Positions 1 through 64,000 of a stretch of DNA of 64,000 bases are shown in pieces. The position numbers and the translations under genes were made by a program. The stretch comes from Podarcis cretensis (Eukaryota): the NCBI GenBank assembly GCA_951804945.1, contig OX638153.1, positions 28,334,001 through 28,398,000 of the forward strand. Direction: 5' to 3'. Numbering within the stretch: the first letter of the stretch is position 1; the number at the start of each line of letters is the position of its first letter. The notes under the pieces were generated by a model. The model had not been told where the DNA came from and did not search any database. It worked only from the letters and a program-made list of their open reading frames with translations.

Positions 1-996
1 ATGAACGGGGTTGTATCAACTAACATGGATAAGTCACAAAACCAAAATGTTACAAAGGACGGCAGACTACCAAAGACTTTTTTTGAAACGACAGACAATA
101 TGGACTTAATTGACATTTGGAGAACGAAGAACCCCTTGGGAAGAGAGGGAACATTTTTCTCTGAAGCCCAGCTGACTTGGACAAGAATCGACCAAATATG
201 GATAACTAGAGGTCTGGCACCCAAGGTCAGAAAGGTGGAAATCTGCCCAAAGACCTGCTCCGACCATAATGCAACGAAGATGGACATGACACTACTACCA
301 ACCGGCTCCTTTAGATGGAAGATGAATGACAATTTGTTTAGAGATCAGGAGATTGTTGAGAAGGCCCAAAAAGCCTTGAAGGACTATTTTGAGATAAACA
401 TGAACACTATGGTGGAAAAAAGAACTATCTGGGACGCAAGTAAGGCTGTAATGAGGGGGTTCTTGATACAACAGAATGCTGTAAAGAAAAGGATACAAAA
501 TGAGAGGAAAGACAAGATATTGGAGAAAATCAAAGAATTGGAGAAGAAGTTAAGATCAAATCCGAAGTCACAGCCGACCCTGAGAGAAATCAAACTTCAT
601 CAAGCACAATATTCTAAATTGATAAACCAGGAAATAGAGTGGAAGATTAAATTAATGAAACAAAAAACTTTTGAATCGGCAAATAAATGTGGGAAACTGC
701 TAGCTTGGCATTTGAAGAGGAGACAAAAACTAAATACAGTCACAAATTTAGAAATTGAAGGAAGAAATATTCAGAACCCTGTGGAGATCAGAAAGTGCTT
801 CCAGAGATATTTCAAAAGATTATATACTCAAGGGCCGCAAGATGAGGTTGAGATTAAACAATTTTTGGAAAAAAATGGACTAACAAAATTGTCACAAGAA
901 AATAGATCAATCCTGAATTGCAAAATAACACGACAAGAGATTGAACAAGCCATTCAGAACATGCAATTGGGCAAATCAAAGAATTGGAGAAGTTAA
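1..996 (+). pseudogene. L1 ORF2 N-terminal part (APE endonuclease and linker), frameshifted by the internal duplication
   Basis: ORF 1..996 carries APE motifs and leaves the ORF2 frame after ...MQLGKS at the duplication junction (~977). Confidence 0.9.
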
Positions 997-1420
997 GATC
1001 AAATCCGAAGTCACAGCCGACCCTGAGAGAAATCAAACTTCATCAAGCACAATATTCTAAATTGATAAACCAGGAAATAGAGTGGAAGATTAAATTAATG
1101 AAACAAAAAACTTTTGAATCGGCAAATAAATGTGGGAAACTGCTAGCTTGGCAGTTGAAGAGGAGACAAAAACTAAATACAGTCACAAATTTAGAAATTG
1201 AAGGAAGAAATATTCAGAACCCTGTGGAGATCAGAAAGTGCTTCCAGAGATATTTCAAAAGATTATATACTCGAGGGCCGCAAGATGAGGTTGAGATTAA
1301 ACAATTTTTGGAAAAAAATGGACTAACAAAATTGTCACAAGAAAATAGATCAATCCTGAATTGCAAAATAACACGACAAGAGATTGAACAAGCCATTCAG
1401 AACATGCAATTGGGCAAATC
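527..1420 (+). repeat. Tandem duplication inside L1 ORF2 (527-972 and 973-1415)
   Basis: Two near-identical copies differing by one 3-bp indel and two substitutions that I can see. AAATC occurs at 527-531, 973-977 and 1416-1420. Confidence 0.95.
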
Positions 1421-3752
1421 CCCAGGGCCAGATGGGCTGACCTCCAAGTACTACAAGACATTAAAAGACTATCTGATACAACCACTGATGGAGGTCAGCA
1501 ATGAAATTATGGAGGGGAAGAAGGCGCCGGAATCGTGGAAAGAAGCTTTTATCACATTGATACCAAAATCGGAAGCTGAAAAGACACAACTTAAGAACTA
1601 TCGTCCCATCTCCCTTTTAAATGTGGATTACAAAATATTTGCAGACGTTTTGGCAAGTAGACTCAAAAAAGTATTAAATGAAGTAATTCATAAAGACCAG
1701 GCAGTCTTTCTCCCAGGTAGACACCTGTTTGCTAACACAAGGAATATCATTGACATTTTGGAACTTTTGCAAACAGACATAAATACAAAAGCAGTGTTAA
1801 TTTTTATAGATGCGGAGAAGGCCTTTGACAATATCTCTTGGAAATTTATGAAGGGAAATTTAAAAGAAATGGGAGTGGGACGGGGTTTTGAGAATGGGAT
1901 TGATGCAATATATTCAGAACAAAAAGCTAAATTGATAGTTAACAATGTGGTTACAGAAGAGTTTAAAATTGAAAAAGGAACACGACAAGGCTGCCCCATT
2001 TCCCCTCTGCTATTTATTTCGGTTCTGGAGGTGCTCTTGAATATGATCAGAGGGGACCGGTTGGTGGAAGGAATCCAGGTCGGAGTGAAACAATACAAAC
2101 TTAAAGCTTTTGCAGATGACCTAGTTTTGACCCTGCAGGAGCCAGAATCTAGTACGAAAAGAGTGTTACAATTGATTCAAGACTTTGGTCGGGTGGCGGG
2201 ATTTAAATTAAACAAACAGAAAACTAAGGTGCTGGGAAAAAATTTGACAGATACAGAGTCAGAACGGTTTCAGAGAGAGACAGAACTAACTGTGGTTAAA
2301 AAAGTAAAGTACCTAGGGGTAAACATAACAGCAAAAAATCTGAGTCTTTTTAAGGATAACTATGAAAAATGTTGGTCTGAAATTAAAAGAGACTTAGACA
2401 GTTGGACAAAATTGAAACTTTCTTTGTTAGGCCGAATTGCTGCTATTAAGATGAATGTATTGAATGTTATTTTGTTTCAAACACTACAGATTGTGGACAA
2501 GACGGAGTTCTTCCAGAAGTGGCAGAGAGACATCTCTAGGTTTGTCTGGCAGGGCAAAAAGCCCAGAATTAAGTTTAAGATATTAACTGATGCGAAAGAA
2601 AGAGGGGGCTTTGCCCTGCCAGACCTAAAGTTGTACTATGAGGCCGCAGCTTTCTGCTGGCTAAAAGACTGGCTACTTCTCGAGGACACTGACGTTCTGG
2701 ATCTGGAAGGTTTTAACAATGCTTTTGGTTGGCATGCATACTTATGGTATGACAAGGTTAAGATCAATAAGGCCTTTAAGAATCATATTGTCAGAAAAGC
2801 AGTGTTTAGTGTCTGGACAAAATATAAAGACTTATTGGAAAATAAAACTCCAAGGTGGCTTTCACCGCTGGAAGCTAAGGCCCGAAAAAGACCCAATATG
2901 GAGGCCAAATGGCCAAAATATTGGGAAATACTAGAAAAAGATGGAGACAATTGGAAATTGCAGAGTTTGGAGAAAATGAAGGATAAAGTGCGAGACTGGT
3001 TACACTACGCTCAGATTAAAGAAGTTTTTAAAAATGACAAAAAGTTAGGGTTCCAGGTGGAGAAATCGAAGTTGGAAACAGAACTGTTAGAGCCTAAGAC
3101 TAAGGTACTCTCAAGAATGTATAACTTGCTGTTAAAATGGAATACACAAGATGAAATGGCCATGATAAAGTGGGCACAGGACATTGGGCACAACATTATG
3201 TTTGAGGACTGGGAAAGGTTGTGGACCATTGGGTTGAACTTCACTGCATGTAATGCTTTGAAGGAAAATGTAATGAAAATGATATATAGATGGTACAAGA
3301 CCCCAGTTAAACTTGCCAAAATATACCATTTGTCTGATAATAAATGTTGGAAATGTAAAGAAAATGAAGGAACATTCTTTCACCTCTGGTGGACTTGCCC
3401 TAGAGTGAAGGCTTTCTGGGAAATGATATATAATGAGCTGAAAAAGGTATTTAAGTATACCTTCACTAAGAAACCAGAGGCCTTCCTTTTGGGTATTGTC
3501 GGCCAGAAGGTGTTAAGGAAGGACCGAACATTTTTTATGTATGCAACAACAGCAGCAAGGATATTTATCGCTAAGCATTGGAAAACCCAAGATCTACCCA
3601 CACTGGAAGAGTGGCAGATGCAGCTGATAGACTATATGGAACTAGCCGAGATGACCGGCAGAATCCGAGACCTGGGAGAAGAGAAAGTTGAAGAAGACTG
3701 GAAGAAATTTAAGATTTATTTAAAAAAGCATTGTAATTTGGTTGAATGTTAA
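984..3752 (+). pseudogene. L1 ORF2 reverse transcriptase and C-terminal domain (922 aa open, separated from the endonuclease)
   Basis: Complete RT motif set and Cys/His knuckle. The start is a TTG inside the second duplicated copy. Probable small in-frame deletions near KMNVLNVILFQ and QDEMAMIKW. Confidence 0.9.
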
Positions 3753-4024
3753 GAAGGATGCTAGATCATAAACAATTGAGCACCACTAAACTAGATGGAA
3801 TTAGGATGACAAGTGAGATTGAGGAAAAAACATAAACCTTTGGGAGAAATATTAGATTATATTTTAAATGAATGGGATACAAGAATGTAAACAAGATGAT
3901 AAATTGCGGGTAAGAATTGACAATGATGCAAGTGGGAGCGGGAGACGTGAGGGAGTCCAATGAAGCTAAGAAAATATGTTATGATATATGTTTCATTGTT
4001 TTTTATTTCTGCATTTATGTTTAA

Positions 4025-4029
<5 letters not shown>

Positions 4030-4078
<49 letters not shown>
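4030..4078. repeat. (TA)n microsatellite at the L1 3' end
   Basis: Directly visible. Confidence 0.98.
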
Positions 4079-4082
<4 letters not shown>

Positions 4083-4529
4083 CAGTGCAATTAAGCAGCA
4101 CTCTAGTGTGGTGTTTCGCCTTAAGTGATCTGAATATATTTCCTGCTGCTTATAAAGTGGCAAAATCCTCGAGCTTGGAACATTATATAGGCACCAGGGT
4201 GGGGCAGTCCCCCACAGGGTTTCAGACTACAGGACTATTCCTCAGGAGAACTCATACATTTGGCTGTTATATCTCATCCCAAACAAAAGGTGATAGGAAC
4301 ATCAGAAATTGCTTTATACCAGCTCAGTCTCTTTGTCCATCTATTGTGACTGGCTGCAGCCTCCCCCTTGGGTAGGAAGCTTTCACACAACTCAGTGATT
4401 TGAATCTTTTTTTTTTAAGCTGGAGATGCCAAGGAGCTGGTTCATTTAGCAGGCAAAACATGTGTTCTGTCACTAAGCAGTGGCCCTCAAACAACTTTAA
4501 CTTAAATGCATGGCTTTTCCCCAATTCAG

Positions 4530-4730
4530 ACTGCATCCACACCCACACATTTAAATAACTCTTGTACCACTTTAACAGCCATAGCTCTTCTCCCCAAATC
4601 CTGGGAACTTCAGTTTGTTAAGGTTGCAGGGAATTGTGAGGGGTAAAGTCCAGTTTCCAGGGGTTTTGTGGGGGTGAAGCCATGACTATAAAGTGGTGTA
4701 AGAGGACTTGAAATGGATATTGTGGATGTG
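4530..4730. mobile_element. Degenerate palindromic MITE-like element
   Basis: Imperfect inverted arms: catccaca..tgtggatg and accacttta.cagccat..atgactataaagtggt. Confidence 0.6.
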
Positions 4731-5085
4731 ACATCAATGTTGAGTTTCTCAGTTGGAACTTGCTCTGAATCTTTTTACCCTTCCCCCCAGAATTCTCTTC
4801 ACCGTACTCCGTACCAAAACCAGAGATGGCCTTCCCTGCCTCCAGACTCACAGTGCCCTTTGAAGATGTAGTAAATAGCAGAGGAGGAGGAGGTCCTCTG
4901 CCACATAGGTTGGGAGCCTGTGGACCTCCAGGTGCTGATGGACTACAATTCCCTTCATCACTGACCATTAGCTGTGCTGGCTGGAGCCGCTGGGAGTTGT
5001 ACTCCAAAAACCTCCGGAGGGTCACACCCTGCTCTATAGTCAGGGACCTGCACACCTTAAGTAGCATCATCTCCTGCATGTACCT

Positions 5086-5130
5086 CATACCCTCCAACAT
5101 TTCTCTGATGTAAATAGGGACATCCTATTC

Positions 5131-5176
<46 letters not shown>

Positions 5177-5462
5177 CCACCCATCTGACTAGGTTGCCCC
5201 AGTCACTCTTGGTGTCTTCCAACCTATATAAAAACATAATAAAACATTAAACGTTAAAAAAACTCCCCCCTATAAAAAACTCTTCTAAAGGTTGTATACT
5301 TACTTATCTCCTTGGCTTGTGGGTCATACCCTCCAATATTTCTCCAATGGAAATAAGGACGTCCTAAGGAAAAGTGGGACATTCCAGGATCAAATCAGAA
5401 ACTGGGACGGCTTCTGTAAATCCGGGACTGTCTCTGGAAAACAGGGACACTTGGAAGGTCTG
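5086..5462 (+). mobile_element. hAT-like MITE (CATACCCTCCAA.. family) interrupted by a minus-strand L2-like 3' fragment at ~5131-5324
   Basis: Termini cataccctccaa / ttggaaggtctg, with TGTACCT on both flanks. The insert starts with (ATT)n. Related sequence lies at 19511-20710, 28733-29182 and 56846-56960. Confidence 0.65.
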
Positions 5463-7502
5463 TGTACCTCCTGGTTTCTTCAGATCTGTTGTGGAGGCAC
5501 AGCCTTGTGTCTTTCACAGGAATGTGAATGGGAAGGATGCAAATCTGTACTTTCTCTGTGGTGACATACTGCCATTGTGGAAATGCAGCCAAGCTAAGCC
5601 CAGCTGGAGGCATCTCCATGGACCTCTCCACACTTAGTTAAGATGTAGCTGTTCCAGAAAGCATGTCTTGCCGGTTAAGCTGGAGCTGGTGCCATTCTCT
5701 GTTGGGACATAACCTGGAATCTTTGGCTGCGTTTCATGCCGGCTGTTTGTTTCTCATAGTGTTTGGGGGATGTTTTTATTGTAATTGTTTGTGTTTATTG
5801 CACAGTACATAGCTTTGAGTGTTCTCTTTTTGGCAGAGATCGTGAGATAGAAATTTCAATTAATTAATTAATATTTGGCAAAGAAATGAGAGAAAGCAGC
5901 TGGTGTGGTGGGGGCAATGGTGAGTAGCAGCAACACTTTTTAGTACCATTCTGAAATATATTCTGGGAGTGAGCCCTGACACAGATTTAGCCCCAGTGCA
6001 AATTTTGCCACACACACCCTCTCCTGCTGCATATGCTATCCCCACCGCTTTCCCATATTCATAATTAGTGTTGTGGGATAGAATTTTTTGTTTTGCTGTT
6101 ATTTGTTTTAGTGTTTATTGTGAAGATTTCATAGGACACAGCATCTGAATATTCTACTTCAAGCACTGAAGTGTCTTGGGAAGGCTTGTGTTGCTACACC
6201 AAGGGAAGGCACTATAGATATTCATCATTTGCTGTGATTTTTAATAGATATGGCACTGCAGGAGGAAATCTATCCTGAACACAAGCAATTCCCAAGGCCC
6301 CTCCCCCAACGTTAGTGTGTCCTGTGCTTAATATTAGCTATTGGCTTATTGATTACTCTTTATACAAACATGCTAATTCATTTTTCCTTTAACCTCTGAG
6401 ACTTTGAACTACAGGTCTGCTTCTGCAGTTTATTGAAGAACAAGCTCCTTAGTTCTTCGCTAGTCACTGAATGTGAGAGAGCTTGGAAAAGGCAATGCTC
6501 TCTAGAGGGCAGGCTTTGTCTAGTTATGCCTTGAAAGGTTTTCCTGTAAGGCCAAACAGCAGCTTTTGAAAATCTGTTCCTCCCCCAGATGTTGAAACAT
6601 TCTTTATTTTAATATTCCAACCATGCCCTTCTGCTAAATGTGGTCTTCAAGGTACGTATGTTTTAGCAAACCAAACTACATCAGACATGTGGCTGCAAGT
6701 GAACAGAGCCTTCCTGAAATGTACTTACTGCTTCCTTCTCATAACGTGTCTTTTCTCATATCTGGGATGTGGCGTAGCGTTGTACCTTTGGGGTAAATCC
6801 AGCTGGGTCCTTTGCACTAATGGAGAAGGGCTTTTGAACCAGCAGATGGTTCCACTGATGGAAGACGAAGGGAGGCCATTTTTGCTCTTTCACTCCCCTG
6901 ATTCCACCTTGTAGACTCCACCTCCCTCCCTGTTAGGGAAGATTACCCAACTCTCTGGAGCAGATTTCTTGGGGGTGCTGCTGCGGGTAGCAACAGGGAA
7001 GGGAAATTGCCAAGAATGGCCTCTTCCATTAGCAGAGGCCTCACCTACGTCAAAATTCCTTCCGTGAGTGCAAGGCCACTAACTGACCGCCATTAGTTGT
7101 GGGTGGGTGAGTAGGGAAATTCATGACATAACTAGTCACATCACAGAAAGTGAAGCTTCCCAATATGGAGAAGGAATTGAAAAAGCAAAACAGGAAGGGC
7201 CTGCTGGTACCCCCTCCATGTCTACTGTAATGTGTTGTTTGGCTACAAGCCAGATCAGAGAAGCTCCTTTTTTGTTTCTCAAGTTAACCTTGAAATGTGT
7301 TAAGCGGCTACGTGCATTTATTCCATTGTGTGCTTACTGTCAAAATATGCTGTGGAGAGCATACTGGCATTCGTTTATTTATTAATTTATTTTAAAGATT
7401 TATGCCTTGCCCTTCAACAAATTCTCAGGGTACACTGTAAAGAATCAGCATTACAGTGAAAACAACTTAAAACAAAAACATTAAGCCTACATTTTGGCTT
7501 AC

Positions 7503-8019
7503 ATAGAATTGAATTGTAGAGTTGGAAGGGACTATGAGGGTCATCAGGGACGCAGGTGGTGCTGTGGGTTAAAGCCTCAGCGCCTAGGACTTGCCGATCG
7601 AAAGGTCGGCGGTTCGAATCCCTGCGGCGGGGTGCGCTCCCGCTGCTCGGTCCCAGCGCCTGCCAACCTAGCAGTTCGAAAGCACCTCCGGGTGCAAGTA
7701 GATAAATAGGGACCGCTTACCAGCGGGAAGGTAAACGGCGTTTCCGTGTGCGGCTCTGGCTCGCCAGAGCAGCGATGTCACGCTGGCCACGTGACCCGGA
7801 AGTGTCTCCGGACAGCGCTGGCCCCTGGCCTCTTAAGTGAGATGGGCGCACAACCCCAGAGTCTGTCAAGACTGGCCCGTACGGGCAGGGGTACCTTTAC
7901 CTTTACCTTTATGAGGGTCATCTAGTCCAACCCCCCACAATGCAAGAATCTTTTGCCTAACATGGGGCTTGAACCCACAACCCTGAGATTAAGAGCCTCA
8001 TGCTCTGCTGACTGAGCTA
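7503..8019 (-). mobile_element. tRNA-Lys-derived SINE with CR1-like 3' tail (lacertid P.s.1/Squam2-like), interrupted by a Sauria SINE
   Basis: Minus strand reads tagctcagtcagcagagcatgaggctcttaatctcagggttgtgggttcaagccccatg (tRNA-Lys-CTT-like), followed by the CR1-type end ggggttggactagatgaccc..cccttccaactctacaattc. Confidence 0.8.
7547..7909 (+). mobile_element. Sauria SINE (Squam1), young CpG-rich copy
   Basis: gggacgc.ggtgg.gctgtgggttaaa head, B-box ggttcgaatcc, (ACCTTT)n tail; TSD TATGAGGGTCATC at 7533-7545 and 7910-7922. Confidence 0.93.
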
Positions 8020-8968
8020 TGTTGCAGCTTCAGCTTCCCTGTGGTGTGTTTTCACTCCAGTAATGGAGGGAGGGAGGATGCGTCCAGAAGTGAATTTGCT
8101 GTGTTCTTTAACATGCAAAGTACCACAAGGCAGTGCCTGAGCAAAAGCTTGTATCCAACCAAGTAGTGTACTTCCATGTAAGACTACAACTCCTATCATC
8201 CCTGACTGGGACTGGATGGGAGTTGGAGTTGAATAACACATGGGGAACACCACATTGACTAATCCTGATCTACTAGATTGAACTGACTGATGTACCAGCA
8301 CTGAGAGGAAGAAATCTCTAAAGTGATGGTATTTTCTTTGACTAAGGTATGGTTTTTGTGTTAGATTGAACAAATTCATACTGTCAGTATCTTTCGAAAT
8401 GGCAGATATAGTGAAAATGCAACTGATGTTCAGTCACAAAACTGTTGTAAAGAACTGAAGGTTATGAGTGGCAAACACTGTCAATCTTCCCTGTGTGCTG
8501 TGTTTCATGTTGAATGTCAGGGGTTTTTTGGGGGCTTAAATCACACAAGTTGGGAGATTTAACAGTGTTCCAGGTACTTTGCTGCAAGGTTATCTGTTCT
8601 AGAAGAATCAGATCCTTCACCAGGGCAAAATGGAGCCCATTCACTGCATCAAGGATGCAGATCCCAGATCAAGGCTTCCTTGAACCGTGGCAATGACTAA
8701 GGCTCATGAACTATATGTCACCACACAGGCTAAGCTTTGGCAATCGATTGTAAAATGAAAGTATGCTGGCGTACAGGCTTCTCTTCAGGAATCTATTACA
8801 AAGCAAATCAGCAACATCCTCAAACCTAAATGGCCTGTGTAATTCTAGGCTGGATCTACACTGATGTGTTTAATGTTATTAGAACGATATTAGATATATT
8901 GTTCTAAAATGCCACAGGGCATATTTGCAAAGTACGGTAAATGCTGTCTCCCTACTTCTGGGTGCTCT

Positions 8969-8987
8969 GCAGCGCCCTCTGGTGCCA
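8969..8987 (-). promoter_or_regulatory. Candidate CTCF site inside a small repeat element (~8846-9045)
   Basis: Minus strand TGGCACCAGAGGGCGCTGC is close to the CTCF core consensus CCACYAGRKGGCGC. Motif match only. Confidence 0.5.
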
Positions 8988-10894
8988 CATTTTAATAACG
9001 CATTATGGACGTTAAAAGTAGGACATCATGTATCCATATAGTTAGCAAAACCATTCCTTAACCCTTCCTCAAAGTTAAAAACCATGAGTGTAAATCCACC
9101 CCTAGTCTGGTCTGACTGCATTGAAGTGCCTTATTTCTCTCCAGCTGGCAAAACATGGACCTGACAGCTAAAGATGTGGTACATACCCAGGCAATTGCTC
9201 CATTTTGCTCTTTTGTCCGACTGGTCCTAAACGTTTCCAGTCTCATAGAAGAAATATTTAGCTACTGAGCCACACTGCTAAACCTAGATTCTTGTTTGCG
9301 AGATGCAATGTGTAAATGTGTTTGTTAGGTGAACTGCTGTCTCCTTGAACAATACTTTGTGTGATAGATCTCTGAGCAATGATGATTCTTCTGCCTAGCC
9401 TAAGATGATTTGCCTCTGGTTAGAGAGCACATTTCAGCTGCCTCTTGCTGGTAATTCTGCAAATGCAGTTTGATTCAAATCCAAAATGAATTCCGATGCT
9501 TCTTGATTTTAATCTCTATCTGACTTTCGTTCTGGTGCACATCTAATATATTGACGTATATCTTCCTCAAACTGATGATGGTATCTCACTTCGCTGCTCT
9601 CCAATATCGTTGAATTAAGACATCAGAATAATTAATGCTGCTGCCAGATCAACAATGATGCTCCTTTCCATTCCACAGAGCAAGTCTCAGTCTAATTTTA
9701 ATGTGGAAGCATCAGCGAGAGAAGACTTCATTGCCATTAAGAACCAGTTAAACATTAATTAATGGCCATTTAGAGCTTTACGGGGACATGTTTAGTGAAA
9801 AATGCCCCATTGGCAGAATAGGAATTGCCTTCTAATTATCACATGGCTTTGAAAAATTACCTGTGTATCTGTACTATTCCTTACAATTTGATGGCATGTC
9901 TCATATCATGATCTATATAGATAAGGAAAAGTACAGAAGTAAAATGAACTGTTACTTCCCATCTTTCTGCTGGATTTGATCAATTTCCAAGTAAATGTGC
10001 TCAAACTTGTGTAGCAAGCAGAAATGGAAATGGAAACATTTGTCACCTTTAGAGAGAAATGTGTGCAGAGATTGTTAATATTTGCAAACTCACTGACATT
10101 CTGAAAGAGCCCCCCCCCCTCACTCCAGCTACCCCCTTCCCAAAGGAAAAGCATTCTGAGGCACTTCGCTTTGCTCTTTTCTGCTTCATGTTACTATATT
10201 TCCTCATTCTGGTTGTGGGGGGAAAAATCAATAGCAGCTATTAATCATTCTCCCTCATGTGCAAAGACTGTGAACACCTTTAAAGGTGAAATGCAAAGGT
10301 TGGCAGCAACAAAGAAAGGGTATGTGAATTGCCATTAAGTACACCATAAGTGGGGAGACCGTTAAGGTGACAACCATATTCCACTATCTTAGATGTTGTT
10401 CTCCACACAGATGAGGATCTTAACCACTTAATGAGCAAGTCTTCTCTGGTTGCAGCCCCCTGCACCTCCCAAAGAGCTCTTTGGGGGATGTGTAAGGGCC
10501 AAACAGGGAACATACCAAACTCCTAGACTTTTTTTAGCTCACAAAAATTGTCACTGTATGTCCTGATCTCCCTCTTTTCTTATCCCCTTTGTGGTTGAAT
10601 TCTACCAGATTCTACTGTTTTGTTTTTGTGTTTGATTCTTTCTGCATTGTACTTTGAAAATATATACTTTCAAAAGGTACCTGCCAGTCACTGCTGTGTG
10701 GATGCGTTTCTTAATTTCTAATATAAAACTCACGCAATCCCATTACTAGTAGCAAATGGCACAGGGGAACATAAACAGGTCGAAGAGGTTCAAATCCACC
10801 ATTCATTTCATATAGTAAACTTTTTAAGAGAGAATGGGCTCATTTGGGATTCAAAACAAAATGGTTGAGCTTTCCATACTCAATGTAGTTTTAA

Positions 10895-10995
10895 CAAAAT
10901 AAAAGAAAAAAAATTCCTTCCAGTAGCACCTTAAAGACCAACTAAGTTAGTTCTAGGTATGAGCTTTCGTGTGCATGCACACTTCTTCAGATACC
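10895..10995 (-). mobile_element. Penelope-like element terminal-repeat fragment
   Basis: Minus strand gtatctgaagaagtgtgcatgcacacgaaagctcatacc..ttagttggtct.taaggtgctactgg resembles the end of reptile Penelope/Neptune elements and contains a hammerhead motif. Confidence 0.75.
10956..10995 (-). ncRNA. Minimal type I hammerhead ribozyme motif
   Basis: GGUAU-CUGAAGA-A-GUGUG(CAUG)CACAC-GAAA-GC-UC-AUACC: stem I GGUAU/AUACC, CUGANGA and GAAA boxes, stem II, and helix III reduced to palindromic AGCU. Confidence 0.75.
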
Positions 10996-11474
10996 AATGT
11001 AGTTTTGTCCCTTTAAAAATGGAACCTTGTTCTATAAAACTGTATATTAGCCATTGTGGCCAAAAAGGCTTAGTTGAACCACAAAGCTGCTGGAATGAAT
11101 AATTGGCCACCTTTCCTATGTGCATACAAAAGTGCTTTGCACATGCACAGATATTATCTCTCTATTCTGGTCAAAAAGTTTTGGCCCATAGAGTTCATGA
11201 TTATGCTCTTCTCACTGACCAATACTGGTGCTGAGAACCTACTAAAGGTACATAAGTTTTTCTTCAGTAGTGTGTTGGTTCTTCAAGTTTGCTACTTACG
11301 GGTCTTTGCACTGAAGAAACAAAAGAGAAATCTTGAATAAAAGACAATGAATGTTTCTCATTGTGCTTTGTACTCCTCCTGGCTTCTGTAATCAATAGAA
11401 CGCTCAGTGCTTCCTGGTTCACTGAGACAAAGCAAAAGGTTTGGTGGGAATAGCTCAATAACGTCAGATCCTCC

Positions 11475-11730
11475 AAGAAGAAGAAGAAGAAGAAGAGTTT
11501 GGATTTGATATCCCGCCTTTCACTCCCTTTAAGGAGTCTCAAAGCGGCTAACATTCTCCTTTCCCTTCCTCCCCCACAACAAACACTCTGTGAGGTGAGT
11601 GGGGCTGAGAGACTTCAAAGAAGTGTGACTGGCCCAAGGTCACCCAGCAGCTGCACGTGGAGGAGCGGAGACGCGAACCTGGTTCCCCAGATTACGAGAC
11701 TACCGCTCTTAACCACTACACCACACTGGC
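11475..11730 (-). mobile_element. Squam3-like tRNA-derived SINE with (CTT)n tail
   Basis: Minus-strand head gccagtgtggtgtagtggttaagagc..ggttcg, CORE-like body (gctgggtgaccttgggccagtcac), and a tail seen as (AAG)n on the plus strand. Confidence 0.85.
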
Positions 11731-13938
11731 AGGTACCTTTTGAAAAGCATAAACGAACGCCGTTTTGCAGGTGGCTGAAAGGGTTCTGCTAAGATGTTAC
11801 AGTGAATACAGCAAATGCTGTATTGACAATCTAAAATATACATTGGTAAAGCTACGATATGTGTCCAGTGTATGACATCGTGAGAGCTTGGCCTTCTGAT
11901 CTTGCCAAAGCAGCCCAAGAAGAAGCCAGACTGCAGCATTTCCAATGATGCTGGTGACATAGGAAGGAATACCAATACTGCTGTTAGTGAACAACTGCTG
12001 GGAAAATGAAATGGCAAATCTCCTATGCAGAGGCCCCTATGCAGAGCCACTGAGGGGCAGGTGCATTAGGCTGCTCCAAAAGGCAAGGGTTGGTTTCGAG
12101 TAAGACCAGAACATGGGGGGGGGGGGTGAAAAGGCCACAGCGTTATTGATTACAGCAAGGTAACAGGGATTTACTTCGCAATGTGGCACAGATCTGTTTT
12201 CCACTTCGGAATTCTGTTTGAAGAAAACCCCTTCAAGCATTCCTGCTGAGGTATGCTGCCCATGAGAGTTAACCAGAGGGAAGGACCAACATGGTGTAGC
12301 TCATGCATCAAGGACCTTGCAGCCAACGAGGTGAGAGCTGTGAGGTCTGGCCCCACTTGAGCCATGACAGGGGGTGATGCATCACCTCAGGGTCCCATGT
12401 GGGGGTCTCCCCATGTTTGAGATCCTGCCCAATGTCATACATACATAAAATGAAATTCTTGGCTTATCTAAGGATATTGATACCTGAGCTTTCAGAAACT
12501 GCAACAATTCTAGCTCACTCAAACAATAATGATATTGATTCTTCCTGAATTTACAATTTACTATTAAATTAATAGTATGACGTAGATAGGGAATGACTAG
12601 GAGGGTGATAGGGCAAAAGCATTTTCGATAGCAAGTTATATTTAGCTGTGATTGGATGTAATACATATTATGTTCTCTACTGCTTATCAAATGACTTCCT
12701 TTTATTCTCGTCACATCCAACATTAATCTATCACCAATGATCTGGGGTTTAGCATCTGAGTATCTGCCAAAAAGTCATCATTACCATGATGCTTACAGCC
12801 GTAGAAGGTCTCTGGTATTTTGTCAGTTATTATTAACAAATACCAGAATGGAAATTGACAATCAGTCTTGATAAGAGACCTGATTGTGCTATTTACATCA
12901 AGGCAATTTTAATGAAATGCCTAATTCATAAACATACACCATTGATTTTCATATTCACATCACTGCAATTAGGAATTGGTATTTAAAGGGCACACTTCAT
13001 ATTCTGCATGTGGTTTTTTTTAATCACACTTCACGTTTGTTTGTTTTTTGGAATTGTATAATTTCCTCCTGTGAGACGAAATAATTTGCCTCCATTTCCA
13101 TTGCTCCATTAAAGGCAACACCTTTTAATGTCCTAAGATAGTTGGGTGAGGATGGGACATTTGGGGACCTGGTTATGGTGCATTGAGAGGAAATGAGCAG
13201 AGTATAGTTTGGTGACACACAAGGCAGTTCTGCTGCTGAAGCTAAGCTGTTGTGCCTGGATGGGAGACTGCCTATGAACTGTATGAATATTGTACTGGAT
13301 CTCCTCAGAGGAAGTGTGGGGAATAAACACTATAGACAGATACAGATATATGCAAGCTGGCTCCCAACAGTCTACTGCAGTCTAGCATGATCATAAAAAG
13401 ACTCCAAGATGGGACTCTGCAAATGAAGATAAGAAGTTATGTAAATTTACAGTGTGATCTCATTTCCTCCTATTTTCTTTCAAAATTAACAGTTTAATCG
13501 AGATAGAGAGTGGCTCAAAGAGCAACAGGGCAAACGCCTGCTTAGAAATCTAGATTTTCAAAAGTTGAGTTCTCTAGGGAACTCCCAGTTTTAATGGCAC
13601 CCCAAAGTGTTCTTTCATTCCCCTCAACTAAGTTAATGGCCTCCTATGGGCAAAAGTACACTTGAAATAACTTTTGCAGCATGGCAGGAAAATCTATCCT
13701 ACACCCCTGACCTGAATAGTTCAGTTTGCACAGTACACAAACCCCATTGGGGTTTCTGGATGTATAGTTGAAGGAATGTGTTTCCAAAACCCAAAAACTG
13801 ACTGTGCAGGCAGTTTTAAACTGCACCAAAATTCCTATTTTTCCATAGCTAAAATCCATTAATTTGATCTCTGAGCTCAATGCATAAACAAAAGCCCGGC
13901 TGTATAGACAAGTGCTCAGAGCCCTCTCCTTTATCAGT

Positions 13939-14443
13939 TGTGACGGCAAATATGGCCTTCACTGTAGCGGTAGTAGAACAGAACAGAGAGAAGACACGTC
14001 TGTGCTTTATCTTATGTCCTGGACACACTCTGACACACAAACCCAGGTCTGGGAACAAACGCCAGAGCGTGTTCCCGGAGATGATTACCTCTCCCCAGAT
14101 AAGAGTAGGAAGAGGAAGATCCTTTTATGGTCAGAAGTACAGGAAGGAAGATCCTTTTATTGTTGAGAGTACCAGAGCAGGAACATATGTGATGTCAACC
14201 TGTGTACGTAGGCCGATGTGGTTGGGCTCCTAGGGGAGGAGTGAGAGGGTGCCTGGAGGATATATAAACTGCATGAAACCTGTCATTTCTTTGGACTTGC
14301 TGTGGACTTGATCACGCAAGTGCCTTCTGCTATCCGGAGAGCAGAAGAAACTCTTTCTTTGAACCAACTCGGTGTCATTTTGACTTCCTTCCTCCTGTCC
14401 CGGAGCAACGCAGACCCAATCGGTGAACTCCAATAAGGCTTCA
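13939..14443 (+). mobile_element. Possible solo LTR
   Basis: About 500 bp of relatively CpG-rich sequence with TG start candidates, an internal direct repeat (ggaagatcctttta twice) and TATATAAA at ~14261. No clean TSD or AATAAA found. Confidence 0.3.
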
Positions 14444-17400
14444 TTGTCACTCTCTCCACACCCACCCACCCATCAGAGTGATGAGCATTTCCCTAAAAAT
14501 AAATTGCCAATTCAGTTCTAAGTACAGTTTTAAATCACCCTAGCTGGAGTCCTTCACCTGCTTACTAGCTTTGTTGTACCTCTTCCTGAGTCTACAATCA
14601 GATGAGTGCATCTGAACTTGATTTGCCCTCCCTTCTCATCTAAAGGAAAATCCAAGCTACATTCATAGGGTCCTGCTCAGGCAAAAGAGCTGTAGCAAAT
14701 CTGAGGGGTAATGAAATTTCCAAAGATGTTGTGCATCTTTGTGTGTGAGTTTATAACCAGTTATTGCTTAAATATTGCATTTGGACAGTTCTGCTCAAGC
14801 AAAGCATTTTAGGGGAAGGTAAAATAATTCTAATATGTGAAAGTTAATTTTGCAGAGGAAGTTCCCACATGTTGTCTAATCTAAACATTAATTGGAATGC
14901 AGAACTCAACCCTGCATTTTTAAAGCAATTTGGCTGTTGGCACAGCTGTTATTTCCATGGAATAATTAGCATTTAGCAGTAAACAAGAAATACATTCTCT
15001 TTTCCTCTAAAGCAGTGTGTGAAATCCTATAGAATGTCATTCTATTTTCTCCTGTTCTTTGCAAATTGTTATATGAAACACTATATAATAGCAAACTCAT
15101 TCTCAGTGTGGGCATCCTTCATTACCTGAAACTTCAACATCCACACACAAGAAGGAAAGCATTGCTTACTGACTGAAACCCAGAGCACTCCACACTGCAA
15201 CATTTTGTTGCAGGCCTCACTTGGAGTACAAAGCTGTGGCCATTGCAATGGCTTGTCTCTTCATCCTTGCTGATGAAGGGCTCTCAGCACCTGGAGGTGA
15301 TTACAGACAGCTGTTGGAGGACCTCAGAAGCTGGCACATGTGAGACTGGCCAGGAAGTATGGAGTGGAGAAAGAGGGAGAAAGAACAGTGAAAAGCAAGT
15401 AGCAAAGTCAGGGGGGAATGAAGCTCAGAGCAAGAAAGAGTTGGTGGCGCAAAGAGAAATAGAAGGGAACTGGGAGCAAGCAGGTAAGATGGAAGTTGAG
15501 CGTTCTTAACTCAAATATGCAATTGTTATTTTGACGAAAGCTTGTCCTAAAGACTGGCCTAAGTACCTGTACAGGAAAGTGGCCAATGCAGACCACATTT
15601 AAAAAGTAATAATCTGGTGCTGGTAATTTAGCAGAAAGCATTATTAAAAGGAAAAATATTAAGCTGGTAGACAAATAAGTCTTGCTGAAAAAGAATCAAC
15701 ATAGCTTCTGCAAAGGTAAAACCTGTCTCACTATCCTTAATGGATTGTTGGTCTATCTTCATATGTTCAGATATTTCTTCACCAGACACTGGCTAATGAA
15801 GACAGCTTTTAAAAAAAGGATTTGACAACTTTGTGGAGGATAGTTTTTGTCAGTGAAACCTCTGGGTTCAAAGAAGGGCCTTACCAAGTTTACCTATGAA
15901 TACCAAATGCTGGAGACAGGTGAGGGGTATTGATGCCATAACATGCTCAGCCATTGTTTGAAACATAATGCTTGTCTACATGGATGGGAACCTTTGGCCC
16001 TCCAGATGCTTCGAGCCACAGCTTGATTTTGACAAGGGTGTATCATGTTGTTACTTTGCTAACCTTTCCCCTCTCTCCTCCTTAACGGGACTGATTAGCC
16101 GATTTGGTGCTTTAGATCTCTGATGAAAGTCTTTCAGAATTTTTTCTGCAAAGCATTTTGTTTTCCTCTGAAAAGAAATTACAGCAGTTGACTTAGAAGG
16201 AGATTAATAATTCAGAGCTTTGAATAGAAAATGAAAATCAAGACAGGCAATAAGTTAGCAGTGTTCATGTTTTGCTGATCATATGAGTTTTTGTATGAAA
16301 CGCTTTCTCATCAACTGACAAAAATGCTAATGCGTTGAAATATCTATATGGTACCATCAGCCTTATTTCACTTAGGGAATGATGTAAGATCAATTCAATT
16401 GCGCCCTTTTGAAGAATATTGAAATTTAGCATTTGTTCTATGTAGGAAATACAAAGGTAACCTTTTTTTATCCTGTCTCTCTACCTGTGTTGTCTCTTCC
16501 ATTTATGCATACATTGAGTTTGTTAACCTTTGGAGCTGTTGAACCATAGACTGAAAATGACTTCATATATGAGGGGAACTCAGCAGAAAATCCTTGCAAA
16601 CTCCTTATTAGGTCTTTGCTTCTGTTCCCAGTATTTCAGGGTTTTGTTTTTTTAATGAATACATAGCAGCTTAAGATGGCTCCCTTACTCTGTGGAGACA
16701 TCCTTGCAGGTAGCATAGATGCCATTGGGCTAGATGGACTCTGAATAAGGAATTTTAATATGTTCTGTTCTGCTTGTGTGAGAAGAATAAGGCTGAATTC
16801 CGGAACATGGTTACTCGAGAGACTAACTTCTGAGTAAACCTCCACTGAATTTTGAGACTAACTTCTGAGTAAACCTGCTTAGAATTGTGCTGTAAGAATG
16901 TTAGCAGAGCTTGGAAGAATAGCTGACTGACGGCCAAACTAGATAAGGTTCCGCTAAGGAGTTGGTGTGCAGGCCCAGATGTTGAGCATCTATCCATGGT
17001 AGAAATACTAGCTGTGTTAAATTACAAGCAAGCCTTGAAAGCTCCACACAAGTTTGATTCTCATCTATAGGCCTAACAGGATGTTAACAATCTGATTTGC
17101 AATCACGGCATATGTGTTGTTGTTTTTTTTAAAAAATTAAATACCAGGTTGACGGGGGGAGATGGTTATCAGGATAGCCGCAACAAGGAGGGAGGTTTTG
17201 AGCAATCCCTCTGCATGGAAATCCCAACCATTATGTGCCAGTTAGCCTGAGGGCGGAAACCACACTGGCACCAAAGGAAGCTTTCCCCCCTTAATAGCTG
17301 TGTGGAGTAGGAATTTTGTGGAGATTGCACTGTAATACTGATCACAGTCCACCTGTACCTGGCATTTGATTATGAACACACCATTGGTGAGAGTCAACAT

Positions 17401-18879
17401 AGTGCATGCAGGCGTTCACTTGTGCAAGGAGGGTTTGCCTTCCTCCCCTCCCACCCAGCCTCCTGTGCAGCCCCAAAATCTGATTTGTATGGTTAGGGGT
17501 TGAGATGGAGGAGAACTCTGATTCAGTTTGTATTGAAAACAATACATAGACCAAAACAACAGCCATCTTTTGAAAGACACTTCTCTGAATTTTGCAGTGC
17601 TGTTCTCCTGCCAAGTAATCTGTAAAAAAACCTCTATATACTAGGGCAAAATGTGCAGAGAGATGCATATATTAGTGAAGATCACAAAACTGCACACAAA
17701 CATGTTTATTAGGAGAAATTGGCACTTCTTTTGAAATGTTAAGATTTTGTTGTCTTGGATTTTTGAAAGTTGTGTTTTTTGCACTTGAATTTTGTTTCTG
17801 TGGGTTATTCTTTGTGAGATGCCTTTTGAGCTTTCTTAGTCTAAAGGCATCATATTAAATAACAGTAAAAATAAAATGTTGATGGATTTTCATGAAGATT
17901 TTTTTTTAAAAAAAGAACAAACTGATGTGAAAATGTGGGAGAACTGAATTTAAGGCTGAGGAAAAATTAAGAAACAGGGAAAAGCCAGAATTAACAGATT
18001 TGCCTATCCCTGGTTGGGTGACCCTCTGGAACAGATATTTGGGGCAACACGGTGGGGCAGGATGGAAGAGAAGTTATAGATATCTAATTGCATGTGCAGA
18101 TTTCTATTCCACATCATTGTATGTCACCCAGTCTGACTGCTAATCATGTTTTTAACTTCATGTGATGTTAGGCATATTACACTTACATTTTTATATTTAA
18201 AGCTTGTTGCATGCTTTCCTTGCTGCTGCTGTTTCCACTGATGGCTGAAAGCCTGTATTATGTTGTATTGCACCCTTTAAGCTCAGTGATGGATGACATG
18301 CCAAACACGTCAAGGGCAATCAAAGTTAGTTATATACCCTCTTGAGTAGTACTGACCTGCTAGGACTGAAGTCCTCGAGCGTCAGCAAAATGTGGCAATA
18401 GTTTGTTGAAAGGAAAAAAACAAAAACCTAGAGCCCTATTCTGAGGAACGAAACCCCCAATGTGCTGAGCAAGCTGTTTATTTCAAGCAGGTATTTCTTC
18501 TATATAAATTGTCACTTCTCCCTCCATTGCTTCAGTGTATGTGTATGTATTTCGATTGTACCAGCTATAGATCCCTTAAGTAGCAAAGAGGCAGGATAGA
18601 CCTCCTCTGAATTTCCATAGGTGTACATATTAAAAGCTGCCTTATACTGAATCAGGCTATCTAGTCTAGTTCTGACTGGCAGTGGCTCTCCAGGCCACTA
18701 ATCCCATTAACTGCAGGGGCTGGTATTGCATTGCTTTACTACCTTCCTTTTTAAGAATGACTTCATGGATACAGATGTTAAGAAAATAATCAGGTGCTGA
18801 GATACACAAAAGGCTATTTGCTTCTATGGTAGCCAGCAACTAGCTTGAGGCAGGGTGAGCAGCACTTGGGAAGGCAAGG

Positions 18880-19230
18880 TAAGGAGTTCCTCTCTCCTCA
18901 CCAAGCTCAAGATTTTCCATGCCAAGCTCAAGATTTTACTATTGACAAATAAAGGCCTTAAAAACTTGGGACCAGTTGACTTGTGAGATCTCCTTAACCC
19001 ACTCCACAACTTTGATCTTGACATTGGGCCTCCACTTTCAGCAGCTACTTAGAAATGTTTTTGTTTAGACAAGCCTACCCAGATTTGTGGAATGTTTACA
19101 TGCATTTCATTCTGTTTTTAGGTGATTTAAATTATTATTTGAATGTTTTAATTAGTTGTTTTCCACTGTTTTTACTAATACATTTATGGTTTAATTCTTT
19201 GGTTAATCCAGTTTGAGGTTTTTTGCATAT
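18880..19230 (+). mobile_element. Degenerate L2-like LINE 3' fragment
   Basis: ggccttaaaaacttgggaccag, ttttgtttagacaagccta and a T-rich UTR typical of squamate L2 ends. Confidence 0.5.
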
Positions 19231-19443
19231 TGGGTTTCCAGATCACAAGGGAGGCTTCTAAGCACATTCAGTCAAACATTCAGAAACACACATGTCAAAG
19301 TCTCCTGCAGAAGCACAATGGTCTGAGAGAAGACTGCATGCCTGAATACATTTGGAACAGGGCCTCCATGCATCTCCTGCCCCTCTACACACTTGTAACC
19401 CTCATGTATTCAGGCAAATGCATGAAGAGGGGGCTCATATGGT

Positions 19444-19452
19444 GCGCGCGCG

Positions 19453-19486
<34 letters not shown>
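19444..19486. repeat. (GC)n(CA)n compound microsatellite
   Basis: Directly visible. Confidence 0.95.
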
Positions 19487-19697
19487 AAACACCATAGCAT
19501 TATGATATCTCATACCCTCCAACTTCTTGAATCCCCAAACAGGGATCTGCATCTTCCTGCCTGTGCACCTGCATGAGTCACATGACCCACGGGAGATCAT
19601 GGAGCCCAAAATGTGCACTTGTGTTTTGGGGTTCTGCATCGTGGCCCTGAAAAAAAAACTTTTTGTTGGGGGGAGCACTTTTTTCAGGGCAAGATCT

Positions 19698-20603
19698 CCC
19701 CCCCCCCCAATTTCTTTTATTGATTTTCCACATTTATCACAAAAATGACATAAAAAAACACACAACAAAGTAAAACACATTACATACAATGAACAAAACA
19801 ATAGAAAAATTGTTTCTTCAAATTCCTAATTCTCATTACATTGATAACTGACTTCCACGAATCCCCTCTAACTGTATTTCATTATATCACCTGTATAACA
19901 GTTCTCCTAATTCATATTTCTAATGATATTAACTCCTTTCATTTACTAACCTCTTATCCTTTATTAATATTCTAATCTTTAATATTTACTACCACACATT
20001 CTTATGCTACCCCTAAGCCTTTTTATTACTTCCAAGAATTTTCTATTTATCTTATATCACAATATTTAGCTAGATATTCTTTAAATTTCTTCCAATCCTC
20101 TTGTGTCTCCTCTTCCTTCTGGTCACGGATTCTTCCAGTCAGGTCAGCCAGCTCCAAAAAGTCCAACATCTTCATCTGCCATTGTTCTATTGTTGGTATT
20201 TCTTGCAATTTCCAGTTTTTGGCTAAAAAAAGTCTTGCCGCTGTAGTGGCATACAAAAACAGTCTAACATCTTTTTTGGGCAATTCCAGTCCTAATATTC
20301 CAAGCAGAAAGGCCTCTAGTTTCTTAACAAATGTATTTTTCAACATTTTTTTCAACTCATTATAAATCTTTTCCCAGAAGTCTTTCACCTTGGGACATGT
20401 CCACCACATATGATAAAAGGTACCTTCTTTTTCGTTACATTTCCAACATTATCATTTGTATGATAGATCTTTGCTAATTTCACCGGGGTTAAGTACCATC
20501 TATACATCATTTTCATAATATTTTCTTTTAATACAGTACATGCAGTAAACTTAACCCCTTTCTTCCACAGCCTTTCCCAATCTTCCAACATTATATTGTG
20601 TCC
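19698..20603 (-). mobile_element. 5'-truncated L1 (ORF2 C-terminus and 3' UTR) inserted in a hAT-like MITE (19511-20710)
   Basis: ORFs 20385-20591 and 20047-20409 are homologous to the C-terminus of the ORF2 at 984-3752. A 17-bp TSD TTTTCAGGGCAAGATCT lies at 19681-19697 and 20604-20620. Confidence 0.93.
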
Positions 20604-23600
20604 TTTTCAGGGCAAGATCTTGGTGTGAATTGTGGCAGCCAAAATGGTCACCATGCCCTCGTGTGAGAAAACAGGATGTCCCAATTTCTCTGGGATACTT
20701 GTAGGGTATGCAATCTTACTTCAGGAAAGTGGCTCCCATGCCACTGGGGAAGCCTACAAATGGGCCCTCTATGGAGTTCCTTTATTGGGGTAGACAACCC
20801 TTCTGTCCCTCACCTTCCCGACATTTCCGCTAACTTTCTCATAGAACTAGCGGTGGGCAAAGTTGTCAATTTTGGCTTCTCTCAGAGGAGTCTTAGGCTG
20901 GATCTAGACACATCTAAGAAGAGTTTCAGTTTAAAGCGGTGTAAATTTAAACAGGGAAAACAGGTAGAGAAAAACAGGACTCCATGTCGCCATCCAGTGG
21001 CACAATGTTATATCGCACATACAATGCATATAAACTGCCTTTTCTTTACCAGTCTAGCTGAGTCTAAGTTCAGTTCTCCATATTTCCACATCAGTCCTAA
21101 TGAGAATTCACCAGCATTTTCCTGCAATTTTATCCCAAATTACACATTTTGCAAACCAGTTTTTCCTAATGTTACTTTGAATGTTACTTTCACTTATGTA
21201 TGCATTTTTATGCACACTGGGCTCCAGTATATGCCTTTTTGAACACATTGCGACACTGTTCCCCATCCAAGTAAAGTTTGTAGAAATTTGAATGCTGGGT
21301 GTGTTTTTAATTCGTATATTATTTAGGAAAGTGAAAATTAGGTAGGTTCATCTTTAACTGTGAACTGAATTGAATTTCTCCCCAGTCCCTAGTTGGAATT
21401 TCAGCTTTGTTCCTCCAGGCTATCCAAGCGCCTTGTCATTTCTGTAATGATCTAAAATGGGGAGACTTTGGTACTTAACTGTGCTTGTAGAAATATACCT
21501 TGACATAAACTAAAACAAGCCCCTGTCATTTAATTTTTAACTCCATTGATTTAATGCCTAATGAGGTGGATTTAATATATTTGGCTACTGGCAACAGTAT
21601 TTAAATGAAGCACATGATTTGTTAAATACTAGCAAATATGCTTCCGGCTTTAATGATAATGTATTTTTTTCACCCCTTCATTGGCAGCCCTAAGTATCAA
21701 GATGCTGTTTCCTCTATAGCTCAGCTTTTGCAAGGTCATGGTGGCAGATGTAACCAAGATATTCCTGGTTTTTATTTTAAAAACTAGAACAAGCCCAATT
21801 AATCTTCTTCTACAATCCCTTTCAGCAGCTGATCTGTGTGGAGAACAAGGGCCAAAGGAGGAAATAATATCTGATCCTATGTGCCCATGATGGCTTCCCA
21901 GACAGTGTGGGATAAGTCTATATGAGTGTTTAGGCATACAAATTGCCACCAGAAATTAATTGCTATCCCTGTCAAGCCAGACCAGCCATTACTTCTTTTA
22001 TACAGCTGTATCCATGGGGGACACTCTGTGTGGACCCCCTGACCTCAAATCTTAGCTACAATTCAAATCATCACTTAAAGAAGGGAGCCTGTACAGGTGA
22101 CCCCACCCCCGCTGAAATGGCACTGCTGCTTTGTTACTTTTAGCATATTACTGGAAATCGCAGGAAGTGTGCACACTTACAAAACTTTCCAGCTAAATAC
22201 TTACAAGATTCCAGGCCCAAACCCTGGGAATAGCAGTTTCCTAAAATTCATAGGTTGCTGCACCTTTCCCCCTCAAATCTCCCACGATCAATATTTCCTA
22301 ATTAAAAACAAAGACAAAAAGGACCCCATTAGCTTTCCTTTTACTGTGCCCCAAGGCAAAAAAACTCCAACAACCCTTAAATAATGTTTCAATTTTTTTA
22401 AGCATTAAAAAAAAACTTAATGAGGGATCTGTCACACCACGACAAAATTCGTCAAGATTCATGTTCCCTTGAGAAACTTTAAGAACAGATACATAACTAA
22501 AAAAGGAGGCCAAAGCAGATTAAGCCTGCTCAGAAGTTGACTACCTTGCATGTATTATTTTGTGGCATTTACTTGTAAGCCTGCTTAGGATTTAATTTTT
22601 TTTAAAATGGGGGTGAGAGCCGATAAGAAAGTTGTTCTCCCTGCTTGATTGACACTAGGAAGAAGTAGCCTGAGGAGAAACGAAGAGCTAATCCTTTCTC
22701 CTCCCCTCTGCTGGAAAAGTGCCAGACATTGAGGCAGCTGATGCAGGCAGTGGGGGAGCCAACACTTAGATAACTGACCCAGGGTCATCAGAAGAACCTC
22801 TGAGGATTCAACTCCATCCCAGCTGTGCCTTTACCTCACAGCATGTGTCCAAAGCCCACCCATAATCACAATCTCATCATGCCCACTGATATGATGGTAG
22901 GTGCATGTCTGACGCAGGCTTGGCATCAGTACCTGGCATTGTGGGGCAAATGTTGGGACCCCTAGGCCCTGGATTGGCCTACTGTCACTGACACCACCCC
23001 TTAATTATTATTATTCAATTGCCTAAGAAGTGTGATGAGATACGCCGGGACAGATGGCTGCAGCTGCTGTCCTCATTATCCCCAATACCTTGAGGCTCTG
23101 CCCTCAATGTTCTCTACATTAGGGCAGAGTCCAGGAGCACTGGGGTTGATGAAGATGACAGCAGCTGGTGCTTATTTTCACTGCTGAGGGAGCACTGCAA
23201 GGCTGGAGCTGCACTGATTCCAGCATTGCCACCTGTCCCTGTTTCTGCCACCTCCACCTGTCGACATTCATCTTCTTCTAAAGCAAGTTTGGAAGGGCAC
23301 AAGGGGGATGTGTGGTGCCCACAGGATGGCACCTGCCGTTATGTCTCCTTAAACCTGGTATCAGGCTTGGTCTGAAGGACCCCTTAAGAAATGGCCCCAA
23401 ATAATCTGTGAAAAGGAAGCGCAGAGCCTTGCCAGCAATTGCTGGAGGGTTTTGTCTGGGAGCACTTACTCAGGTCTGTGTTACTGTTTGGAAGTAATTA
23501 CAGGTTAACTATAAAAGAGGTTTTTGCTGTAGATTTTACCAGCTTCTGCAGGTGAAAAAAATGCAATTTCTTTTCAATGTCTTGATCTCCTACAACCTTC

Positions 23601-24452
23601 TATAGCACAGAAATTCAGCCCCAGGCACTGTTTTTGAGAACAAAGTTTTCTTAATTTTATTTTGTCGTCTCATCGACTGGGGGAAAACATGGTTCTTCGT
23701 AAAACCTTTTCTGGGGAAAATAAAACACTGATACTCTCCTAGATCTGTTATAAGCATGAATGTGCACAACCTCTTTGCTATCCACAGACTCCGCCCTGCC
23801 CCCTCAAAGCAATGCACAGAACCTCTTTGGACAGAACTATTTTTTTTGTTGTTGAGTGTCAATAATTACTACCCCTCCCCCCAAAAAATTAACAAATTGG
23901 CATTGTCCATATAATTTGGATGCTTCAAAAGAAAACATTAGAGATGTGGGTCTCTTCTGACCATCTCCAGTTTGCACAAAGAAAGCCTGATGATCACTGA
24001 CAAAAATGTAATTGCACCTCATAGTTGACTGTTAGTCCTCTCACAATTCCAGCTCTCTCTATCTTTGTTTTTTCAATGAGAAGATTAATTCCTGCAAAAT
24101 ATACAATTATGCACATGCACACTCAAAACTTCATTGATTAATTGCACTTAAAAATCATTATTCATCCAAGGAGCTCTGTTCTAGAGAGAAGCAAGGAACC
24201 AAGTTAGGCTCACAACACCTCTGCAAGGTAGTTTAGGTTTGTGGCTGACCCAAGGTCACACAGTGAGCTTCATATCTGGGGGTGTTGCAGAACGTCAAAA
24301 CTATGATATAACAAATTGAGTAGAATGGGAGGCAAGAGGCAGGGGTGCCAAATTCTGGTCTTGCAAAGGGCACCGCTGAAATTTGAAAGACCAAAGTCTA
24401 CTCCTGGCTTAGCTACAATAATACTTGCTCTGGTAACCTCTCAATTAGTCTA

Positions 24453-24852
24453 TTGCGTGGACAGGCGGAGTCCCCCAGATCCCAAGCACCCCCCGGTCAT
24501 GTGGAATAACGACTCAAGACAACGTGCTATGGGATTAAATTGGCCACAACTTTATTAAATTTCAAATGTGGGTAGACCTTGAGCCAAGTGACGATTCCCA
24601 AGTGAGGATTCCCAGGTAAGATCCTCCCTCTATTGTGTGGGCAGGTAGTCCCTCCCCTACCTGGCCTGGTCTCCTTGGCAACGCTTCCCCCAGATGGGAT
24701 TGGACAGCTGACTGAGGTAGGCGGAGACCTCCAGGTATCCCACTTGAGGGAATGTGAAGCCAAGCCTATGCTGATGGAGCTGCTCCAAATCCAGGGGCTG
24801 CATGCGTCCACCCAAAGGGCACCCCCATTTTTATGCGGGGAGTGGTCATTGT
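24453..24852 (-). mobile_element. Short ORF-less unit related to the Ngaro B repeat
   Basis: Contains GGCCACAACTTTATT and GTGGAATA as in the B repeats at 46.7-48.6 kb. Bounded by TTGC (24453) and TTGT (24849). Confidence 0.55.
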
Positions 24853-24865
24853 AATGTGTTCTACA

Positions 24866-25196
24866 GGGATGCGGGTGGCGCTGTGGGTTAAACCACAGAG
24901 CCTAGGACTTGCCAATCAGAAGACCAGCAGTTCGAATCCCTGTAACGGGGTGAGCTCCCGTTGCTCAGTCCCTGTTCCTGCCAATCTAGCAGTTCAAAAG
25001 CATGTCAAAGTACAAGTAGATAAATGGGTACCGCTCCGACGGGAAGGTAAACGGCGTTTCCGTGCGCTGCTCTGGTTTACCAGAAGTGGGTTAGTCATGC
25101 TGGCCACATGACCCGGAAGCTGTACTCCAGCTCCCTCGGCCAATAAAGCGAGATGAGCGCCACAACCCGAGTCGGTCAGGGGTCCCTTTACTTTTT
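24866..25196 (+). mobile_element. Sauria SINE
   Basis: Typical head and body; TSD TAATGTGTTCTACA at 24852-24865 and 25197-25210. Confidence 0.92.
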
Positions 25197-28100
25197 TAAT
25201 GTGTTCTACATAGGGCTGCCCTTGAAGATAGTCTGGAAACTACAGTTAGGGGAAAATGTGGTGGCAATATGGCTGTGAGTTACTTCTTGAAGGGAAAAAA
25301 CTACAGGTAACTTTTGTTACGCTGTTTCTTCTGTTTTTTTTCTTAGCGCAATCCCAGTGCTAGGCTCTGTTTCATCCTTCCCCATTTTACTTTGGATATG
25401 AAGAAATCTTTCCACACAGGAAGGAAAGCTTCAGGGAGCCTGATGAGAGCATATGTTTCTTCCTCATAAGTTTTTCTGAAATGAGAGTTCTGAAAACAGT
25501 GTTTTGACTTCATTAGATGGATCCTACAGCAGGAAAATGTTGGTGGTTTCCCCCACCCCAAAAAAGGAAAATAAATAAATCATAAATTGTTCAGAGAAGA
25601 AAAAAGCCCACTCCACGAAAACTTCTGAAAACTTCTTTTAGACAGGTTTTCTATTAATTCTTTATGCAGCATCTGGCAACAAAGGCGCAAAACAGAAAGC
25701 CCCAAGAAATGTTATTTTTATCTATGAAACATTTTGATCTAGTTTTAGCAGAAAATAAAGCCATATTTCCTAAAATGGTATATATTTTTTTATCTCCATG
25801 GGGAAGATCATGGGAGGGAAATACTGATTATCTAGTTCAAAGCAGATATATGTTTCTGATGTATATAAATAAGTGCTATTTCTTTGTGAAACTCTGATCC
25901 AAGGCTTTCCCCCCACCCTCTGAGGGCAGGGAAGAAGAATCTATATTAGAAAAAAGTATCCTAGATCAGTATGCATGAGAAGGTTAAATGATATTTTGGA
26001 CTCTACTGTATCTTTTAAAAAACAGTAGGGTATATCTGTAGAACCAAATGACATTGGCAACACTGCTGGGTAGATTCACCACCATATTTACTCAGATAAT
26101 GGTAGATGGTGACATGGGAATTTGATGTGATATTATTTCTCCTAATATATTTGTTTTTATATAAAGTTTTGACTAATGTATACTTTGGGCATACCAGCCA
26201 AAGCTGGGCAAAGATATCTTTGGTATCACACTGTGCCATGTTTGCTAGGTACTTGAAGCATAAAATTGCTCACATTTGTAATGACCTGGATGCCATGGTT
26301 GATGCGTTTCAGTCAGTGGAGGTGTCTAGGGCATTGTTTGGCTCTACCTTGTTGCATGATTTTCAGTTATTAAGGCCACAAGCCCCTTTGCCAAGTCTAG
26401 CCAGCCATTTGTTTGCTTCCCTCTTGCTCCTCTTTGCTTTTTCTTTTTTCTTCATCTAGCAGCAGTGCTGGCCCTCATGGAGGTGGAGTGAAGCAACACC
26501 AGCCAATTTCTGGCAAAATCTCTTGGGATTTCAGGAGATCTCACTGGAAATTGACATTGATGCTGGCACCGCTCATTGCTGCACATTTGGCATGAAGGGA
26601 CCCTTCATAACCTGGCTTCTATACAAAAAGAGTAGAACTGGCCCATCTGTGTTTGTTTGTTTGTTTCCCCTGTTTATACAGCGAAGAAGAACAGTTCTCA
26701 TGATATGGTGGGGCCTCATAATGGCCATGCTGTAAGTAGTGGTGTGTCTTTGTTTCTCTACCCAGTTTGTTGTTATTTCATTTCCCATTCATTTAAATAG
26801 CTTTATTTTACTAGTTCATTCATTTTCCTATTGATATATATATGGAAAATCCCATCGGTCTTCTGCTGCATACACTGACTTTTTCCAGGCCATCAGACCT
26901 GCCAACTTTCAGAGAGATAAGACAAGGGTCATACATTTTATAGACAATTGAAAAGGGTCTGCTCTTATGACATTCAGTTACTTTCAACAGGAGAACCCAG
27001 CTGCATTTATCCTGCTTATAAGTGGAATTTTCTATCCTACTGGCATGAAATCTTTAGATGTACTTCCAAACAAAGCCCCTAGCACCAGATCTGCCAGATT
27101 TCAGATAGTTAGGACACAGGGATACCATTTTATAGGTAATTAAGGAAGGTGTACAGACGCAACCTAAATGCTACCTGTACTAAATAGAGATTCCTGCTTT
27201 GTGAATTTCACAGTGCCAGCCCTCCTGCCTTGCCCGTACAAAGAGTTCTAGCCCATTTATTCCATGCATAACAATTACCACTTTTGAAAGTGGTTAGAAA
27301 CAAACGAAAGAAGGAATAATTGTTTTCCATTCATTCAAATGAATGTGCATCCTTGTGATAAGGTTCAAAAAGTTGACCTTGTTAGTTCTGCAACATGTAA
27401 AAATGTCATACACACAAGCATAACGGGAGCATGGACCCAGCTGTCTTTTGTCACTGTTGCAAGGCTGTTTTTGATCTTTGTGATTTGTTTTCTATTGTTT
27501 TAGCGAGGGCTCAAATGGGAATTTTTTGAAAGGATTCTAATAGATCAGCGCAAGACAGAGCCAGCTATTTCCCCACTTCTTTAATGCCTCTGTGAACCGC
27601 TAAGGCTCAAAGAAACAGAAAGGGAAATTATTTTGGAGGAAAGAAAGAAAATTGCAGGGGGAATTGGGATGGCACTGGGATAAGCAACTCTTACTCTTAA
27701 CTTTGGTAATAGCTAGAATTACGCAAAACTGAAGAAACCCTCAGAGCTCAGATTTCAGTTCAAAAGGTCTCCAACCGCTCATAAAGTCTATGAATAGATG
27801 GTCTGGAGGAGGGAGGAGGAAAAGGTAGAGGATGGGTGGCCATTTTGGCATGAAAAGACTAAAAAGCCATACCACTCAGGTCTCCAAAGATGCCTTCCAT
27901 TTGATCATAAATACAGCTTGATGAAAAGAATAGAAATTGTGTAATTTTTCACCAGCTCACTATGTCTACAGCCTCAGTTTAAGTGTACGGTTGTAATTTT
28001 AATTTCCATAGCTCTTGACATTATGTTGTTCTCAGGGAAAAAAAGAGATAGATATGCACACCACATCTAAATAAATAATTGAGTACTTTAATGCAAATGC

Positions 28101-28732
28101 TTGCTTTGAAGCTTTGTTTTAATGCTTTTTATAAAGCTGAGCTGAAGGGAAATTTCCTTTGACATGTAGCAAGAAAGAAATAACCCTGGATGTGATTTCT
28201 CTAATGAATGCTACCAATGAGAGAACTCATAAATAATATTGTGTCCCCAAAGGCTTAGTTCAGGAGGTCTTTAAGCAAAGGAGCAATTAATTACTTTAGT
28301 GGGATTAAGCACATGTTTAAATTTAGGTATGTGTTTAAATACTTAGCAGCACAGGGAATTTGATGAATGAAAAACGATCACCGAAATCAATGAAAGTTTT
28401 GCAGGCCAGGGATTTCATAAAATCCTAGAATTGTAGAGTTGGAAAATACCCAAAGGATCATCTAGTCCAACCCCATGCAATTCATTTCTTCAGTGGATTA
28501 AGTTTTATTAAGGATCACAACAATTTTTTGATTGCCAAACCCAGCAGTTTAAACAGTCATTGTCTGTTGATGATTCCAGGCATTGATGGAAGCATAGGAA
28601 GCTGCTTAAGTCCAAGACCGGCCATTGGGACTTCTCTCTGTTGTCTGTTTACTGATTGGCAGCTTCCCCGGGTTTCAGACAAGGGGCATTTCCAACCTGG
28701 AGACTGAAACAGGGAACATTTGCATGCCAAGC

Positions 28733-29182
28733 CATACCCCCCCATTCCTCAGATGAAAATAGGGACATTTCTCACTGTCCCTCAACTGACTCTCTCCAAC
28801 CCCCCATTCTTTGTCTCCCCCACACAGAGCATTTCCTGTTAGAAGAAAGACAAGTGCTGCCACCACCTTCCTGCCCAGAGCAGCCCTGCCCTCTGCCTGC
28901 TCCTCAGAGTCTGCATGTCACACGGGGCACAGCCTCTCCTCCTCACTTGCTCTCCAGCAGCCCCTATGAGCTGCCCAAGGGGGGAGGCTGGCAGCGGCGC
29001 CCATGGAGAGGCAATGAGGTGCTTCCTCACAGCTGCCATAGCTTGGCACAAGCACCAGCTCACCCTCCTCTTTGAGCATGGCGGTGCTTGTGAGGGGAAA
29101 AGGGACATTCCAGGATCAAATCAGAAACCTGGGTGGCTTTCATAAATCTGGCCCTAGAAAATCAGGACACTTTGGAGTCCTG
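28733..29182 (+). mobile_element. hAT-like MITE (same family as 5086-5462)
   Basis: Shares gatgaaaatagggac and gggacattccaggatcaaatcagaaac..ggacact.tgga with 5325-5462. Confidence 0.6.
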
Positions 29183-32100
29183 TTAAGCAGGACATCTTAA
29201 CATCTTAACATCTTAAGCTTAACATCTGTTAAGCAGATGTTCTACCGCTGAGCTACAGCCCTTCCTCAAAGGTAAGCCAGGATCCAAAGAACCTCCAAGT
29301 AGTTCCACGAACACAAGGCAGCTTTAACCTTTGATTTCACAAAGAGTAGCCCCATCCGCCAATGCCACATGCCAAACTGCTTTTGAATCTAAGGCAGAAT
29401 GCAAAAGCAATTTGTGGTGGGGCAGGAGTGGGGGTACTATTCAAAGTCCTCCCCATCCCGCAATCTCAATATGTATGCCCAAGCTGCTAGACACACTTTG
29501 AGTATCTCTTTGGAGCCCATCAAATGCTGTATCACTTCCACTATTAAAGCTAGAATTCATCCTAAGCTTGAGAAGCAAAACAAAGCTCTCTGGCTTTCTA
29601 GGCAACAGTATTCTGTTTTTGTTTTGTTTTAAGTATGAGAGACACTTTCAAATCAGAGAAAAGCAGAAATATATCCTAAAGCGCTCTCTAATGCTGTTAG
29701 TTTCCAAGCTGTTTATTATTACTGCTTTTGTTTAAATCAGAGTAATAAAATGTAAAACCATGGATTAAATATGATTTGCAATAAGCTTGTATCATTATTT
29801 TTTTTGAAAAAAGACCTGGAAAGGTTCTGCTGAATTAACATTTAACGGCAAAATAATATAACTGCAAAGAACCTATAAAATCTCAGTAGGGTAAGTTGGA
29901 ATCCATTTCTGTCCCTGAATAATCTAATATTATTTGGAAATACTTGTCCCTAGTGGGAATATTTCAATGATACTTCTTGACATATTAATAAAATGGTCTC
30001 TCTTAATTTTTTTATATTTAAAATCATATATTTCTAGCAAATTTAAAAATGAATGTAAAAACAGGCATTACCCACATCATTCAAGTTGAAGAAGTACTCT
30101 GATGAAAATCTAATTAAGGATATTACTGGGGGAAAGAGGTTGGGGGGTACAACAGCCGCCAAACTGGTTCCTCAGAGATGAGGATATTAACTAGATGCAG
30201 ATATAGATGAGAGAATGAAGAATCTATAACCCCCCTTCCTGTGTCAACCGCTTGTAGGGGGTCCACACAATCAAATGAGAAGATGGGCTGTGCTGCTGTC
30301 CACACTCAGGAGGTCACACAGCTTCCTTGCCTCCCCTGCCCGCCCCCCCCCGCCAAACATCCATGCACTGAGTGTGGATGTCTGCAGAGGAAAAGCCTGT
30401 ATGTTCCTCAGATGCTAGAACTAGTGCATTGCTGAAAATGTATTTTCACCTTGCGGACCTGCCTACCACCTTGTCTCTCCCACTCACCCTACCAGGAAGC
30501 AGCCCACCTGCCAGGAAATGAGCATAGCAGCTCCTTTCCATCCGGGGAGCTACTTCTGGAGCACACCAAACAGAGGCGCATGATAACCAGGCTCTCTGAA
30601 TTCCCTCAGTTAAAGTCTGGGAGCAGACATTACAAAGCACCTCTCTCCCCTTTTCATATCAGGAAGCATGGGCAGCTGGGGAGGCGCGAGAACTCTGAAG
30701 AAATGTATCATAATGTTGGGAAACGCCAAGGCCGATGCCTCTCCCCCAACGCAGCGCTGCCCGGGATGATACATCCCTCCTGTGTCCCGTTGCGCTGATG
30801 TGGCCCATATCCAAGGACATGAACACACAGTCCAAACAGAAGCTGAGGTGCGACAGCTAAGCCTAATTTATTATGTAGAAAATCAAACTTAACAGAGCGA
30901 AGAAAACATGGCTCCTCTCTTACTTCCTTGGGGAGAAGGGAAAAGCAATACAGAATGGAACGGAACAGTGTATCTAAACTTCCGTTCCCATGACACCCAA
31001 CACTGTGGAATGTAAACACAGACGCGTAACATGTAACAATCACACATCTGCAGCACGGAGGAATGAAATTCCCAACACAGAGGGGAAACTACACAGACCA
31101 CCACTGGCCACTTTGCAACAATAAGACCACACCTTCCAAAATTCTAAAGTGTGGGGAAACAGGTGGGGGAAGAAAACCTCTGAGAAAACAGAGAACATGT
31201 TTTGACACAGCACCAGCTGGATCCCTGATTGTGTATGGTCCCATCTCCTGTGGAAACCTATACTCACTTTTGGCAGCTATGACATTGGGTTGGGCCATTA
31301 GGTATCAGTTACCCTGATAAAGGGGTCCAGGAAAGGTTTGCTTTGTCTGAAATTCCAGATAGGAACCATGGGCCATAGCAGCTTCCCAAGTGGTGGCCCT
31401 GTTGGAAATGTCCCGCTTGATGTATGTTGATGGGTAACCTGTTACTTAAGGTTGACCCACCTTACTGATCAAGCAGCAGGTGGGTTGCTTGATATCTGAT
31501 ACATACCCAATACCTTCGCCAAAACCAGCTCACATCTGTAATCGATAAAGCTGTGGCCTGTTTTAACCCAATTCTGATGTCCTATGTCTTATTTTTACCC
31601 TGGACTGACCCCTGGTGGGGCACATACTTTCCGTGCCTGGGCATGCAGGCCTACCCCATAAACACCCATGCATAATTTGTGAACATGGGGGAATGGGGAA
31701 CTATGCAACCTTGGGGTCAGCAATGTGGCCTTGTTGCCCCTTCAGCTCACGTGGACCCCCTTTTCACATGATTAATCTGTGAAGGGGCTAATGTGATATT
31801 CTAACATTACCCTTTCTATGTGAAAAATGTTAGCTTTCAACTCTCCTCTGTCTTTCACATTTTCAATATCCCATAGAAAGGAAGTTGTCTGCTTCTCATT
31901 AGGTCAATATTTAATTACAATAAACAGGTTGTTCTGGTTGCTTTTTAAATACAAAGTTAATCTATATTTCTATCCAAATGGAAATTTCCTCCATGTTGTT
32001 CAGTCAGCGGCATAGCTTAGCCTCAGTTTTTATTGCTCTTTAAGTATAGATGGAAAGCAGGGTAGCTAACAGTTTAAAGAAGAGAAACAAAAGCAGAACT

Positions 32101-32596
32101 CTGACGCTAAGCAGACCTGATAGCTAAATCGAGCTAGATTATTGAGCTTGCAGCTGCTTCTCCTGGTTGTTTTTTTTTTTTGGGGGGGGTGCCATTGGCT
32201 TCAGAGATACCAAAGTCACTGCCAATGCAGACATGACTTTAATTGCATAGTGAGCAAATCTCTAAGAGGTCTAGTAAAGTAGAAAAGAACATATTATTTT
32301 CATTTGTCCATTGTACAACCAGCTATGCAAACACTTTCTATCCCCTTTTTTGGGGTACTCTAATATCACGGCACAATGAAAATACAGATTCTATCTGTCT
32401 TACATTAACCTGGAAGTAACTGCAAGGGTGGCTGAGTTTTTATCAATAGTATCTCTTAGAGTGGTGAATGGCACTATTTAGTGGGAAGAAACTCCAATGA
32501 AAATCCTCATTATTGCCTATTTTTACATAGCTGTTTATTTGTATATATTTTAAGATTTTATATATGGATGTTTTATGATGGCCTATATTTGTAATG

Positions 32597-32923
32597 AGAC
32601 GTGGGTAGCGCTGTGGGTTAAACCACAGAGCCTAGGGCTTGTCGATCAGAAGGTTGGCAGTTTGAATCCCTGCGACGGGGTGAGCTCCCGTTGCTTGCTC
32701 CCAGCTCCTGCCAGCCTAGCAGTTTGAAAGCTCGTCAAAGTGCAAGTAGGTACCACTCCAGCGGGAAGGTAAACAGCATTTCCGTGAGCTGCTCTGGTTC
32801 GCCAGAAGCGGCTTAGTCACGCTGGCCACATGACCCGGAAGCTCCCTCAGCCAATAAAGCAAGATGAGCGCCGCAACCCCAGAGTCCGTGACTAGACCTA
32901 ACGGTCAGGGGTCCCCTTTACCC
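32597..32923 (+). mobile_element. Sauria SINE
   Basis: Typical body; TSD CCTATATTTGTAATG at 32582-32596 and 32924-32938. Confidence 0.92.
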
Positions 32924-33617
32924 CCTATATTTGTAATGCCTAATAAAGGTTTGGAGAAGTAAGTAAGACATAGAATCAATAAATAATATCATTAAAGCAA
33001 AACAAAAAACCCCAATAACACAAAACCAGCAATATAAAAGCATAAAAACAGGAATTCAGGGCAACACATGGTTCCTGGTTCATATATAGCCAATGGAGGA
33101 GCATGCTACAAATACAGGGACAATAGTGGAAAATGCCTGTTTTGGCGTCACTGTCCTATGCTTTATTTTATTTTATTTTATTTCATAACATAAATTTCAT
33201 AGCATTTATATACCACTTGATTTTTCTTATAACCCCCCCCCAACTGGTTATTATATTTTATGATATGCTGTAGAGTAGAGTACCGCAAGTATAATTTCCA
33301 TTCTTTGCGGTTATGCAGTCTTGGGGAGAAAATCCATTGATGCCCAAATCCCAGTTAAACCTTCTTTCCCTATGCACAACTGTCCTGATGAGAAACACCC
33401 ACACCCCGCAGCTGTAATTAAATGAAGAAAAAAACCACATAGCCCCAAGCTGCACATTTAACGTAATGTATGGTTTGACCCTATGACACAATACTTGTAT
33501 TTTTAGGCATTACTCATCCTCCCTCTCTTGCATGCAGCTCTCCAGCTGCGGAAGGGAGTTCTCAGAGGGCTCTAATTAGCCCTCCCTCCTTAACCTCCCC
33601 ACTGGCCCTCAGTTCAT

Positions 33618-33619
<2 letters not shown>

Positions 33620-33659
<40 letters not shown>
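33620..33659. repeat. (CT)n microsatellite
   Basis: Directly visible. Confidence 0.95.
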
Positions 33660-33662
<3 letters not shown>

Positions 33663-35804
33663 CTCTGCTCACACTTGCATTGTCCTGGGTGCACTACAAT
33701 GTTTTTAGCTATTACCACGTGCGGAAATCCATTAGCCCACTTTTCACTTGGCACCTGGTGCACATGTGATTCTTGCAACAAGCAAAGGGCCCTGAAGATG
33801 GATAGATACCTCTGTAAGGCATGGGATAGCTTTATGCTCACTGCAGTGGCTCGGTGCTAAGAATGCGTGAGGAGTTCAATTTCTGTGAATACTGATGCAA
33901 ACTGACCTGATCTGACCTCCCGGACAAATGTGTGGAGCAGAATGTAATTATCATTTCGATTTTGTGATATGGTTCTTGGCTCAGTAATGAACCAAAATGC
34001 ACTGAAATGCATGTTAAAGATAAGATGTGTTTAGAAATGTGTACATTGGTATAAACATAAATATTTAAATGTGAGTTTGTGATAAACATGAAATTTCATG
34101 TGGATCTTTCAAAACAGAAAATAGGAGGAATGGACATATGAATAACAATTGACCTGGAATAGACTACAAATCCCATCTCTATTCTGTGAATCTTCCCCTT
34201 CTTTTGTGTTTGCAAAAGGCACTGCTGTCACTTTAGTTTATTTATATAAATTGTTTTCTAGAAGTGCAACAGTTGGATGAAGCAGGATCATTTGCACAGT
34301 GCTTTAATTTTGTGTGCCTTGGCTCCTGCAAATGCTCCAATAAGTAGAGAGAGATTTCAGCAGGAGCTGATTCAAACAGTATTAACATCTGCTTTGCTGT
34401 TCTCTGAGGTATTCTAGTGATTTCCCGGAACTGGATTTAAGGATCTGGATTCAATTCCTCACTTGGTCAGAAAGCATAAGGGGAAGAGCTAAAGATGGTG
34501 ACAAGATTTTCTGGGCCCTGTATGCTATATATCAGACATGTTCAACCAGTCAACCGCGATTGACAGGTAGATCCCTGGGGTGATCCAGGTCGATTGCGCA
34601 TGCTCTTGGTCAATTGCGTTAATGAATAATGAATGTCACAACTCCCCGCCCCTGGCGTTTGGTCTGTTTGCTGCCACAGCAGCAAGCACTAGTAAGTGCA
34701 ACGCATTTGAGTGGAAGCGTAGGTAAAGAACCCCACCCCAAAAAGCTCAGTAACTCTGGGCAACCTTCCCCCGCTTCCACCCACCCACCCATGCTCCTCC
34801 CCCCTCCAATGACAATGGGTAGATCACTGCCAGTTTTTTTTTTTTACTAGGAGTAGATCGCAGTCTCTTGGGAGTTTGATGTTCCTGCTATATATTGATC
34901 TCACCTTTCTGCAATCTATCAGCAAAAACTTCTGCTGATGTCCATATAAGAACAGCTCACCTGTGTGGAGGAGCTGCAGCAATAGCCTCCCTCCAGTGGC
35001 ATCAGCAGGGCAGGGTGAGGAGTGAGATTGTGATGATTCTGTCATGGCGATGAAATCACAAACTTCATTTGCATTTGCTAGCCTTCTGCCATGCTAATGG
35101 TGGCAGTAGGCTGGGCCTAAGGTTGTCAACTTTTTATTTCAAGGAGGAGCGAGGCTAGACAAGCATGACAGAATTTGATTATGAGGACCTGGTATCCTGT
35201 GGTTGCAACTGAATGAACTGGTATGAAGGGTAGGGCTAGGATAGAATTTTTTAGATCATGGCATACCCTTCAAGACTTCACGGACAAAATAGGCATACCT
35301 TTGAAACATCCCAGTTCTTGTGCAGTTGGCGAGCATCCCTGGGTATAGCTTGCTGAAGGATCTGCCTTGCAACAGACTATCAGCGGTTCAAAAGGTATCT
35401 CTGGAACTGCATGTTATAAAGTGGCAAGCTGTGCCCCGCAAGGTGCCTTAGCATTCATATGTATGTGCCTGGAGGCAAAATACACACTACAATGAGATTT
35501 AACTTCTAGGGTCTCTTAGGGGGTGGGTGTGCACGAATCCTCCTGAAGAATGACCCTTCTAGAAATTAACACCAATGTTTTCTAACATCCCCAAAGGGCA
35601 GAAATGGGGGTAGCGACCCACCAGAAATAAGAAGGGTTGAAGTGTGTGAAATGCAACTGGTAGTATGGGTGGAGGTTGGTAGAAGTTGGCGTTTACTACA
35701 TTTTCAGGCCCCAGTATTGGTTGGCAGACAAAATACAGTATTATAGACAGCAAAATACCAGCTGGTACTGGGGAAAGGACATAGCTCAATGGTAGACATC
35801 TGAT

Positions 35805-35977
35805 AAGAGCTGTTCAACAGTGGAATGGACTTCCTCAGAAGGTTGTGGATTCTGCTTCACTGGAGGTTTTTAAGCAGAGGTGGATGACCGTCTGTCACAT
35901 ATAATCTAGTTGAGATTCCTGCATTGCAGGGGGTTGCACTAGATGGTCCTTGGAGTCGACCTCCAACTCTACAGTTT
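35805..35977 (+). mobile_element. CR1 LINE 3' fragment nested in an older tRNA-SINE (~35775-36112)
   Basis: cagtggaat..cactggaggtttttaagcagagg..gattcctgcattgcagggggttg.actagatg..ccaactctac. The flanks continue a SINE (atagctcaatggtag.. / aggcagcttcttatg). Confidence 0.75.
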
Positions 35978-37220
35978 TGTGCTTCTATGCATGCAGGTCC
36001 CAGATTCCATCCCCAGAGCTGGAATAGTTCCCTGTCTGAAACCCTGCCAGTCAGTAGTGTTAACTTGGATGCATCATCTGTCTGATTTGGTTGAAGGCAG
36101 CTTCTTATGATCCTACCAAGGGGATGTGCAGAGAGACAGAGAAAGCCAATGCAACAAACATAGCTGCAGCTGGAACCAGATGGATGCCATCCCAGCATAT
36201 TCTGTTATGTGCAAGCTATAAGGCATTGGCAGGCGCTCATGGAGACTGGAGCTGGGACAGTTGTACCCTTTCCATTGTCCTTTTGGTGGTCATTGATCAG
36301 TATCAGAGTACATGTTTTGCATGTAGATCAACCCTCAACATATTTAATACCTGACTCTCTGTAAGGCACTTCCAAACAAAGCAGGCCCTAGTGGGCTGCA
36401 TGACCTTAAGCACAGGTATTTTTTACTGGGCTTACAAATGATACATTTAAGAGATCTCTCCATGCTCTTCAAATTCCTTACTTTTGGCTGAGAAGCTACA
36501 GAAACCCTTTGGCCACAATGGGACTACTTCAGAAAAATTGGTTGAATGGTCATACTTTAAAGGATGCCTTTATCTTAAATATTAGAACCATGGACTTTAT
36601 AAGAGTTCTTTATTGAGAGAATATATACATGCAACCAAGGACACATGCAACCAAGTGTCTTCTGCCCCTACCCCACTTTAAAGCTGGTGCAGCATGAATA
36701 ATCTCACCAATAGCAGAGGATCCATCCATGCCATCTCCAGCTCCATGGCTCACTGTGAGGAGACAGCTTGCTTTGTTTGTGTGTTGTCCAGTCCCAATGG
36801 ATGGTTGCTTGATTTCACGCACATGTGAGCTGGCCCTTCAGTTCACCATCTGGCAAACTGAAACTATATGTCTTTGGAGAAGAGATAGATGCCCCTGGGA
36901 TGAAGTCAGCATTTTGCATTGGATAGCCTTGCCACCAAGGACACCTCAATGGATCTCAGAACACCATTCCATGCCAACATCTTTTAATAGTGCCTGTCAA
37001 AACTTTATGATCTTAATCAGATGATATCCTTCAAGTCCTTCTTAGATGGGAGGTGAAAAGAGGTCCTTCTCAGTTGTGATGCCCTGTCTATGGAATGCCC
37101 TCCCTAGGGAGGCTCCCCTTTGTCCCCAGGCAAATATATTTGTATGTGCTTGGGTTCTTCCAGTATGTCGTTGAAGGTGGCTTTAACTGATGGTTTTATC
37201 TCTCTACTGTGTTTCTGTGG

Positions 37221-38030
37221 TTGCGTGTCGAGGTCCCCAAGCCACCCCCCAAATAACTCACAATGCACACTTAATTTTTGTTCAAGGTTTTTGGCATAAT
37301 TTTGGCCACAACTTTATTTAAATACAAAGCCGTGAGTGGTTGTTTAGGCATTGGTTAAGACTATCTGTCCCCCCGCCTGGGGACAGAACTGACTTCTGGG
37401 CACCACTGAAATACAGTGCGGGGGAAAGCAAGTCGGGGAGAAATGGAGCTGAGTCACAGACCCTCAGTTCTCATCCGCATGCTCCCCGAAGGCTTGCCGG
37501 CCCTAGTCCCATTCCAGGGATTGGACGAAAAGATGGCAAGACCCAGGATTCCTTTAACGGAATTCCCTTTCCGCAGCAACCATGGAGGGGCAGGCCCAGC
37601 CTATCCTAACCCCTCCTCCACCAATTTATAACCAGTGCCTAACCGCAACCTTACAAGTTGTGACGATTTGCTACGCAGTAGGCAAAAACCAAATGGCCCA
37701 GCCAATCAGCCAGATGGACAAAATTCCTACCAGGCCCCTGCCCCAAAAGCAGGCGACCCCATGACAGGCATAGCAAGGTCAATGCAGCAACCCCTTACTC
37801 AAGGGCGGGTGGGCGGGTGATCCGTTGCAAGCACCAAAGAGAAAGCTCCAGGCTGCGTGCAGAGTATTTAAACATTTTACCGCTCCCACCAAAATTGCAA
37901 CATAACTTTTACCCCAGCAACCCAGTGAACCAATCACTGCCCCAGGCCATCTTTAGAGACCCTGCCTGGTAACAGAGGGGTGGCTCAGCAGACCCCACCA
38001 CAACACGTGCTCTCCATGAAGGAGAACACA
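37221..38030 (-). mobile_element. Solo A-B repeat unit of a diverged Ngaro family
   Basis: Collinear blocks shared with A2-B2 at 47597-48272: ggccacaactttatt, ttaggcattgg, gattcctttaacggaat, aagttgtgacgat.tgctacg..gtaggc.aaaacca, cctaccaggcccc, catagcaagg. Right boundary approximate. Confidence 0.8.
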
Positions 38031-40727
38031 CTTTCTCCTAATTTTATTGTACTTGATAAGTTTTTTGTAAGTTGCGCCTGAATTTTTTATAGACAGAAGG
38101 GCAGGATATAAATATTTTAGATAAATAAATAAAAACATGATACCCACTGCAGGAAGAAAGAAATGTGGTACAGGCTTGCTATTCCAAGCCCTTTCACTGG
38201 GAATTATTCCTCCATTGCTTCTTATGTCTTTTTCATTTAGTTTCTGTGCAGCAAAGACTGAGCAACCCATCAGAAAGTTTGCCCATTCACTTTACGTGTT
38301 CTTTCAAAGCCTTGTTCTAAATGCAGATAGTCCTAGTTGCTTTTAGAAATGTTTTGAAAACTAATTAGCTAAGTTGGGGTGATGTGCAAAGCATTTAGAA
38401 TTCCTGTTATCCCTTGAGTCTGATAAACCATGAAATCATGCATAAGTCACCAATTAAGCTCATCCAATGTTTAATGGGTAAAAGATCAGATATATTTGAA
38501 CTTCATTCTAGCCAATTATGTTTCCCCCACAAACTGGTGCAGTGAAACTATTAATGGATCTTGACTTTGCCTTAGGCTTGAAGCTACCAATTTGTTCCTT
38601 TTTGCATGAAACTTCTTACTCAGTACATGTTACATTTTCTTGCTATTTAAATTATCTTGATCTGTCAGATGCTCCGAGAATGTTGCTTAATGTTCTGAGA
38701 TGGCATATTAGTGCAGAAGGAATTTGGAATAAATTAATTGCACTCAGTAGTCACTACATGTGCAGAGCTTGTCACCTACCAAGATGAGTGCAACCCACCA
38801 ACCATATATGGGGTCCATCAAGGACTGAAAAAGTGGGTGGTGGGTGACAGGAAGCACCTAGCCACAATCCATGGCTGGTGAGATGCAATGCGCTCAGAGC
38901 GTCGGAAATAGTGCAAACTTGCTAAATTTATAATGTTGCTTTAATAAAGGATATCACTTTGGTTTACTTACTTTCTAGATTCCTTTTCAGTTTTCTGTTT
39001 TAACTTTCTATAGCCTTGTGGCTGGCCTTTGAGTGACTGTAGGTAGCCTTACAGTGAAAGCCTTACTCAGAAGCAAGCCCCATTGAGTTCAACTGGGACT
39101 TACTCCTAGGTAAACTGCTATAGGATTGCACCCTTAGGGAAGCATAGAATCATTTTGAGAATATTAAGATGATGTTGTAGAGGAACTAATGGGTATGTAA
39201 TTGGGAGCAGAAATTTGCATAAAAATTTGAAAATATGTTTCAAAGCTTGGAAACATCAAAGCACATTCAAATGCCAAGCTATCAATGTGGATGTTCAGTG
39301 TTTTTTAAAAGAAAAATGAAAGACAGAAATGTATGAGTTTCAGTTTTAAGTTGACTAATTATATCAAATAATTTCAGACAAATGCAATACCTTCCCTTTT
39401 TCTATTTTTCCTGATTGCGGCTAATGTGCTTTTTCAATATATATGGTAAGGACAAAGTCCTCCTGCTTTTCTGAAAGCAATGGGCTTTAATGCTGCCCTT
39501 GACCATGTGATAAAGGTGATGCTCTGAGTTTTATTGCATTTTCACATATTTATTTATTCAAGCAGTGCTTTTCTTTCCTGGGGGGGTACTCAAGGATACG
39601 TAGTACCAGTACCTTTTTTCCAGAAGAAAAGTACTGTATGCAAATATGTATATTTATAAACCTTGGGTGAAAATACAATTTATTTTAGTGAATGCTTTAT
39701 GGCCAAATGGTCTCCTTAATAAAAAAAATTCAGAGTGTTCACAACAACATTGTTAACATTCCAGCAAACCAAACAGTGAAGACTCAATTCATGTAATGAG
39801 TCATTTTCATGCAGCATATCTACAGCAATTTATTTTGAATGCCATTGAGGTCCATTAAAATCCCATTGATATTGATGGGAGAATGAAGCACATTTGGGGC
39901 CTTCTCCCCTTGAAAACAATAATTGCTTAGCATTGGGTCAATAATATATGCACGAGTATGAAAGTTGCAGTCCCACTACCTCTCCATTCCGAACAGGAGG
40001 AACAGAGCATTTGACAGCTCATGGAATCATTATGAAATTGCAGAAGAAGGCCAAGTCCTTGCAAATTGTCCAACAAAATGCATATACCCCAAGTTCCTTG
40101 GCAACAGAAATTTCAGTTAAGTGGGCATGCGGCGAGGAAGCCATGACAGATTGGTATAAAACCAACAGAAGTTTGTCATGCTGATATACCCTTATCACTG
40201 GTGTCACTACTCCTCGAGGCTGAATGAGTCAACTGGACCTTTCTGAGCTTTATAATTATTTATATTGGTTGCATATAAAATGAAAGCCAAGAGTCTGAGT
40301 AGCAAAAGAAAGTACTGTTGTTGAGGAGAGGACAGGCCACACACCCCAATATGGAGATTGATGCACTTTTTCTTCCCTTCCCTCAGCCATTTCCCACTGT
40401 TTACACTCCTGATGGCACATTCCAAAATAAAACTTAGAAGGAAGGTCACAGTGCTTTGGCAAAGATGCTCATAAATCAATAACTTTCCTTGTTCATTATG
40501 TCATTTGGCTTAGTAATTCACCTTGAAGAGTGTGCTAACTAGGCAATGGCACAGCCAGGTTCAGGTGAGCACAGGACTGCAAGGAACACTGAAGCACAGA
40601 AAGAGATTGCTTGAGAGAAGGAGGGGGGGGGGACAGTCCAAATGCAGGGTGTCAGGTTGATGGAAAATAGGCAGAAAATGCCATGGGTCTAGCCTGGTGT
40701 CATCTTTTTTGAGGCCCTATGCTGATA

Positions 40728-40906
40728 CAGTGTTGCCTCGCAAGACGAAAATAATCCGTTCCGTGATTCTCTTCGTCTAGCGGTTTTTTCGTCTTGCGAA
40801 GCAAGCCCATAGGAAATTCGTTTTGCAAAGCGCCTCCAAAACGGAAAACCCTTTCGTCTAGCGGGTTTTTCGTCTTGCGAGGCATTCGTCTTGTGGGGCA
40901 CCACTG
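40728..40906. mobile_element. Tc1/mariner (Tigger-like) MITE
   Basis: TIRs cagtgttgcctcgcaagacgaa / ttcgtcttgtggggcaccactg, with TA on both sides. Confidence 0.85.
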
Positions 40907-43611
40907 TAATGGCTTATATCTCATAAGGGTCATGTAACTCGGCTTCAGTAGGTTATTCACTGAATACAATGAACTTTTAAAAGAATTTATATAGCAACTT
41001 GCCCTCATAAGACATTTTAATCAATAGGACGTTGTAGTACTGATACCATCACTCTCTGTATCCTTGCTTCTGATATCCCCATTTCGTTAAAATGCATTCT
41101 TGATGTAAACATTAAAGCAGGTCTGCACAATCTGTAATCACAGCCAGTCATTCAGTCATGATCTGTCGCCCCTCCTCCTTGTTTTTACTGTCCCAGGCAG
41201 GCAGCAAAACGAGAAGGACAAGGTGGTAGGTAGATCAGTGCTGTGCAGGCGCAGCAGCTGGAGTTCCAGATTGACCACCAGTGGGCCCACACATTGCTGA
41301 CTTCTCCACTGCACCCCTCCCTCCTGCTAAGTGGTAGCAATGTCACAGCTGCAGGGAGGACAGATGTGCACCCCACCTCTTCCCACCAACCACTTTGGGT
41401 GATGAGTGAGCTGTGGGGTGTTTTTTTTAAGGCATCACAAGTTGTAAAGGCAAGGATGGGCAACCTGCAGCCCTCCAGATGCTGTTGGATTCCAACTGCC
41501 TTCATCCCTGACTGAGGTTGATGTGAGTTGGAGGCCATGCTGGTTGAGGTTGATAGCAGCTGGAGTCCTTATGGAAGGCCGCAAGAAAGACGATCATTGT
41601 TGGCACCTGCCTGTTTTGTGTTTGGCTTATCTGAGTCTATCCTCTTGTCCTCTTTTCTTTTCTACAGGTTTTAAATAGAGCAGCTTTTCTTCTAAATTTA
41701 TTCCTGCCAAATCCCCACAAGAGCACATGTGCTTTTTCTAAGAAATAAGCCGAACTATTGTCTGAAACTATTTCACCATGCCTAAACCTGCAGTGGAGTT
41801 TGGCTCCCATGTATTACAGAATCAGTTTTATCCTGAAAGCAGGTGGGCTGGTGGTACCTGAGTGAACATTTTCATTAGCCTGCATTGTAGCACATGCTCT
41901 GAGAAGATTTTCATAGTTTTCGCAATGCTTGGGAAAAGATGCTTTATGGCTGAAGCCAGCATATGTGTATATAGCTGCAACTTCACACAAGGATTTTCCT
42001 GATACGATGACACCATGCTGTTTTTAAGTGACTACCATGTATGTGTGTGTACATAAGACAGGACAGTAGAGGCCAGTAAGGTGGCATGGATTGTTTCCCT
42101 TTGAGCTTCCTAACAGCAGTTTGCTGGCACTTTTAAATGTACATCTCCATTCCCACATATGGCAGCGATCAGAGTGCCCAGCTTAAGACTGGGAACAAAC
42201 ATCCTGGGTCAAATCACATTCAGCTATGAACCTCACTAGGACATCTTGGGTCAGTCAGTCTTTATCCCCATAATTTGGCTTGCAGAACTGTTGTGAGAAT
42301 AAGAGGGGGGAGGAACTTGTAAGACGCTCTAAGCCCCTAGGATAAAAACAGATGTAAAAGAATTAATCATCAAGAGGTGTCAGAATTCACCATAAAAGCC
42401 TCCCTTGTTCTCTTAGAATGACAATGGCACCCACCTGAGAGGTGCCAGAACTGAGTTCTGGTGAGTTCCAACTGAAAAAAGCCCTAAGAATAAGAATAAC
42501 AAATACATATTTTTTAGATGAACAATTAGTTGGTTCATAGTGACCATCTATGTGTTTTATAGTGAAGATCAATGGCTAATTCATCCAAGCTTTCTCCAAA
42601 AGGCTGGTAGAATTACACTTATTATTATGATGATCTGATTGATCTGATTGAAATAACTTTGAAATATCTTAAGAAGTGGAAGGAAAAAGGTTGAAAAGAA
42701 AGCCAAATCTGGAAAGTACTATCGGTTCTTACGTCTCTCTTAATCTGCAGAAAGTTATATAGAGTTGTACTCAAGTCAACACAGAGTTTTGCTTCTTAAT
42801 TTCAATTTAAATGTTGGTAGCAGTAGTAAGATATTTTCCAGAGGCAAAATGCCTTACAGTGCAGAAGATAATGGCTTCCACTGCAGTTTTCCAAGTGCCT
42901 TTTTCATGAATATATTGCATCCTACCGGTTTCATGCAATAGTGTGAGATGGTAGCATTTCTACTTTGAGTGGACTTGATTAATCACAGCAGAAAGTCTAA
43001 TTCTATGTGTCATACTCCGACAGATCTATTATTGCACAGAGAATAGGTGACATTGTATCTCTCATCATTTTCCGAGCCACACACCAGACCCAGGACAAGT
43101 TCACAAAACAGGTCCCATTCTTCATGGACACACACTGTATAATGAAATATTTTATATTTAATTTTGAAAATGGTACAGATAGATCTTATCACTTTATAAG
43201 TTTAATTTTATAAAGTGAGCACTTCCCCCTCCTCCACCTTAGCAATGAATTTGTTTAACCTTGTCTTGCTGGTCACCTATACCACAAGGATTTAAGTATA
43301 CAGTATAAGGAATGAAGCTTCTGTTCACAGCAAGTCCATTTGCTCTGGGAGTGGCAGTGTCATATTGTAACTAAGAACTTGCCTGAGTATGCTCTTTCCC
43401 CTCTGCGCTTCAAGTCCTTTTTCCTTTTTGTGTTGCATCTTTTGGACTGTAGGACTGAGGGTATGCACTGTCTTATTTTTCATCTTTGTGAGCTGCTCTG
43501 GGAGACTTTTTAACCGAAGAGTGGGCTAAAAGTGCTTTGAATGACTGAAGCTAAGCAATACTCTATTACATTATAAAGCATGCTGAAATCTAGAAATACA
43601 ATACATAGATC

Positions 43612-43786
43612 CAGTGCTTTTTTCTGGGGATACACAAAGGTATGCATACCCCTAAACATTTTGTGAATCTTTGTACTTTTGTCCATTTACTGTATTTATT
43701 TTTCCTGTTTTGAACAATAACATGGTGATTTTCTTGAGTTAAAATGAGACTACACCTAAACATTTTTTTTAGAAAAAAAAGCACTT
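43612..43786. mobile_element. Non-autonomous DNA element with CAGTGCTTTTTT TIRs (hAT-like)
   Basis: cagtgcttttttct..agaaaaaaaagcact. Similar termini at 39563-39637 and 59602-59728; the latter shares its body with ~42372-42487. Confidence 0.6.
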
Positions 43787-44434
43787 CATAGATCAGCCAT
43801 AATTGCAGTCTTTCTTCACTAGGCTGTGGCTAATTCACAACAATAACTCAGCTAACAATGAATTGAACCAGTAACAGATGTTGTTTCACCATCTCTCTGT
43901 CTCTTACTCTCTGAAATCCACGTCATTATAAATACACAGGGCTAGGCTGGGGGTGTTCATATAGGGCTGGTTAACATATGTAGCAAACCATATGTGATCC
44001 CCACCCGAAAGAGAAAGGACTTCTTCAAGACTCTGGCCAAACTCATGTGGAAGTGTTCTTCTGATAAACTATTACATCATCAGCATTGATCAGTGGCTTG
44101 TGGTCAGTGGACTAGGGGGACTAGGCTAGTCTCCTAAAGATTCCCAGTAAATTAGAGTAGGGAGAGAGGTATGATTCTCCAAGGGGGCCCAAGAGCTCTT
44201 CTGCCACTTTCCCAAAAGCCCAGCTTTGAGAAGGAGGCATGATGCTCACATACGTTTCCTCCCAGCAATCACTGGCACCTCTGGCCCTAATTTTTCGCCT
44301 ATGGAAAATGTCACCACATGCCACAGGCATCAATAATGTACCCCCCCCAAAAAAAGCTAGTCTAAAATGCAGGTTTTACCTTGGAAGAAGGCCATGTTGA
44401 TTCTTAAGAGGAGGGTTCAGTATTCCCAGGTCTA

Positions 44435-44811
44435 AAGGTAAAGGTAAAGGTACCCCTGCCCGTACGGGCCAGTCTTGACAGACTCTGGGGTTGTGCGCCC
44501 ATCTCACTTAAGAGGCCAGGGGCCAGCGCTGTCTGGAGACACTTCCGGGTCACGTGGCCAGCGTGACGAAGCTGCTCTGGCCAGAGCCAGAGCCAGAGCC
44601 AGAGCCGCACACGGAAACGCCGTTTACCTTCCCGCTGGTAAGCGGTCCCTATTTATCTACTTGCACCCGGAGGTGCTTTCGAACTGCTAGGTTGGCAGGC
44701 GCTGGGACCGAGCAGCAGGAGCGCACCCCGCCGCAGGGATTCGAACCGCCGACCTTTCGATCGGCATGTCCTAGGCGCTGAGGCTTTAACCCACAGCGCC
44801 ACCTGCGTCCC
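44435..44811 (-). mobile_element. Sauria SINE, same young subfamily as 7547-7909
   Basis: (AAAGGT)n tail on the plus strand; TSD ATTCCCAGGTCTA at 44422-44434 and 44812-44824; internal (GCCAGA)4. Confidence 0.93.
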
Positions 44812-46817
44812 ATTCCCAGGTCTAGTCCTTGGCAAATAGGAAATCGCAGCTGGCAGCCACTTCAATCATCTCTTAAGCCTCTCCAACCCTCTCCTAGCTT
44901 CATATGCTTATATCCTCAGCAGCTCTGATCTCTGTGATGGCAGTGGCACTTCTTGGCATCACCATTAACAACTGTTCCTTTCCTACTGCAAGTAAACTTG
45001 CTATATCACAAATTCTCTCTCACTCCTCACCTTTCATTGCCCGCCCTCAAGTGAATCAAACGGATTCTAACTGCCTTAGAATGCTGCTGACAAACTCTCC
45101 TCCGCATTCCAAAGGCGAGGGCATTGCAACAGGAGCAGGCATTTCACCCCAAACTGCCTTCCAGACTGTTGATTGTCTTGCATCCTATATCAAGAGTGCA
45201 AGATTAGGGTTGCCATATTTCAAAAAGTGAAAATCTGGACACAAAAGTTGTTGAGCCTTTTTGGCAAAGTTGCTCTTCCTTGTGATGCTCACTATAATCT
45301 GAATAGCTAAGAGTCGAACGTGACTAAACAATAAAGACAAATGTTTTTCCTCATTGTGATCATCTGCTCTTGCCTAGGGATGAAGATAAATAAATCTGCT
45401 GTTTTCAGCTTTTCTCCATTTCTCATGTTTCTGAATTCAGTTCCATATCCATGTCAGTTTGTGGGGGTTTTTAATGAAAATTTGTGCATGTTTTTATATG
45501 CAACTTGGTGTGCAGTTTTTCCTAATACAGTGTACACATTGTTTGCAAGCCATATCCCTCAATAGAATGTGTTTTGATAAGATGTTTCCACTAAAGACAT
45601 TGTTGAGGGTACTTTTCTCTATCATCTGCATACTTTTACATTTTTTTGGTTGGAGAACTTGCATCACAACATCCACAGATGTGCAGATTTTGAAAGGTAG
45701 CTGCATTTTAGCTCAGATATTGGTCCAGGAATGACAGGTTAGATAGGCTCACATTAAAGTGCAAACAGAACAAATTGCTCACCCATCCTTACTCACAGCT
45801 ATCATCTGAAGAAACACAAGATTAACATGCAAAAAACATATTAGGAAATGTAATTATCTCTCCAAAGAAATTTCTTGATTCCGAAAGAGTAATACCACAG
45901 CAATTGTCAAAAATTATAACAAACTACATTTGAGTGTAATTCAAAACACATGATGCAGGGGTGAGGGGTGGTGATAACCTAGTGTGAAAGATAACAACAT
46001 GACTTAGGGTGCTTCTTTAACCTCACTTACCCAGGAGTAAATCCCATTGAATTAAGTGGGACGTACCACTGAGTAGACATGGTTGGGCTTGCAGCCTTAG
46101 ATCACTCCATATATGCATGGGGGCGGGGGCAGAAAATGCATTCTTTATACCATTCAGCAATGAATATGACTTCTAGAATTTTAGTTACCTATGGAACTTC
46201 CTGATATAGATATAAAACAGCCTTTCATCTATTGCATTTTGGTGGCAATCATCATGATGATTTGCTGAGTTTTTGAGTAACATAAAAAAATAATAATGAA
46301 CAGATTGCTTCCAGTCAGTGGCCATATGGCAATGCACAAATGAATAAGTGAAGATTTTGAGCTCTCTCGCTCTTTCTCCCTCTTGTGTGTGGAGCTTTTA
46401 GAATGTAAAATACATGTCTGCCTCTTCTACTGCTTGAACAATTGCTGGGCAAAACACTGGTAAATGTCTGGTTGTAACCTAGGTCAGCCTTTGACCTTTA
46501 ATCAATTGGAGCCCTATAATTTCCTGTGATGTGCCAAGCAGTAACTCTTTACAAAAGAAGGCCTTTATTTCTGCTGGGTCCATCTTAAAAGGTGTGTGTG
46601 TGTATGGCTTTATTTGGCAGTTCTGACAACTTTTGAATCCCCAAGTTGTCCCCAATGCATTTCAAAAGTGTACCATCTGATCACCTGAAGAAATTCTGAC
46701 AGGTTGCAAAAGCACATCACTGTGAGATGGTTGTGGTTCGAGGACCCGACCCCCGCAATGTGGAAAGAATACACACGGACACGTGATATAAGGTTAATGG
46801 GCAAGGAAAGGCCACAA

Positions 46818-47592
46818 TGCCCCTTCCGACCTTCAGGAGGAGGGGGGGTTGTGGGATCACGACCCCGCCCACACTCTGCGAGGCTGGCGTCAGCCTCGCA
46901 GGAGACAGGGATTCACCCAATTAGCATACCCTGTGGCGCCAGCCAATTGGCTGGCGGCAGGGGCGGGCCTTCCTAGGGCCACTTAAGGTCAGGGCAGCCC
47001 CTGGCTCACCCCCTTTCTTCCCTGGAGACGTCGCAGTTTCCCACCCACCCGCCCTTTAGGTTTTGCCACTGACCTTGCTATGGGCTTCGGCTGGTCGCCG
47101 CAAGGGGCCTGGTAGGAGTTTTTCCATTTGGCTAATTGGCTGGTTTTGTGAGCCACTTGGTTTTTTCGCCTACCTCGTAGCAAATCGTCACAACTCCCTC
47201 GGTTTTGGCGGTAGGCATTGGCCGGGGTATTATCATGCAGATGAGGTTGGGGGGGAGGAACGCCATCACCTCCCCCAATGCTTGAAGGGTAGTTCGTTAA
47301 AGGACTCCGAGGGGCGACGCCTCGTCCGAAACCTACGGAGGCTAGGGCCTAAAGCGCGCCCCCGAGCGGTAACCCCTTGGGGAGCGCCCAGGGATATGCA
47401 TCTCGGGTGGCTCCCCCTGTTGGTGTTTAACCCTTCCCGGTCAGACCGGATAGTCGGTTAGGGCCAATGCCTAAAGCCAATACCCTTCTTTCCTGTAATC
47501 AATAAAGTTGTGGCCATTTTTCGCCCATTAACCTAAAACTCTGTGTCCGTTGTCTTCATTTATTCCACCTGTGGGGGGGAGGGAATAGCCAC
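46818..47592 (+). mobile_element. Solo A-B unit of a related Ngaro family, nested in opposite orientation inside B2
   Basis: Interrupts B2 relative to the intact B1. (C)ACAA is repeated at 46813-46817 and 47592-47596. Shares collinear blocks with the reverse complement of A2-B2. CCAAT boxes ~46917 and 46943, GC box ~46960, AATAAA 47501. Confidence 0.88.
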
Positions 47593-47874
47593 ACAACTTT
47601 ATTGATTACAGCAGTGAAAAGGTATTGGCTTAGGCATTGGATTTGAACAAGTGGGTTTTTTCACCAGAAGGTGGAGCCAGTTGATGCCGATCCAACTATA
47701 GGCTCACCCCTAATGTCACCGAGGGTCGTGCCATGGCCTCCCGCCAAGCAGGCATCGGACAGAATACACGACCGCCAGATTCCTTTAACGGAATACCCCT
47801 AAAGATTGAAGGCATAGGCGATGGCCACACCTAGCTCTTCGACACAGCACAACACATTATTCCAATGCCTAACC

Positions 47875-48272
47875 TACCCACCAATACCACAAAAAGTTGT
47901 GACGATTGCTACGAGGTAGGCGAAAAAACCAAAAAGGCCTAATGCCAAATGGAAAAACTCCTACCAGGCCCCCTAGTCAACCAGGGCGACCAACCTAAGG
48001 TCCATAGCAAGGCCAGTGACCCAAGCCCTAACTAAAAGGGAGTGGAGGGTGGGTGACTCGTGGTGAGAGGACGAAGAATGAGGCCGGGCGAAGGCTGCCG
48101 CCGCAGCAAAAGGCTGCTGAACACGCCCCCCTGAGGCACCTGGTTGGATGCCTGCTGGGGGGCGTGGTCGCCAGCCAGGTGAGGTGATGGCAGGGGGCTA
48201 ATGCCCCCTGCTAGGGGCGGTGCTCGGGCTCCCGCCCACAACCACTCCCCTCTCTTGCAGGGAGGAGAGTCT
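47875..48272 (-). repeat. Ngaro A2 repeat (48056-48272 matches A1 50110-50326)
   Basis: Direct comparison shows one visible substitution (gtggTcgcc vs gtggGcgcc). Confidence 0.92.
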
Positions 48273-48276
48273 TTGT

Positions 48277-48637
48277 GGTTCGAGGACCCGACCCCCGCAA
48301 TGTGGAAAGAATACACACGGACACGTGATATAAGGTTAATGGGCAAGGAAAGGCCACAACTTTATTGATTACAGCAGTGAAAAGGTATTGGCTTAGGCAT
48401 TGGATTTGAACAAGTGGGTTTTTTCACCAGAAGGTGGAGCCAGTTGATGCCGATCCAACTATAGGCTCACCCCTAATGTCACCGAGGGTCGTGCCATGGC
48501 CTCCCGCCAAGCAGGCATCGGACAGAATACACGACCGCCAGATTCCTTTAACGGAATACCCCTAAAGATTGAAGGCATAGGCGATGGCCACACCTAGCTC
48601 TTCGACACAGCACAACACATTATTCCAATGCCTAACC
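48277..48637 (-). repeat. Ngaro B1 repeat (identical by eye to the split B2)
   Basis: 48277-48637 matches 46735-46817 plus 47597-47874; contains a minus-strand AATAAA. Confidence 0.93.
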
Positions 48638-48671
48638 GCCACCCGAGCCGCAAGGCTCGCCGCCAATACCC

Positions 48672-49328
48672 TCACGGCTGTAACCAATCCCGGATACTAT
48701 TAATGACGCTATCTAACCAGATGTCGTTCCCCAGGTCTGATAGATGCACCCCGTCATTCCGGTATAAGGCGTGCTCGCCGATACGGATACGGTCGTGATA
48801 AATGACTCGGCCATACATGAAGCGCACCCAACGGGCAACTGCCCGATTTACGAGTTTCCTGGTTTTTTCAATGGCCATACAGCTGCGCGCTCCGCGCCAA
48901 AAAGTCCTCTTCAGCATAGAAGACCAGAACACTGTCGTTCCGGGACATAAAGTAGCGAACGCATCCAAGTCACTTTTCATGCTCGCTAGCAAGTCCACAC
49001 TTCTCCTACTAGTCAAGTCATTCTCTCCTAATTGGATGACCAGGATATCGGGAGGGCCGAACGCGGCTACTTTCTCCCACAACAACGGCTTAAGCTCGAC
49101 CCAGAGCATGCCTCTTCTCGAGAACCAGGAAACTCGAACTCCAGGTGGTAAACCAAGGTTAGGCGCAAGGCCGCGGCTGGCCGCCCGAACACGGGCCCAA
49201 TGGACTATACTGTGGCCGCAAAACCACACATGTCGCCTGAACACAGCTGAGGGTGAAAGGAGAGAGAAAACCGGTAAGTAAGAGGACAACAGGGGGAGCA
49301 CTCTAACGTATGTAGCTTTTGTACGCAT
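48672..49328 (-). CDS. SGNH/GDSL-family hydrolase (esterase) of the Ngaro element
   Basis: Block I VWFCGHSI, block II RRGM, block III IQLGENDL, block V DGVHL. The 218-aa frame is uninterrupted; the true start is uncertain. Confidence 0.88.
   Translation of the reverse strand: MRTKATYVRVLPLLSSYLPVFSLLSPSAVFRRHVWFCGHSIVHWARVRAASRGLAPNLGLPPGVRVSWFSRRGMLWVELKPLLWEKVAAFGPPDILVIQLGENDLTSRRSVDLLASMKSDLDAFATLCPGTTVFWSSMLKRTFWRGARSCMAIEKTRKLVNRAVARWVRFMYGRVIYHDRIRIGEHALYRNDGVHLSDLGNDIWLDSVINSIRDWLQP
49247..49285 (-). promoter_or_regulatory. Candidate 3' splice acceptor upstream of the SGNH domain
   Basis: Minus strand cctcttacttaccggttttctctctcctttcaccctcAG|ctgtg. Confidence 0.55.
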
Positions 49329-50361
49329 TGGATTTCCACCGGCCCATTTCCTTTATCCTATCCGTGGGCAGGCCCAAGTGGGCAGCAGTTGTTGCAGCAC
49401 CGATCCTGAATGAATGCGCCGCATATTCTCGGGGAGATAGGCCACACTCCTCAATAGCTTTGCGGAGTACCCTGGTGAACTGGTGCCTCAACAATGGAGA
49501 CCCATCCTCGTGCAACAGGAGCGGACCGGGGCCGGGTGGTCTAAGGTAAAGGTACCGCCTAGTGTCCTTTACCGGGCATGGGCCTTGTTGCGCCGATGCT
49601 GTCAGCTTAACCAGAACCCCTTTCCCAGCCTGATCTGTTTTGGACTGGCGTATCCTGACCATCAAAGCCGACTCAGACAACTGCACGTCCTCCATAAGAA
49701 GGCCGCGCGTAGAACCCCTCGCGCTAGCTTCCACTACAACCTCGCCAACTCTCAAAGCGCCAAAAAAGGCAATGGCGTACGCCGCGGAAAAGAGGCGGGC
49801 CTCAAACTTGCTCCAGCAAATTGACCTAAGCTTCAAGCGTATTTGAGATAGCAACCCATAAGAAATTGGCTTGCGGCCCTCGGTCCTAGGGGGTTGTGAC
49901 CTGCTCCAACCTTCAATAGCTCTACGGATAAGAAAGTCACTACACGGGTCGGAAGAAAAGGTGGCTTTAGAAAAGAAGCTGATTGCAGCTACATGTATCT
50001 TTAAGGTTTTGGGAGCGCGTCCCAAATCATCCAGGTGGGAAAGGTACTGAAGGACATTGTCGGTGGTGGGTGGAACATTATGTGAAAGCCCAGATATCCC
50101 AGATATCTCACTCGTGGTGAGAGGACGAAGAATGAGGCCGGGCGAAGGCTGCCGCCGCAGCAAAAGGCTGCTGAACACGCCCCCCTGAGGCACCTGGTTG
50201 GATGCCTGCTGGGGGGCGTGGGCGCCAGCCAGGTGAGGTGATGGCAGGGGGCTAATGCCCCCTGCTAGGGGCGGTGCTCGGGCTCCCGCCCACAACCACT
50301 CCCCTCTCTTGCAGGGAGGAGAGTCTTTGTAGAACTTCATAAGCCCAACTCTACAGCACAT
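49303..50361 (-). CDS. Tyrosine recombinase of the Ngaro element, N-terminally truncated (YR part ~49303-50109, fused in frame to A1 and host flank)
   Basis: FFGALRVGE (R), RQSKTDQ (K), HSFRIGAAT (HxxR), GRWKS (W) and AYKSYIR (Y) are all present. Confidence 0.92.
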   Translation of the reverse strand: MCCRVGLMKFYKDSPPCKRGEWLWAGARAPPLAGGISPLPSPHLAGAHAPQQASNQVPQGGVFSSLLLRRQPSPGLILRPLTTSEISGISGLSHNVPPTTDNVLQYLSHLDDLGRAPKTLKIHVAAISFFSKATFSSDPCSDFLIRRAIEGWSRSQPPRTEGRKPISYGLLSQIRLKLRSICWSKFEARLFSAAYAIAFFGALRVGEVVVEASARGSTRGLLMEDVQLSESALMVRIRQSKTDQAGKGVLVKLTASAQQGPCPVKDTRRYLYLRPPGPGPLLLHEDGSPLLRHQFTRVLRKAIEECGLSPREYAAHSFRIGAATTAAHLGLPTDRIKEMGRWKSNAYKSYIR

Positions 50362-50444
50362 TCATACCCATTTCTTTTTTAAAAAGTTAATATGGTTTGT
50401 TTTATAAGCAGTTTGTAGCTGTTACAATATTGTGTTCTTTTTAC

Positions 50445-50734
50445 ACACGGACACTGAGATCCAGCGCCGAGGGCCTTCTGGCGGTTCCCTCATTACGAGA
50501 AGTGAGGCTACAGGGAACCAGACAGAGGGCCTTCTCGGTAGTGGCGCCCGCCCTGTGGAACGCCCTCCCATCAGATGTCAAAGAGATAAAGAATTACCTG
50601 ACATTCAGAAGACATCTTAAGGCAGCCCTGTTCAGGGAAGTTTTTAATATGTAATGCTGTACTGTTTTTAACACTGATTGGGAGCCGCCCAGAGTGGCTG
50701 GGGAAACTCAGCCAGATGGGCGGGGTATAAATAA

Positions 50735-50764
<30 letters not shown>
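50445..50764 (+). mobile_element. L2 LINE 3' fragment with (TTA)n tail
   Basis: Encodes RAFSVVAPALWNALP..FRRHLKAALF, followed by a UTR, AATAAA and (TTA)n. Confidence 0.88.
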
Positions 50765-50766
<2 letters not shown>

Positions 50767-51408
50767 AAAAATAACATTGAAGCAAATTAAATTAGTTGCT
50801 TTAGTAACCAGTTGTAATATCTGGATTCATTAATAACCCATTCATAACCAGTTGTATCTTATATTGAGGAATAGAAATGTTTCCCAACCCCCTGCAATGT
50901 AGGAATGTCAACAAACAGTTCCCCATCCAATTTGAAACCATACTGGACTCTGCTTAGCTTTCAAGACATGCTAGCAGTTTTATTGCTGCAGCAAAAGAGG
51001 ATGTTGCTCTATTGCCTTACCCGAATATCTACCAGTTCATCCACGATCCAGGTGTTTGATTTTCTGCTTATCATAATCATATTATACTTCATACAATATT
51101 TCACAGATTATTTCCCCCCCCCCCCATATTATGCAGGATTTCACTAGAACCAACCTCTGAGCATTGGTGAAGGCTATTTTCTACATACTATATTCACTTG
51201 CTATGCAATAGTCTGTTCTTTACACACAGCAAGGCTTACTATTTGGATAGGCTCTTAACAAAGGAAGGGGAAGAGAGGAGTAGAAGAGAGGCAGTATGTT
51301 GTCATTTGGTGTTTAAATGGCCAAGCAAGAACCTACAGCCACAGTCTGGACTTGGTGATTGCATGCTTTTAAAAGCATATTTTTGTTTGTTCACTTTGAT
51401 CAAAGGTA

Positions 51409-51643
51409 CAGTGGTACCTCGGTTTACGAACTTAATCCATTTCGGAAGTCCGTTCTTAAACCAAAGCCGTTCTTAAACCGAGGGGCACTTTCTCTAATGA
51501 GGCCTCCTGCCGCTGGTGCCCTTCCACCTTTCAGCTTCCATTTGTAAACTGTGGTAAAGTTCGCTAAGACTACTTCTGGTTTTGCAGAGTTTGTAAATCA
51601 AATAGTTAGTTAACAGGGCTGTTCTTAAGCCAAGGTACCTATG
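51409..51643. mobile_element. Tigger-like MITE
   Basis: TA-cagtggtacctcgg left TIR and a degenerate right TIR (aggtacctatg-TA). Confidence 0.75.
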
Positions 51644-51988
51644 TACACTAAAAAAAACCCTGTAATTGTCTATAATACATTATAGCTCAACACTTCAAGC
51701 TCAACTTCCCTGCAGCATAGGGAATACTATGCTTTCTTCTAAAGGATGCTGTATATTTTAATCCCATACATGTTTATTCAGCAGTAAATCCCATTGATTT
51801 CAGTGTGCCTTACTCCAGAATCAGAGGGCATAGGATTGCCCTGTTCATGTATATGCACTGCATGCACGTGCATGTGCTCTGGAATCAAGCTGTCTGTCCC
51901 CATGCAGAAGTTTTACTTTTGGAGACCTAGGGATGAGAATGGAAACACCAAGAATGGCAACCCTGGTCCACTTATGCAAAAACTAATA

Positions 51989-52208
51989 CAGTGGTACCTC
52001 GGGTTAAGAATTTGTTCTGGAGGTCCGTTCTTAACCTGAAACCATTTTTAACCGGAGGTACTACTTTAGCTAATGGGGCCTCGTGCTGCCGCCACCGTGC
52101 AATTTCTGTTCTTATCCTGAAGTAAAGTTCTTACCCTGAGGTACTATTTCTGGCTATTTCTGGTTACAGGTCTGTAACCTGAAGCATCTGTAACCTGAGG
52201 TACCACTG
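51989..52208. mobile_element. Tigger-like MITE
   Basis: TIRs cagtggtacctc / gaggtaccactg with TA TSD. Confidence 0.88.
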
Positions 52209-53864
52209 TACAGTTTATAACAGGACACCCCAAATAGACTCCTCAGCAAAATAAGGACATTGATATGTCTAGGAGAAGCACCAGAGAACAGGGCCGATCC
52301 CTGATGCATAAGGATGTTTGAAGGGCATACATAGGAAGCTGTTAAAATGTTGGGACAAAACAATAGTGCCTTCAGAAAGGCCAACAGGAATGGTGGAGTT
52401 CAAGAACATCAGGAAGTTCACAAGTTCCCCATCCATGGTTAACTTTAAGTGAAAAGAGCCAAGAGAAAATTCTCTGCTGTATTCATGAGTGGTGAAATTG
52501 GGCAAATGAGATTTCATTGAATATTCAACATGGAGGGGAGCAAAATCCTCTTAACGGTTTCTTGGGAGTGGAGCTCACCAACACAGCTTATACCCCCTGT
52601 TCTTATTTTGTTGCTACTCATGAAAATGGCAGCAGCATTTCTGGACAGGCAGCCTGACCATCACTCTGCCCACCCTGCCCATAATTCTCCTAACCTTCTA
52701 GAGCACTGGTCTGGGGAGGTAGAAATAGTGGTTGCCACACAAAAACAGCACAGATTTTTCTTTTTGCAAAATTGGGTGTGGGGAGAAAATATCTAAAACA
52801 TCTCCCAAAAACTCTCCTCTGAAAAATTTCAGATTACCTTTAAACTCCCCTTTTCTCCTGCTCTTGTTACTATGCTGCAGCAGCTATGGTTGCTTATTCA
52901 ATCTACCTGTTAAACCATCACTTTAAAATGAGGCGAGTGCTTGCCCCACAGTGGGTAACAGAGGCTGTCAAATGGGACAGCACTTAGTCTCTGTTGACTT
53001 TGCTGATCTCTGATGCCAGTTACAGCCTCAGTCGTTTCTGTGTGCACAGCTCCTGCACTTTGAAGCTTAGAGAGATGTCTTTGCTGAATGCGTCGTCTGC
53101 AGCTGTTGCAGGAGAGAGCAGCAGGAATACTAATAAAACCTTAAACAATAAAGCCGCCACTTCTTTTTGAGCATGCACTACAAGAAGCCTGCAGATTTAG
53201 AGAACGAAAGCAAAACAGCCTGGTCCTGAAGGCAGCTTACTTGTGAGCTGCACTTAAATGCCTCCTTTTTGCAAAAATCCCACTGCTGTGCATCTATGGC
53301 AGTAAAAGCCCTCGACTTTGCTGAAGCGGTTTGGGGAGCTGCTGCAAGACTCTTGAGAAGTCCCAGCATTTGCATTCTCAACAACAGCTGTCCAACAGAG
53401 GCTGTGCTAACTCCAAGTGCATCAGCACCCAAAGCAGCTTGACAACAAGTAGATCCAATTTATCTGGCAGTGAAGAGATGGCTCCAATTCAACCTTCCAA
53501 AATAGTTACATTTTCTCAGCAAAGAAGGAAATTAAATCTTGTCAGAGCATGGCAGAGAAGACGTGTAGCTGCTGCTCCAGAAATGTATTTTTTTATTTAA
53601 GGCAACCAAGTTAGCTTTGTACCAAGATGCTATGCTTAAGAATAGAATGCCATGGTTTGAGTATGTCTGCAAATCCACAGATTGGCCCAGAAATGGTCTT
53701 GATCATGAGAGGGAACCTCTATGTTTAGAAGCAGTTTCCCTGACCTGAAAAGGATTCTAGAATGGTTTTCTAAAATGCATTTTCATGGACTTTTTATACA
53801 GAGTCTCAGGGAAAAAAATCACAGTTCAAACCCCACAGACAAAATATTTATATAACATAAAGTA

Positions 53865-54211
53865 AGGTAAAGGTAAAGGGACCCCTGACCATTAGGTCCA
53901 GTCCTGACCGACTCTGGGGCTGCAGCGCTCATCTCACTTTATTGGCCGAGGGAGCCGGCGTACAGCTTCCAGGTCATGTGGCCAGCATGGCTAAGCTGCT
54001 TCTGCCAAACCAGAGCAGCACACGTAAACGCCGTTTACCTTCCTGCCAGAGCGGTACCTATTTATCTACTTGTACTTTGACGTGCTTTCGAACTGCTAGG
54101 TTGGCAGGAGCAGGGACCGAGCAATGGGAGCTCACCCCGTCGCAGGGATTTGAACCGCCGACCTTCTGATCAGCAAGTCCTAGGTTTAACCCACAGTGCC
54201 ACCTGCGTCCC
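53865..54211 (-). mobile_element. Sauria SINE
   Basis: Typical body and tail; 16-bp TSD TATAT(A/C)ACATAAAGTA at 53849-53864 and 54212-54227. Confidence 0.92.
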
Positions 54212-56845
54212 TATATCACATAAAGTACTGTGCTATTAAAAGATATCAGTTCATACATTCAGATGACAGTCACCAGGTGTCCTGTAATCAAATACAGAGA
54301 AATGGAAGTTAAACATACACTTTTGCAAACTAGTCCTATGCCGTCCTTCATCAGTCCAGATCAGTGGTACCTGCTGCTCCATAAATCTGTTCGGTATGGG
54401 ACGCAATACTTCCTAAAGCAGCATGTTTAAAATAGCTTCTATAGCAAAAACAGCCACTCTTTCTTAGGAAAACGTGTCTTAAACAATAGTTCCATCAAGC
54501 CAAGAAGGTCATTGCATTTAAACACATCACATCAGCAATTTGCAATTAAAATGCAGTGACATACCAGAAGAATCTTGGTCCTTGCTGAAGAATAAGGGAC
54601 AGAAGGAAGAATGGTGAGAACATTAGATCACCCCCTTCAGGATTAATTAATTTGCCAGAAGCTGACAAATGTATTTCTGAAACAGCTGAAGGCAAGTGTT
54701 AATTGGAGACTTATCTTTCCTACTTTGAAGAAAGTTTCAGTCTAAACTAAAATTGGTTTATTTCTGTTTTCAACTTCAGTTCCTTAAGTTGTAGTGGAGT
54801 TGTTTACCTGATCACTTATGTGATAAGGTGGACAGATGCTTACAGGGTCCTGTGCTTACACCAAAACTGTAACTGGGTGTGCGGGTCTTATATTACGCAG
54901 CACACAGGGATGCTCCTTCTATTGCTATTAATTGGCTTTGGACTTTCTTACATCACGGGTTAGGTTTGCTTTCATCTTTATAAGGATGAATGGGAGTACC
55001 AGCATCTTTGTTCAGCCTGCCACTGCTGCCTGCCAACCAGAGGTGGCTTCCTCTTTTGTCTCATGCAAAAAACAAACAGACCCATGTCCTTCACCCCATG
55101 CCTGGGTGGCAGCAATGGTGGCTGCTACAAGAAAAGGGATAGCCAATGTTTGCAGAAAATAATGCAAAGTGATCTACCTTTTCAGGGGGTGGAATGCCTA
55201 GCTGAATGTATATGTGAGGAGCATATGGTCTGTATATTTGGGGAGCATGTGTGCATGAAGTGACTGACTGATGGACACTTTGACCATGGCCACTGCTGGC
55301 ATGTGCCCCTTGGATGTTTGGCCAACCCTCAGGGCAAAAAAGGGTTAGCCACTCCCAGCCTCGTTGTCTCTACAAATTGAGCAGGCCTGGCCTTGCTGTA
55401 AACTGACTATACAAGGAATGCGTTTCTTCTGCTCTATTCTTCTGCAAAACACTGAACTGCAGTTTTGCAGGCACGCCTACCAAGGAGTCTGCTTTGATAG
55501 TTTGCTGAACCTTCTTTCGATCCTCTCCTGCTTCTGGCATCTGCTCTGTTCTCACCCTTCCACAGGCATTTGCATTTTCCAACACCTAAAATGCATCTCT
55601 TCCAGATGCCAGTGTGAGATGCATACATTTCAGAGAATGACATATTGTGTCAAGAAAGGTTAACACAATTTATTCATCATAAGCAGCAAGGCAGAGAAAT
55701 TTCTTGATCAGTGGAAGCTGTAAATGCAACTCAGAACCCTATTGATTTTCAGCAGTTTTTGTCCCATGATTAATTGTTTACACTGTGTTCAGTGTTAGGC
55801 ACCAGATAACACATTATTCTTAGTGTTATGACAATATTCCCCACTGACAGCCTTTAGCTGTCTACACTGTCTCCAGCAGATTTGGCAAACATTTCCTGAA
55901 TTTTTAATGTTGGCTTGTTTTTCACAAGCTGCATGGCTTTGTTTTTTTTAAAAAATGAGAATTTAGTTAGGAGCAGGGAACCGCAGACCTGCATTGCTCT
56001 ACATGATTAATTTCAGATTAATTTCAGTTTGTACCTGTACATATTTAATGGCATTCTATACCCCCAACTAATTCTTAAAAAAAAAAATATTTTTTGTTAC
56101 TGTAGATACACTGCATGTTCATGAAGCTGACAAGACTGAAGGCATACTCTGTAGGGCACAAATTAGTTTGTAAAATATTAACAGTGTTCGTTGGGAGAAG
56201 GATATTGTCAGCCTTAACCTCCCTGGTTTGATTTAAATGTGAATATTTTATTCCTGAAGCAGTTCTCAATATCCCATGACAGGGCAATTAATTGTGAGGT
56301 TTTTATGCCCATAAAGGTTTGTGTACAAATCACATTTTTTACTGTGCTTCTGATTCTATGGAAGTTGCCATATGTCTTCAAAATGATCTGTCCTCTGTTG
56401 ATTCTGAGTTATTATGAAATAATTATCTGTAACCATAATTTAGAACAGGTCAGCACAACTTGGAACCACCAAGGTATTTGCCAACCTTTCCCAGCCCCCA
56501 AATGTTTTGCCTTCCTGATGTTCCGAATGGCAACTCCCATCATCTGTTACCTTTAGCTAATCTGGTTGGGGCTGATGACAGTTGTAGTTGAACAACAACT
56601 GGAATTTACCAGGTTGGAGGAGCCAACAAACATGCATTGTGGCCTGCTAGGTGCTTTATGACTTCCTTTTCATATGAGTTCTACTAGTTTAAGTATTTAA
56701 AGGTGAAACTCTGAAACTTCTTTGAGTGATAAAATGGGGGTTCTTAGAGGGGAAATGGGGCTGTGTCTTACTCCTACTTAGAACAGACCCATTGAAATTA
56801 GTCAACATGACTAGCTTAGGTTTAATGATTTGAATGGGTTTACTG

Positions 56846-56960
56846 CATACCCTCCAACAATTCTCTGATGAAAATAGGGATATCCTATTCCATACCCTTC
56901 AACATTTCTCCAATGAAAATAAATATGTCTCCTCCAACATTTCTCCAATGAAAATAGGGT
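56846..56960 (+). repeat. Tandem ~45-bp terminal units of the CATACCCTCCAAC MITE family
   Basis: Three degenerate copies of cctccaacatttctccaatgaaaata. Confidence 0.7.
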
Positions 56961-58252
56961 TGTATACTGTGACTTTATGTGAACTGTAATAATTAGGTTC
57001 AATAGCCAACCCACTTTCTATTTCCATTTTATTGGTGCATGGAGTGTCTCCATTTAGACTCTTTTAGCATCTGAAACATTTTCTGTGCTACCAATATGTG
57101 GGTGGATAAAGGCTAGCTGTGAACCTGCTTCCTGAACTTTAATCAGGAACAACGTTTCAGTCAAAGAAAATACAACACTAATTTAAGGTGTTTCTAGGTT
57201 GTTTCATTCAACAGTTAGTTAGAGTGTTGTCATTGCTGTGTGATAGGTCTTCACTGAGACATATAGCAAGGTTATTGGGTGATACCTGTTTGAGACAGAT
57301 GCTATATAAAATGCAAGATGCCCCGCCCTGTCCGTCCCCCCCACCAATGCAGGCCCTTGTGGCATTAAAACATTACTTGCCAGTTCCAAGTTATTGTTGC
57401 CCTTGATGATTCAGCGTAAGCCTGAGTCTGTAGAAAATGTGTCTTTTCAAATAATAAAAAAGGTTTAATGTGTTTATTCTGTTCCCTTTTCAGCTGTTGT
57501 TTCTATAGAGGGAATAATGGTGATGGATGGGCCTGTAATTTTCATATTCACTACAGTCTTTTGAAATTGGTTTTTTCATGTGCTCAGCAGGGGTGGGTGG
57601 AGAGAACAGGTGTGTACTTTGAGAGACTGACATTTATGGTGATTTGGTTCACATTCGCTGCTTTTCCTCATGTTTCGATCATACCGCCTTCTTTCCTTTC
57701 TCCTCCCCCCTCCACTTTCCTTTACTTAATTTTTAACACAAGCTAATTCCAGCTCTGTGTGCATCTGTTCCTTGCTTTCAATTCATTTTAATGTGCGTTC
57801 TCCTAAGACAGTTTAGAGGCTCATGTATTCATCGGGCAATTCAGAACAGATTTTCTGAACTTTTTGCCTTACCAGTGAAGCATCAGTACATACGTCAGAT
57901 TTTGAATAACTTTGGAGTGTCAAGTAATTTCCTAAACCTAGACTAGTCTTCTTCAGCCTGTTGCCCTATATACATTTTGCCTGGTAACTCCCATCCGCCC
58001 CAGTCAGCTTCACCATGCTGGCTGGGACTAATAGGAGTTGTAATCTGGAGGAGGTCAATCTATATGTTTAATTGGCAGGGCTGGATTAAGATCAATAAGA
58101 GGCCCTAAGCACTTAAAAGATTTTGGTGCCCTCATATCCATCTAATTCAAAATATAATCAATAAGAAACCATAAAAAAATTATTTTTCAAAATGAAACAA
58201 AATCTACAGTAAGAGGGAATATAGTGTTTATTTTTGTATATTTGTATAAATA

Positions 58253-58494
58253 CAGTGGTACCTCAGGTTAAGTACTTAATTCGTTCCAGAGGTCCATACT
58301 TAACCTGAAATTGTTCTTAACCTGAAGCACCACTTTAGCTAATGGGGCCTCCTGCTGCTGTCGCGCCGCCGGAGCACGATTTCTGTTCTCATCCTGAAAC
58401 AAAGTTCTTAACCTGAAGCACTTTTTCTGGGTTAGCGGAGTCTGTGACCTGAAGCATATGTAACCTGAAGCATATGTAACCTGAGGTACCACTG
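58253..58494. mobile_element. Tigger-like MITE (same family as 51989-52208)
   Basis: TIRs cagtggtacctcaggtta / taacctgaggtaccactg with TA TSD. Confidence 0.9.
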
Positions 58495-59871
58495 TAAAGT
58501 TTATTTTTGTTTAGTTGCACCATATGGCCCATGGTAAATCCAGCAATGGAAAACTTCTGTGGTGCTCCCTTCCCTTGACTCCCTAAGCACGTGCTTATTT
58601 TGCTTAATGGTTAATCCAGCCCTGTGCACTGTCAGCCTTACAGGGATGTTGTGAACAAAGCTTCCTCCAAACATGGGGCAGCCATCTTTTCCCCATACAG
58701 TATCACAGGAAGTGATGGCATTCACTGCCACTTCTGGGGGCTTTTCACTCAAAACTTTCCAGTGAGCACAGCAAGCGCCACACTATTGCAGCAGCTGCAA
58801 GTAGTTAGAAGTGATTCTAAAAAATAAAGAAGAGCCAGGAAGTCCTCAGATCACTTAATAATAATAATAAAAAACCAAACCTTTCATCAGGAGTGAGATA
58901 TACTTGGAAAGATTTGCAGATGAGCTCTCTAATTTGCATGTCTGTATTCCAATCTGAGCATGATCTGTTGGCTGCAGATTGTGGAGGTTCACTCCAAATG
59001 GTTGAGCAAAATCCTTTTGCATGCCAAGTCTTCTGTTTGGGAAATGAGGAAGTAAAAGGACTGGCCACTGTGAGAACAGAATACTGTGCTAGGCAAGCCT
59101 TTGATCTGATCCAGCAGGGCTCTTTTCATATCTCCAACAGGGAGACTTAAAGAATGTATCTGTCATGAAAGCCCACGCCTAATGCTACTTCTAGCCCAGT
59201 GTTCACTTCTGGATGCTTTTGAAGTGATTGCAAAAGGACCTGCAGAGTGACGATGCACAGCGTTAGAGTTGGGCAAGGCTGCTGAGGTAGATTGGGGAAA
59301 GATGCGTCCCAGGGAGCAACAGCTGTGGGAGATTTATGAGTCTTAGGGCAGGTTGTTCTCTGCCCGTATTTTTCTAATCTCCTTCTCTGTTGAGAATGCC
59401 ATCCAAGCACAATTCCATAGGTGTGCATAGTAATTAGGAATGGATGGACTTACTGCCTGAGGGCAAAGTGAGAACTTCGCCAGAGCAGAAAGAGAGGCAT
59501 AATTAATGGACATAATATGGAAATGCATGTAGGATTGTGTGCGTTTTACATTGTGCTCCAGAAATGAGGTGATAGCAGTCATTCATATTGTTGATAATTA
59601 TCAGTGCTATTTTTCTAGAAAAAGAGGTGCTGGACATCACCATGAACACCTCCCTTGTTCTCTTATGATGACAATGGAACCCACCTGAGAGGTGCCAGAA
59701 CTGAGTTCTGGCCAAAGAAAAAGCCCTGTTGATAATGTTGATAAACTATCTCTTGTTGTTAATGTCCAAGAAGGCTGAGGTACATAGAGGAATGTTGGCA
59801 TTCCCCTCAAACCTCTTGTCGGCCTTCAACCATATTTGTCCAACAATGGAGAAGTATATGTATCTGCACAT

Positions 59872-59965
59872 ATAGTTGGGGGAGCTTGAGACTCTTATCT
59901 CAAGGTCATGGGTTTGAGCCCCATGTTGGACAAAAAGATTCCTGCATTGCAGAGGGTTGATTCTA
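59872..59965 (+). mobile_element. Degenerate tRNA-Lys/CR1-tail SINE
   Basis: gagactctta.ctcaaggtcatgggtttgagccccatgttgg..aaagattcctgcattgcag. Confidence 0.65.
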
Positions 59966-60970
59966 ATGACACAGACAAAGAATCATAGACCTGAAAGGGA
60001 CCCACAGATATGATCCAGACTAATCCCCCAAACCTATAACAATATCCTACAAATGTGGCTGCCACTTATCTCCTAATTCCTAATTCCACATTTGACCTGG
60101 TGAACTGGGTATGTGAGCTTTGGAAAGAGCTGGAGAGAGAAGTTTGACTCTCTCAGCTATGCTGAATCCAAAGATATGCCTTTTGGGGGAAGGAGGGGTT
60201 CCCTAGGGACCTAATAGGGAGGCAAAATCTGCTGGAGCCCCCCCATCCTATGGTTAAGTTGTATATGTGTGTAAAGAAAACCATATATACTAAATACACC
60301 CTTGAGCTTCATTCCAAGGAAACTAAACCCTGGGTACATGATAGGACCCCTGGAGTCTCTCACTGCTCAGAGACGGGGGTACACACACAATATAGACAAA
60401 CATTTTTTAAAAAACGTTTCTTAGCTGTTTATAGAAAAAGTCCTAGAAAATTCTGCTTCCTCTTACTGCAATGAAATTTGAACCCTATAAATATTGTATA
60501 GGATTTTTTCTGCCTGACTTTGGTGGCATCAGGAATGCATTTTTTGAGCTGTAATCTTAATAACATGGAGCACAGTAATTCAGTTCTGGTAGCTCTAATG
60601 TGGGCTAAGTGGTTAAAGAGTGGAACCTTAAGCTTTCACAATTTTTAGAAAAAAAGATGCCTGCTAATGGTTAGAAAGCACCCAAGTGCTTTTCAGGTGT
60701 CTAAGGAGAGATAAGTGGCACTTGAGCTTTTGGGTGGCTTTTACAAGTTCACCTGTGATTTTGAATTAACTTTTGGTGATGAGATTTAGCAGTGCCATGC
60801 TACACCCCCAATGCAATGGTGGCCACCAACAAAATGTAAATGAAGAAAGCAAAAACAAAAAAGCCATTGTTAGAAAGAAGGCGTAACATAGCAAAACACA
60901 CATGCATAGGAACACTGCTATCACCAATAGCAGCACAGAGCAACCACAAAACCTGCCCATTACCTATGCA

Positions 60971-61067
60971 TTGTTTAGTTGTTTAGTCATGTCCTACTCT
61001 TTGTGACCCCATGGACCAGAGCATGCCAGGCACTCCTGTCTTCCACTGCCTCCTGCAGTTTGGTCAA
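60971..61067 (-). mobile_element. RTE/BovB-like LINE 3' end
   Basis: Minus strand gcctggcatgctctggtccatggggtcacaaagagtaggacatgactaaacaactaaacaa. Confidence 0.75.
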
Positions 61068-61872
61068 TCTCGTGCATACCCATGCATAGAGAGCATCAAA
61101 CAATGCACAAGGAAAGGCAAATTACTTAAGCAGCATCATGACCATGGGCTTGGAGGAAGAATTAAAGGCCGAGAGGGAATTGCTCACAGGGCTAACCACA
61201 GTGGTCTCCAGAAACTGCAGTACATGATGAGGCTATTCTGCCAACACATCTGTGACCTGAGAAAGTTGCATTGATGCTCTCTGACCTTGAGGCTGCTTGC
61301 CCAGAAGTCCCACCAAACCAGAGTCTTCGCCCTAAGCACGTATAACAAGTCCCCTTTAAAAAGAGGAATATTTCAACCATTTCAACATTGTTCTGAATAT
61401 TTCAACCATTTCAACATTGTTTCACCTTGCTCTACTAGAGTCAGCTCCTGGATCAGAACAGCTACTTCAAAAAAGAAAAAGAAAAAAGAAGTAGTCCTGG
61501 ATAAAGTGTGCTTTCACCCGATTTCCTACTTGTACAATCTGAGTTCTTTAAACATGGTGACAGGATGTTATTATCACATGAATTGACATCTGAGGTGTGT
61601 ATCCTCTGGCTAAGACATCTATTCCATTGTTGGTACGGCATGACTAGGTGCAGAGTAGGTCTGAATTCTATCTTCTATTGTGGCTTTTGAGAGAGAGGAG
61701 GCAAGGGGCAATCAGTCTGGATTTTTAGCTTCAAAAGGTGTGCTTAACTTAAAGTTGTGTCCTTTTCTGGAATAGCATTATGCCATAACTGAGGCTAGGA
61801 CCCAACCTCTGAATGAGCTTTGGCTTCCTCCTAAGTCCCTTGCTTCCTTGCCTCATCTGCAACCCTCTAAAA

Positions 61873-62006
61873 TAGGGTTTCCCAAACTTGGGTCTCCAGC
61901 TGTTTTTGGACTACCAACTCCCATCATCCCTAGCTAGCAAGACCAGTGACCAGGGATGATGGGAATTGTAGTCCATAATCAGCTGGGGACCCAAATTTGG
62001 GAAACT
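61873..62006. mobile_element. Palindromic hAT-like MITE
   Basis: tttcccaaacttgggtctccagctg..tcccatcatccct / agggatgatggga..cagctggggacccaaatttgggaaa. Confidence 0.8.
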
Positions 62007-64000
62007 GCTCCAAACTGTTCCCCTATGTGCCAGTCTTATCATGCTACTCTTGCATCAATGTTTCACCCTGGTTACACCAGCATAGATCCATCTCATCATC
62101 ATACCAGTGGCTCCACCACTACAGCTACGCTATCCTCATCAAGAAGTTATAAATCAAGGATAGGGTTGTGCTTGAAGATTTACTTTTGAAAAACTTATGT
62201 AGAAGAGCTGCACTGACTAGCAGAACAAAGGGCTGAACCTTCTTAGGTGCTCTATGGCAACCTGGTTTTTTTTAATCAGAAGAACATTTAATTTCCAGTA
62301 CTCCATTTTATTAATAAAACTGACCTACATTTCAGAAACATGATATTGCTGAAAAGAGTACATTGTAGTCTACATGTTACCTTGCAGCTATTCTGTAAAA
62401 GCCCTGAGCGGTGGCTCTTTTTCATATTACTATTGTACAGTAATTCTGATGCAATTCGTACAGGTATCAAAAGGAGAGGATGAGCAGCTTCTTAGTTCTT
62501 GATTCTTACCTCACACATGCTGGCCCTAAAAAAAAAAAAAATACACACAACAGAAAGTTAACAGAAATATTCAAATCCCCAATGCACATATATAGCCTTT
62601 GAGGGGAATATCTTGCAGAAAAAGAGAATAAAATCTTTATTCACATCGCTTTTGGATGGCATCACTCTCTTCTGTGGTTTTCAGTCCTATGGTTGCCACT
62701 GTTTTCCTGATAGAGACTGTGCTGTTCACAGTGGCATAGGAGAATTAAACAGTGTTTCAACTATAGGCAAAGTTCCCTCCTGTTGAATTTCTCATCTGCC
62801 ATGTAGCTGTTAAAAGCAAAGATCCTCTATCAACAAATGGGGCGGGAGTGGGTGGGGAACAGCTCTAATTGGTGCTGGAAAGAAGCACTTAGATTAGTTT
62901 TCTGACCAAGCATTTTCATACAGTTTCAAACACAAGCTGTGATTTCCCTTGAATCCATCTGGTTTTTTCTGGTAGTAACAGGAAGACTGTCCTTCACATA
63001 GTTGCCTCTATTTGTGGCAGGTAGTAAGCAGGCAAGCGTCCTTATTGATTCTGCCATGCAAACTTCAGCTGGACATGGCAGCAGCATCAGTTAGTTCAGT
63101 ATAAGAAGACTGCATTTAGACATATTAAAATTTATTTTCTTCAATACTTTTTTGCCTTCCTGGTAAAATAAGTTATCAAAGTGGCTTACAACATAATCAT
63201 TTGGATGCACATTTAATATACTGGGAAATATGTATTTAAGAATGATCCATCATCATATCATCTGCTTCCTGACCTTGTCCAATCATACAATTTTAAAATT
63301 AAACTTCACGGGGGATCTCCAACTCAAAGAAAGGAAACCAAATTGCATGCCAAACCAATATCTTAAAATCTTAAGTTAATATTGAAAATCCTGCAGGTCA
63401 CATTTACTTATATTTAAAAAATAATTATGCAAAATCATCAGTAGGCGAACTATAATATGCATAACTGAAGTGAGTTAAATGATATGAAGAGTTCCTTGAA
63501 CAAATAGCTATGGGGAACATGTACTTATACATATACAGAGCCATTAGTGAGAATCCATAAGTCTGCTTAATTAGACTTAATTTCAATACTGCTGTAGTCA
63601 ACACAGAAGCGGGGAGATATGAATATAGACGTTGATGTGGTTGTACGATAAGGGGCTAATTGGATGAATTGGTTTTGACTAATCAGGAAACAGAAAACTT
63701 TGAAACAGGCATACATGCTGTAGGTCTATTCAGCAACCATATCCGCCATCTCTTCTGACGGTGAAAAGAATCTTAAATGACTTTCAGAACAAAGATCATA
63801 CAAGCACTTTATCAGTAGTATGGGTTCTACAAATACAGCTTAGAATAGCGCTGATAAATCTTAGGATCTATAAGGTAGCCTTTCCTAGTTTCAGCTCTCT
63901 GTGTGTTTTGAGTCCATAGATGTTTGAAATCCTTGGATTGTGGCTCTTCTGGAGAACTTTGGGCATGGAGCTATTTTGTAAGAAGTGAGTGACAACTGTG

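Follow-up and report, generated by a model that had tools for sequence, protein, structure and literature searches.

A recently inserted Ngaro retrotransposon of Podarcis cretensis, probably born 5′-truncated by joining of a separate A-repeat DNA

Introduction

In the present work, we examine a Ngaro element in a 64,000-nucleotide stretch of Podarcis cretensis DNA (called the window below). We propose, with a probability of roughly 0.7, that this copy was born 5′-truncated, a separate piece of A-repeat DNA having been end-joined to an incomplete reverse transcript. The evidence comes mainly from its relatives, which are not randomly deleted: in most of them the cut lies at one and the same end of the first repeat. 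An earlier note on this DNA saw in the copy either a one-off deletion or a non-autonomous subfamily. Of these two options the one-off copy stands, while the subfamily is contradicted by a junction that is unique among the scored matches and by a truncated, startless recombinase.

Results and Discussion

The features of the element are collected in Table 1. The split direct repeats A1...B1-A2-B2 that characterize Ngaro elements are present, with an extra spacer X and an insertion nested in B2. The layout A1-ORFs-B1-A2-B2 given in the earlier note is thus right as regards the repeats, but the 181-bp spacer and the 783-bp nested unit were overlooked. The single differing site that it saw between A1 and A2 is confirmed (1 of 221), and the change is private to A2. 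B1 and B2, described there as identical over ~360 bp, agree at all 365 of 365 sites when both halves of B2 are taken together, B2 being split in two and not contiguous. Compared with relatives that retain the 5′ leader, A1 stops 2 nt before the native end of A, and the filler that follows it would be a templated insertion of the end-joining type. The ends are precise and lie at a short core that the element has in common with the target (AA in the relatives), there is no methyltransferase, and the optional SGNH hydrolase follows the tyrosine recombinase (YR). These features support the assignment to Ngaro.

Table 1. Features of the focal element and of the unit nested in it (positions in the window).
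Feature	Position	Strand	Remarks
Focal Ngaro element	50330 -> 46731	-	precise outer ends
A1 split direct repeat	50110..50330	-	221 nt
Filler at A1/YR junction	50102..50109	-	8 nt, near copy of neighbouring YR bases
YR frame, 5′-truncated	49303..50101	-	catalytic motifs retained
SGNH esterase frame	48672..49352	-	GHS, GEND and DGVH motifs
B1 repeat	48273..48637	-	365 nt; AATAAA inside
A2 repeat	48056..48276	-	one difference from A1
Four G-runs (one interrupted), G-quadruplex-like motif	48038..48053	+	cDNA strand, A2/X boundary
Spacer X	47875..48055	-	181 nt, unique, between A2 and B2
B2, first part	47592..47874	-	283 nt
Canonical short-loop G-quadruplex motif	47040..47054	-	cDNA strand of nested unit, A/X boundary
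Nested solo A-X-B unit	46814..47596	+	783 nt, very young sister Ngaro family
B2, last part	46731..46817	-	87 nt; precise 3′ end
Target core	46731..46734		4 nt; second copy at 50327-50330

In comparison with a 99%-identical relative, codons 1-67 of the 332 in the YR frame are missing, and with them roughly the initial third of the N-terminal SAM-like domain (residues 45-114). No ATG precedes the catalytic arginine, the first in-frame one being located after it. The YR catalytic motifs align with those of the relatives, and profile searches matched the catalytic domain PF00589 (E 2.6e-5) and, in the other frame, the SGNH/GDSL domain PF13472 (E 3.1e-5), both below the Pfam curated cut-off. The match of the SGNH frame to the ORF1 esterase structure 4c1b is weak (E 0.11). 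This frame contains a pyrimidine tract with an AG acceptor-like site at 49247-49248, and judging from the sequence it is likely a spliced exon. Two ORFs with unbroken catalytic motifs had been claimed previously; the motifs are indeed intact, but the YR is without its 67 codons and its start, and in practice the copy is predicted not to code for protein.

Inspection of the open frames revealed no gag or RT/RH frame in the focal element, as the earlier note had stated for gag, RT and RNaseH. The order gag, RT/RH, YR is found in the 99%-identical L032 and in L157 (RVT_1 match), where gag in the relatives is assigned by position alone, with no Pfam match, and their RT frames match only RVT_1, at E 0.01.

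The focal site is empty in three of four sequencing runs, as seen in bridging contigs, and by inference also in the fourth. The empty allele has the 4-nt core once, while the element is flanked by it twice. The site is unoccupied in other individuals, as the earlier note had proposed to check, and together with the identical B repeats this bears out its view of a very young element. The data support a single, recent insertion and recent activity of the Ngaro family concerned. Judged from the contigs, there may also be a full-length allele at this locus.

We now consider the breakpoints among the relatives. The counts refer to 45 coding-bearing copies, the focal one included, and in 29 of these the fetched stretch contains A1; five A-side positions were corrected by eye. 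Omitted from the 45 are two lone-A loci (L031 and L034), three near-identical duplicated loci with A and the native leader (L035, L036 and L039), and 20 distant loci (L142-L161). In 25 of the 29 copies, A1 is joined to a non-adjacent internal point, and all 25 points are different. The A-side break, on the other hand, lies inside the last 45-46 nt of A in 23 of these 25, a clustering for which the binomial p is 1e-11 with the null set as high as 0.2, and 20 of the 25 breaks fall in the final 27 nt. None of the A1-bearing truncated copies carries X, and the leader is retained in only 4 of the 29. Microhomologies of 1-6 nt are seen at several junctions and fillers of 29-290 nt at some. According to the earlier note, a single-copy junction among otherwise full-length or randomly deleted members would have told against its proposal; the junction is single-copy among the scored matches, but the pattern of deletion is not random.

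The same A1-capped truncation is shown by two of five young copies in a family that is 63-65% identical, and by a single copy in the family of the nested unit. The latter family consists mostly of full-length copies (17 of 20), which shows that truncation is not universal. The A1/leader joints vary among full-length copies too. In 13 of 16 sister-family copies A1 is identical to the copy's own A2 across 220 nt, and these include three of five chimeras with a foreign 5′ half. Two further classes of insertion, the lone A pieces (L031 and L034) and A-less copies with target duplications of 14-75 bp starting from the AA core, fit a model with a separate A piece. The duplications were found in 6 of the 19 A-less copies tested and not in the other 13, several of which have a 5′ end that is outside the fetched stretch or was disrupted by later insertions. 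Leader-retaining deletions exist as well (L122, L057 and L116, with the leader also in L088 and L132), which means that a second route operates.

Three other origins were considered and rejected. A spliced mRNA does not account for the junction, since the resume point is 3 nt past an AG and the breakpoints vary among relatives. LINE-type insertion of a Ngaro mRNA is rejected for the duplication-bearing copies because their 3′ ends extend past the AATAAA signal to the complete B end, without poly(A). That A1 was taken from another element finds no support, as the sole A1/A2 difference is private to A2.

In the mechanism that we propose, the reverse transcriptase would copy the RNA from the B2 end, often stopping early. 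Plus-strand synthesis across B1-A2 would then halt at the A2/X boundary, where the single-stranded cDNA carries a candidate G-quadruplex motif, to yield a strong-stop-like piece with the end of A as its 3′ terminus. This piece could be joined to any available cDNA end, complete or incomplete, by short homology or with filler, and a YR supplied by an intact element would join the B/A junction to the target at the shared AA core. Copies bearing long target duplications would result where the A arm is lost, and lone A pieces where the B arm is lost. In the focal case, a solo A-X-B unit of a sister family later inserted into B2.

The candidate signal is found at the start of X. In six families X opens with four C-runs, which on the cDNA strand form a G-quadruplex motif; their start coincides with the end of the A1/A2 homology or, in two of the families, with the A2 end determined by alignment. 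The strict short-loop motif is present at this position in six of the seven elements scanned, in five of them as the sole such motif, so that four short-loop G-runs lie on the template strand where the stop is expected. Among 30 X loci taken in genome order, 16 have the strict motif, compared to 1 of 480 control windows; 12 fail both the strict and the bulged patterns, mostly old copies that look point-mutated, one being truncated. These recurrences are not independent, since the families share ancestry. The family of the focal copy has an interrupted version of the motif (3-2-3-3), which does not satisfy the strict pattern. Across the X loci the loop letters vary while the C-runs and the 1-nt loops are preserved, as selection on a quadruplex would give. 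On this sequence evidence, the G-tract likely marks a pausing point of copying before the two halves are joined.

A discrete A piece could also be real with its end fixed by another feature of X, such as a cleavage site, the structured RNA, or a C-rich site that binds a primer or a protein. The imperfect tract in the focal family speaks for this option, as does the conservation of X between sister families (162-181 bp), with a predicted four-way junction in which 168 of 168 cells are paired across seven sequences, the structure having been derived from that same alignment, and two pairs show changes on both sides. The predicted junction, however, begins ~45 nt downstream of the A2/X boundary, and Rfam has no match in X. 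Single-sequence folding of X is not significant (z 0.04 and -1.86), and a weak Rfam match in the element (E 0.17, below gathering) was rejected as chance. Considering also the variable loops between persistent C-runs, we regard this option as unlikely, while it is the strongest of the rivals.

Another scenario involves no separate A DNA: having reached the YR region, the reverse transcriptase jumps to the capped 5′ end of the RNA, after which the ends are rebuilt normally. The concentration of breaks in the last 27 nt of A, near the inferred transcription start, and the microhomologies are in line with such a jump. It should, however, often reach the leader, which is rarely retained, and 5 of the 25 breaks are upstream of the inferred start. 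Lone A insertions and the long fillers require DNA end-joining in any case, and we consider the jump improbable.

Still less probable is a full-length insertion that subsequently lost gag-RT-RH by an ordinary chromosomal deletion. Junction fillers are typical of chromosomal end-joining, and some relatives carry deletions in which the leader is retained. Random loss, on the other hand, would not cluster 23 of 29 5′ breakpoints within 46 nt, and the copy is very young.

The A1/YR junction is spanned by only one of 40 scored matches (the best 40 of 1253 candidates), and the whole YR query is covered by only one of the best 40 of 188, so that the copy-number check suggested earlier returns one copy among the best-scored matches of each search. 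Only two other copies among the scored candidates are 99% alike; neither has the focal junction and both are 5′-truncated. The full-length partners that the earlier note proposed to look for were not found at 99%, the best other gag match being 81%. Contigs from three runs end or lose their match at 50101, and none of those listed spans the junction. A non-autonomous subfamily with a working YR and SGNH module that borrows RT in trans, favored by the stop-free frames with their motifs, the complete cis repeats, an A1 frame that happens to continue open into YR, the ability of DIRS-1 RT to act in trans (PMC7192593) and the restriction of the searches to the best-scored candidates, is largely refuted and very improbable: the junction does not recur among the scored matches, each of the 25 capped relatives resumes at its own point, and without the first 67 codons and an ATG before the catalytic arginine there is no complete, expressible YR.

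Genuine non-autonomous Ngaro forms do exist in the genome, namely solo A-X-B units and a 7.7-kb family with decayed ORFs. The nested unit is one of the former; it lies in the opposite orientation to the focal element, is bordered by a 5-nt core duplication, and is 100% identical to six other loci. Matches to the X core number 2282 genome-wide. A comparison of solo units with B1/B2 collapse in the young sister family gives 10:29 against 2:28 (Fisher p 0.055), which is suggestive only.

Beyond the focal copy, it is possible, at somewhat less than even odds, that vertebrate Ngaro elements rebuild their left end in each cycle from plus-strand strong-stop DNA terminated by a G-quadruplex, and that YR joins the two arms separately. 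This would place a conserved G-quadruplex at the start of the structured A2-B2 spacer. In LTR retroelements, strong-stop DNA is a short terminal piece that is made separately and moved to the other end of the cDNA. There, it is the template end and the tRNA primer that determine the stop, in contrast to the G-quadruplex proposed here, and the joining proposed here, unlike LTR strand transfer, tolerates little or no homology.

The hydrolase-bearing Xenopus elements DIRS-53_XT and DIRS-54_XT have the same A1-ORFs-B1-A2-B2 repeats, and the order gag, RT/RH, YR, SGNH of our full-length relatives; as far as the available part of that account goes, they differ in the unique 162-181-bp A2-B2 spacer found here and in the focal copy's lack of gag, RT/RH and the YR N-terminus (PMC9210276). 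Repeat loss is mentioned in that part, and junction analysis is not (PMC9210276). Cafeteria Ngaro type 2b shows 5′ deletions that remove ORF1 and isolated AB units, as here; the ~2-kb deletions are read there as altering target choice and the solo AB repeats as recombination products, and the Ngaro section has neither breakpoints at the end of A nor a G-tract (PMC8547959). Comparable junctions may be present in Table S2 of PMC9210276 and Supplementary file 1 of PMC8547959. SIRE of Trypanosoma cruzi, consisting of A2, a short unique region and B2 of VIPER, is an A-spacer-B remnant of the same kind as the nested unit and the majority of X-bearing loci here; it belongs to a different YR superfamily, and its unique region is ~30 bp, compared to ~170 bp with a conserved predicted structure in our case (PMC6681497). 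With DIRS-1 our model shares incomplete linear single-stranded cDNAs and RT acting in trans, whereas DIRS-1 has inverted repeats and an ICR instead of split direct repeats (PMC7192593). The titles and abstract openings of the literature searched do not describe A-end breakpoints or a G-quadruplex in Ngaro. The original Ngaro description or a 2015 review, both cited in PMC9210276, may describe the spacer or a model.

Conclusion

By itself, the focal copy is ordinary dead-on-arrival debris. Ngaro copies that look like "YR+SGNH" or "SGNH-only" subfamilies can be products of truncation, which calls for caution in annotation. As far as the literature examined shows, the rebuilding of ends in elements with split direct repeats (Ngaro, PAT, VIPER) rests on models with little direct evidence. 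Failed insertions record intermediates, and those seen here point to an A piece that exists as a discrete molecule, its 3′ end defined, and to a candidate signal for the position of that end, which makes the question testable for Ngaro. If the general scheme is true, one cycle would give rise to full copies, A-capped truncations, lone A pieces, one-ended copies with long target duplications, and solo A-X-B units in their thousands.

Architecture of the focal copy

Repeat finding places the split direct repeats of the focal Ngaro retrotransposon as listed in the table, and since B is recovered as two repeat pairs, B1 is a single 365-nt block and B2 is split. The earlier note had read the layout as A1-ORFs-B1-A2-B2, with B1 and B2 identical over about 360 bp and A1 and A2 differing at one site. 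Both repeat comparisons are borne out: B1 and B2 agree at all 365 sites when the B2 halves are compared together, and A1 and A2 differ at one. The layout holds for the repeats, but not for an uninterrupted A2-B2, as a unique 181-nt spacer, X, lies between them and B2 is split. The 774 bases separating the B2 halves, together with a shared core, constitute an opposite-strand A-X-B paralog (73% mean column identity), flanked by a 5-nt duplication.

Next to A1 lies a short, high-copy repeat that has an ATT tail and is missing from the orthologous contig of the public sequencing run X4. The window also holds a 935-codon frame, which, to judge by its motifs, is probably a LINE-type reverse transcriptase ORF2.

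Positions of features in the window
Feature	Position	Partner position	Strand
Focal Ngaro element	50330 to 46731		minus
A1 = A2	50110-50330	48056-48276	
B pair 1	48355-48637	47592-47874	
B pair 2	48273-48359	46731-46817	
Predicted four-way junction of X	47900-48010, 47065-47185		
Short repeat with ATT tail	50442-50776		
935-codon frame	945-3752		

Origin of the truncated form

The copy count proposed in the earlier note for the junction of A1 with the tyrosine recombinase (YR) was run, and one of the 40 matches scored (best 40 of 1253 candidates) spans it end to end. With a YR query, only two other copies are found at 99% (best 40 of 188 candidates scored); both begin after the filler of the focal junction, and they differ from the focal copy at 24 of 2510 sites.

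The proposed empty-site check across individuals was carried out on runs X1, X2, X4 and X5 (three samples with one organism label, one with another), with left- and right-flank contig records paired by length, strand and depth. The insertion is absent from one contig each in X2 (849 nt), X5 (337 nt) and X4 (1436 nt) that covers both flanks, the left to 46734 and the right from 50327, with a 4-nt overlap. X1 is consistent with this, having the same 849-nt contig at the left flank and equal depth at the right. As the flanks meet in this way, the focal site is empty in the individuals of these four runs, bearing in mind that contigs can miss a second allele.

We then consider 44 coding-bearing relatives (collected from YR, gag, SGNH or A matches) and the focal copy. 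A1 is present in 29 of the 45, and in 25 of these 29 it is fused directly to a non-adjacent point, different each time, ranging from the leader (the native sequence after A1) to just before B1. On the A side, 23 of the 25 breaks (five positions were adjusted by eye) fall within -43 to +1 nt of the A|X boundary, the other two lying at -100 and -163. The clustering has p = 3e-27 to 1e-11 for assumed null chances of 0.04-0.2 for that interval. None of the 25 carries X, the leader is kept by four of the 29 (one uncertain), and the junctions show 0-6 nt of microhomology or fillers of up to ~290 nt.

The A1-fused form is also seen in two of five young copies of a 63-65%-identical family (breaks at -7 and -11), and once in the family of the nested unit (L121, break at -39). 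Of 20 copies of the latter family, however, 17 are full length, and leader-retaining deletions occur there in L057 and L116. A2-X-B2 is retained by 28 of 30 young sister-family copies. Most older copies (L072-L091, L122-L141) stop at B1, without A2-X-B2.

A non-autonomous subfamily keeping YR and SGNH, one of the two origins envisaged earlier, is not borne out, since the junction is matched once among the 40 scored and the A1-joined relatives each break differently; we regard it as very improbable. The focal copy is a one-off, very probably truncated at birth via a separate A piece (probability about 0.7).

Proposed remaking of A1

Two loci carry a lone A whose left end is precise and whose other end breaks off at -2 or -9, and six of 19 tested copies without a complete A1 have an exact 14-75-nt right-flank duplication from the AA core. 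Among full-length copies the A1|leader joints vary, tandem and inverted micro-duplications included. Over 220 nt, the A1 and A2 of one and the same copy are identical in 13 of 16 sister copies, and in three of five chimeras with the 5' half of another family. Taken together, these observations indicate that A1 would be remade in every cycle as a separate piece, imprecisely joined.

At the leader joint of L159, the A1 end is followed by a second, inverted copy of that end and of the first leader bases. L137 has a mixed product at one 5' end (~6180-6305, oriented), with a 13-nt A stub, filler and a target duplication. A1 plus leader occurs at three near-identical duplicated loci (L035, L036, L039), and close to two of these lies a long frame presumably resembling a vomeronasal type-2 receptor exon.

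Spacer X

Where a family has young full-length copies, homology between A1 and A2 stops within 4 nt of four C-runs that open X, separated by 1-nt loops and giving a G-quadruplex motif on the cDNA strand. The strict pattern is found at the X start in six of seven elements, with no other match in five of those six; the focal copy's family fails it, one run being interrupted. Of 2282 X-core matches, the first 30 include 16 that are strict, 18 that are strict or once-bulged, and 12 that fail, while control windows give 1/480 strict and 3/480 strict or once-bulged. G-quadruplex structures arrest polymerases on single-stranded templates, and the motif may be a stop signal setting the end of A, a tentative proposal to which we give somewhat less than even odds. 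Literature searches, judged by title and opening of the abstract, turned up no account of A-end breakpoints or of a Ngaro G-quadruplex.

The rest of X adopts a four-way junction in alignment folding, with modest covariation; single-sequence folds of X are not significant. The predicted junction is conserved and in several families has UUCG- and GNRA-type loops. It could act as a signal for packaging, for priming or for enhancing poly(A) addition.

Genes kept in the focal copy

The focal frames match PF00589 and PF13472, both weakly. The YR frame of L032, a 99%-identical relative, has 332 codons, of which 45-114 encode an N-terminal SAM-like domain. The focal YR picks up at codon 68 of this frame, behind 8 nt of filler that are almost a copy of the bases that follow. 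The first five ATGs downstream of the focal A1 open frames of at most 25 codons, and the first in-frame ATG of YR sits beyond the catalytic Arg. The L032 frame likewise lacks an early Met, so expression of YR probably requires sequence further upstream, which is deleted in the focal copy. A pyrimidine tract and AG precede the SGNH motif in all eight elements inspected, so SGNH is probably a spliced exon, with its donor lost from the focal copy.

Solo units and the nested family

A Ngaro structure with an SGNH frame is described in Xenopus (PMC9210276), Cafeteria is known to have copies with 5' deletions as well as solo AB units (PMC8547959), and DIRS-1 has been shown to make linear single-stranded cDNA (PMC7192593); passages of PMC4157794 hold nothing further on junctions. 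SIRE is likewise given as the A2-B2 remnant of VIPER (PMC6681497).

About 10 of the 40 nested-unit matches scored are solo A-X-B units (Fisher p 0.055 for the solo comparison). Since 29 of 30 sampled X loci (L162-L191, from the genome-wide X-core matches) have no upstream B1, solo units are far more numerous than elements, as is SIRE in T. cruzi. The solo units may arise at insertion, move independently or result from recombination between A1 and A2.

The nested unit is 100% identical to six other loci, and 40 of 40 scored matches round to 100%. The unit corresponds to the 3' end of a 7.7-kb Ngaro family, which we read as non-autonomous because no sense-strand frame exceeds 205 codons in the five copies scanned. 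Its sampled copies (L052-L071) have decayed frames, identical repeats and 97-100% identity, and five of the 20 are chimeric, their 5' half deriving from a different family. Judged by these sequences, the family is large, very young and non-autonomous. In other Ngaro families, the young full-length copies L157, L159, L160 and L154 carry long frames for gag, RT/RH and YR, have identical A repeats and identical B repeats, and are possible sources of proteins in trans.
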